Counted from the stretch's first letter, positions 1 through 64,000 are shown. The stretch is DNA of 64,000 nt from Lobosporangium transversale (GCF_002105155.1 NW_019028988.1:744001-808000); one strand, 5' to 3'. Notes: generated by a model not told the origin, from the letters alone. A program made the numbers and translations.

Positions 1-3000
1 GATTGTATTAAATTGTTTATTTATTTAATTTTCTAGGTTTGACAAAATGCGAAGTATGTAATGCATCAGGACAACGCTTATTGAATAAGCATTTGAGCCT
101 CATGAAAACATTTAGTCATGATGATTACTGTTTAATTTGTGCTAATAAGTCCAGGAACCAGGAGACAAACCAAAAAGGTTATGAAGATTAGACAATGCAC
201 ACAGACAGACATGATCTTTAATTAGATCGTTGCCATATGATCCTTTATAGGCCTATTGGGCATGTTCTAGTAAAGGATAGTCGCACGCTTTGGTGTGCAA
301 TGTACAAATGAAATATCATTAAGCATGAATTTTTCAGTAAAATGAATATATAATATACATGTACCACTTGCTCACGGTCATTTCGCCCCTCATTCCCACT
401 AGTCTCGCTTTGCTGTGTTCCTCTCCTTTTCTCACTATTATCATATGCTAAAACAATCGCACTATGAGCGTTCATCTATTTCCTCTAAAGCTGAAAAAAA
501 AAAAAAAAAAAAAAAAAAAAGGTAGACATGTCAATGAAGGAGTGTACATTAATTGGCCGAGTCTGCCTTATATTTTTAAACACACATCAATATTCAATGT
601 CGTTATGTTTGTGCCACAACGACAAGCTAGTATATCAAGGACGTGAATGCTTGGCCTGATAGGAGACTGAGTAAAGTGTAAACGTAGCCAATAATGATCC
701 ATGACCAAAAAAATGTTTATTTGATGTGTATCCTGTACTTTACTCCTGCAATACTTTAGAGGAACAATCATACATATTTATATTTTTGTTGTCGAAGCAT
801 CTTTAGACTATATATATACCTCATTGTGTACTTTTAGACTGTCCCACTCGAGCAGACTAAGGTAGTCTTTCCTTCAATGACAGGCTGCCAATTCGTTATT
901 GTTTTCTGCGGTTGAGTTCACGCTAAACTATCCATGAGAGTTTTTTTTGCAGATCAAGAGTATGGAAATTTCGCCATTCGGCTGAATTGGGGATATTTTC
1001 CATTATGCCATTGACAGTTGCGCGCTAGTCTTGTGGCCAATAATCTTGCATATCAATCCGGGGCCATTACTTATCCTCATATGCCAGACTTCAGCCATGG
1101 ACACCTGCGCCGTTTTCCAGTATGTTCTAGCCCAAAAAAAAAAAAAAAAAAAAAAAACAAACATGACAATAAACTTATAGACATGTGTATCTCTATTCTT
1201 TTATGTTGCACATTTATATATATACTATAATATTGAATATTGATGTAAACAATAATTTTAGACGCGTAATACAGCAGTAGACAAATATATTTGTACAAAC
1301 AAAAGCGCCATAGCCTATTATTCATCTTGACTGAGAAGAAAAAACATGTCGACATCAATAGAAGAGCAAATAAAAACAAACACCCGACTCACCACAAGAC
1401 ATGCCAAAATGGCTCTCATCTCTTACGGCCAATCATGAACAGGACCCTTATCCTTTGTTACCTTTTCTTTCCACTACAGAACCCTCCGCCTCCACAACCT
1501 GCTCAGACATATTATATTTCAGTATCTTGTGTTCAATCAATCTTAACATTTGCTACTTGCCATCATTGTCACTATCTTGTGTCCATACCGTTTCTAATAT
1601 TTGAAATAAAATAAGCATAAATATATATATATACATTGTTCTCATGCATCCATACAGCTTCATCATTCAACTTCCCAAAGAATGAAGTTGTTGGAAATAA
1701 CGCGCTTTCTACGTTATGCAATCTGTTTTATACGGCATGGGCATTTTATGTGAAGGCCCATGCATACCTTGGGATTGGATTTTGTTTGAATTCAGGAATT
1801 TCCCCTGGATTTTCGCGCCCATACTAATTTCTTTTAAAAGTATGTTTCTTCTCTTACTACTTTTTTTTTTTTTTTTTTTTTTTTTTGATAACTGGGGTCT
1901 ACGAGACTGTGATGGTTTATTATTCTTCTCTTTCTACTCCCTTGATCTTACCAACGTCCCTAAATAAATCTGAAGATAAACAAGTCGTATTGTTGATAGG
2001 CACAAAGATTACGTCTCATTTCTCTTCTCGTAAAACTTTTGAACAAAGAAACTGAGATTCTTTGTGGCCAAAATGTTGTCCGTAATAGCACATTTATGTT
2101 TACATTAATGACATAACCTTGTTATTGTATTGTTTGGAGACGCTTGAAATATTTCTATTGTTCGCAGCTAAAAAAATAAACAAAAAAAGCTTCATCATAC
2201 ATGTACTGTAGATGTTTTAATCTTAGTGCACATGGCTGCCTTTGTACCAGCAGATAAGTGAATAGGGAAGTAAAAGTCGGCTAAAAGTAGGCAGAACTCT
2301 GTCTTTTCCAATGTCCTTTAGCTGCTTTGGTTCTCAAGAGATACTATAAAATCAGCAAGCTGCGCTCATGCATTTATCTCTTTGCAGCTCTAACATCTGC
2401 AAATAACTGTCAACTCGCAGTGTCACTAAGATTATTGCACCGTTTTCCGGAGAAAATGATATATTTACTGCCACATTTCGCATTGTACAAGAGCAAGATA
2501 GTCAGTAGCATAACATTTTTTCTTAAAAAAAAAAAAAAAAAGCAGAAGAACGAACCTTGAGAAACGCTAATTGTCACTTATAAAACAGGAAGGACGCACC
2601 TATTTGATAGCTCTTCCTTTAGATCTATCTCCCGTAAAGTGTCATGAAGTTATTCAAGTGCTGTTCCATTCCTGGTATTGTTCTTGGCTAGAGACCATTT
2701 AAGTGAGTAGGGTGACTCGAATTTAAGATTACCTCCACGACTCAACTATGTGTCATGTGGGACATTGACCAACGACCAGTTGTTTGTAATTTGATGGCAT
2801 TCTCTGGCCCCTTTCCCTAACCTACTGGATAACAGCATCTGCTGGTGAAGAATCTAGCCAGGAGAACGCAAGGAATCATGCTGCAGTATCATAACCACGA
2901 TATCACAAGCTATGACATTAATGAAGGGTAAATTTTTTGTTCAGCAGTCTTGCCTCTGCCCAAGTTCCAATGATATTAGTAATGGATTTACTTATTCCTA

Positions 3001-3077
3001 CTAATACATGGCTTAGGGATAGTTCTAATAGATCCAGAATATATTTATTATGGGTGTAGCGCTCGACTGTCTTTTAT

Positions 3078-4194
3078 TTATGTTTTACGTCGGATATTTC
3101 GTTGTTTATTGGAACTTCCTTTCCGCTTCTTGAAAACTGCAGAGCCGTCTCCTGCTGCTGTATCACCATCTCCTTCATATAGTAAATCCGCATCGGTTGG
3201 ATACGTTTTCTCTACGATTTTGAATTCGCGTAGATCCTCTGGATCACCTTGTGCCTCATCATCGTCATCAGCACCTGCTATATAGTGATGTCCGCTCTCA
3301 TTCCCTTGTACCTGGTTTTTATCGCTCTTGCTCCCATTCCTTGATGATTCTGATGCCATTGTCGTTTCTCTGCGTTTCGGTGTTTCGACGACTTGCCACT
3401 CGCCTGGCTGTCCCACCGAAAGATCTTTTGTCAGCTTGGAGTCGGATCCTCCTACTGCTATTTCTGACGTGTCTTTTTCAGCGGAAGCGGATGTTTTATC
3501 TGTTGCAGGCGACGGTATATCTGCTGAGGCTTCCGCCAAAATTTTTGACGATGTACTGGGAACTACTGACACTGCGGGTGAAATGTCTGGCTTTTTTAAA
3601 GATGCAGCTAATTGTCCTGGCTGTTTTACAAGTCCGGCTTCAACATCGAGCTGGTATTGCTTCATTGCCGCCTAAATATACAGGGCAATAAGCTATTAGG
3701 ATCTACAGACATAGTCATTCTAGGCAGATACTCTATAGCCAAGAGAGATACACACCTTTTCAATTTCATCCATCTGCTTATTCAGCCTCGCCTTTTCAGC
3801 CTCCTTGTCTTTTCCACGTTGATTCTGTTCGCGCAAAAACCTTTCCACATTTTCCTTATGTTTTCTTCCTGAGTCATGAGTATTCCTTGTCTATGATGAA
3901 GAAACAGAAATGGAACAATGGTCAAAAAAAATAAAAAGAATCAGTCTTCTGGAAGAATTATAGAAGGCTCGCCGGTCGAATTTACAAATGACTCGTCTGT
4001 CCCTTACAACTTTGTTATCAGTAATGTATATTTTGCAAAAACGACACCAAAATTTTGCGTTGGATTTCCAGTATTCAGACCTATTGATGCCGTGACACCA
4101 TAGTTTAGTCGAGCTTGTCTTATTACGAAATGATCAGCCTCTCCCTTTTATTTCTTACTGCTCATGCTATGAATATAGTGGGATTGCATTACAT
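3078..4194 (-). CDS. U1-C/matrin-type zinc-finger spliceosomal protein (WBP4/FBP21-like, no WW domains seen); multi-exon
   Basis: The exon at ~4011-4080 reads SEYWKSNAKFWCRFCKIYITDNK, the N-terminal zinc finger typical of this family. The last exon (ORF 3078-3665) ends in the basic tail VFKKRK...RNIRRKT. The start is inferred as a split codon AT|G (AT at 4194-4193, then GTAATG donor) and is tentative. Confidence 0.8.
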
Positions 4195-4406
4195 GGCTAT
4201 AAAGTGGCGTAGTGCAGAAGTGGAGAAGGGAGACATGATCTAGAAATACCTTCACTTTAATGCTTAATGGCACGTGCCTCATTCCAAAGAAAGCTTTCAT
4301 TCACCATTTGCATTCCGACCCTTTGTCCTCGTTATCTCATTTTACTAACCTTTAACTTCACCCTTTTGGCCTCTTAATAAATCCACATATCCGCACTCGG
4401 GTGGAA

Positions 4407-6671
4407 ATGGATGACTTTTACCAATTCATGAGTCCTCTCGAGGGAGCAACCAACAACGCGAATGATAGACCAAGTACTCAACCACTCGCAGCACAAACAG
4501 GAAATGCTCAATCATCGTCGTCGACTTCGTCGACTTCCTCAAGGACCTCATGGTCCGCCTGGGGTGTCTCTTTCAACAAACTAATTGAGCGTGGTAAAAA
4601 GGATATGAACGAGTTTGTCGATGTCACCCGCAAAGATCTTTCTGAGCTTGTACACACGGTACAACAGGAACACTCGACTACCATCGAGTCTTTAAGCAAA
4701 AAAGTTGGCGACCTTAAAACAAATCTTCCTCCACTGCCTGCATCTGTCAATACTGCCTCAGCAGGGATCTTGGAACGTGTATCGACTGTTGTTGGGGGTA
4801 TCACCCATGAAATTAAAGAGGTTGCGACGGGTGTATCATCTAATCCTCAGACTGTCGCACCTGACAACACTACAGAAGCCAATGTTTCAACCGCATCAGT
4901 AACAGGATCTACTGATAGTCCTTCCTCTAAACAAAACGCAAATAGTCATGGAGCAACAGCATCTCCCAACGAAAAAACAGTGGAAGAGGGATCGCTGACT
5001 GATACTAGGGACACCATGGATAGCACTGCATCCAGGATTAAGCCAGACGAAAAGCCAAACTTTAGTTTAGCTAACACAGCTAGCTTACTTTCTGCCGGTG
5101 CCACAAGCTTGACACAAACACTGAGCTCTAGTACCAAGGATATAAGCTCAAGCGCAAACGAGCTCTTTAAGAAAAAGTTGCCAGCAGCAGCAGAAAAGCA
5201 TTTGGGTGAAGCAGACTTGTTCTTCAAGAACACTACAGAAACGCTCAAGACAAATGGACTTCTTGCAGAGCAATATGTCAACAAATTCGGAGCTGGTATG
5301 GCGAACTTTCTTAACAGTGCTGTGGTCATCTCGGCGCCAGGAGCGAAGGAAGCCACTCCATCCCGCAGCAAGAAAATGTTGTATGTATCTGGATCCAAAC
5401 ATATTTATATTAATAGAATGACAATGTCAAGTTTTCGTACTTTTTCTTTTTTATCAGATGGTTTTTCCGCTTCACCTCTTCATTCTTTCTAATGGCCTCA
5501 TTATCTTGTGATGTGGCAATTATAATAGCTTTGATAGAAAGGAGGCCATGCTCGAGAAGCTACGAATGGACCCTACAACGTTCACAGTCGATCCTATGAC
5601 TACTATCGCAGACGATGATATTATTGGACTTGAGCGCTATAAACGTTTCTTGCAAACATTCAACATGGCAGAATATCAGCAGAGGACCTCACGATTACTG
5701 AACGAATATCCAGAATTAAAGGCTTTGATGGGCAAACTTGGTAAAATAATTATTAAAGGTATTTATTCCGCTGAACATTATTCTACAAACTTTACTTACT
5801 ATCAATTATCTTCAAAATTTTGCCAATCAGTTCCGGCTGAGGTTGCAGATGAAGAGCTTTTCTGGCTTCGCTACTACTATCGCTTATATGAAATTGAGGA
5901 GGAGGAAAAACGACTCAAAAAGCTTGTACAGGGTATGATGTGGTGCATATATGGAATGCTAGATATCATGATGCACTTGTGCCGCCTGTAAATCCAATTC
6001 ATTGTTAGTAATACTAGTCGTCTATCGATTCTCTTTGTTCAGAAGCCGGAGCTGACCTTGCAGAGGAAGACTTTACATGGGACGACAATGATGGTGATGA
6101 AGATGACAGCGAAAATCAGGGAGAGTCAGGGGGCCAAGGAAGTGTCACACCCAAGGCCGAACAGAAAAACCAGGATACACTTACTCCAACAGCCAGCCAG
6201 ATCTTAAATGGTTCCCAACCCACAGATTCATCGAACATGAAGCAAGAGCCTCTAACTGCTGAAGCATTAGTCGTCTCTCTCTCAGCGCTCCCAATCCCAA
6301 GTAATCAGGCAGATTCGGAAGATGGCGACAAAACCAAATCGCGACCTGATGTGACATCGACTAGTACGCATTCTAAAGGCCCTGTTACTAACCTGAGCTC
6401 TACTAGGACGAGCGAAGATACATACGAGGTTGTTGACGGCGTAGAGACGCCAATTAGAGCTCCTTTGGCAAGTGTAGCTTCTCTCTCAACAGCGTCCTCA
6501 CCAGCATTGGAACAACTTGCCCATCAACAGAGTACAAAGCAAAAATCACCCGAATCCAAGGTAATAAGCTTTTTTATTGCTATTGTTTACTGGCGCTGTT
6601 GCTATTGCTAACCAAAACACTGCATTTATACTATCTTTTAGGATGAGGATGACTGGAGCGATTGGGAATGA
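4407..6671 (+). CDS. BSD-domain protein (DOS2/BSDC1-like); multi-exon
   Basis: ORFs 4401-5492, 5548-5991 and 6237-6611 are joined by GT-AG introns. The BSD signature is L..LVPAEVADEELFWLRYYYRL, followed by an acidic EEDFTWDD segment and a C-terminal DEDDWSDWE* (TGA 6669-6671). Confidence 0.85.
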
Positions 6672-7103
6672 GCTCATTATGAAAAAAGAAAAAAATAATA
6701 AAAAATAAAAAACAATAAACAGATCTTTTAAAAAATAAAAAAATAAAAAAATAAAAATAAAAATAAAAAATAAAAAAATAAAAAAAAAGAGGAAGTCTTT
6801 CTATTCTTCGTGTTTTAATTCTCGAGAAAATACTGTAGGTCTTGATGATTATTGTGTGATTGTACAAGACTGCATGTACAAAGAAAAAAGCACATGTTTA
6901 GAGAGCAAATGTGCAGTGGACAGATAACTGCCTGATACATCCAAAACGAGGTGTACAAGTTCCCCTGTCTACATATTGGATCGGAAACGTGAGTTGTGGT
7001 CTGAATATACCCTTTAGAAGGCTCTATTTTCTCTTTCTTAGCACACGAGTGGCATATTTTACATTATAAACAAAGGAATGTATCTATGTATATATATTTT
7101 AAT

Positions 7104-10100
7104 TTACAGGTTTTCATGAGAATGTACACGAGCTGGCATGGCCATGAACTGCCGGAAAAGGCTTCCTCGATGTTGCGTTGGTCTTTTCAAGGCTATTGGT
7201 TCAAATGCACTTAATCCTCTTCCACGCCACAGCTCGTTTTTCTCTTTGTCGTCATTTCTTTCACGATTCTCTTTATACATACTATCCAGACGCAGTCGTT
7301 CTAGCTGTTCTTGTTGCCCTAGCTCCGCAAGGTCCATGAGATGCCTCATTGTCGGTCGACCATGAGGGCAATTCCAAGGCTGATCAATTTCACCCATATG
7401 TCGCACAATTCTCTTCATCTGGCTATGGTTCAGGACGTGACCAATCATAACCGATCTTCTGCAAGCACGAGACGCAAATAGAGCACGTACTTTGGAGCAA
7501 CGAACCATTTTTTCTGAGGTTGATCCATTGTTTTGCTGTATGTTAATGGACTGTCGATGCTCATTCTGATCAATACTTTCGTTGCTATTTTTTTCCACGG
7601 CTTCGGGTAGCGCTGTCTGTTGAGACAGCAAGAACACAAGCTCCTCAAAGTCCTGGAAACCAAACACAACTTTCTCACTTACAGGCAGCGTGAGTAGCTT
7701 CAATCGGTGACTCACGGGCGCATCGGGGTTGTGTTCAAGATAAAAGCCATTCTTGTTCAACATCTTCATATGCTCTACAACTGTAATCTCCTCCTGTGCT
7801 GTCAGATATAGCTCCTTGGGCTGGAGAAGCCGCTGTGTTGAGAATATCGTCTTCGCTTGTAGTGTCTCAAAGTTGTATTTCTCATCTGAAGCATGCTGGT
7901 CAATCACAAAAATATCAGAACTAATCAGTTCTTCTCTGTGTCGCTGCCTGGCTCCTCTGATCGTAGATGATTTTGGATTTCCTTGATCCTCTTCGGCAGG
8001 GGCATAGTTGTCCAGACGAGCAACGATAAAGGCTTTGTTGAACTGTCCGAGAATCTTCATGCGCGCAAAATCTCCCTTTGCGATGACGCGGCTCAAAGAT
8101 GTTTGAGCTTTGGCATCATCCATGTTTGCAAAACTGGCATCTGACAGCTTTTGATTTCTTAACCGACGACTTCTTCGAAGCTTTGCACTATGTGTTTCTT
8201 CACCGACTTCTTCCACGTCATCATGTGCAGATTCCATCTGTTTCTTTTGCGCATGATCTTTCCTCAACTCCTTCCACTCCTGTTCTGAGCGGCGTACTTG
8301 ACGTATGATATTGATCCGTTGCGCCTTTTTCTTTTTCTGCTCGTCTATATCGAATCCTATCTCTATCCACTCCCGCTGGTCATCCTGTTGCACCGCAGAA
8401 TCTATGACTACGACACGCTGTCGTTGTTTTTGAGGCCGTTGCTGAGGAACAAGCTCTTGCTCTTTCTCACTATCGCTTATGCTTTCTTCATCTAGGCGTG
8501 TCTCGTCATTTAATGGATCATATTCTTCCAGCACATTTATTGAAGAGGCCGGGTGCACACTTAGTCTGGAGGAATCATTCGAATGAGGTGTTGTGTTCTC
8601 AACAATATTATTGGTACCTAAGATCGACGATGATTCTTCCATAGCTCCTTGCTTTGTCACTAATTCACGAATCATCTGGTCATTTCCATTACGAGTAATC
8701 TCGTTATCTGTAGCTGGGTCAAGATCTTCAGCTTTACGCTTTAAATTCTCAGAGCGTTGGACAAGGAAATTCCGTCCTGTGAGTGTTGACTGTCTATTAT
8801 TAGTTTTGTCTATGAAGTCCAATTTTCCCTGAACAGACAAATGGGAGGGCGGGAGTGAAGGTGGTGTAATGGGCTCTATAGAGAGAGCCTTTGAGTGATG
8901 TTTCAGCCTATACTCGCCTTCATTCTCTCTTGCATCATTCTCTACTTCTAGTGCCTCGTTCGGTATGCTGCCTTTATCTCCAGAAGGTTTGGAACGTAAT
9001 CTCACTGCAAGATCCGGTTCCTTGATGAGCTGCCTTGCTTGACTAACTGCGAATGTTGATCGGCTGGGTTCAAAAAGTTCCGTGAGTTTTGTACGAAGCT
9101 CCTCAATAATCATACGTTCATTATGCAAAAAGATAGTCCTTTTGTCTGGACTAACGTTGACATCGTAGTAAGACGTGGGCAGAATAAGATTTGCAACCAA
9201 AAAAGGGCTTTGATTGGTGTTGAATGAGCGGTAGACTTCGTTGATGACACGAGCAAGCTTAGGAAGAGTGCAGGGCCGACCGTTAATATAAAAATATTGT
9301 CGGTCAGTTGAAGACCTTCCTTTGCCAAAGGCTGGCGAGGATATGAATCCAGTCAATTTAATATCTCCTTTTGAGTCGAGTTCTCCTTCGTCCTCATTAT
9401 TTTCATTCTCAGCCTTTACCATGGCTCCCATGCTCGCTGCCGATATTCCTTCGACAAGACATAGATCAAATTCAATGACATCAGCCATAGCCTTAGGTCC
9501 AAATACGTTGATAATATTCTGTCGAACAGATGCATTGCCAATGGTTGCAATCTGTGTCACGGCAGACCTAGCAAAAAAAAAAAAAAAAAAAAAAAAAAAT
9601 TACTTACTATATTTTCTAACAGTGATCGTTGTCGCCCAAGCTTAAGTTTATGCGATTCATACATTTTATCCATTTGCAAAACGCAGCTGATCCTGACATT
9701 GGGGACGATCAATGCATAAGCCTGGACGAGCCCGATACACTTGGCGTACTCTCGCTTTATGTTTTTGACAAATTCGCTTCTGCGGACGGGCATGCCTTCG
9801 AAGAGATTGGAGATCTTGACAATCGTTCCTCTAGTCATCGGAGTCGGTGTTTTTGACTTGATAGTTCCATCTGAGGTGTATTCAACCAAGACACCAGTAG
9901 GCGATGATCCAGTAGATGTTGTAACAGTGAGATTTGCAAGTGCGCAAAGAGATGACAGAGCCTCTCCTCGGAAACCAAATGAGCGAACATGTGCCAAGTC
10001 ATTAAAGGACTGCAGCTTTGAGGTGTAATGTTTCAATGCTGTATTCATAAAGATTTTTATTTTTTAGAAGGGTGTTAGACCTTGATGATTGTTGTATTAT

Positions 10101-10490
10101 TATAGAATATATTAAAATTGGTGGTAAAAAGATAACATCACATACCAAGCGTCTCGAGATTTGCATCTGTAATTCCACATCCATTGTCCGTAACAGTGAT
10201 GCTCTCGAGACCATTTTGCTTGAACTTGATAGCTATTCGAAAGAAAGAAAAAAAAAAAAAAAAAAAAAAAGAATTATTGCAATGTTCTATTAACAATGAC
10301 AAAGTTGATGCTGCGCCCATGCTGTCTTTTTTTTACCAACAGAAGTTGATCCTGCATCGAGACTGTTCTCCAGGAGCTCCTTGACTGCCGTAGCCATATC
10401 AAGGACGACCTGTCCTGAGCATATCCTGTGGACAGATTCCTTGTCAATAGCCCTAATGGTGTTATTGGTTTGGCTGGCCATGGTTGACAT
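7104..10490 (-). CDS. PMS2: MutL-alpha mismatch-repair endonuclease subunit (PMS2; fungal PMS1); 4 exons
   Basis: GHKL motifs are present ([32 protein letters not shown]). The C-terminal endonuclease motifs are [17 protein letters not shown] and [11 protein letters not shown], with the PCNA-binding-type QRLLQP. Confidence 0.95.
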
Positions 10491-10596
10491 TCAAGAAGAT
10501 GCATGGATGTCGTGATCAAGTTATAATTATTTAAGCCACCAACCGTGGTAAAATCACGATGCTTTAATTTTTACAATACACGACTAAGCAATTAAA

Positions 10597-11687
10597 TTAG
10601 AATCTAGACTTGGCATAAACGATCTTGCCACCTTTGACGATCTCTTTAAACTCATCTGATTCCCTCCAAGCGGCAATATCGGGGTTCGCCAGGACAGTCT
10701 CATGAACCTTCCAGAGCAATGGGGATGCGCGGAAGAGTGCTACAATCTCTTCGCCCCTGGGGAGCTCTGCAAAATGATCGATAACACTGACTAGGTGGAT
10801 GTCCGCCAGGGAGAGCTAGAGCAAAAATTTAATAGTATATTAATGACACCGCTTAGAGACTGTAGTTGTATTTCTTTTTTTTTTTTTTTTTTTTTTTTGG
10901 TGTCTTAATAAAGCAACGTACCTTCTCCCCAAAAAAGTGGCCATTGGAGCCGTTGCGTTCAAGATGTTGCTCCTTGATCTTGATCCAGCGAGGAATGTTT
11001 TCAGTCGTCCATGTCTCGAAAGCCTCCTTACGCTTGTCTGCATAGGTCCATGTCATGCACCGAAGGGAGCGATCACGAAGAGCGTGGATCGAGCTGTAAA
11101 AGGCCTTGATAACGTGCTCCTCATACTCATTTGAGCCAAGAAGATCAAACTTTTTCGCCAGATAGAAATCAATCACAATAGATTCCGTCAGGGTTAACTA
11201 AAAAAAAAAAAAAAAAAAAAAAAGACGGGCCGTTGGAGTGTTCAAAAAAAGATGATTTAGCTTCTTTTTTCTTGTTCTTCTCTGCTTTGAACCAATTACA
11301 ACTGGACTTTGGTTAATACCTCCTTTCCCTGCGACCTGATGTGCAGCAATGGTGTAAGACCGAATGGTGAATCGTATTTTTCCTCGTCCCAGTCCTATGT
11401 AAAAGGTAATAAACAGCTTGATTAATTTATTATTCAGTGTTGATCAAATGATATCTTAAATCAACTATCTCTATGATTACAGTTGGGAAGCTATTCTTCC
11501 AGTTGATCTTGCCAAATGCAAAAAGATGACGCGCCGTAGCTGCCAAGCATGAGATCTTGAAGTAGATAAGCTCATAATCAACAGTTTTAGGGTCCGCAGT
11601 CAAAAGACGAGCGTTCTCTTCATTTGAAGATTCTGTATGGAAGGAGCGAAAAAGTTGCTTGCCTGAGGTGGCTGTAGTAGTAGTCAT
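10597..11687 (-). CDS. Glutathione S-transferase; multi-exon
   Basis: N-terminal YELIYF...ARHLFAFGKINW, an exon with SPFGLTPLL, then LTES..IDFYLAKKFDLLG, HLERNGSNGHFFGEK-LSLADIHL and a C-terminal P.IAAWRES. Confidence 0.85.
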
Positions 11688-12038
11688 GGTACACTGGGGA
11701 ATGTGGAAAGCTTGTAGACGAGTCGAGATTGATTTTGAAGACCAGACGGGTAACCCCAATATTTATTTATTTATGTATAAATTTTTTTTTTTTTTTTTTT
11801 TTTTTTGATTATTCATCCAACGGCGTAACAATGTACGTGAAATAGAGCTACTGCCATGAGAGCAAACATTTGTCTGAAACGATAACTAAATCCTTTCCAT
11901 TTTTCATTTTTAACCACGTTCATCACATTGCCTCTTACGAGGGTTAGGTCTTGACTGAAACTATTGTCAGAAACACAAATACTGTCTATAATCGTTTATT
12001 ATGGTAATGTAAATACTGTGTCGGTTTAACTAGTGTCG

Positions 12039-14283
12039 TTATGACAAGGCTTGGATAAAGGCTGTCTTGATGGCCTGCGCAGCAGCCTCAACTTCTGTGG
12101 GTGTATGACTTGCACACATTGACACGCGAATTGATGGTCGAGGTAAGTGCATTTCCTGGCTCTCAACATACTTGGCTCTGCTGATCAACACACCATCGAT
12201 AGCAACCTGTCACATAAAAAAATCTCATTAGCAAGCAACATCACAAATAGGTAATTCAAACTAAGTAATACAACTAAGTAATACAAACTACCTTAAGCGC
12301 TTACCTTATCCACAACTGTCTGTAGCAAACATGTCTCCGAATCCCTCGTAGTCACACCCAGGGGCGCCAACCTTGATTGAAGAAATCTCAGGTGGATGAT
12401 CGGTGATTCAGGACTAGAGCTGACTTCAATAAACTGAGAGGCTGTTAAAATAACCTTCAAAAATGCTGCAGTATTCTCGCGCAAGGACTTCAGCAGCTCC
12501 TCGCACTGTCCTGCCTCCAAAAGCCTAATTGCCTCAGAAGCACAAACAGTGAGCATTGCAGGAATGGAGGCTGAGAAGACAAAGGCTTGGCCTGAAAGAC
12601 GTTGGTGATCTACTACTTCTTTAGGTCCTGCACAGAAGCCGCCTGCGGACGCAAGCGTGTTAGCCATTGAGCCAACAATCATATCCACATCCTTTGGTGA
12701 AACGTTGAAAACTTCAGTCAGACCACGTCCTGTCTTGCCCAACAAGCCAAAAGAGTTGGACTCATCCAAAATCACGCGGTATTTGTATTTGTGCTTGAGC
12801 TCCATGATTTTATCAAGTGGTGCAATGTCGCCATAATTTTGGAAAAGACCCTCTGTCACGATAAACCGACGAGTCAAAGGTCTCTTTTTGGTCTAGAATG
12901 TTAAAGCACAACAGCTTATTAAAAAAAAATGACTTCGAGAAAGATATACGTTACGATATATAATCACGATACGAGGAAAAGATCAGGGTCCATACAGGGG
13001 GTGACTCTTTTTGGATCGTCTGCAGTACACGCTCCAAGTCTTTCATATCGTTATGCTTAAACCACTTGATGTTAGATCGAGAAATTTGCGTGCCTTTTTG
13101 AATAGCAAAATTACATCCGTCGTCACTAAATTAAACCCATGGTTCGTAACGCAAACTTTGATAAGCAATCGCTATTCGTTGCCATATTATGTCTTGGTTC
13201 TCTAAATATGACAGAGCTGCAGCAACTTACACGACAATGATATCTCCGCGTTTCGAAAAAGCAGCCATGACGGAAGAAATAGTCGAGAAACCTTGTGCAT
13301 AAATGATTGCAGATTCTGTGCCCAAGAACCGTGCAATATCCTTTTCTAAGTTGATGTGGACATCTATTAAAGTATGTATAAAACAACAATAGAATAATAA
13401 AGAGAAAAATTGAGAGGCGTTAGACAAGGGAGCCAATTAAAACCGCCAATGAACACAATGTAGACTTCCAGGGCTTACCAAGAGTGCCATAGAAGCCAGG
13501 AGGGCCGCATGAACCGACACCATAGTTATGAAGTGTCTTGATTGCTTTGTCCTATTCAAAAGTGTCCATTTAATATATTTATAGCTTCAGTAGCTGTGAC
13601 AGAAATACTTTCTACCTCAAACCAAGTTAATCATGGCTATGCTGAGTTTCTATACAATACCTTGATATCTTTATTTGAAATGAAGTCAAGATAATTAGCA
13701 CTTGCAAAGTTTAATAAGTGCGAGCCAGTAGATTGAACTACGGGTCTAGGTCCCTGTGCACTAAGAAAACAATCGAGCATAAGAAAGGCGTGTGAGAGGA
13801 TGCTAACCAGAATATTATGGAATTAATTAGAAGCTGAATATCCTACGATACCTCGTGATAACTTGAGCCGAATCCAGTTCCATGCGCTGGAAATCGTTGA
13901 GAGGTTTAGTCAGTGGTTCAGGTTGCCACTCTGCAACTAGCTCATCAATTTCCTAATAAATGACAAGTGTAAAGATTATAGTGTCAGGGAATTCATGTTT
14001 CCACTTGAGAGATAACAATTGGCTATCAGATCTCATATGCGCACTCATGCACTCATACTTTCTCTGTTAGAGGTATTTGAGTCTGGTCAATGCGGTATTT
14101 TTTGGAAAGCATATATTTGACTGCAAAAATGGCCAGGCCAATCTCTAGAACCACTCGAAATGGGTCATTTTGATAGGAGTTTTTAATGTAATTGATGGCG
14201 ATGGCAGACCCAGGGACAGCCTCTATGGCACGCGAAACAGTGAATAAAGTCTGGTTGATAGAAGAAAGGATGGGGTTGTCCAT
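12039..14283 (-). CDS. LCB1: Serine palmitoyltransferase subunit 1 (LCB1/SPTLC1); multi-exon
   Basis: Motifs include [16 protein letters not shown] (TM), [38 protein letters not shown] and [21 protein letters not shown] lacks the PLP lysine found in LCB2, which points to LCB1. Confidence 0.93.
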
Positions 14284-15649
14284 GGCAGAGATGATGATGA
14301 CAAAAAAGAGAATCAAAGGGATGCAGATCAGATCAGTCTTGGGCCAAGGCACAATTGATTTAATCATGTGACAGGGACCGAATCTACGCTCCTATTGGTG
14401 AACACTGGTTCTAAACTTGGGTCAAAGGTACACAAATGAGCTCTCTGATAATATTCGTCAGCCTCTTTCATCTTCTCTAGAGGTAGTTACCACAACCACA
14501 CCTTACATATCTAAAAACAATGACCTTGCTAGTCATTTTCACTCCACTCGCTTATCTGGCGGCCTAAGTCTGAATGGCTATATACCCAAGTACCAACCGC
14601 ACTACACAAAAGAAATGTTGCACCATGGCATTTGAAGTCACCACATCTCATATTGAGCCTATATAGTCTATTAATGCACTCTTCACGACAAATTAGTTAC
14701 CACACCCTGTGAAGGGGGGCACCTGAACAGTCTTTATTACTTCTACAGAACGTCATCCATATATAGCCTGTAGCCCTAACAAACATAGCGATACATGGTA
14801 GCGCTCTCCCTTTATACTCTCCGTTTGTAGGCTCCTCACCAGTTTCTTTTTTAAAAATGTTAAAGGGCTATTGCTAAATTGCTACATCTTAAAGCAACGA
14901 GACAGATGGTAATGAACACAGGTTAACAAGACATTAAATGCTCATTAATTGCAGTGGCGACCTGTTCTTTGTCCCTTTTGCCACCAATTTTTGACTAAAT
15001 GATCTGCGTGTTTATCATTGTATCTCATTGAGGTTAACCTAAAAACCACCCATCTTTTTCACCTACCCTTCTTCCTTTTCTTCATTGCTTCGCTTTCAAC
15101 CTTGTTTAGTGTCTAGGCTTTATATTTGTTTTCTTAATACTTGTTTGCTTCAGCTTCCTTCTGTTTGTTCATGCAAATTGATTTCTTTGCTTTTTTTCCC
15201 CCTTCCATGTTGTTAGTGAGGATGTCGAGACTTCCACTTTGTAAGTTTGCTAATCTAATTTTGATCATAGAGCTGTCGTTTAGAAGGGTGACCGAGTCCC
15301 AGCTTTGTACTGATTTTGGTGAGAAGATATGGAATTGGTGTAAAGACCATCATGAATACTACTAAAAAAAATCATGTCTACTCTCAATGACGCCTCCACT
15401 TCATCGTCAACTAAATCAACCGCAGCGAACACACCAACTGCATTCTTGAACGAAACCACTACTACCACTGCGGTTATTGCTATCGACTACATCTCTAAAC
15501 TCTTGTTGCTATACACCGGATTATCCACCCTCGGGAGAATAACTGATAAAAAATGTAGAGTGACATTAATGATGCGGGTGCAAGTCTCGTAACAGATAAT
15601 ATAAATGGATTGATCGGAGCTGTGTTTGTGGGGTTGGCTTTTATCTGTT

Positions 15650-15735
15650 GATCTGTAAGGTTTTTAAAGTTAGTCCAGAAATTCAGGGGCAAAAGATTCA
15701 ATAGAAAGGATACAGGAGACGGAAATAAACAGAAT
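15650..15735 (-). ncRNA. Candidate omegaRNA scaffold or element right end downstream of the Fanzor-like ORF
   Basis: It lies immediately 3' of the RuvC ORF stop codon. Its last ~44 nt are similar to 59163-59206, and the similarity stops abruptly after TTACAGATC. There is no expression evidence. Confidence 0.3.
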
Positions 15736-18465
15736 TTACAAATTTTTTTGTGGATGTGCCGGCACCCAAATACTTGTGTCTAGCGTCATGCGCTCTGCAG
15801 CCGGAGCAGGCGACTCTTCCATGGGCTTGTACTTTGCAGGTCTCTCTTGCCTCTCAATTTGAGCAAGACCGATTCTTGCGATGTTTTCCGCCCCTACTGC
15901 GTCACGGTCGAAAAATACTTTACATGCCCGGCAATATTTAGAGCGAGAGTACACCGCCTCTAAAAAGCTATCGCGGAGGGGTCAGGGACAGCGGGCGCTG
16001 GTGTAAAATTCGTGCGCTCCTACGGCGAAGTGTCTTCGTACTTTAACCTAAGCGTTTCAAATGGCAGTCGTTTATCAACAAGGGTTCTATGGCTTTCCAG
16101 CTTTTCTTATTTTTTTTAAAAAAGTAATACCTGTGTGACAAAGTGTCTCGTTATAGCAGTGTGCTTGCTGGGAACTCCTTTACTACTTTCATAGGACCCC
16201 AGGCCGATGACAAGCACTCCTTTTTCCCCGAGTATCTTCAACACTCGCTGCACCGCGTAGTCGGACGTAGCTCGTTGAGCCTTTCGTAAGTCCCATTTTT
16301 TTTAGGTGCCATCCGGATGTAGAACTCTTGAAGTACATCCAAATTCTTTGATCTTGTCTGTGTCTGGGACTCCTCGTTCATCCATTGAAAGCACTCATTG
16401 TACGATCCCTTCCAAATACAGGGATGGCGTTCTCAACCTCAATCATTCCTTTTTCACGCTTCCTTTTTTTCAACAGGTGATTGAAGCGGAGGACCGGAAG
16501 GTACAAGAACCTACTTCTCACCTTCACCGTTTACCGCAAGTTAGGGTCGTGGGGGTCTAGCGAGGGAAACGTAAGGGTGTTAACAATATCAGGATCGCAT
16601 CCAACGACAGTTGTGGTGTTTGTGGATGAGCATCGCCCTGGTTCGTTGAATGTGAGCTCAACGTTTTCAAGCAGTTTGGAGCTCCTCTTCCAGTATATGT
16701 TTGCGTAGCCTTCATCTATCAGATCTTTACCGGCTGCCTTTGGACGCGGCGTGTTGAGGAATCCTTGAGAAAGCTCCAATTCCTAGCTGGGGCCTTCTTC
16801 ATCTACGTCAGACTGCTGCTGTCTCTTCATCTGGGTTGTGTCATAGGCAAGTAGATTCAGAACAAGACCGTTGGTAGAAATCGTTTCTTTAAGTTTGAAA
16901 AAAAACTCAATGTCGCTCATATTTTCGTTAGTTTTCTCGACATCGAACTGAAAAAAATAAAGAAAAAAAAAAAAAAAAAAAAAAAAAAGAGTATGAATAG
17001 AGAGCATTTGATTGCAGAATATGCATGAAAACACCTTACACAAGGTTACACCATTGCGTTCCTGTAGTGCTGCCTTAATGATGTCTGTACTTGGCCTGAG
17101 TAGCTCTGACGCTCTTGGAAATGAGGTCTTTTTGGGATCAAAACCTTGCACGTCCCCCAATGTGATGTCTATTTCCTTACTTGGGGGAAGTTCAGTGGTG
17201 GTCTTGAAATGTTCATAAGCGAGGAGATAGTGGGGTGTTTCTACTGCCCTTGTTTTTTTGCCCTCGCGTAAGCTGAATTGGGGCCACCTTGGCTACTTAA
17301 AAGAAGGGTGGCGAGACAGAAGGAATAGTCAGTGCTATCCAAGACCTCGTCCAGTGCATTTTTCCTCGACCTTGCTGCCCCTGGCAGCCGCATGATCCTC
17401 TCAATGTCCAGGCCAATCGCCCAGTATGCATAGTGGCGTAGTTGGTTGAGGACAACAACTGCCCCTCGGATTTGGCTTGCAATATTATCCCTTTCATTTG
17501 TGTGCAGCTCGTCTTTCCTTGCCATGGAAGCCTTGATAGGGTGCTTACTGCTGTAGCTGTGAACAACCTTCGTAGCCTTCAAGTTCCTAATTGGTGTATC
17601 TTCTTTTTTAGCCCTGTGAGGCTTCTTGCCTTTGTGCTTCCGCTTTTGTTTTTTCTGTTGTTTCTTTTTTGCCTTTCTCCGAAGTGGTGGATGCTTAAGG
17701 CCCGGCCTATCGTGCTGACGGCAGTTACTGATATCAACTGTGCGCCTATCCAATATGCTCGGCTTGTCAGAAAAGATGGGCCAGAACTAGCTTTTACGTG
17801 ATCCTTCCGCTATATAGAATGATGTTGCGTCTCTAGTTATCGAACTCATTGTTCGATGGCAATGCTTGGGCCGACATTTGATGGCCAGAAGTAAAAACGT
17901 GGAGCTACTCTGAAACGGCCTTCTTTAGAGGCTGCGTTCCTTCCCAGCATCTTACTAGCTTTCCTAAGGTAATCTCGAAGCATTTTGTTGTAGTTCTTGC
18001 TCCACGCAACCTTTCGAACTAATCGAAGATTATTAATCAGGTCCAACGTCTTGAGGTTCCTTGAGTAATCATTGCCTGCGATGGCAGGTTTAGCGCTTGA
18101 ATAACGTTGTCCATGTCGTAAACCCCAAACTTCCGTCTACGGTATGGAAGAGTCGCACTAGGATGCAGACTCGTTCGTACTTAAAAAAATCAGCCTTGGG
18201 ATATCACGATCCTATCATTCTCCTCATTATGACACCCTTTGCATGGGTCAGCTTCATATACACACAGGCAGATATCGAAGACAGAGCCAAGGCCTGTTGC
18301 CAGCTGATTCTTGTTCTGGACGCTCAGGGTGTGGACCTTTCGAAGGCCCTTCTGGATGCGCCTCATGACTTGAGGACGAGTCCAAACCTCGTTCCGAGGA
18401 TTTCTCTCGAAGGTGCTCATATCATTCTCCAAAGCGTCCATATTTTTTTGGCTTCTGGCTTGCCA
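15736..18465 (-). pseudogene. Degenerate Fanzor (TnpB/Cas12f-like RuvC + zinc finger) gene with an upstream FEN1/XPG-like nuclease module; at least 2 introns
   Basis: RuvC-I is VVGCDP(D)IVNT (Asp 16594-16596). It is followed by LDVLQEFY...KKWDLRKA and VLVIGLGSY, then RuvC-II GAHEFYTSARCP (Glu 16009-16011), the zinc knuckle CRAC and RuvC-III FDRDAVGAENIARI (15901-15909). The upstream module has CVYEAD, VIS..DFF and GNDYSRN (18065-18076). In-frame stops (e.g. 15982-15984, 16531-16533, 16783-16785) and several frameshifts disrupt it. Introns lie at 16048-16130 and 16948-17034. Confidence 0.8.
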
Positions 18466-18486
18466 TTTTGAATTTTAACATTGTCT

Positions 18487-18731
18487 CATATAGTTTTGAT
18501 ATCGATCCTTTGCTTCACAGGCCACATCAATCTTTATTCAGTTCCTTTTGTTTGGATTGGGGTTTTGTCCCAGTCAATAGCAGAGATTGACAAATAAATA
18601 TAAGCTCTCTCATGAACGGCAGATTGGAAGAAATAGCATTGAGATACCAAAGTGAAATCATCTCGGTATACAGCATATAGTGTTGATGTCGATCCTTTGT
18701 TATACAATTTTTTTTCAGCTTCTTTTGTTTG
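18487..18731. repeat. Imperfect direct repeat pair (~187-bp offset)
   Basis: 18487-18512 and 18674-18699 match at 24/26 nt. 18537-18554 and 18714-18731 match at 16/18 nt. Confidence 0.75.
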
Positions 18732-19599
18732 CAGTGGCCCTTGCTTTGTGAGGAATTTAATGATTTATAATTTTGAACAGGGGTAGTAAATACATTGACA
18801 GATTTGACTCGGTGTGTAGGAACTGGTTTTGAAACAGGTGATTACATCCCTGTCAAAGATAACAACAAAAGAAGAATGTCTTTTTTCCCCTCTTTCTTCT
18901 TTTTTATCAGAGAATGGGTTCGGATGTCGCTCTTTGCTCCAACAGCTCCAGTACTTTTGGAATTAGAAAACAAAAAAAAAAAAAAAAAAGATCCCTATGC
19001 AAAATGTGTTTCTACATGTGTAGAAACCAAAGAGACGCTTCAGCTGTTTATTCAATAACCTGGTGCATGTTCGTGTACATACAACTGATAGTGATTGATG
19101 AAATAATAAAAAAACCCCCGCGATGTGTAGACAAGAAGCACAACAACTGTTTGCTCACATCCATTTTTTTCACCGTTGGTGTGCCTGTATGTCTTTTAAG
19201 CTTTCTGTCTGGTCGTTTAACACAAGGAACTCCCAGAAAAAAAATACCTCGCATGGTTGGTGTCAGGTCTGAAAACAACAATAATGCAATGCTGTGCGTG
19301 GAAGATAGGGTCTAGAAACTATACCATTGTTATGCTGACTCACCGAAATCAACTGCGATCACAACTGCTACTCATGCTCTGTTGCCAAGGACTTGAAAAG
19401 GGATACAAACCCCTTCTTCCTTACTCTCATAATCGTTCACATCCTCTCAATACTTTCTTTCGCCGTAAATGTTCATTACATCTGAATCACACAGGTATTT
19501 CACCATTCACACTCCAATATAGATATATGTATCACCTTAGGTATGATATGTTCCCTCTGGTTTCCACAGGCCCAACAAACTCTATTAGCAGTGTTTACC

Positions 19600-19850
19600 A
19601 ACTCAGATATATATATCAAGGGAACGCAAGAAGACGAGGAAGCAAACGATGTGAAAATCGAGTCTCGCCGAGCTGTACAGGAAAAGATCAAGTTAGTCAA
19701 GCTCCATGGTGCGGTAGAATGAATCAACTCAGATTGCACTCCTTTCAAGTCGAGACTACGGCGGCGAATATTATCACTGCTACATTACACCAGTCAATAA
19801 ATAAACGATACAATGGGCTTCCGAGCGGATGCTAGGGTCATGCGAAAGTC
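19600..19850 (+). pseudogene. Possible hAT transposase relic
   Basis: Broken frames read ...EKIKLVKLHGAVE*INS... and, across a frameshift at ~19813, NDT-WASERML. This resembles the hAT KL...v..I.sS / TRW.S...ML pattern, but the match is very degenerate. Confidence 0.25.
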
Positions 19851-20012
19851 TTCATGAGCTTTTTTATTTGCACAAAAGAAGCCAGGATAGCTCCTTGACA
19901 GTTTAGTTTTCGATCATTTATTTCGACGTCGAAATAAAATTTCGAGACAATGCCCATGGATTGCTGGGTTTCTTATGGACGAAGGGATAAAATGATGAAA
20001 TGTTTGTTCCTG

Positions 20013-20046
<34 letters not shown>

Positions 20047-20113
20047 GGTGAACCATGGAAATCCATTCTTTTATTTTAAAGCGTTCATAACATTTATTTG
20101 CACAATCGAAACA

Positions 20114-22093
20114 ATGCATGCTACTCATCTTCGCTTCTCATCAGTCCTTACTCTGGCATCTAAGCGTCTGTCTGAACATTCCTGTGCCTCTCTTCGACAT
20201 GTGTTCTCTACTACATGCATTAGTAGACAGCATCGCTTTGTAGCTCCCAAGTCAGTTCTCCTACAACAACAACTGCAAAAGCAACAGCGAGCATTGTTTT
20301 CGATCCAGAAACAGCTCTATGAGAAGCACAATCAACACAATAATAGCACGACAATCGAATCACTCCTATCAGAGACGCATGAAGAAGGTCATAACAAGAG
20401 TTCAAATGACCTAAAGCATTTAGACCAAAAGTTTGAAGCAATAGGACCTCTGGATGGTTTTCGTGTTCTGGATCTAACTCGCGTTCTGGGTAATAATTTT
20501 TGGAAAAAGAAACAAATAAATCGAACGATGCGTGCGACCATTCTAACCGTTACAAATGTTATGCTTGATGTCCCCCCTTTTTTTACCGATTGAAGCTGGA
20601 CCCTATTGCACACAATTACTCGGAGATCTTGGGTAAGAGGCGTCTGGTAAATAGTATCTTGACCCAAGGAAAAAAGGAAAAAAAAAAAAAAAAAAAAAAA
20701 AAACATGTCTAACGATCTGATTATTTTACTTTTGCTATGAATATAATATTAATATTAAAAAAAGTGCTGAAGTGATCAAAATTGAGAATCCTAAGGGTGG
20801 TGATGATACCCGCGCATGGGGTCCTCCCTTTGCCAAGAACATGGATCCGTCTGACTCGACCCCTCCAGAGAGCGCTTATTTCTTAGGTGTCAACCGGAAC
20901 AAGAAATCTATTACAGTCAACATCCGATCAGTAGAAGGTCGACAGTTGATTCACGATCTTGTCAAGAAAGTAGATATCCTAGTGGAGAACTATGTACCTG
21001 GAAAATTGGATGAAATGGGATTGGGTTATCAAGAGTTAAGCAAGTTAAATCCGAGACTTATTTACACATCCATTACTGGTATGCTGTAGTATTATATGAT
21101 AAATATGTGGAATGTTACCATAAAAAAAAATAGCTTCTTATTTCAAGCGATGATCTTAAAAAAAAAAAAAAAAAAAAAAAACTTAAAGGATATGGCCAAA
21201 CGGGGCCATATAGGACGAGACCAGGATACGATGTCATGGTCGAGGCAGAAGGTGGATTAATGTATATCACAGGCGAGCAAGATGGAACACCCGTGAAAGT
21301 AGGCGTTGCTGTGACAGGTAAATTAATTACAAATAACTTTTTTAATCTTAATTCTCAAAAGAGAGACGCATAAGATGAGTTAAAAATATCGACCTTTTTG
21401 GCTTTAGACTTGACCACAGGACTTTACGCCCATGGAGCCATCATGGCAGCGATTATCGCGCGTTACAGAACAGGACGTGGTCAGCATATCGACTGTTCAC
21501 TATTGGACTCTCAGGTCGTGACATTGGCCAACATTGCAAGCTCATATTTGATCGCAGGACAAGAAGCCAAAAGAATGGGTACGTCACATCCCTCGATTGT
21601 TCCCTATCAAGTACTGCCAAGCAAGGACTCGCACATTATGATTGGTGCTGGAAACGATGGACAATTCAAGATCCTTTGTTCAATCCTTGGCTTGGAACAC
21701 CTGTGTGAGGATCCCGCATTCAAAGCGAACAAGGATCGTGTCCGAAACCGTAGTGATCTTATCAAGATTTTGACAGAAAGACTTCAAACGAAGAACAATG
21801 ACGAATGGTTAAAGGCATTTGAAGGTCGGGGAATCCCTTTTGCACCTATCAACAACATTGCACAAACATTTTCACATCCACAGGTGATTGCTAGAGATAT
21901 GATCCAAGAAGTTGATCATCCAAAGGCTGGCAAGATCAAACTCACAGGACCAGCTGTTAAATATTCGGAGACCAAGCCAAAGATTCGTACCCCACCTCCT
22001 CTTTTGGGTCAGCATACAGATGAAGTCCTTAGAGATATCCTAGAATATAACGAAGATAGGATTCAGGCCTTGAAGGAGAAAGGAGCTGTTTAG
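20114..22093 (+). CDS. CoA-transferase family III (CaiB/BaiF; SUGCT-like) with a probable mitochondrial presequence; multi-exon
   Basis: Motifs are [77 protein letters not shown] and [12 protein letters not shown]. The N-terminus is R/S/L-rich. Confidence 0.93.
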
Positions 22094-22358
22094 ATTGGTT
22101 AGACCGAGGAAGAAAAAACTGAGCTGAATGATCTTAATGCAACCTCTATAGATTAAAACCATTAAAGAGATACAAATAGAAAGAAAAAAAAAAAAAAAAA
22201 AAAAAAAAAGACTATGCGGAGCAAATAATAACCTCACTTGAGTAATATGCCTGATGCCTGATTTTAGACGAGTATATCGGAAATGGACGAACAAACAAAT
22301 AGATCTTATTTTATTAAATGTGGGAAACAAAATTCTATTACTTATTTTCCAATGCTCA

Positions 22359-23770
22359 TCACACAACAACAGTCTGTTGTTCAAGCTGATAGCGCTTCGA
22401 AGGCTTCTGTGGCAAAACAGGACAAGTGCCTCTCTTGGGAATTTGGGGGAGAAATGCGACTTGAGGTCTGTATTTAAGGCTTCTGCTCGTAGTTGTCACT
22501 CGGAAAGACCTAGGCATGTAGTTGAGTACCACATGACGAATGATTCTCTCAGTCAATGTCTAATTTAAAATAAATAAATAAATAAAGCGACATCAGTAAA
22601 CGCTCTTCTTTCTTTTCCTTTCTTTTTTTCTTTCTTTTTATTACGTCTCTGTTTTCCAATACCTGGCCATAAATGATCTTGGCGTTCTCCTTGCTATCTT
22701 TATAGCGTTCCACTACATAATCGAACCGTTGTTCACGATAATCCTTTAATGCTGCTTCAACGTCGTTCAATTTAGTTGATACCATGTCATAGATGCAGTT
22801 GGATAAAACCACAGAGTCCTGCATAGCGTTTACTGCACCCTGTCCAGCGCTTGGTAGCAACTATGTTATATGCGATGTTTTAGTTCATGTAAAAGATGTG
22901 TAAGATGGTCTAAAAAAAAAAAAAAAAAAAAAAAAAGTTTTTTTTTTTCAATACCTTGTGACACGCATCCCCAATGAGTACAACCCTTTTGTGATTCCAA
23001 GTCTCGAAGACCTTGTCCTCCAAGAAGACGCGTGAAATAATGTCTTTGGGTGTGGCATTGATCAAATCTCCCATAGTGCCTCCAATGGGGACTAAAAAAT
23101 CGCTAACCTCCTTGATCATGGATTCGTTCGCCTCCGGTCCCCATTCAGCGTTCATCAACTTCTCATCTAGTGAGCCTTTTGAGGCTGCTGCTAATTGAAC
23201 AACAACATTCCAGCAGATTTTATTCCCAGGGACATTACAAGCGCTCCACTTTGGTATTAAAAAAAAAGTACAAAGCAACGAGTCAAAAGCAGTACATACT
23301 TTTTTTTAGAGAAATATAGAATGACAACTAGTACAAAAAAAAAAAAAAAAAAAAAAGAGAGGCCTTACGGTGTACGGTGTTCCTTCTCCAATGACCTGAT
23401 GCAAGTATGCTTCTTTCTGTTTCACAAAAGGGTATTTCTCTGGGTCGACTGGATCGGTAGTTCCAACCAAGCAGATGTAGCCTTTGCTCAGCGACTCCTT
23501 GTCAGATTCTGGAAGGATCCCTTCTTTTTCCAGTTGCTTATAAAGCTCTTCTCTCACTCCCGAGTAAGCCCCATCGGCTCCTACCAAGATATCTCCGGTA
23601 TATGATGTGCCGTCTGCGCATGTGATTGTGACACTATCGTCATCTTGAGCAATTGAAGTCACTTTCTTATTCAGATGAATCCTCTCAGGTGCAATTCGCT
23701 TAAGAAGGATGTCATATAGACTTGGGCGAGCAAAGAGATGATGTCTGTATCCGATTCTGTGAGAGTCATT

Positions 23771-23804
<34 letters not shown>

Positions 23805-24284
23805 AGTTTAGACCCTTGTTCTTTTCGACCTCCAACAAAACAAAATGGTTCATTCTATTTTTTTTTTTTTTTTCTACTCGCAATTCTTGTTCATTATCTA
23901 TTGACAAAGACGTAATATGTTCGTTGTTGCTCTTGGAGATAACAAATCCTGCACTTGGGAAAGAAACCTGCATGAGTTCATCATATAATCCCAACTGCTG
24001 GAACGCAGGAAGGATATTTGCATTGAGACTCATCACAGCACCTAGGAATCATTAATGTGACAAACAAATTTTAAAAAAAGAAATTGTTTAATTCATATAA
24101 ACGAAAGCATATGTTTTTTGTTGATCCAGATCATGCACACACCAAGAGCTCGGATCTTGCTAGCTCGCTCATAAATGTCATAGGTGACCCCTTGGCGATC
24201 AAGTAAGATAGCCAGAAGTAGACCTGCTAATCCACCACCAACAATCAACACATGTGGCTTTTTAGTATCGAGGTTCGTTGCCAT
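22359..24284 (-). CDS. FAD-dependent monooxygenase (FAD_binding_3, group A flavoprotein hydroxylase); multi-exon
   Basis: It has the Rossmann motif VLIVGGGLAGL...IYER, the DG motif DILVGADGAYSGVR and the GD motif VLIGDACHK-LLPSAGQGAVNAMQD. Confidence 0.92.
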
Positions 24285-24359
24285 TTTAGTTTGTTTGGAG
24301 GCGGTTGAAGTTGAAGTTGATTTATTCTTCGAAAGCAAAGTGAAAAGCAAAAAGAATAT

Positions 24360-24402
24360 GAAGAAAACAGTGAAGAAAACAGTGAAGAAAACAGTGAAGA
24401 AA
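24360..24402. repeat. 12-bp tandem repeat (GAAGAAAACAGT) x ~3.5
   Basis: Read directly; it lies just upstream of the monooxygenase start codon. Confidence 0.85.
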
Positions 24403-25292
24403 AAACAATAATAATAATAAAAATGAATGAGTTTCAAATGAGAATGAGAATGAGAAAAAGAAGACAATGTGAATGCTATCTTCGCCCTCACTCGCTTTCC
24501 TAAAATTGGGCTCGTTTTTGTGCCACAGCCTTTACTGAACATTCTAAGGGCGACTGTTGAAATTCAAAGTTTGTTTTAAAAAGTGGACGCAAACCCGGTT
24601 ACTTTGCTTGGGTCATCATCTATGTTCTCTCTCTTTCTCTTTGAAGCGCGAGCTGTAGATGCTAATGCAGCGTAAGAAACAGCTGGTTGCTACTAAGGAG
24701 CTGCGATGCAGCGCTCTTGAAGAATGCTGTTTCAAAGTCTTTGAGGTTGATATGTGGTAACCTGAATATAATCCTCAACCTCATTCAACTTGGGCAAATA
24801 TCATGTGTTTAAAAAAATCAGAAGTTTCTTGCAAATTAAAGTGCTCACAGAAGAGAGGAAGGTTTTAATGTTCAATAAAGTTGTGAACAAACTCACGCGT
24901 CTCTTCTGCCACAACCAACACATGTTATATATACATGTACAGCATAGTTTTTACTTTTTTGTTTTAGATCACACAAGTCACAGCATTGTGAAGGAAGTGA
25001 CTGAGTGATGGTATTCCCTTCATCTTTTGATGGAAATACTACTGCAAGTGCGACTATGGTTCCTGCACAATATCCTTTCTTTTGTCCTCGGAGATTGTCC
25101 CCTCAATTGCTGTGTGTTGCACAAACTTCAGGATAATCCAACAGCTCATTTTTAAAAAATATCGTTTTTAAGGTTCATTTTTTATTCATACAAAATAGTA
25201 AACAGACTAAAATGAGAAAAAAAAAGGGTATATGAAATAAAAAGAAAAAACAATGCAGAAATCAAAATGGAATGGGTATAGATATCACATTT

Positions 25293-25325
<33 letters not shown>

Positions 25326-25440
25326 GCTTTTCGGCTCCCCCTTTGGGACCGGCTACTTCTGCGATTCTTGTTCGGGTCCTCCATCTGTCGCTATCACGAT
25401 CAGCATGCATCACCTCCATATCATTTTGCACCAGCCATCA

Positions 25441-27420
25441 TCATGAAAAATCTCTCAATGATGAAGGATTCCCCAGAGTTGGCACTGCCACGCTCTCTGG
25501 AGAAGCAGACGCCATGGAAGTAGTTGCTGCTGTGGCAGCTTCTCTCATCTGCATTGTAGCTTTTGAACGATCAATCTCCTTTCTCAACTGGGTAGGGATC
25601 TTCTTGCCCATCCGGCTCATAACCTCTTCCAACGGCTTGGCCCTGTATGAGCTCACTTCATAATGAACCTCCACTCCATTAGTCAGTTTGACCTGACCAA
25701 TTGTCCCAACAGCGCGACAGATTGAATCCATAGGAGATAGATTAATGTGACGCGTCACTGCATCGCGCCTTGAAAGATTGGATTTGCATCCCACACAGTT
25801 CCAAAGCAACTTGTCATGGATCGATTCAATATGACGGGCCAACACAGCAAGGCCTGCAAAGCACTGTCCGCATTTGGGACATTGATGCGATGATGACGAG
25901 GAAGATGTCGACGATGATGAGGTGTTTGGGCCCATGCGCAAAGTATTATGATTGGAGGTCTCACGAAGGTTAGAAGTGCGTCGGTAGGGCTGAGAGCCCA
26001 CAGAGGAGTTGGAAGACGTAGATGATTTACGAGAACGGATGGTTAGACTCGATGAGTTGTTCTTATCGGACTCTAGCCGTCTGGTACGGCGCTCGGATAA
26101 GTAAGCATCATAAGCCACTGTCGTAAGGGTAGCAGTGACAGGTGGGAACGAAGGCGAAGCAGCTCGAGAGGAATCACAAGAGGCGGCCGCCAATTCCGAA
26201 TAAGCATATGTGGATAAAGGTGGTGATGCAAAAAGTGGCGTCGATGAGCCTGAAGAGGAGCTGGATTCGATCGGAGAGGAAACCATGCTGCCCCATGAAG
26301 GTGGGCAATAGTTAAAATACCCTTGCTGGCATGTCTGAACAATATCATTGGCAGCAGTCATGGAAGGTGAGGCGACCGCCGAGGCCGAAGATGATGAGTA
26401 GTGGTGATGACCTGGCTCAAACGATGGAGACTGCTCCCATTGCAAAGAAGGCTGTTTAGAAAAGCCAGCATCGAATAAGGGAGTGCTTGGCTGAGCCATT
26501 CGCGACTCGGCCATGACATGTACTGGGGATCTGGGCTGCTGTTGTGAGCGCTGGGGTTGACCATATCTTGGATCATACTGGAGAGACGGTATCAACCCCT
26601 GTTGCGGGATTGCTTGCTGCTGCGAAGCTGCCATGGGTTGCTGCTGAATATCATACAACGCACTCATGGGGCTGCCCTCAGTAGTCTGTGCTACCGTTGC
26701 CGTTTGAGAGGTAGGAGGGAAAGGCCATGAGTCTGGATTAGAAGAGGAGGCTGGGGTTGTTCTGCCTTGAAGGCCGGTAGCAGTAGTAGTGGTGGTTATG
26801 CTTGTAACAGGACGCTGCTGCTGTGGCTGGACCACAAGCATACGTGACATGTTATTGAACATGTAATCCATTCGGTTGGACATGGAGGGGACAATGGGTG
26901 TTGATCCTTCTACGTCAGTAGTAGAGATAGAAGTAGACTGCGAAGGAAGGAGGTAAGAGGGGCTAGTGCTGTTGTTGGTACTGTTGTTATTTTTGCTGTT
27001 ATCGATACTACGATGAGTTGATGGTAATGAAGATGATGCTGCACCCCCTTTGAGGTCTCCTTCTGGGCTTTGATTGGCAGAATTGATCGGCGCAGATCCT
27101 ATAGATAGATCATCCAGGGATGAATGTGCGATTCCCGAATCACGTCGAATATTGATTAGACTAGAATGGTCACTATCGCTATTCGTGTTCGTGGCTTGCT
27201 GCTGGGTTGATACTGGCATGTTGCTGTCATCATGGTTATTGTTAAGGTAACCCTGACAATGCGACATGCCATACATGGTTGGAACTTGGAGATGGCTATA
27301 GTATGCCATTGACTGTTGAGCCTGGTCTTGTAATTGAAGCTGTTGCGGATGCAGCTGCTGTTGCTGTTGAAATGTAGGCTGTTCAGATTGGTGTTGTTGG
27401 TATTGAAGATAATGTGACAT
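25441..27420 (-). CDS. Low-complexity Q/S-rich C2H2 zinc-finger protein (putative transcription factor); single coding exon
   Basis: 659-aa ORF with HQCPKCGQCF.....LARHIESIH followed by WNCVGCKSNLSRRDAVTRH. Confidence 0.85.
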   Translation of the reverse strand: MSHYLQYQQHQSEQPTFQQQQQLHPQQLQLQDQAQQSMAYYSHLQVPTMYGMSHCQGYLNNNHDDSNMPVSTQQQATNTNSDSDHSSLINIRRDSGIAHSSLDDLSIGSAPINSANQSPEGDLKGGAASSSLPSTHRSIDNSKNNNSTNNSTSPSYLLPSQSTSISTTDVEGSTPIVPSMSNRMDYMFNNMSRMLVVQPQQQRPVTSITTTTTATGLQGRTTPASSSNPDSWPFPPTSQTATVAQTTEGSPMSALYDIQQQPMAASQQQAIPQQGLIPSLQYDPRYGQPQRSQQQPRSPVHVMAESRMAQPSTPLFDAGFSKQPSLQWEQSPSFEPGHHHYSSSSASAVASPSMTAANDIVQTCQQGYFNYCPPSWGSMVSSPIESSSSSGSSTPLFASPPLSTYAYSELAAASCDSSRAASPSFPPVTATLTTVAYDAYLSERRTRRLESDKNNSSSLTIRSRKSSTSSNSSVGSQPYRRTSNLRETSNHNTLRMGPNTSSSSTSSSSSSHQCPKCGQCFAGLAVLARHIESIHDKLLWNCVGCKSNLSRRDAVTRHINLSPMDSICRAVGTIGQVKLTNGVEVHYEVSSYRAKPLEEVMSRMGKKIPTQLRKEIDRSKATMQMREAATAATTSMASASPESVAVPTLGNPSSLRDFS

Positions 27421-27826
27421 TCTACGAGAAACTTGAGTAAAGGCAATAGAAACGATAGAACCGAAAAAAAAAAAAAAAAAAAAAAAAAAAATAGATCTTA
27501 TCCAAAAAGTAAAAATATAAATATAAAAAAAAAGATTGAAATATATTGTGATCCAAAGTGCACGATTGTTTGGGAGCGTTCTTTTTGGCGAGTAAGTAGA
27601 TCAGAAATCCAATTTGAAGTCCACAACTGAGCAGATGAAAGAGAAAAAGAGCGAAAGAGTGAAAGAGAAACTAACACAATTTAAAAATGATCACAATATC
27701 GAGCACCTGACTGAGAATGAGGAATAAGTAGAAGTACAGCGTAAAGGAAAGCAAAAAGGTAAAATAAAAAGTGAGACAGTTATTGAAGCTGAAGGAGAGA
27801 ATTTGAGGCCAAAAAAAAAAAAAAAA

Positions 27827-27857
<31 letters not shown>

Positions 27858-30398
27858 AAGATTTCGTGAAAGATGAAGACCAAGGAAACAAAAAAAAAAA
27901 AAAAAAAAAAAAACGAGGACCGTGAAAATGGATGAAATAAGAATCGAACAAAGAGAGAAAAGCATAAAAGACGATAAAAGGAGGGGAAGGGGGGCATGGG
28001 GGGTTGATCCTCGAGATACCTTTTTAACCATGAAGGGAAGAACGTCTTCACTTTTATAGTAATCGAGGTGGCCTACTCTTACACAAATAGCTTTTGCGCA
28101 CGAGCAACATACCCATAGTACTTACTATCCAGAACAACGACTCTCATTTCCTTTTCCTTTCATGTACATGTACAAATATTTGGCAACTATGGCTGTCATA
28201 CATGCTTGTTTTTATTTCGCTCTTTATCAAAACGCATTGTGCCTTATTCAATTCAAACTTGGGATGCATGACGATTCAATACTTGCTCTTAACGAAAATC
28301 AAAATCAACATCAGACAATTTTGTTTCTTTTATTACATGTTAGATAGAATGTCCTTTTTTCCATTTCGTGGGCCCTGCACTAAGCTTCGTCGCACGGTGC
28401 AGGTTTTTTTTTTTGTGCTCAATTGGAGAGGTCACTCAAACACACCCTATCCTTCTACTCCTGCTCAGTTTAGGAATAAGTAATTGAATGGACATAAAAT
28501 AGTCTAGCCTAGACAGGGCTGGCGCGCTTAAATAAAGTAATAGAGTCAATTGAACACCTGTAACAAATAGATTGTAAAAGTCTAGTTACATTTTTTTTAA
28601 TCTCTTATTTTTATTTTTATTTTTCTTTTTTCTTTTTTTGGTGCCAATTTATGATAGTTGTTCCTTATAAAGCACGATGCAACATATTACAAGGGCGCGG
28701 GAAATGAAAGGAATGTTTGGATGGTTACTTTTTTTTAAGAAGGATACTTCGTGCCCATACAGTGTTACTTGACTGCCATATGATGTTTGTAATACGTTAC
28801 TTCAGCCTGTCTTTTTTTTTTTGTAAAACAAAGAAAGAGGAGAGTAAAAATGAACCTCCTTGCCTCCTTACGGCCTCTGTTCGTTTGCCGGTTAAAAAAT
28901 CTACTTTTTTTGTAGCAGGATTCTATATTTGCAGTGCTGCCGAGTCAGTTGAACTGAACTGGGGTTGGGATGAAGGAATGGAAGAGCAACCAAGTCCCTC
29001 ATCCCCCTTATGCTTGACATTGTATTTCTGGTCTTTTTTTTTTTTTTTGAAGGCGCGTAATCTTTTATTCCAATTCAAGTTAGTTACTAAAAAATGTTGG
29101 TGGTTCCATAAGGACCATAACAGGTTATAAGTATAAAAAAAACTTTTCCTCTCTGTCTTTATTGCGACGCGTTTCTTCTTCATAGGACAGATGAAGATAC
29201 AAGCCTCAAATAAAATAATGAACAGAATTTAAAAAAAAGATTCTCTAATGATGAGACAGAATGATTGAAATATATCCAGCTTTGAAGCGATTGAATAGTC
29301 CTAATTAAAAATATGGTGTAGTTGCACAAAGGAGGTGTTTGCTTTTTTTGAATTTACTCACCCTTTTTTTGAGTGCATACAGAAGTAAGAAAGGTTGACA
29401 TGCTGCCAGGCTAGTTTTTCCTGCCTTTTGTTTAAAAAAAAAAAAAAAAGGGAAGGCAGTGGGAGTCGTTCTATATATTTTTGATATTGAATGTATTCTA
29501 TTCATTTTGTTTTTTGGACACTTGCTCAATCATCTGCTTAGATTCGAGTCAATCCCTACTTATCGTTGTGCCTTATTCTCTTGTCTATGCGGTAATCATC
29601 GCATAATACCCACAACATACACTATGGTGGGATGTGTGATACCAATTAAAAAGTTTTGAGGCGTTGATTGAGCCATCAATAAACAGCTAATTATCGTCAG
29701 AGCCAACAACTGTTCAGCTCGCGATAATTTTGTTTCTTCCCTTCAGAACTGACATACAAAATGTTTGCTACATACATGCATACATCTCTGCCTCAAATCT
29801 CATGTAGATGTGTGGAAGTAGAGGAGAGCCACGGTCAGCTTCATACATACGTTGTGTGATAGATCTTATCAGGGTCTCAAACTCAGGTCTTTTTTATATT
29901 TGTATACCTGACAGTTGTTCTGATGTCCTAACATGACAATTTCCTCAGACTGAACATGACCATTTGAACTATCCAGATCTCAATATTGTATCTGTTTACA
30001 ATCAGACGCGACAATAATTTGAATAGAATACATGCACCAAGCAATGTCTGTCCCCTCTAATCCACATGGTTGGGGCAATGTATTATTTTATTCCAACTCC
30101 CTCCTACACTAAAGTAGTGATTCTATGGTTCTTTGGACATTGTTTAAGGGACATGTACAAAAAGTCTTGTAGAAGTCATACTCATTAAGGTTAAGCACTA
30201 GACATGGAAATCTCTCTGCAAAGCTTTGTTGAACCCAATCTCTCTTTGTTGATAGTTCTAGGCTTTGTTTCCATGTAGCTCTTAGCTTATTCCTTTTAGC
30301 GTTGCATGCATTTTCTTTCCATGTGAATAATTCTATTGTATTCAAAGATGTGTGTTTTTCGATTGTTCTAGAGTACAAAGCATTTTACATGTTCGGAT

Positions 30399-30430
<32 letters not shown>

Positions 30431-30747
30431 CTTTTCTTTTTGGTTAGAAATAGTTGAGAGCAAAGAATTGTGCATACCAAAGAAATGAAGTTAGAATGAG
30501 GTCCCTTCGGAGATTTTAAAGAGGGTGGTCTGTGGGGTATAGTATCAAGGAGGGGACCAGGTCCAAACATAAAAAAGTAGTTAATATGTTCATTCATAAA
30601 TCTGCCTATATATTTTTAACATGAATAAACACATGTTTTTGTATACAAATATAACCTTGGGTGCCTGATTTCTACTCCTCCTTTTCCCCTCAGAGGAGGC
30701 GATCATCCTCCATGCCTTTCCTTTTAGCTTCGCACTTGTAGATGGGG

Positions 30748-30778
<31 letters not shown>

Positions 30779-30955
30779 CTTTGTGAAATATACTATGGAT
30801 AATGGTCGTTCCTTATACTGCTATCCTGCATATGGACTATACAGGCAGGAGGATGGTAGTTTCATTCAGAGAGAAAAAAAAAACAACAAGCATGATGGAC
30901 TGATGGACCGTGAGCCTTGAGCCTTGAGCCTTCGTTTTGAGCCCTATTATGGCGT

Positions 30956-30986
<31 letters not shown>

Positions 30987-31906
30987 TAACAGTAGCCCTC
31001 CACATCGTTCATACGAGTAGCGAGTAGCCTCACGCGTGCCATCTATTTTTTTTTTATTATTATTATTCTTCTAGATTTCCTTCCACAACCATCATCTGGA
31101 TAGACGTTTCTTTTTTCGTTTATTAAGCCCTTTGTTTTTTCTATCCTACGATTTCTTTCATGTCCTTTTTAGTCCATCTGATGCTCGCAAAAAACAAAGA
31201 AGGCCCTTTTTTTTTACGGTCAGGCCACCTGGCTCACGGACCCTAAATCTTAGAGAGCCCTTTTCATTTCCAAGTCCCGGGACCCTGGTAATAATTTCAA
31301 CGCTTTGTTTCTTCTTTTTTTATTTTATTTTTTATTTTTATCATTCATGGGACCCTCAGACTCCTTCCACTCCTCTTCCTTAACCTCCTACCCGTCTCCT
31401 TTCTACTCTGGTGATAGTTAACGGTCCTTTGGATCAAATAAAACATGACAAAACGAGTAGTTACTGTGAACAGAAGAGAACAAATGTTACCTCATGTACA
31501 CGTACTTTCACTGTCATCGTGGACAGATAGATTGGTGAAGGGAAGAGGAGCCGGTAGAATACAGTAAATTGAAAGAGATGAGTATGCATGGTGGGGCGCA
31601 TGGTTTGCGCTCAATGACGGGGCGGGTTAGAAATGGTTCTCCGCTTGTGATTGGTGCACTCTATCATAAGAAATGAATCAAAAAATAGGACCTCTTTACC
31701 TGTCATTTCTGTCCCCTTTCTTTTCACAAATAGAAACAAACAACATCCACCTCCACCAAATAACCACCACCCCCTGTCTTTCTACATTCATACACCTGCA
31801 CCTGCGCTTGAACCCCCTCCACCACGACTGTCATCATCTTTACCAGTATTCATTTAACTTGCTCTGACGCATCTCAACACAGACGCAACGTAAGAGTAGT
31901 ATTATT

Positions 31907-31940
<34 letters not shown>

Positions 31941-32419
31941 TTCATGTTATTTTATAAGGATATAGTACAAGTATCGATTTGATTCGTGTGCAATCAAACT
32001 TCGCCTTTTACCGTTTTACGCATTGTCACGTTATCAAATATTTATTAACTTTTTGTATATATTTATGTTTTTACTTTTCCAGCTGATAGCAAATCGTTTT
32101 TCCGGCGCTCGGATCTAACTTAAAAAATATCCGCGACTGTTGATTTGCTTTTTTCGTGAGCCAGGATAGGATCGTCACGATAGAGGGGAACAATAAATCT
32201 TTTTTTTTTTTTCCTCGGATTAAGAGATCTTGTGTTTTTTTTTTAAGAAAGTACCATGAAGGTTATAGCCAAAAAGAAAAAAAAAAAAGACTTGATCAGT
32301 GGAACCATGTCCATGGATATTATCTATTAATTTTTTTTTTATATTTACACATCACTTGTCTCAATTGTTATAGACTAGTCACTTTTTGCCTCTCATTTTT
32401 CTGACGCCTGGTCGCTTGA

Positions 32420-32450
<31 letters not shown>

Positions 32451-35311
32451 GATGTGCTGTATATGGATCATGAATCCATCTCTCTTTCCATCTTTCAATC
32501 CAATTAAAGATCTATTCAGAGTCATTACCCCTTTCTTTCTTCAACTAAATAAGGCTGTCAATCCTATTTTGGATAACATGATCAAAAAGTTTGTTCAATG
32601 GAAGAGCTTAATCTGCAATGCGACATGCTTGTCCAAATGTAGATCACACGCGTGGTGTCTTAATCTATATACTGTATGTATATACTATCATTTTACTTTT
32701 CCCTATATAATAACGATAACAAGAAAGAAGGGAGAAAAGAAACTTTGGCCTTTTTTTCCCTAGGAAAAACATGCACATGACTAATATTTATATCCATATT
32801 TATATGAATATATATATGAATATATATATAAAAGCATTATATCTTTTCTGAATAGCATAATGTTTTACTCTACTTTTCCTTTATATTTCTTTCCTCGTTC
32901 TTTCTTTTTTCCCTTTTCAGTTCCCCCTATTTTCCTCCGCATGCTTTCTATAACACTTCGTGATAGAATAGTCTCAACCCCCCCATCTTCCTTTTGTTTT
33001 AGTGCCTATTAACAAAGACTTGGGGAGGATTGCGGAGGAGGAATAAAATAGAATAAAATATAATAAAATAAAGTGAAATAAAGTGAAACCAAGTCTCGAC
33101 ACAAGGCACGAAAGAAATAAGCTTTTTATCCAGACCAGACGTAACTTTTTTTTTTTAGTTTGCTACGCCCACTCTTGCACCAGAAAGCTTGAGTATTCCT
33201 TTTGGCAAACCTTTCTTTCTTTCTTTCTTTTTTTTTTTTTTTTTTTTTTTTTCATGCATGCATGGAAAAGTGGTAAGGAAACGCGACAGAAGAAAAAAAA
33301 AAGCATACTCATGATCCAATAACCAAAATATATAATAAACATAATACAGTAAGATATCTTGTTAATGACCAAGAAAATCATGCAAAAAAAGCTCTTTCTT
33401 GTTTCTTTCCCTAGATTACAAAGTGTGTAGCCTACAAATATAGACTATCTATTTTTTTTTTCTTTGGTTCTAGTACGCATTGGTACCAAAAACAAAAAAA
33501 AAAAAAAAAAAAAAAAAAAAGGTTTTTCCATCTATGCGTGATTGAACGTGCATATTGAGGCAACGAAGAGAAAAGGCCTACTTTATACTTGGCAGGAGTC
33601 GAATAAGCAAACATTATAATCACGACATACCACTTGCCAAAAAGGAAAAGAGGTAATAAAATACGCATGATTTGATGCCTGCCATCCATCTGTTCACTTT
33701 TTGTCTTTTATTTGATTCGTTCTTTTTTGAGGAAAAAAAAAAAAAAAAAAAAAAAAGTCCTGTAGTTGGTTGATTTTCTTCTAGGATTGATGGACAAAGC
33801 GCGTCATTGACGTCAAGGAAAGGATCACTTAAAAATAAAGTAAAATAAACAGACAAATTATTAACCGAGCGATAAATGAGAGGCTATCGGCCTAGAAGAT
33901 GAATTGAATAGAAAAAAAAAAAATTGAAAAAAATATTGCCATAATGCAAAATGACGATTGGAAAGAGCTTTTTGCTTTCATATTGAAAGCCTTTTTTTTA
34001 ATATTGCTTTTTTGGTTCATGGAAATTCTTGCATCCGAATGAGAAGATCTAGTCTTCAGTTTGGTCCAACCCGCTTGGTTACTACCTCCCGCTTTCCTTT
34101 TTTTTTTTTTTTTTTTTATTTTATTTTATTTTATTTTTATTCATTTCAATTCCTTTTGTAAAATATATTCCTTATCATTCGACAGTAGCGGCTCAAAAGA
34201 ATGATAAAACAATAAAAAAAAAGCAATAAGGAAAAAAAAAAGAAGGATTTTCTTTCCTAAATAGCAATTGGGTACCCTATGGTCATTGCTATTGTTTATG
34301 TGGAAGTGAATGTGTATGTAATTTCTTTTTTTTTTTAAAAAAAAAAAAAAAGAGCCTGAAATGTTGGCGCGTTTATTCATTTATCATAACGCGTCTCATA
34401 GAATGTCTGAAATAACTTGGACCAATCAGAGTTGTAGACACAGAGCAAAGCCACTCTCTACTTCCAATAAATAAAGGCTTGTCCTTGCCTCACTATCCTG
34501 ACTCTCCTATCCTATCCTATCCTTCCCCAACGACTTGGTGACTCAACATCCTTTTAGGCTCTAAGTTTGCAGCAAAAAAAAAAAAAAAAAAAAGACAGAG
34601 CTTTGCATGATCCAATGTCCTATGTAATATCATAAATAAATTTTTATTAAGTATTTTTTAATTTTTCCTCATTTATTGACTTGCAAACGTCCTAATGACG
34701 ACATTCGCAAGGATAAGTTTTTTTTATTTTTTTTTATTTTTATTTTTATTTTTATTTTTATTTTTTTTTTTGGTTTTTCTCATTTTTTTATTTTTTTTTT
34801 TACTACATTTTCTATATATTTGTCCTTCCTATGGGAAATAAAATATATAAAAATATATCAAATAAATTTCTAGACCTTTTTGTTTTTCCCAAACTTGTTT
34901 ATCACTCAAACAGGAGACACGACTGCACTTTACGCTGCTTGACCGTCAGAATGATGGTTTTGAAAAGAAAAGGAAATAATAGCCTGAAAAAAAGATATAA
35001 AAAAAAAGAAAGAAAGAAAGAAAAAGAAAAAAGGAAGAGGAAGGAGTCAAATGGCAGAAACATATTGTCGTTAAAAAAAAAAAAAAAATCAAAAAAGAAA
35101 AAAAAAATCCACAACTGTTGATAAATAAAATGTAAGGTGTTGTGAAAGTCTTCCTTATGGAATGGGGTTCAAAATATTAACTTATAAGAGATAATGGGTA
35201 TTTTTTTTTTTCTGCAAGTTTGCATACTCTGTCAAAATTGAAATATGATATTGGCGAATGGCTATAGGAAGGGGAAATGACAAGAAAAAATCACAAGAGT
35301 ATAAATTGTCT

Positions 35312-36364
35312 TTAAACAGCAGCTACAACAGGATGATACATGTGGAGAGGATCTGTGTTCTCCTTGGATGCTGCGGCCTGTTCAGCGATCGTCTTGCCTG
35401 TCAACACACGAGGAGACGGAGTAGGTCCTGTGTGCAAGAAGCGAGACGCGTTGGACTCTCGTCGAACTTTGGATTGGCCGTTATCCAAGCCACCCTTGTT
35501 GATTTGGAAAAGATTGGGCACAGCCGACGATGAAATCACCTGTGTAACCTGATGCTCGGGAAGCTCCAGGGTAAAGATGGCATACGAATGTGTAATGTTG
35601 GCAGTCGATGACGAATTGGCATGCATCTGGTAAGGGCTGTTGGGATGGGCAGCAGGGGAAGGCATACCTCTATCGACCACAGTCTCTGAATCGGGAGCAC
35701 CAGCTGACATGCCACTATGACTTGTGTTGATTCTCTTTAGAGCACGAGGGTCGGAGCGAGAGCGAGAGTCGGAGCGAGAGCGATTCTCACTACCAGAGCG
35801 ACGCTCACCATAGCCAAGTTTAAGGGAGTGCATAATGCTCTCCTCAAGAATAGTGCGATGCCAGACATGGGATTGGTACTGGTCGGTAGTCGGGTAGTCA
35901 GTGGGGTTAACATCGTAGTACGATTTGCGGGAACGAGCCGTTGACACATGAGTGGTGCTTGAGTAGACAGATGCTCTATTCTCAGACTGTGGAGATGGCT
36001 GTCGCTGGCTACGGATGCTCAAAATGCTTTTTTGACTACCACTATTTCTTCGCTTCTTCTTGTTGTCATGCTGCTGATCCTGTGCTTCAGGACCGACCTT
36101 TCGAGAGAGGACATTGACTGTGGCACGGTCCTCAGACGAACTTCTGTTACGACCCTCGAGCGTAAAAATCGATGAGAGACGATTCTGCGGGGAAGGACGA
36201 TGCTGCTTCACTGTCTCTGTAGTAATAGATACAGGTGATACAGGTGAAAGGTCAGTGAGGCTTGCTTCACTCACACTCGAATCATCGCGGGAGGTGCTCA
36301 TTCGACGGCCAATTTTGGTCGAGGATCTGAGATAGTTTTTGGTTGATTCCAACAAATGTGGCAT
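35312..36364 (-). CDS. Hypothetical S/R-rich, largely disordered protein
   Basis: 350-aa ATG-initiated ORF that is GC-richer than its flanks. No family was recognised. Confidence 0.7.
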   Translation of the reverse strand: MPHLLESTKNYLRSSTKIGRRMSTSRDDSSVSEASLTDLSPVSPVSITTETVKQHRPSPQNRLSSIFTLEGRNRSSSEDRATVNVLSRKVGPEAQDQQHDNKKKRRNSGSQKSILSIRSQRQPSPQSENRASVYSSTTHVSTARSRKSYYDVNPTDYPTTDQYQSHVWHRTILEESIMHSLKLGYGERRSGSENRSRSDSRSRSDPRALKRINTSHSGMSAGAPDSETVVDRGMPSPAAHPNSPYQMHANSSSTANITHSYAIFTLELPEHQVTQVISSSAVPNLFQINKGGLDNGQSKVRRESNASRFLHTGPTPSPRVLTGKTIAEQAAASKENTDPLHMYHPVVAAV

Positions 36365-37337
36365 GGCTCTGTTTTTCTTTTTTTAATTCTTTCTTTGATT
36401 TCCGTTGGGGGTGCTAGACGCTGACGATACTTTCAAGATGAGATAATCGACAAGGTCTAAGCGGAAGAAAGACTGCGAAGCACAATTAAAATTGAAGACG
36501 GGAAAAAGATGGTAAGTTGATTGATTCTACAGTACAGGACTTTAAGAAGGATATATGATATTAAATCAATAAGAAAACAAAGACAGAAGATGAAAGGAGA
36601 CAGGTGGTCGCTATAAAGTGACCAGTAACTTTTTTTTTTTTTTTTTTTTAACACAAAAAAGACCCTGAAGATAAGAAAAGGGAAGGGAAAAAAAAAAAAA
36701 AAACAGGAGTACTTTTAAGCAGTTGAAGGGCCGTTATTAAAAATAAAAAAGGAGGGAAGTTTGGATGGTGAGAGAGAGAAAGAGCATGAACGTTTATGGA
36801 GAAAGGGAGAAAGCTGTCTTACAGGAAAAGGAAGTCTTTTTTTGGTCGAGAGCCACTTGTCCAGAATTAGCACAGCAAACAAAAAGATGGAAATGAGGTA
36901 GTGATGAAAGAGAGATGACGAACGTTAATCAATGAGGTGGAAGGAAGGGAATAAAAAAAACTATCGTTGATAGCTAAACAAAAAGGAAATAGGGTGTTGA
37001 TGAGAGTGATGGGGTTGGTTGTCTTTTCTCTTATCCTAATGGAAGAAGGGAAAAGGAAGAAAAGGAACAAGGAATCGCCAGAGGCTGCGGGCATGCACAC
37101 ACTGAAATACTATCTCTCCTACACATTTTTCCACTTTCCATCAATTCTTGATTGAGCCACATCCACAGATGTGCACACAGGCACACACAAACACGAACCG
37201 TCTCACATTAATATTTCATCTTGGCAAAATGTAGTGGACATGCGTAAAGTATATATTTTTAATAAATTTAAAAAGGGAATGGCATCAAATAAATAGCAAA
37301 GCAGTTGAATTTGAGTTCTGATTTCAAGTGAGCCAAG

Positions 37338-37369
<32 letters not shown>

Positions 37370-38470
37370 ATAAAGCTTGTGTGTGGGTTAGCGGTTAGAA
37401 CAGGGGTCCCAGGTTGGGGAAGGGCAATGTCGAGTGTCAATCGACTGCAGTGCATGCATACATGTACAATTCACAGAATTGACTTCAGTTTCTTGCTTGC
37501 CCATGATCAAACAGCTGCATCATTTATTCTTTTTCCCGAGGCTGGCAAATCCTAATGGTAAAAAATAGCACTTATGGAATCCCGCTCATTTTCTTGCAGC
37601 ATGTGCGCCTTTCTCGGAAGAAAGGAAAGGAAAGAAAAAAAAACCATTGAAACACATTCATGTAAATATAAACTGACAAGACCAAATAACAGAATATTTG
37701 CTTCTGTTTTGTTTATTTGTTAATGGGTGATGACAAAATCATCTCTTTTGCAGTTCTCAGTGTCCTACTGTTCCGAGCGCTCTTACTCTCTTACTCTGGC
37801 GTCTTTATACCGAAAATAAAAAAATAGATGGCCCAAAAACGCTGTTGTGTATATTTTTGATCCAGAGACCAGTTTTCTCCCACAATGTGGAAGGAGCCGA
37901 ACAAAATGCTCAAGCCTTCAAAAGCTGCTCATGGCTCCATTGGCCCCATGGTATAAAAATGTGGTATGACCTCGTGACTAACTGTTAATATCTTTTTTTT
38001 GTAAAGAACCCCACAAATATCTTAGTGTCTAACATTTTAATCTTGGTTATTTTTATTTTTATTTTACCATGTGCATAACTACGTACATGAACATGTACCA
38101 TGGACATGTTTCTTGTAAACGCATCAATGAGAATTTATTCCTTGGATCTTTGGATTCATCAGCAGACATTTGTCCCACGCTCGATCTTCTCACACCTCAC
38201 ATCAATAGATGATAGATGGCACTGTTGGTCTCGTGCAGCAAAAAGACTACTTTTTTCATTCAACAGTCATATTCAAATCCCTTAAATTGGTGAAAATGCC
38301 TTACCAAGTTTTCAAGACCTTCCAAGTATCAAGGACCTTGAAGTTTTGAGAGAGTCAGCTCAATCTCAATATCATTTAATCTTCGCCATAATGCAAAAAA
38401 GTTTTTTGAAAGACTGAGACATAATGTACATTTCTTGATAAATCTTCTAGTCAGAAAACAAGTAGCCATT

Positions 38471-38513
<43 letters not shown>

Positions 38514-38534
38514 GAACTGGTATAATATTTTATC

Positions 38535-39243
38535 TTATTCATCAGAATGTTGCAGTTTCAACATGACTTCAAGGAAATGTGGATCGTTCGCCCAGTCTAC
38601 GTTACTCTCAAGTAAAAGTCCCTGCCCGTAATTTGGAAATATAAAGTATACACTTTTTATATTAATGTAATGAACGAACGGTCTGCATTATTCTGGCCCT
38701 TGCTTATTTTTTTCTGAATATGTAGTTATTACCTGTAACACATTGGCTAGGACATTATATTTAATCATAATCTTTTTTAACTCCTCTTTCATTCTATAGA
38801 TTAAAAAAATAAAAACGTGTGAAAATAGAATTAAAATAAAATATAATAAATGGTAAAATTTGGCGTTCAAACATACTTCTTAGTTTTTTGTTGATTAGCA
38901 CTAGTATCAGTGGTCTTAGAGGCCTCTTTGGCTTCTCTAGACTCATCTGATAACAGTTGTAGCACTTTACGATTTTCATCTTGAAGATCTAATGTTCATG
39001 AAGTAAATAAAAAAAAAGTAAACAAGAAATATATTCCTTGGCTTTTTTTTTTTTTTTTTTTTTTTTTTCATGATCAATCAAAGAGTATCCAGAATCAAGA
39101 TAGAATATACCTAACGTCTTGCGTTGAGTTTCTGAAAGATCATGCCGTGTCCGCTGTAATTCTTTATGTATATGAAGGTACTGTGATACTGCATCATCTC
39201 GTTCCTGGATTGCACTGGCAAGAGCCCTAACAATTTTTTTATT

Positions 39244-39276
<33 letters not shown>

Positions 39277-39408
39277 CGATCAATAATGGGTACAAACTAA
39301 TCATCCATATTTTATTGTGAACGGAAGAAAAGAAAAGATATTATAATGTACCTTTCATCATGATCATCCTTAAATAGACTTTTGAGAATTATATGATATG
39401 CGTGTGCG

Positions 39409-39442
<34 letters not shown>

Positions 39443-39969
39443 CCAAGAAATGATACATTGTTAGGTATCACCTCATTATGCTTTGGCAAAACATGCCTGA
39501 AATATGTAGTAAGTTGAACCAGGCAGCAAATAAAACCCGTCTGCGTGCTTGTGTGCTTGCTTGCCTGCTTGCTTTTTTTTTTTTTTTTTTTTTTCTTTTT
39601 ACCTATCAATAACCTTTGTACGAACAGTTTCAAGGGATGTTGCTACGATCAATTCTTGTTTCAGCATATCGATTCGCATCTCTGTTGTTGCTCGTATTTC
39701 ATCAAGTGAAATGTTATCATTAGGGATGGCTGTGTCTGCTATCTCCCCTGCTAAAGAAAATGTTGAAATGTAAGACGATATGATAGACTGTCAAGATTCA
39801 GTTAACAAAAAAAAAAAATTGATATTCACACGCACACACCATGGTTAATTGCGAATTCCAGTTCCGCAATTTGAGCATCAAGCCATGCCTCATGGTCAAC
39901 CAGTTGCAGAATATGCTCCTCCAGAGTTGGAATCAATCCTGCATCCTGCTTTATTGTCCTCGTTGTCAT
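38535..39969 (-). CDS. Centromere protein H (CENP-H/Fta3/Mcm16-like); ~7 short exons
   Basis: Coiled-coil exons (ALASAIQERDDAVSQYL; LQDENRKVL; MKEELKKIMIKYNVLANVLQ) end in GLLLESNVDWANDPHFLEVMLKL. This matches the CENP-H C-terminal L...S.V[DN]WA.DP.L..i.L motif. Confidence 0.75.
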
Positions 39970-40093
39970 AGATACTACAAGTAAAGTGCAAATGGTATAC
40001 AGAGTTGGAATGTCACGTCTGCATGCACATTTCAAAGAATAATAAAAGCCACTCTGTATTCAACATTTATTCATCATTCTATTTGGACCCTGA

Positions 40094-42905
40094 CTAACTC
40101 GATAATGCATGCTCCAAGTTCTGTAAGCTGACGTGTATTCTCTATTAGTGTTGTTGATAAGGTTCAACAGCATGTATTAGCGATTTATTCTGAGTTTTTT
40201 TTTTTTTTTTTTTTTTTTCTGGGAAAATCCTATCCTTCATGATGGCTTACCAAAAGTCGATGCTCTTGAGTCGAGTCTAGTCCTGCAAATTCAATGATTT
40301 TGCTTAAAAGACGAATCACAAATTGAACAAAAATCAAACCCAGACCTCCTGTACCGGAAACCATAGCTCTACCACCTGCAAAGGTTGTCAACGATGAAAG
40401 TGCAGCCGCCGCTCGAATAGATGATGGGATTGTGGTGGCAGCGGCAGGATGCCCATCATGAGATAATAGTGCAATTCCAGAAGAAGACGTTGCACCCAAG
40501 GAAGGCGATGGCAGACTGTTGGGGACCACTGCACCATTGAGGCTTGATTTTGATGAGGCTTTATGGTATCGATAGCCAAGGATTTCTGCCATCGACTCGC
40601 ACAACTCAAGTCCCATCTCAACCAGCACAGAGGCTAGAGATTCCACAGTGATTAATCGTTTCAATAGCGCCGGCTCCATAGGCGACCTCCGCTGTTGTGG
40701 ACGCGACTGCTCTTGTTGCTGATGTTGCTGTTGAAAGCCCTGTTCATATGAAAATGAGCCTGAGCTTGAAGAAGTAGATACAAAATCCATGGCATCATCT
40801 TGATCACTTGAAGCTGTACTTGCTCCATGAAATGCTTGGAGATCTTCTAAATCACCAGAAGTATTTGGGCCTGATGTCAAAGCTCCAAGGCTCAGACTAT
40901 CTGGTTCTTCGCTCTCCCGCATCTCCATTACACATTGTAATAGACGATTGACGCTTTCAAATAGCTCCATAGTCTTTAAGATTGCTCCACGCGTCATCTT
41001 TGACTGTAAATGGTGGTGAATCTGTGGATATTGCGTCTGAGGTCTCGACCCTGTCGATTTGAAGTCCTCATTCTTTATGTTTTCCACAGACCGAGCCTGG
41101 TTTGCTTTGAGAACATGTTCATTCTGCTTGGCTAGTGCATATGCACAGTATTGACATGCCAGCTCCATCCATGCAGTGACAAGAATTGGACAACGTTTTC
41201 CTGAGAGCTCCAGACATGATTCTGACAATATCGCCCCCTGTAGCACCAGCTCCATCAACTCACTAACAGGTCTTCCCATTATGGAGTCTATTTCTTCCTC
41301 ATCCATCACGGCGTTTCGATATGAATCCAAGGTAGCGTGACGGTGGAGTGCACTTTCGTTAGCAAACTGAACTTCAGCTTGAACTTTGAATGTTAATGTC
41401 TTGGCCAAGTTCAAAATCCATTCTTGTGTCCTCTGTAGGTGCTCCTCCATCGACGGTAAACCCAGGGCTCGCCATGTCAAGCCGTTATTACGAAGCACCT
41501 CACCGAAGAGATTTCTTTGATAATCAATCACCTCCTGAGAACGCGCCAAATCTTCAGCGAGATCCTGCGGATGTTGGAATTGATCTGATAGGATTTCACG
41601 GATGCTCTCCACAGCCTGCACATAATGTATAATTTGTTCAATTGAACCCTCATGCAATGACCATTGAGGACAAATACGACTGACTGACATATCAAAGTCT
41701 GATCCACAAAGCGAATGTGCTGTCTCTAAAATAGCGTCCACGACTGTCTGAATGTGACTATACACAACAATTTCTTGATCCTGAGAACGATGAGCTGACG
41801 CCAAGAGCTGGAGTCTTCGCGAAAAACCCTCTCCAAGTGATGACAATGCAGCATTCAACGCTTGAGTTTGTGAGGTCATGGCCGCTTCAAAAGAGGAGCG
41901 ATCCGGAAATCCACGCTTGACAATTTGTTCCGCAATCCAGATTTCCATATCTATAGTTTGAGCTGACACAGACTTTGTTGTAGATACAATTCGATGAAAG
42001 AGTGCCAGTCTAGTAGCCATAGCCAAGTGTTGATGTGCGGATGGACGAATTGGATGCTGTCTACTTCGGTTCTCTCGTCTAATCAGCAGACTACTTGGTT
42101 GAGAAGTTGATGCGGGATCCAGAGAAATGTTTGATGGAATATTATTTCTAGCAAATGATTCAAATGCTTGCCTACTTGAAGGTGTATTATGAGGAATCAT
42201 GTTTGAATTCGAAATCGATGAGGAAGGCGGAAACAAGCCTTCATTTCCACTGATCGAGATGACACCCGGGCTTGGGGGATGGCTGTGGACTGGTGTTGTG
42301 GGGTTTGAACGATTTCGACCGGGTTTCCTGTATTTCCGCGGTTCTGATGTACGATCAGTAGAATCGTGGACCGCTGTATGATGATGAGAATCTATTTGCT
42401 CTTGCACTCGATGAAACCCTCGTATGTTCTCCATTCCAGTTTGATGAATGTGGTTCGAATTATGAGGATTCATGGACGAACTGACGTATAATGTCGTTGC
42501 TAATCGAGCCGTGAGATGGTCAGTCATGCGTTGAGATTTTGCGGTGCGATCTGATAGCGGGAGTGGGTCTTTCTTGCGCTTGAGTGGTGGTGAAAATGTG
42601 GGATCGTGTGAACTAGGGATAGGTGATGCAAGCGGAAGCATATGCTTCTTTCTATTATCATGAGTATGCTGCTCCCGTGGCCATAGTGGTTGGAGGTCCT
42701 CGTCCAATAAGATGCTCTCTAATAAAAGCCAGCAATATTCTTTATTAGCTTCGACGACCATCCATCAAAGGGAATTTACGTTAAGTTTATCAAGTCTCCA
42801 ATCCTTCACATGATATGTACCCATAGCGTTTAGTAGCGTGTTCACAGCATTACTCCAAATCTTGTTAGTGGCCGCTAAGCTGCCACTCTTTCCAAACGTA
42901 TGCAT
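40094..42905 (-). CDS. Large hypothetical alpha-helical protein (~880 aa); 3 exons
   Basis: The core is ORF 40230-42761 (843 aa). An inferred first exon reads MHTFGKSG...LLNAM (ATG 42905) and a last exon reads RIHVSLQNLEHALSS*. No family was recognised. Confidence 0.75.
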
Positions 42906-43542
42906 TATGTTGATGTGAAGCAACCCTTTTTTTTTCTCTTTCTTTTTCTCTTTCTTTCTCTTTCTATTTTTGGATACTATTCGGTACTGGCAGTATGTCT
43001 GGCCTTAAATTCCTAAGCGGTGAAAATCTGTAGGATCCTGCCACTGATGATCGTGGTTGTCGTCGTCTTCTTCGCCTTCGTCTTCCCACACGACTTCGAA
43101 ATCGAGATCAAAGACAATAAATGAGAATAAGGTGATAAAGAGCAAGGTAGTGGGACGGAGCAAGATCTTGGCGAGCTTCAGATAAAGTGCTCGATAAGTG
43201 AACCGTACAGGCTCGCTGATGGCGATCCTGAACAATCCGAAGAATGGGGCAGTAAATGAACGTTTGTCTGTTCCAAGACCAAGAAGGCCAAGCATTTGCT
43301 GTTGTCTGTTCCTGAGGGATCCTGCTTTTGGTAAGGGGTTTGCTGTCCTTCAATTTTTTTATGGAATTGTCGGAATTATGTTGGCAAGCATGGTGAATCG
43401 GGCATTGGGCAATGTAGTAGCCGCCACCCAAGTCACGGGGAGAGGTGTGGGCACTCCGTTATTCTAGAACTAATGACTGGCTTTACAATTTTGCTGCTCC
43501 TTCACGCCACATGACTTATCTAGTTAGTCACACACTATTTAA

Positions 43543-43661
43543 CAGAGGGTCAAGCTTGTCGCTCTTTTTGGTTAGTCCTTTTCAATTATAAGAGTTTTGT
43601 TAAGTAAACCATTTATATTTGAAAAGGGCTAACCAAAAAGAGCGACAAGCTTGACCCTCTG
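43543..43661. mobile_element. 119-bp MITE with 49-bp TIRs and an 8-bp TSD (hAT-type)
   Basis: The left arm CAGAGGGTCAAGCTTGTCGCTCTTTTTGGTTAGTCCTTTTCAATTATAA matches the reverse complement of the right arm at 47/49 nt. CTATTTAA is directly repeated at 43535-43542 and 43662-43669. Confidence 0.93.
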
Positions 43662-44050
43662 CTATTTAATTCAACCTTTCCCACCGACCATTTCATACAT
43701 TCAGGCTCTAACATGTGCAACAGTAATAGTTTACAAATGCAGGACGTATGCACATAGAGATGTGATGATTGGCCGTAACATGGCCAATATCGTCCATTCA
43801 TATCTACTCCACCAACGGTGGCCTCGCTATCTTCAATCGATAGACAAGTGCGGAGAGTATCCTTGGATTAAGATAGTTGTTCAGTACACGTCAAACGTCA
43901 AGTATCATTCGAGACAGAAGCCGTAGAAAAATTAGAAAAACACAAATAACCATTAAATTTGCATAGTCTAGAAACTGCATGTTTGCAAAGCCATGTCAAT
44001 GACATACTTTTAGAGAGAACTGTCCCCAGCCAACCACATTTTTAGATCAC

Positions 44051-45385
44051 CAGTCACCTGAAATAAAGTTTGGACAAAATGGATTTTCTTGATTTTTTTT
44101 TGAACAACCTGGACAAACAGCTCATATGCAACATACATAAAGACTTCATCAATACACATGAAATTTTACATGCTCACTAAAGAGGTCAATACTGTTATTT
44201 ATTGGGGTTTTGAAGACGGCATTGTTAGAGTAGCAAAAGTGCCATGTAGGTTCAATAGTGAGTGTTCCTACCATCGACCCCATTCACTTCTTCCAGCCTT
44301 TCGGGCATGGTAGCGACAAGTCTGGCCAGCCTCTCTTGCGGTAAATTATTCCACTCTTCGATAAGAGCCCGTGTGAGAGTGGGAAGATCTCTTGGCCCTT
44401 TAGCGCGCCTATCGAGTGCATCCGCAAGAAGTGACCATACATGTTCAATAGGGTTCAAATCTGGGGAGCATGAAGGCCAGTCTGGAATCCTGGGGATGCT
44501 GTTTTTTCGCGCCATTCTTTTGCAATCTTACAAGTATGAACTGGAGCATTATCCTCCATAAGTATGCCATCCTCTACCTCAGCCATAAATCTGGCTAGCT
44601 CGCCTTGATATACATCTTCCACGAAACACCGTCCATCTTTACGACCTCTTTCAAATACAACCAACCGAGACTTTCTGGTTGCTGTGAACGCCCCCCAGAC
44701 CATCAGAGTTGTTCTACCACTTTTGAAAGTGGGTGCGAGGCAATCATGATCGTACTTTTCCTCTACTTTACGCCAAACTCTTATTTGACGAAAATGCTCA
44801 CCAACTTCAAATGATGATTCGTCAGTCCAAACTACCCGATTCCAGTCTTCCATGGACCAACTCATATATTTTTTGACAAACTGCAGCCTCCTTTTTATAT
44901 GTCCTTCTTTTAAGAATGGTTTTTTTACTGCAATCCGGCTGAAAATACCCAGTGAATGCAATGCCTTCGCAACTGTCCTCTCGCAAACTTTGTTCGGCAA
45001 TTGGTTAGTGATATCATTAAGAGCACACCTTCTATTCTGCTTAGTATGGCGAACGATGCTCCTGAGGTCCCGTTCACTTAGTACTTTGGGCCGTCCTGGG
45101 ATCGGAGTGCAAGCAGTGGTGCCTCTTTCTTGGTACACCCTGATAATATTAATAACAGAGGTTCGGGGTACACCGCGTTGCAATGCGATTTCCGCAGCCT
45201 TCATGCCCGCGAGGTGCATTCCAACGATGATACCTTTATTCTCAATGTCTAAGTGTCTCGCCATGGTGGTTTACTCAAGCTGTTTGTATGTGGAAAACAG
45301 GAAGGAAAGAGATTGAAGGAAACGCTTCCCTACGTAACTATTTCAATATTTTATTTTTTTGTCCAATCTTTGTTTCAGGTGACTG
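44051..45385 (-). mobile_element. Tc1/mariner (IS630-Tc1-mariner) DNA transposon, 1335 bp, full length
   Basis: The TIRs are CAGTCACCTGAAATAAAGTTTGGACAAAA (44051-) and, as reverse complement of the right end, CAGTCACCTGAAACAAAGATTGGACAAAA (2 mismatches). They enclose a transposase. Confidence 0.95.
44252..45264 (-). pseudogene. Tc1-like DDE transposase split by a single frameshift
   Basis: ORF 44455-45264 carries a paired-like HTH, GRPK, VVWTDES, MVWGAF and MEDNAPVH. ORF 44252-44515 carries WPSCSPDLNPIEHVW. The frame switch is in the T6 run at 44502-44507. Confidence 0.9.
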
Positions 45386-45469
45386 ACTATGCATGTTGAA
45401 GCAGTCCGGTACTTCCTTGCATCTCGACAATTGCCAATTTCATGGTTATGAGACCAATCAGGTAGTTCG

Positions 45470-46668
45470 ATGCGGAAATGCAACATCAATATTAAATCCA
45501 ATAAGGATCTTCGACATGGTTATGTACAACAATACTTGAAGCTTCTACTGCGAAGAGTTCATCCTGATTTATTTCAGAACCATCCCAAAGAACAACTTCA
45601 AAATAGTGCTTCTCTACAGGATTTGTTACCATTGGTCAACTACGAGAAGAACAATGACATAAGGACTAAGAATTCGCATCCCAACGATGCTTTCAAGAAC
45701 AAGCCTACGAAGTTGGTTTTTTATTTCAAACCGATGGGTGACCACTCCTCGAGCAATCCATCGGACTCACTTTCCTCTAATCAAAGCCAACCTCAATCGA
45801 TTGAACATACATTTCCTATTCTAGAGACTAAAGTATCTCTGCAAGAGTCAAATGAGGACGCAAAGCGGAGAGTATTGGAACAGGAAGTTAAGGCGTGGCA
45901 GATGGTTCAATCATTTTTGGAGCTCTGTCGGAAGCTGGGTGTAACCGTAAAGGAGCCAGACCAGAAAGATGTTGCCCGATATCTGGATATTTGTGTCCAG
46001 AATGCAGAAGCAGAGGGTCAATCAGCAAAAACGCAAGTTTTACAGAAACCAATATCAGAAGTTTTTCAAAGAGAACTTCAGTTTTCGTTTGCAGGGTCTT
46101 CTGGACGGGTAGGATCATCATCGGTAGCAGCAGAATCACTGCCTCTCGTAGGGACGAATCCAGCGATTGGAAGCGTTAGCCAGGTGCAACTGGAAAAGAT
46201 TGGTGGATTGCTTCCTGCAATTGATACACAAGCTATGATTCAGTCGAACCCGCTCCTTTTCAAGAGTCCGGAAATTTCCTCTGCGAAGCTTAGTAAACTC
46301 GTCCGCACGTGGATTCATTGGCAAAAGGAAGATCTGGATAGTGCAAGTTCTGACGGGAGTCACTTTCGACTCAGCGACTGGTGGAGAAAAGTGCCTCTCA
46401 TGGTACTAGGCTCTTCAAAAGAGCGCCAAGAAGCCTTGACGAAGGCACCAGCTGAAAGTAATGGCATGTTGATTGTCGACTTGGAGATGTCAAAACAAGG
46501 TAAAGCCATGCGTTCTTTACTGTGAACCCTCCAAAAGTACAGGGTTGACCTTTTAACACAATTTAATCCCATTTATACTTCTAGATATGAAAGACTATCT
46601 TGAGAGCAATTTGAAAAAGAAAGAGCAAGAGTACAGGGATTTGCTGCAGGCAGCATCCCCTTCAGCTC

Positions 46669-46710
<42 letters not shown>

Positions 46711-46898
46711 TCCACTCTAATAGACAGTCGCATCCCCAGAAATATACCTCAGACACACCAATTTCACCCATACTATCTCCCGAAGCAGTATCGTATCTTG
46801 AACGCATGAGATCCAGGGCGTTATTGCAGCAAGCCAGAATCCGACCAATGGACAGTCGTAGTTCTGGGAAGCTCAAAAATAATCGTAGCAAAAGATAG
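45470..46898 (+). CDS. DUF4460/TCAIM-like N-terminal domain protein; 2 exons, start uncertain
   Basis: YLKLLLRRVHPDLFQNHPKEQLQNSASLQDL...LVFYFK matches the family pattern. There is an intron at ~46500-46584. Confidence 0.65.
46669..46710. repeat. (TCGTCA)n coding microsatellite (poly-Ser)
   Basis: Read directly in the last exon of the DUF4460-like gene. Confidence 0.85.
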
Positions 46899-47552
46899 TA
46901 TAGGTGGATGAAAGCTAGAGAATAGATGAATATGCATGTATATATATATAAATGTATTGCATTCTCTCATTCTTTTTACAATATCCGCGAAATTTGGAAT
47001 AGGGAGCTCTTTGTTAATATTTCGAGGGGTCTACAAGTTCCCTTATGGCATTGTCTATTCATAGTTACTCAAATTCATATTATTGTTTATTTATTTCTGC
47101 TGAATGATGTATTTCCTACGTCCAAATATTTACATGCATGGACATCTGTGAACAAATGTGAATAGAAGTGCATGGATTGCAACAACTCCTTCCTGTGCTC
47201 CAGCACCAGAGGGGATGTTGATAAAAGAGAAGATGTGTAACTGAACAACAACAAAGCATCTAGAAACAATAGAACAGTCGGAAAAAGTTTGAGCACGCAT
47301 TCATATCGTATTCCTTCGTTAAAAAAAAAACCTCCTTTGCCCCCATCAACGCACGCTGATTTCCTGTCTGGGCTGGAAATCCATTGATCCAATAATTGAA
47401 TTTGGTTTGCACCACTACACCACAAAGCACTAAGGTTAAGCTCTCTTTTTTTCTTACTTCTTTTCTTTTTCATTCTAATTCATTTCTCATTGCTACATCA
47501 CAACTGTTACAACTAAAACCAACTTCAAACCAACTTCAAACATTTCTTCTGA

Positions 47553-50500
47553 ATGGTCAACGATAAACCCCCGATCTCTAGCAACAATGCTGCTGGTATA
47601 GACCATCCTACTTTCAAAGCTTCTCCTAGCTCTAGCAGTATCAACAACAACAAACAACTGTCCTTCGTCACCGGTATGGACGGGGACACTATCCAGGATG
47701 TACCTCCAGTCTTACCAGGGGCAAGCCCATCCAACGTGGAAGGCTACTCCATCTACTCAAACGTCAAGGACGGCAAGGTGAGTCTATTGTGGGAGCAAAA
47801 CCAACCAGATTTGAGGGCCACAAACGTTGCCACTAAAATACTTTCTCTTTTGGCTATTCTCCATAATAGGCCAGCATCGAACATCAGATTGAGATCAACG
47901 GTATGCAATAGTGATATTCCGCATGGTTCTGTAACCTATGCTTCGGTTTTGGGTTGTGGTCCCGAAGTACTCATAAAAATAAAAAGAGTCTGATTAATTG
48001 TTACTAATCTGTTATTCATCTTGCATGGTTGAAATGCTTCAATAGTTGTGGATCTTTTCGATGTCAAAAGCAACAAGGAAATCTCGCTAGAGGAGGTTAT
48101 GGTTGGGTTGCGTTATGTGATGGAGTATCGTATCAAAGGCGGTCGTTTCCCAAGTCTTGATTATGACATTATGAAGCGTCTCGCCGACGGTCTCCTTTTG
48201 AACATGGGGGATACTGAAAAAAAAGGACGATTTCGCCAGTCTCTCTCGGAAGAGGCTGATATTGCTTTTCAGCTCTTTGGAGAGTTTCTTTTGGAAGGTA
48301 TAAAATCTACTTGAGCTATTTTGGTTTTGTTTCAATTAAGCTAACACATCGCCATTTTATCATTAACATTGTTGGTAACCTTATCATTTGAACATCATTA
48401 GTGCAAGAATTTCGTCAAACAGTTGGAGAAAAGCCAGTGTCGGATCTTCGCCATGCGTTAAAGTTGGATGTCCGCTGTGGTTCTGGGTCTACTGTTCAGC
48501 AACAACAGGCAGCTGTAGCACTTATTGCTCTCTTGACCGCCATTTACCCTCAGTTCTCGGATTGGAAAGAGTTGGTCAAGAGCGAAGGTCAGCGGAATGT
48601 GGAAAGATGTATGCGCGAACATGCGGATTTCGTCAAGGCTGAGAAAATGCCAGAGATGCCTGGTGTGATTCTTGCTCCTCAAGGTAAATTTGGCCCATAC
48701 GTTAATACCTTTAATATGTACAGAGAGGAGATGATGGTTAACTTTTAACATTTTATTACTTCATTCTAGCCCTGTGCTTCGATCGTCGGATTAAACGTTG
48801 TTTGAAAATGTTCCGTACTTCACTGGAGACTGGTTTGCCTTCAGAAGCTATTCCGGCCCTAAGGGAACATTATGGAAGGAACATTCTTCCTCAACCTCCA
48901 CGCACCTCTGTCTTCAAGATGCTATGGACCCAATTTACAGACTTTATGATTTTGCTTCTCTTGGCTGTTGCAGTTCTAATGGGTGCTACAGAAGATTACG
49001 TTCCCATGGCTGTTCTACTGGTCGTCGTCATTCTCAATGCTATCATTGGGTTCACACAGGAGTATAAGGCTGGCAAGGCGCTTGATGCGTTGACAAAGTT
49101 ATCTGTGCCAAAGGCACAGGTCCTCCGTGATGGTGTGGCATCTGTAATTGACTCAGAGGAACTTGTGCCTGGAGACATCGTGATTTTGGAGGAGGGCGAA
49201 TCCGTGCCTGCAGATTTGCGTCTTGCCGAAGTCTCTCAATTGGAGATTGTTGAGTCTATTCTCACAGGAGAATCCGTCGCCGTTAGCAAGGACCCCAAGG
49301 AAATCAGGACATTAACACGCAAACTCCCTCTGGGAGACTGCAAGGGAAATGCATTTATGTCAACTGTCGTCGCAAAGGGTCGTGGAAAAGGAATTGTCGT
49401 CCGTACGGGTCGATTGACTGAGATGGGAAAGATTAGTGCGGCCATTACAGGTCAACGTAAGGTTTTAACTCCTGTCCAGCGTAAACTCGCTATGCTTGGT
49501 AAACTGTTGGTTGCGTTCGCTATCGTATTTTGTGCTATCATGGCGGGTATCAGAATCCATTATAACCCTGACAACGTGAAGGGGTCTCTCAAGCTCGCTT
49601 TGAGGTAGGTTTTTGTAAAGCTATTGCGGATGCCTAGTCGATGCTCATTATGCTATTTCGCTCATTTATAAGTTTTTATATGTGTAACCTATTAGTTTGG
49701 CTGTCTCTGTCATTCCTGAAGGTTTGGTAGCTGTCGTCACGGTGACCATGGCCTTGGGTGTCCGGCGCATGGCGTCAAAACAGGCTATTGTACGCACTCT
49801 TCCAGCAGTCGAAACGCTTGGTAGTGTGACATTCATTTGCTCAGATAAAACCGGTACACTCACAGAAGGGAAGATGGGGGCTGCAGAACTCTGGACAAGC
49901 GACGGCTCCAAATATGGTTTCACAGAAAGTACTAGCTTGGATCCTAATAAGGGTGATGTGGTTCTCAAAGCGGGATCTGAAGAGGCTCCGCAGGTTTTGG
50001 GCAAATCTCTTGATCAGGTTCCTGCACAAATGCTGCTTTCACTCATGGTGTCATCACTTTGCAACAATTCATCTGTGGTTAAGAAAGAACTGGTTGAAGA
50101 TGCTATCGCTAACAGTCAGGCGGCCAAGTCCACCTCAATGACTATTGAGGACGCCGACGCTCGAGCGAAGCCAGAGGAAGTCGAGTGGAAAGGCATTGGT
50201 GATCCAACCGAGGTCGCCTTGGTGGTTGCAGCCCAAAAGGCTGGATTCCCAAAATCATACTTCCAGGAGCTTGGATACACCCGTATTTATGAACAAGCAT
50301 TCGACAGTGAACGTAAGGTCATGAGCGTCGTCTATAAAGCCCCACTTGAGGGGGCTGACCATTACGAGTTTTTGTTAGCAAAAGGTGCACCTGAAGAGAT
50401 TCTTAACCGGTGTATTGAATACCTGCCGTCGGTGGCACCTGGCAACATTTCGTCTCCTCTTGATGTCCTCAAACCGAGTGAAATTGGCCTAACTAAGCCT

Positions 50501-52134
50501 GTAACAGAGGAGTTTTATGATATTGTTTCAGATGCCTCAGGCAGAATGGCTGATGAAGGCCTTCGTGTTTTGGGTTTGGCATATAAAAAGATCAAAGTCA
50601 ATGGTGGTTGGGATGTTGGAACAGCTGAAAATTATGGAGATGGATTAGATAACATCAACAAAAGCAAGGACCAAAAAGAAGCAGCACCGCCTACGCATTT
50701 GCCTACAGATGTGGACCGAATGACAGCAGCTAACGTTGCGGCACAAGGCGATGATGATGATGAGGAAGAGATTCCACTTGGCTATGCGGAGAATGATCTT
50801 GTATTTTTGGGACTGATTGGTTTAATTGACCCTGCTCGTGCTGGAGTCAAAGATAGTGTACGGATCTGTAAGGAGGCCGGAATCACTGTTGTTATGATTA
50901 CTGGAGATCACATCAAGACTGCAAGTGCCATTGCCAAGGAACTTGGTATTCTTGAAGAAGGTGGACGTGCTATTAAGGGTGAGGAATTGGATCTGTTGTC
51001 AGAACAGGCTATTGCTGAGTTGAAGCCATTCCCCAATGTTTTTGCTCGTGTGTCACCAGATAATAAGCTCAAGCTGGTTACTGCTCTCCAGAGTCGTGGG
51101 GAATCAGTGGCTATGACAGGAGATGGTGTCAATGGTAAATTCTCCATATTTATTTTACGCTACTTCAAACATCGATGCCATTTATTCCCGCCTCTCTTAC
51201 TGACATTTGGAATTTATGCTTTTTTGTTTGCTAAATGAACCATTAGATGCTCCTGCCATCAAGGCTGCTAATGTAGGAGTAGCAATGGGTATTGCCGGAA
51301 CAGATATTACCAAGCAAGCAGCGGATATTGTACTTGCAAACGACAATTTTAACACTATTGTTGAGGCCGTTGAGGAAGGTCGTCAAGTATTTGAAAACAT
51401 TCTTAAGTTTATTGTTTACCTTCTGAGCTGCAACTGTGCCGAGATTTTCCTGTTCCTTCTCTGCGCAGCCATCAACCAAGACCCACCATTTGGTGTTACT
51501 ATGATTCTTTGGGCCAACATTATCGGTATGTTCAATGTCGTCTGCATCGTCATCAATTCTCTCAATCTCCGTTATTGGCTGATTTACATCTAATGCCAAT
51601 GATTTATGTTATTTATACCCTATAAATATAGCTGATGTACCCCCTGCTATGGCGTTGGGAATCGAACCTGCAGAGCCAGGCCTTATGAATCGTCAACCAC
51701 GCTCACCAAATCGTGGTATCCTGACTTGGACATCTATATCTGTGATTTTATTCCAGTCACTCTCGCTGATGCTGCTTACGTTTGGTGTGTACATGTGGGC
51801 GGATCGGTCGTCAGAAAATTTGGCCTATGCTCGTTCAGAGGCCTTTACATTTCTGACAACATTGCAGTTACTCCAGGGGTTCTTGTCTAGAACTATGCGG
51901 ACATCACTCTTCAAGGTGAACTTTTTTGGAAATAAGTGGATGATCATAGGCGTAACGATCAGTTTCGTCTTGATGATTATCGGCATTTACGTCCCATGGT
52001 TCAACATAGAAGTGTTGGAGCTTGTACCTGTGGGTGGCATTACTTGGGCTAAAGTCGCTGTTGGATGCGTTATCTTGATTGTATTGAGCGAGCTTGAAAA
52101 AATGGTTTTGCGCCTTGGAGGATGGACCATTTAA
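47553..52134 (+). CDS. P-type II cation-transporting ATPase (SERCA/bacterial type IIA-like) with a long N-terminal extension; multi-exon
   Basis: Core motifs are TGES, IPEGL, CSDKTGTLT, GDPTE, KGAPE, MITGDH and GDGVN|DAPA. M5 reads LSCNCAE and M6 reads ILWANIIADVPPAMALG. Confidence 0.93.
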
Positions 52135-52556
52135 TTTTATTCCCCTCTCTGCCTTTAATTCAGTGTAAATAGGAGCTTCACCACTCTGCTTCAGATTAAT
52201 TAATATGCACCATGATTGTAATACAAATAATACAGATATTTCAATAAAATTTACATTTTAATACTTAGTCTACCACCATAATTTCTTCCTCTTCCTTTTC
52301 AATTTCTTCTTCGATTAACCAGTTCCTGAACCAGCAGATGCTGTTGTCAGATACATCATCAAAGACCAGCATTGAGAGCCCAAAAGGTATTCATGTCTTC
52401 AAAAAGTCACCCTGTAATTTTTAGTTTGCATGTAATTTAATATACAATAAGCTAAAATCAGACCAAGGGTATAGAGAATACATGAAATAAATAATAATAA
52501 CAATAGTAAGAGGAAGATTCGTGTAAAAGAAAAGACAGAGCATGAAAGCTAAGCAA

Positions 52557-55500
52557 CTACAACAGATTCTCATGAACGACCAGACGAGCCAACTCTGCTT
52601 CTAGGTCATCCTCCATTCTAACATGTCTCTGAAGATATTGAGGACCTTGATGATCTTGGCTTTCAAGTAGATGACCTTGAGTTTGATCAAGTAAGTCCTG
52701 GTGTTCTCCCTGTGGTGTCCTCTCCATCTGCAACAAAAGTTGCTCTTGGAGTTGAATTGACTGCTCCAGACATTCAACGTAGATCTGATACTTGACCATC
52801 TCCTTGAGTAGATATCGGGATCGTCGTTCCCAATTATTGAAGGCCTTCGTGAAGTTGGCTGTCTTTGGTAGGAACTAAATGAATTAATCGTTTAAAGAGA
52901 ACATTATGTTAGAAATCATATATTAAAAACTTATTTCTCTATTCAGGTCTAATGCGATTTCTGGAAAGGAGAAAAAACTTACCAAACGGGACATAGGAAT
53001 ACGATATTCCTGATGCTCCTCCATCTCAGCTTCTAGTCCTGCAACATACTTCTGCAATACCTGCATCTGTTCCTCCTCGCTGAGTGTGCTCACGGACATG
53101 GTTGGCATTGGAGCAGCCCAATCAAACAGCACCACGCTGTCTCCTAATGAGGAATTGGTTCCATTAGTTCCCATACTGATTCCTGACATGGTAATTCCAG
53201 AACCTGAAGAAATAGATCCACGGGTTCCTGACCGAATAGAGGCACTTCGACTCCGACCACTCGAACCAGGACCGGTAGAGCTTGGAGGACCATTTAAATA
53301 GCTCATACTTCGCCCAGCTTCGAAATCGATATCGCTAAGATTGTTGCTGCTTAAAGATCCTTTACTCATCGGTACAGGGCTCTGAGATAGTTCCTCCTCC
53401 CTGGCTTGAGCATCCAACACTCTACCCCAGCCATACTCCATATTGACCACACCCCCAACCAACGGTTCCTTACTCGTCCTGGCAGCCCAATAATTGCATG
53501 TTCTCGCCCACGCCTCACACTCTGCAGGCGATTTCGTCTGGAAAAGATAAACAGCTCCAGTATGGAGCTGAACTGCAAAGACGTGTCGCCTCGATGTAGA
53601 GTACCCAGGAGGCGGAAGGATATTGGTGATGGTGTGCTGCAACGGAATTTCATCAAAGAGTGGTACATCAGCGTCATAATCCAGAGATTGCTGGTGATGT
53701 CCATGTGATGGTGGAGGTGGCTTCGGTAAGCTACCATCGGAGCGGAACATCGAGAGCGTCCCTTGATCCGGATCGACAACCACAAGCAATTGGCGCCAGG
53801 CTCGATGCTGGGCCTTTTTATCCGTGCGTTCCAGCAGATGCTTTCGCCAAAGTATACCCTCTATTCGGTACCTGCTCTGGATATGTTGTTCATGCAGCAG
53901 CCTCTTTGGATCTAGTACTTGATCTTGCGACTGTTCTCGCAATCTTTTGCAGCCATCTTCTTGGCCTGTGAAGAGCATGCTTGTGGTCTGAGAATGGAGC
54001 GAAGTCAGGCTATTCTGAGATGCCGAGGACGCAGTCAGAGACATGGAGGTCGAAGTGTTCGTTTGTGAGGTCAGGGTAGATAGTAGACTGCTAGAACTAT
54101 GTTGACTCTGGTTTTCTCCTGTACGTTTGTTGGAGTCAAGGTCCCTACTGAGACTACACCCTGTCAAGTCAGGAACCATCAATGAGCTCATCATACTAAA
54201 ACGGGAAATTGAATTTGACGGAGTTGAAGATGGAATTGAAGCAAGGAGATGATCGTTTTCTACAGAAGCATGTGCCTGAGCGTTTAAACGCTGCAATGCA
54301 TCATTCCTCAGTTGCCTCGTTCGAGCATTGATAGAGCTTCGTCTACCAGAGATCCCTACACCAAACCCACTACTCAAGTCTTGCGATTGTTGCAGCAAGC
54401 CGGATGATGAAGATGAAAAAATAAGTCGACTCATTCGATTGGTTGAAAAAACAGATGATCCACCTCCTGTGGTAGTTGGCGAGATTGGCGGTGAAGAAAT
54501 GGTAATGTTTGATTTCGACCCAGAAGATGCCATAGCTGTTGACGATGTTGGCAAAAGGATTTGATTCTGTTTCACAGAGTTGTAAATATCTTTTAACAGA
54601 CTTTCCAACTCCTGAAACCACCATTTACCATTCCCGTATCCCCCATTGGCCTTTGCATCTGTTCCCATCTTGCTATTGCTAGGATTCTGTTGATGGCCAC
54701 CGAAGACTTGAGCGAACCCACTTTGGTGACTTTGTCCGCTCTTCCAGCTCTTAACACTTGGTGTCTTTTTCTTCGGACCCGGATATAGAGTGCCATCAGA
54801 ACCTGACTCTCCTGTTGCAGATCGAGGCAGTCCCAAGCTAGGGGCACTGGCCGACAGAGTACTGCTAGTGTCTTCTGCTCGACCCAGGGATTGTTGAGAC
54901 TGCAGCTGAATAGTTTGCAGTGTGTTTTTTATGAAGGCAGAACGCGTCATCTTAGTTGACTGTTGAACAATATGCAAGTCTGTATTTAACAACAAGACAG
55001 AATAGATAATCGCGTGAACCACGTCTTTAGCATTGTCAGCACCGCCAAGTAATGACCTGGGATTGCAAACGACATATCGCTGTGCGAATGCCTCCAAAAT
55101 ACGGTCGACTTCTTGGGTTTCAGCCTTGAGGATAAGTTTATGACACAAATTTCGGAAAGCAACATCGAGCCGTTGGTCCGTAAAATCAAAGTGATCCATG
55201 TAATGAGCAAGCACAAGTTGGTGAAAGGGTTTGTGTTTTCCGAGGTACTCTGCGATTTCGTCGCGCTTTAAAAATGTCTCATCTTCTTCATAGCATCTCG
55301 CAGCGTAAGCAAACGCCTGCGCCACTGCCGCCTCTCGTTGACTCTCAGTAGACATATCGGGTGTAATGAATGCGGATAGATCCGAAGAGGGTGCAATCTT
55401 GTTGGCATCTTCCGAACCCAAGCATATCGTCATAGGACGCATCCCCCTCGCTCCCCCAGGTATGCGTAGTGACGTTGATGAAGATGAAGCTGTATCAGCG

Positions 55501-57207
55501 ACAGAAAGGTTAGTTGGAGTCGCATCAACATCTACATCCGCATTATGATCGACCTCCTGCTCTGTAGAACGATATATCTTTATATCGACCAAATTTTTAT
55601 CGTCCGTATCTAACACACTATTCGAACCAAAGGGCATAAACATGGATACAGGTCTTCGTGGTGCTGGATTGTCATCCTTCAAAAACCCTGACGAAGGCCC
55701 AGGTGCCGATGATCCTAATGGTAGCAACGGCGCTAAATGTAAACTCCCAAGGCTGTATTGCGAAAAGCGGATTGAGTTGTGTGGAGAGAATCCTAAACTA
55801 TATCCAAGTGCGTCTTGTGCTAGTGAAGCCCGTCGAGATGCCATCTCAAGTGCCTCAAGGTCTGATAAGTTGGATTTGGTCGAGTAATAGAGCGAAGTCT
55901 GAGACTGGTTCAGATGCATCGACCCTGATTCATAGAGTTTCGAGAGCCTATTTGAGATACTAATCGGCATATCTTCATCTTCTTCTTCATCTTCTTCTTC
56001 ATCTTCTTCTTCATCTTCTTCTTCATCTTCGTGCTCATGTTCTGCACCCACATTGTTGTTCGTTGCTCTAAGCCATGATTCTACCGTAGCATTTTGATCT
56101 GCACGATGTAGATGATCATGTGAAGCAGCGAAGGATGAGAAATCCTCTGTTAAATCTTGGCCCATTAGTGGTGACAAAGGAGGTGGAGTATCCAAGGGTC
56201 CAATACGGCCATCAGTATATGAAGATGTAGAGAAAGGAGGCAGTTCAGGCACGGCTGTTGATCGAGATCCAAAAGGCGAAATGGGTGATGAGGCATTGTT
56301 GGGTGAAGGAACGGTAGGTGTAGGCGGTGCATCTCTGTCATCAAAATTCTAGATTGGAGGAAAAGATTGAATAGATTCCAAGTAAATCAGTAATAAGTAT
56401 CCGTAAAATGTGCTAATTTAACGCGTATACATGAATACATAATGCTTTGAGTGGTATAGTGTTGTAATATTACCCTAACAAGCTTTCTTAAAAAGTTACT
56501 ACTGCTTTTCTTGACTATTCTGGTAAAGCTTCCAGCAGTACCCTATTACAATGGATGTATCGGAGAATGTAATATGCAAGCCAGATATTTAAGTTAGTAC
56601 GGCACGCTAGTTTGCTCCTTTGTTGCAGAATGGAACAAAAAAAGAAATAATGCTCTCATATCAAGTTCCAAAAGGCAATTCTCCTAGTGCCTGTGAGGCG
56701 CCAAATTCAGCTCTTTTCCTTTTCATAGTTTGATAAGCTATAAAAAAGTCACAAATAACTTCCCTCTACTAAATCTACATTCTATTTTACCTTAATTCCA
56801 CCTATGCTCTCGCTCCGCTTTCTACGATGTTGAAATGAAGGACCAGAACCATCCACGCTTGCGCTAGAGTCTTCTCCTGATCCCTGTGTCTTGATTAATG
56901 TTGCAGATGCGGATACAGCAGTAATGGAGGAGGTCGAATACTCATTCGTGTTGGGTCTGTTCATATTTCCGAGGTTGGGAGTGCTGGCTGCAGACTTACT
57001 ACCGCCCCAAAACCCGAATGAATTGCGATTGATACTCGTTGGTGTGGTAGGTTTAAGTGATCGAGAAGAGGATGGCGAATCTAATCCGTCACACCTTGTT
57101 TTATCTGATGATAGTGGACCGTCAAACTTAGTGGAAGTGAATAGCGTGGATTGCCTCCTACGATGTGGTGCTAAAAAGAATTTAGTTCGCAAAGCAATCC
57201 CAATCAA
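52557..57207 (-). CDS. Sec7 + PH domain ARF guanine-nucleotide exchange factor (EFA6/PSD, YEL1/SYT1-like); 5' end uncertain
   Basis: The Sec7 domain reads FDFTDQRLDVAFRNLC..L.LKAETQEVDRILEAFAQRY and SVLLLNTDLH. The PH domain reads EGILWRKH...RAWR, PGYSTSRRHVF and WARTCNYWAARTSKEPL. The C-terminal coiled coil contains NWERRSRYLLKEMVKYQIY. Confidence 0.92.
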
Positions 57208-57337
57208 GAAGTTAGTTTACGTGATATGTCAATGAATGAACGTATAACATGGTCATGAAACATATCGAATTTGCAATTGTAAAAACGAATGACCAAGGAG
57301 GGATTGTAGCATGATAGGAAACAGTAAGGGATAGAGG

Positions 57338-57374
<37 letters not shown>

Positions 57375-59117
57375 AAGGGTCGAGGAATCGCAGGAGAAGG
57401 GAGATAGAGTGCATCATATACGACAAGTTAATGTGGAAAGCAACTGAAAAAGAGGGCTATAGAATCAGATCCCTTGATTACTACCCACGGGATCTTCAAA
57501 CACAAGGCTGTATGTACTAAATGATTGATAAGTAAATGTAGCACAGTGTTCTTCATCATTTTGAGTTAAAAAAGAACGATATGGACGGTGGAATAGGTAA
57601 AAAATCAAGTGTGATTGGGAGTGGATGGCCCCAATGGCAAACAGTAATAGCAGAAGTTTGCAGAGCCATCCACATCCTTGTCTTTTCTACAGTAGCAGAT
57701 GGTGATATTCTATCACTGTTATTGATCCCATATCCTTGTTTGAGTGCCATTCCGATGGCTTTTTTTAATGTTCCAGCAAAGGTCTGTTCAAAAGAAACGA
57801 ACAAGACAGATGTTACTCACGATAAGTATCCATATGGTTCATGAATATACAATGTCGAGTGTGTGTCGAATGAACCGGAGAAGTGGATGGAGATGATAGA
57901 GGGATTAGAAGACAATGTAAAAGAGAGAAGAGAGAGTGAGAGAGAGCGTGGGTGTATGAGATTGAGTGAATGAAGAAACGATAATGTGAGGGTGAGAGAG
58001 CAATTGAGAGGAAGAAAGAATAAGGATAGTATAGTGCAAGATGCGAGCCACAAGGGTTGTGGATGTGAGAGATTATGAGAGTAAGAGGGGTGGAGGGATG
58101 TTTTTTTTTGTTTTAAAAATAAAGTGTTGAGAGAATGCGAGAGCGTGCTCTTTCTGCCATGTGACAAAGAGAGTGAATTGAAATTAGTATTAATGAGAGA
58201 AAGTGAGAGAAAAAAAATAAAATAAAATAAAATAAAATAAAATAAAATAAAGTGATGTCTTCGAAATGACAGACATATAATGCTGGTGAATGCTGGTGAA
58301 GTGGACGGTAAGAATGTCGGGGTGATGCTGGCAACATTAAAGTCATTGTCATCAAAAAAAGTAAGGAACCAATCAAGCACATGTTCCTAAATAGGCAAGC
58401 CAAACCTCCGTGTGACGTTTTTATTTCCCTTGGATCCATAAAAACATCCTACGGAAGACTCTCCGCCTGTTCCAAATATTTAAATTTGAACAAAGGACCT
58501 TTACAGCCTTCAACCACCCATCTTCAACGACGTCTTGGAAACGTAATGTTTGTGGAACAAAAAAAAATGCGCGTCAAAGAAACATGGACAGGACCGAACT
58601 GATTCTTTTTACAATCAAAGTTAATACATAGAAACAAGGTCTATATTTATACATTTGTTCACGTAATAAGAAAACAACAAACATTCATGGGAAACCATTT
58701 TCCCCCTTTTTTTATTACCCAGAGCTCATTGACCTTCCTATTGTCCCACATTTTCGCTTTATCTGTTAAATTGAGAATCTTGTGGTACACGTGGGATTGC
58801 CATATGCAATGTGTATTGAATTAGACAGGCGCTTTGAAAGTCATGGCGATAGATTAGTAGTTAAGATGTGCTTCTAACGTGAGATTTTTAATGACCACAA
58901 CAGCAAGAAACGAATGGAATTTTTTTGCTTCTGTTTATTGAACATAGTAAGCCAAAATCCAGCCTTCTGATGAAGCTAACTTCATCAAGACAAAATGAAA
59001 CCGCTACAACTCAAGGATATTGATACAGCTCTCGCTACTCAAGACTAAGTGCACAACGTTCTAGAAGATGATAAAAAAATAAAAATAAAAAAAAAAAAAG
59101 AATATGTTTGTCAGGAG

Positions 59118-59206
59118 CAGTTTGACGACCGTTTTATTTTTTTGTCGTAGACTGTGTCTGAATTTGCACCCCTAAATTTTTCTGGACCCACTTTTTTTTA
59201 CAGATC
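59118..59206 (+). repeat. Isolated copy of the motif found 3' of the Fanzor-like gene, preceded by a hairpin
   Basis: 59163-59206 aligns with the reverse complement of 15650-15693. The stem CAGTTTGACGAC/GTCGTAGACTG is at 59118-59154. Confidence 0.5.
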
Positions 59207-59244
59207 TGATCCTCACTTCGTCATTCCTCTCAACTCTGCTCTAC

Positions 59245-59276
59245 TCCATTCCACTCCACTCCACTCCACTCCACTC
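59245..59276. repeat. (CTCCA)n pentanucleotide microsatellite
   Basis: Read directly. Confidence 0.85.
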
Positions 59277-59776
59277 TAATCAGCCTCATTGATCCTTTGT
59301 TCCAATGTCTTTTATAAGAGGTAAAAAGCGCGGTACTCATTTAGACGTTTTCACAGCGGAACAAGTGCTAAAGAAAAACGCGTCTAGAGTCATCGCGTTA
59401 ACAACTCCCTTTTTGGTGTGTGTCCCAAGACATGGGGTTGAAAGGGGGGCAAAGCATCTCTCCTCTCTATTGCAATTGATTCACAGATCTCTATTCATTG
59501 TATACAGTTCATCAAGAAAAGCAAAAAAAAAAAAATAACCTATTACAAAATATGACGCAGCGTTGCCTATCAGGAATTGAAATAAAACAAAGCTTTCCTA
59601 CGGCAGAGAGAAAGGGAATTGGAAATACTTATTATAACAAGGCTCCTTTCGCCGTCTTTTTTTATCCTTTATGATGGCGTACAGGTGTTAAAAAATGGTT
59701 TTTGGTGTCAATATGATATGAAATGACAAAGTGACATTGACATTTGATCGATCCAACCAACATTTTAGCCGCTCAA

Positions 59777-61654
59777 ATGGCACGTGTTGCCGCTCCAAGA
59801 ATGGTGGTACGGCCCCGTGCTCTGATCTCTCCACGTTTCAATTCGACCAGCACTGGCGCCACGATGGCTACGGCTGCCGCCAAGAATGCTATACCCAACC
59901 CTGCACCTGCACCACAACCGAAGAAGCGCTGGTCCCGTTTACGTGCGTTGAAGCGTATCATCCAGCTTGGAGCTGTCGGTGCTGTCGGATATGCATCTTA
60001 TGGTAAAGCTGATTACCAATTGTCTTTTTTTTTTTAATGAGAAATTCAAGAACCTGATCTTCCTCAAAATGAGTATTTTTTTGGTATTTAATTTTATTTT
60101 TTATTCAATATATAGTTGTTTATCAAAACCGTCATCCTACGGAGCAGAAGCAATTCGATCCTTCAAAACGCACAATTGTTCTCTTGGGCACTGGATGGGG
60201 AGCCGTATCATTTTTGAAGAAACTCAATACAGATGATTTCAACGTGGTATGTAGGAATGGCTGGATAAGGATTTTGTGCTTACCCAAAGAAAGTCATTTT
60301 AACTCACCAAAATGATCACACTCTTGTTTCTCTTCTCTCGTAGATAATTGTTTCTCCTCGTAACTATTTCTTGTTCACACCCTTGTTGCCCAGCTGTACG
60401 GTCGGAACCATTGAGCTTCGCTCCATCATGGAACCTATACGCTTCATCACTCGCCATAAGAGTCGCAATGTCAAGTTCTATGAGAGTGAATGTACCGACA
60501 TTGATCCGGAGAGCAAAACCATTAGTATTACAGGTAAAAACTAAATTTATTTATAGATTTACACTATTCATTTTGGCATCAAGAAAATGATATATCTTTT
60601 TATTTTTCTTCATATCTTTCATCTGCGCTTAGATGTCTCTGATATCAAAGGAGCTGTTAGCAACACCACCATTCCTTATGATTACCTCGTTGTAGCCATT
60701 GGCGCCGACAATCAGACATTTGGCATGGCGGGTGTTCGGGAACATGCATGCTTTTTGAAGGAGATTTGGGACGCTCAAAAGATCCGTACCCGTCTTATGG
60801 ATTGTGTTGAATCGGCGGGATTCGCTTCTCAGACGCCAGAGGAGGTCAGTCGTTTGCTTCATATGGTCGTTGTTGGAGGAGGTCCCACTGGGGTTGAATA
60901 TGCAGCTGAGCTGCATGATTTCTTGAAGGATGATCTTCAGATCTGGTACCCTGAACTGGTAGATAAGCTCAGAATTACGCTTGTGGAGGCTCTACCGAAT
61001 GTCTTACCCATGTTCTCGTCCCAATTGATCCAATACACTGAACGAACATTTAAACAGAACAATATTGAAGTCCTGACAAAGACTATGGTCAAAGAAGTGG
61101 CTGACAAAGAGATCAAGGTCATGGATGCCAACAAAAACATGGTCTCAATTCCTTATGGTTTATTGGTTTGGGCAACAGGTAATTGCCCTCGACCCTTGGC
61201 TCGCAAATTGATGGCACGTCTCAAGGAGGGCGGTCAGTCATCACCTCGTGGATTGCTCATTGATGAGTACATGCGCGTGGCTGGAGCACAGGACATGTAT
61301 GCCATTGGAGACTGTACATTCACAAAGTATGCACCTACTGCTCAAGTGGCGACACAACAGGGACTTTACTTGGCTTCTGTCTTTGCAAATTTGGCTAGGA
61401 TAGAACGGGGTGAGAATAGAAAGATCTCCCCGTTCGAGTACACTCATCAAGGATCCTTGGCATACATTGGATCCGACCGAGCCATTGCAGACTTACCCTT
61501 CTTAAATGGCAATGTCTCCGTCGGAGGTGTGGCAACTTATGTCTTCTGGCGCTCTGTTTACATCTCCAACATGTTCAGCTTCAGGAATCGATTCTTAGTC
61601 GTTGGCGATTGGGTAAAGTCCAGGATCTTTGGACGTGATGTCTCTCGAGAGTAG
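59777..61654 (+). CDS. Type II (alternative) mitochondrial NADH:quinone oxidoreductase, NDE1-like; multi-exon
   Basis: Motifs are [52 protein letters not shown]...[22 protein letters not shown] and a C-terminal FGRDVSRE. The N-terminus is presequence-like. Confidence 0.93.
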
Positions 61655-61777
61655 ATAATTTAGGGAGGGAGAAAAAGAAAAAGATCCATAAGCGTTATAA
61701 AGAGTCTGTTTTTATTCGTAATGGTGACATAGTAGTACAAAATATTTTTGCAATATTAACATTAATATGAATGTGTG

Positions 61778-63435
61778 CTATGCCTCGTCTTCAACATCCT
61801 CTGCACGAGAGGTCATGCCACTGAATAATGAGAAACCTTGCTTCCGCTTTGCAGCCATTTCGGCTTCAATCTTCTCAGTTTCTTCTCGAATTTCCTTCAG
61901 TTGAGGATCCTCATGATCCAAACCAATGACGACTAAATCCGGAAAATTAAGCTCAAACACCCGCTTCAACCTGGGCAGATCCTCCTTCTTGGGTGCATAT
62001 GTTCCCGAATTATTGTCGATCATCAATGTCCAGTCGTCATGATGGGACTCATCCCTGAACAATCGGAACTCGCCCGCATAAATGACCTCAGTTGCACGAT
62101 TAGCATGCATTGCGTGTTTGGACATGAAATCCTGAAAGAAGGCTGCTCCAGTTTCTGAAAAGTATAGTCCCTTGGGGATAAGACTATATGTGAATACCAC
62201 CATCTTTAAATCCTGTTCCGGATTGTTCTTCAACCGATCACCATGTAATAGTTTGCCTAGGTCAGCTGCCGTTGCCGGCTCACCATAGATAGTATTATGG
62301 CCATGACGATACAGATAAGAATGTTGAGAATGAATGGCGTTGCGGATGTTTAAGCTTTCATAAGTGTCTGCAAAAATCCGTTTAGAGTTTTCATATTTGA
62401 CATTCCAATGCTGACGGTCTGATCCAAAGACATCAATCAAGTGGTATAGGCGGATACGGTATGCATAAAACTCGTACTTGTTCTCCCAAATTAAGACACC
62501 GGCAGCATAGCTTGTATGACGTGAGTAACGGGCTGGACCTCTGGTTGAAGGCTTGGTCAATGCTGCAGATTCGCCTGCACTTCTGTATCCTTTCGTCTAT
62601 ACACACGCACAAGAAAGAAACAAAATCAGCCAATCACATCATTGCTACAATCAGGCACTGTCATGTTATGAAACAGACCATGCCTTAAGATTACGTTGTA
62701 TTCGAAAAAACAAAAAAAAAAAAAAATTATCTGGCGCACATTCATTAATGTATGAATGATAAAAAACACATACTTGAACCAACACATGACCCCTTTGCTT
62801 TCCATCCGGTTTTGTGATTTCTAGAACATGTTCCAAAGTGCCATCGAGTTTGGATCCGAGTTCAAGGAAAGCTTTTCCCAACGGTGTGTCCTCTTTCATT
62901 TTGTCTTTATCCATAATATTCATTTCGAGTACAGTTCCTTCTGGAACATTCAAAAGGCTCCACTTGGCATTCCAGACGGGGTTCAACGTGCTCCAATGCA
63001 CTCCAGTACTATTATAGAAGATGTAATGAAAATGAAAAGGTAATGAGAACAAATAAAGAAAAAAAAAAAAAAAAAAAAAGTAGCAGAAGAGAAAAAATAT
63101 TATTACATATAAGCCAATGTTGCTGGATCTGTTGGAGGGCCAAGATAGGCTTCTAGATAAGGGTCTGAGGTGAGGATATCTCCTACGGGAACATCCTGAT
63201 AATATAAAACAAAGAGAAATCAGCTTTCCTGCTTGAAGAGAGAGAAAAGAGAGAATATACTTTAATAGGGTAATAACTTTACTTCGGCACCCTTGAAAAG
63301 GATTTCATAGTCCCAATTCTTGCTAGTGACGACATTTTTGCTGCTTTCTTGAGATAATGATGCATCTTTAACTGCATACTTCTCCCTATAATGGTGAATT
63401 AGTGAAGAGAACTTGTTGTGAAGTGAGGACAGCAT
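61778..63435 (-). CDS. C2-domain protein with a conserved C-terminal domain of unknown function; multi-exon
   Basis: C2 motifs are DVPVGDILTSDPYLEA, STLNPVWNAKW and MDKDKMKEDTPLG. The C-terminal region reads FSETGAAFFQDFMSKHAMHAN...YAGEF...IDNNSGTYAP. Confidence 0.8.
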
Positions 63436-64000
63436 GTTTACTAAAGAAGGGAGAATAATGGTGTAAGAAGAGATTGTTATAAAAAAAAAATTAAAAAAAG
63501 AGAAAAAAGTCGTGAATGTGACATAATAGCACATTCGGTATAATGAAAAGCACGTGTGTTATGGGCATGTTTTTTTTTTGAGACCATCCTTTGCTCATCT
63601 GTTAAGGGCTCACCAATCTCGAACAAGGAAAGTATTGCGAACTGGATTTATTCTTTCTTATTCTTTTTTTTTTTTTATCTCTGTTGGGCATGCCAGCGTC
63701 AATGGAAGCGAAAAACGTCCATTGATTACTACAGCATGCAACCATATAATTAAGCTAAAGAGAAGCCATTGAAAGGGTCCTATAATACTAAACAATTGAC
63801 TTTTGAAATTATTTAACCATTAAAACATTATACATTGACAATATCAGTTGCCTATTACACACTAAGCCTTATTATTAATTGTACAATGAATAAGAAAAAG
63901 AATATGAGCATTATTGGATATAAAACAGATAGGATCGTTAAACAATTCAAGCATTTAGCGCACAGTTCTGAGATATTCCATAGAGTGAATTACTATCCGT

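Follow-up and report, generated by a model that had tools for sequence, protein, structure and literature searches.

A degraded locus in Lobosporangium transversale raises the question of whether a Fanzor/TnpB-like RuvC nuclease and a FEN1/XPG-like 5' nuclease, whose remains lie next to one another there, were once encoded as a single protein and, if so, what such a protein might do for the DNA that carries it. A first-pass annotation of the 64,000-nt stretch that we analysed (hereafter the window) had proposed a fusion of this kind from motifs read through stops and frameshifts between 15,736 and 18,465. All the motifs it quoted were found on the minus strand at the claimed positions, in frames that shift along the relic. 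These include EAD (18255-18247) and NDY (18073-18065) in the FEN1-type part, together with the RuvC-I aspartate (16596-16594), an HE containing the alternative RuvC-II glutamate (16014-16009) and DRD (15909-15901) in the Fanzor part, where all three catalytic residues (RuvC D, alternative Glu and RuvC-III D) are still present.

The relic and the element that carries it

Going by sister gene models in L. transversale, the relic is one dead copy of a multi-copy element of about 4.4 kb. Its parts, in window coordinates, are as follows.

15642-20000, minus strand: whole element copy, delimited by a step in contig depth and by divergent flanks at the right end
18463-20000, minus strand: 5' part of the element, by depth as repetitive as the remainder; no N-terminal match above shuffles
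17818-18462, minus strand: FEN1/EXO1-type domain remnant (cap helix, EAD, broken DSD, H2TH with NDY); profile E 1.4e-15
17052-17822, minus strand: Lys/Arg-rich linker and opening section of the Fanzor REC region; sister model P0053 is 81.5% identical over 17822-17250
16948-17051, minus strand: coding intron A, its donor degenerate in the window copy; from the sequence and a break at profile position 637-644
16131-16947, minus strand: WED, RuvC-I, bridge helix and glycine-substituted canonical RuvC-II, with stops, frameshifts and about 105 codons lost
16048-16130, minus strand: coding intron B, GT..AG; break at profile position ~1074
15814-16047, minus strand: alternative RuvC-II glutamate, Cys4 zinc finger (TNB) and RuvC-III DRD; PF07282 E 5.4e-5, profile E 5.4e-34
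15740-15768, minus strand: first exon of a candidate guide scaffold, with a 6-bp hairpin (15768-15751) and an A-rich linker; from the sequence and a comparison of loci
15653-15739, minus strand: predicted 87-nt intron in the candidate scaffold, with donor, CTAAC branch site and CAG acceptor; from the sequence
15642-15652, minus strand: last exon, 11 nt long with ATA at its end; after splicing it is predicted to complete a second hairpin

The C-terminal piece of the relic matches the Pfam model Cas12f1-like_TNB (PF07282) at an E-value of 5.4e-5, which lies below the 26.3-bit cut-off, and the 5' pieces by themselves match no XPG model in Pfam. A profile built from 12 of 18 homologous proteins aligns collinearly with the relic over positions 79-1151 of 1153, in seven segments with E-values from 8e-7 to 2e-35.

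The copy had been called dead, and its XPG N-terminal part missing upstream, and both statements hold. The first ~99 codons, which would carry the equivalents of FEN1 D34, D86 and the gateway Lys/Arg, are gone, about 105 more are deleted at 16,899, and many stops and frameshifts interrupt what is left. The FEN1-type remnant, which aligns with residues 100-326 of the sister model ORZ05748.1, itself contains four frameshifts or deletions and one stop, and its active site is not intact, given the loss of ~99 codons and a frameshifted DSD. Other copies of the element have a different continuation at 16,899 and sense codons at the relic stops at 16,785 and 16,533. A frameshift-aware search for the N-terminus reached a best score of 34 against a maximum of 48 in 40 shuffles, and an apparent N-terminus at 19,957 (MGIV ... 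LGSPLY) was rejected at 25.5 against a shuffle maximum of 26. An old tandem duplication of ~180 nt lies within 18487-18737, where the nuclease N-terminus is lost.

The element, from 15,642 to about 20,000, exceeds the span that was first flagged. Its right (3') end is exact at 15,642, and its left end is bracketed only, at ~19,970 to 20,045, by a masked T run. Summed contig depth, a measure that does not equal copy count and was taken from DNA runs that may represent the source strain, was 6,184-10,775 in the element in run X1, with a single bin holding a masked A run at 2,602, as compared with 74-130 in the flanks; the step recurs in runs X3 and X4. At 15,642, eight contigs in X1 and eight in X4 depart into flanks that agree only 0.44, and two further contigs in each of these runs depart at 15,641; run X7, which contained almost only C-to-T differences, was left out. 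Depth over the last ~50 bases (15642-15690) rises in X1 to 14,756-23,214, about twice that of the element body, which would fit the existence of gene-less 'ghost' ends; the doubling could also stem from overlap between contigs. In L. transversale, nine sister gene models with identities of up to 94% are spread over eight contigs, and the gene model ORZ22893.1 appears to be the window locus itself. Linnemannia gamsii has six members of one 90% cluster on five contigs.

Pfam identified no family in any of the six frames of the element's 5' part, no transposase was found in 18,500-19,990, and no terminal inverted repeat was convincing, the only inverted match being one of 7 nt (15,639 versus 19,992). 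Helitron2-type asymmetric repeats were likewise not found at the element; the left bracket has a T run, and T and A runs are frequent across the window. The right end finishes in TA in the window and in three metagenome loci (L004, L005 and L009); Tc1/Mariner-type carriers such as Spu-1 are marked by terminal inverted repeats and duplication of a TA target. The element carries a conserved 3' end and a variable flank, as Fanzor1-bearing elements do. A 36-nt palindrome is present near the left end (19910-19945).

The element lies between a spliced aminotransferase gene (12000-14400, minus strand) and a spliced CoA-transferase III gene (20091-22090, plus strand), which are divergently transcribed. 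Elsewhere in the window, what is left of the 3' part of another Fanzor, which belongs to a different clade of the family (43735-43848, plus strand; profile E 7.7e-13), directly follows a hairpin with 59-nt arms (43540-43664). At 44051-45385 lies a Tc1/mariner element that has a DDE transposase frame and terminal inverted repeats of 29 nt; its ends are, by eye, unlike the right end of the Fanzor element.

Intact homologues and their two active sites

With the 3' half of the relic as the query, a first search of proteins of 707-2,015 aa returned two matches among 1,962 candidates, one of which, from Mortierella alpina, also matched the relic's 5' module and, when used as a query itself, gave 18 proteins among 7,990 scored. 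A HMMER scan of 1.84 billion representatives then yielded 2,069, 1,106 and 329 clusters at E-values of 1e-3, 1e-10 and 1e-30, respectively, the best 150 of which were examined. The 163 homologues gathered include 35 of at least 900 aa, 34 with both halves and one with the FEN1 half only, a count that favours fused proteins, as the query held both halves. Among 25 matches to a RuvC-only query, nine have the FEN1 domain, 15 start inside the family profile and resemble truncated models, and one (P0183, 882 aa) is without it. The two modules are also joined in the sister model ORZ19297.1, which, like ORZ05748.1, has a complete XPG N-terminus and which extends through to the zinc finger. The proposed fusion is thus found in a single open reading frame among homologues, and we regard this architecture as near certain.

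The intact proteins are ~1,150-1,300 aa long, are collinear with the relic and come from eight genera of Mortierellaceae, with both halves present in Mortierella, Podila, Benniella, Dissophora, Entomortierella, Actinomortierella, Linnemannia and Lobosporangium. One of them, P0003 (1,183 aa), reads without interruption through the positions of both coding introns on a Logan contig of 4,910 nt from a run of unstated type, which suggests a spliced transcript. Breaks at these positions recur in other loci, at intron A in L002, L006, L011 and L013, and at intron B in L001, L002, L003, L006, L007, L009, L011, L012 and L013. In L012, further co-oriented Fanzor and FEN1-domain fragments at 7379-10102, downstream of a full-span copy, suggest clustered or nested insertions. 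On viral contigs, none of 107 candidates was related; among the matches listed for BFVD, the Fanzor and FEN1 matches were separate proteins; and in the ESM Atlas the one cluster obtained, from Mucoromycota (score 0.98, 58 members), had the TNB only.

Profile and fold searches matched the two halves to FEN1/EXO1/Rad2 and Fanzor1, in keeping with the first-pass annotation. A single-sequence search of the PDB with P0002 gave nothing under an E-value of 1.7, and a 21-sequence profile was needed, which found FEN1, EXO1 and Rad2 at about 1e-14 and SpuFz1 at 1.8e-8. Pfam matched XPG_I/XPG_I_2 weakly (E 0.0017-0.15) in three of 17 intact proteins, and the FEN1-type domain may have been overlooked because of this. 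An AlphaFold2 model of P0003 was generated (pLDDT 72.9, pTM 0.52, with the pose between domains poorly defined). Structural superimposition of this model gave matches to human EXO1 (Z 18.9, rmsd 3.4, 273 aligned, residues 2-304), FEN1 (Z 18.4) and XRN2 (Z 15.0) on the one hand, and to the Fanzor1 proteins PpFz (Z 19.8, rmsd 6.8, 479 aligned, residues 435-1179) and SpuFz (Z 16.8) on the other, the Fanzor1 matches spanning residues 435-1181; Foldseek gave E-values of 4.7e-10 to SpuFz and 4.1e-9 to FEN1. As modelled, the intact proteins consist of an EXO1/FEN1-fold domain (residues 1-308), with helices at 85-117 and 124-137, a linker of low pLDDT (337-420) and a full Fanzor1 (435-1180), with the REC-WED-RuvC-TNB fold of solved Fanzor1 found in the predicted structure. 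The FEN1-type domain shares ~16% identity with FEN1, EXO1 and XPG over the ~270-residue fold, and as to its subfamily FEN1 and EXO1 tie, at 57.8 versus 57.7 bits and Z 18.4 versus 18.9. By sequence profile, a short TNB stretch scores higher on Fanzor2 L79, at 42 bits, than does SpuFz1 over a longer stretch, at 36 bits.

Both active sites are conserved in an alignment of 21 sequences that are 20-50% identical to P0003. In FEN1 the metal ligands are D34, D86, E158, E160, D179, D181 and D233. The seven corresponding acidic residues and two gateway basic residues of the family are each found in 19-21 of the 21 sequences (D80, D186, D188 and D238 in all; K87, R94 and D166 in 20; D34 and E164 in 19), and the NDY core of the H2TH is conserved along with gateway K87/R94. 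In the RuvC domain, D941 and the glycine at the canonical RuvC-II position (G1080) are invariant, an alternative glutamate, E1117, occurs in 16/21 (one D and four gaps; 16/17 ungapped), and the RuvC-III aspartate D1154 in 16/21 (five gaps; 16/16 ungapped). This is the arrangement described for Fanzor1, namely an aspartate, an inert Gly/Pro at canonical RuvC-II, an alternative Glu before the zinc finger and a RuvC-III aspartate (PMC10530073, PMC13565253). The published Fanzor1 motif, D-X(125,275)-[TS][TS]-XX-C4-X(5,50)-RD (PMC3627910), can also be read in P0003, from D941 through TS at 1120-1121 and cysteines from 1124 to RD at 1153-1154.

The FEN1 domain accounts for 15 of the 26 best-conserved columns. 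Separate trees for each half, built from 27 proteins (28 supplied, one removed for its short RuvC part), have eight of 12 supported splits in common and one in conflict, and the correlation between the distances of the two halves is 0.61, where permutations reached 0.35 at most. From the conservation of both sites and the agreement of the half-trees, the fusion is old and stable.

A candidate guide RNA at the right end

The guide RNA of SpuFz1 spans the end of its element, with two stems and a linker, the second loop being dispensable (PMC10432273). At the right end of the window element, the candidate scaffold would be formed by a hairpin and A-rich linker followed, after an intron, by the terminal exon, and the guide itself would come from the DNA flanking that exon. 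For comparison, thirteen metagenome loci were fetched; with the window, and minus L011 (which has no end) and L009 (94% like L005), these make 12 independent loci. A GTAAGT lies within 200 nt of the RuvC end in six of the 12 (shuffle mean 0.43, maximum 3 in 300), an A-rich exon-end motif before GT, defined after looking, occurs in six (shuffle mean 0.04, maximum 1), and four are without the 3' hairpin/donor motif. Eight loci have a hairpin that ends 10-15 nt ahead of the donor site, with sequences that are unlike. In these loci, which were chosen after looking, the hairpins average -7.5 kcal/mol, against -4.3 at 123 other donor-like sites (P 0.0005); only three of the eight beat their own shuffles, and the window hairpin is not better than its shuffles (39/200). 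At the position of the window's G-U (15,754), a G-C pair is found in most sister copies, and the donor is the canonical GTAAGT in all the sister contigs, seven in X1 and nine in X4.

Once the predicted introns are removed, the window, L004, L005, L007 (where the acceptor is non-canonical) and L009 each give a hairpin, a linker and a terminal hairpin that finishes in ATA. The same ATA is the point at which L005 and L009 stop matching, the similarity of L004 ends and the window copies diverge at 15,642. A contiguous terminal-hairpin pattern taken alone was rejected, as it occurs in two of 12 loci, with a shuffle maximum of 2. A short hairpin sequence for which L005 would have to lose its second 3' intron is continuous in L002. 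No Rfam family matched the candidate scaffold at gathering level.

In run X5, which we took to be RNA-like by guess and from its spliced host genes, contigs over intron B and the 3' intron were of unspliced form only, though both neighbouring host genes were spliced; because these contigs come mostly from dead copies, they do not show that splicing is absent. One X5 contig (2,815 nt, depth 214) carries an element right end (corresponding to 15642-15800) with the 3' intron donor deleted, a form also seen at single-copy depth in DNA runs X3 and X4. From these sequence comparisons, assembly of the guide scaffold by splicing seems to us a little short of an even bet. If the scaffold does need splicing, this would explain why such loci could fail to work as cloned genomic DNA, and it would represent a new control point.

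Possible roles and relation to known systems

The observed basis for any account of the fused protein is its one-ORF architecture, the conservation of both active sites, and the numerous copies, whose right end is sharp and whose flanks differ. We favour, with a probability of roughly 60%, a reading in which the element's right end and flanking DNA would supply a guide RNA, with which the Fanzor1 half would cut the empty site; the tethered FEN1/EXO1-type nuclease would resect the 5' ends of the cut, and homologous recombination would then copy the element back in, a form of restorative homing in which resection is built in. That the cut is RNA-guided, and how its target is chosen, are proposed here by analogy with characterised Fanzor1, the SpuFz1 cut leaving 5' overhangs (PMC10432273), and resection by analogy with FEN1/EXO1 chemistry. 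A benefit of resection for recombination is suggested by an engineered human EXO1-Cas9 fusion, with which HDR goes up and NHEJ down (PMC11107001). The role of Fanzor cutting in eukaryotes has been stated to be unknown (PMC10432273), and the fact that clades of 20% identity have all retained a resection-type nuclease joined to Fanzor1 is a pointer to the purpose of the cut. The two separate active sites in one protein make the homing idea addressable. A fuller version, which we consider unlikely, would combine a spliceosome-built guide scaffold, a Fanzor1 cut, EXO1/FEN1 resection and copying by host recombination in a transposase-free, self-sufficient element; such an element, if real, would amount to an exonuclease editor of natural origin, with splicing controlling the supply of guides.

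The FEN1-type domain might instead act on RNA, trimming the guide from the 3' tail of the mRNA or removing R-loop RNA and so releasing the enzyme. The candidate scaffold sits in the mRNA tail and would need to be freed at its 5' end, XRN2 has the same fold (Z 15.0), and EXO1/FEN1 enzymes also cleave RNA in hybrids, as yeast Rad27 reportedly does. We nevertheless think this quite unlikely, as known Fanzor1 proteins make guides without such a domain (PMC10432273) and as the gateway Lys/Arg and H2TH, which bind duplex DNA ends, are conserved.

There is a slim prospect that the fused protein is the element's entire mobility machine, cutting and resecting imperfect new sites into which host repair would copy the element, with no transposase. 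The element does lack a transposase and a clear terminal inverted repeat, its insertion sites are many, and both active sites are kept across very distant clades; yet a guide from the donor flank would target the donor's own empty site rather than new ones, the transposase search covered the element itself and a partner could act in trans from elsewhere in the genome, and transposase-free Fanzor elements thought to be non-autonomous exist (PMC3627910). Improbable to a like degree is a later role in which the domain clips flaps when a separate transposase (for example of rolling-circle type) or host synthesis copies the element, independently of the timing of the Fanzor cut. The tie between FEN1 and EXO1 would suit this, as would a left end that adjoins a T run in the manner of Helitron2-borne Fanzors (PMC3627910), which are described as having asymmetric terminal inverted repeats, terminal hairpins and insertion after TTTT; however, Helitron2-type asymmetric repeats were not seen, such runs are common in the window, and this end is only bracketed. 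Chance adjoining of two unrelated relics, which the differing frames and the lack of an XPG Pfam match to the 5' pieces alone might have suggested, is refuted by the 34 of 35 long proteins and the sister ORZ19297.1 that join both halves, and sits ill with intact one-ORF homologues in eight genera, collinearity, continuous repeat depth and matching trees.

The Fanzor half of this protein has already been catalogued as Fanzor1, and the fused XPG/FEN1 nuclease appears to have gone unremarked. The supplementary tree table of Saito et al. 2023 (PMC10432273) assigns ORZ22893.1 to branch FZ1, and it also lists an 834-aa L. transversale Fz1 model that begins at the basic linker, a 1,786-aa Linnemannia protein and an FZ1 entry auto-named 'Rad2 nuclease'; a term search of the available supplementary tables found no XPG or FEN1 term. 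The available part of the Yoon table holds many Mortierellaceae Fanzor entries and no XPG or FEN1 term, and the available Jiang supplements contain none of the XPG/FEN1 terms searched. The accessible text of PMC10530073, PMC10711439, PMC13565253, PMC10691335, PMC10432273, PMC11071296 and PMC3627910 (Bao and Jurka 2013) does not describe a Fanzor-XPG/FEN1 fusion, and no Fanzor-XPG/flap-endonuclease fusion was found in a search of mostly open-access literature.

Like Fanzor1 of Spizellomyces punctatus (SpuFz1) and Parasitella parasitica (PpFz), the family has a full predicted REC-WED-RuvC-TNB fold, a rearranged RuvC with the alternative glutamate, and a multi-copy element with a conserved right end and variable flank. 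It differs in having a FEN1/EXO1-type domain of ~300 aa and a basic linker in front, giving proteins of 1,150-1,300 aa as compared with 400-700 aa for Fanzors (PMC10432273), in the lack of detected terminal inverted repeats, and in a candidate scaffold broken by one or two predicted spliceosomal introns. With TnpB of IS200/IS605 and IStrons (PMC13565253) it would share a right-end guide, here a candidate, and a proposed mechanism in which the empty site is cut and recombination follows; unlike those systems it lacks TnpA. The group I intron of IStrons is in competition with the guide RNA (PMC13565253); in the present family, by contrast, predicted spliceosomal-type introns would have to be taken out for the guide RNA to be built.

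With FEN1, EXO1 and XPG (Rad2) the N-terminal domain shares the ~270-residue fold, the seven acidic ligands, the gateway Lys/Arg and the H2TH; those known enzymes are encoded by single-copy housekeeping genes, whereas this one is borne by a mobile element and fused to a predicted RNA-guided nuclease. Engineered exonuclease-CRISPR fusions, which are said to include T5 exonuclease-Cas12a, are laboratory constructs, whereas the Mortierellaceae fusion is natural, old and diversified. By analogy with engineered human EXO1-Cas9 (PMC11107001), in which repair is steered by attaching a 5' exonuclease to a guided nuclease, the family may be regarded as a natural counterpart of constructs designed to increase precise editing, and its variants number in the hundreds, in a pool of 329 clusters at an E-value of 1e-30 or better, many of them fragments.
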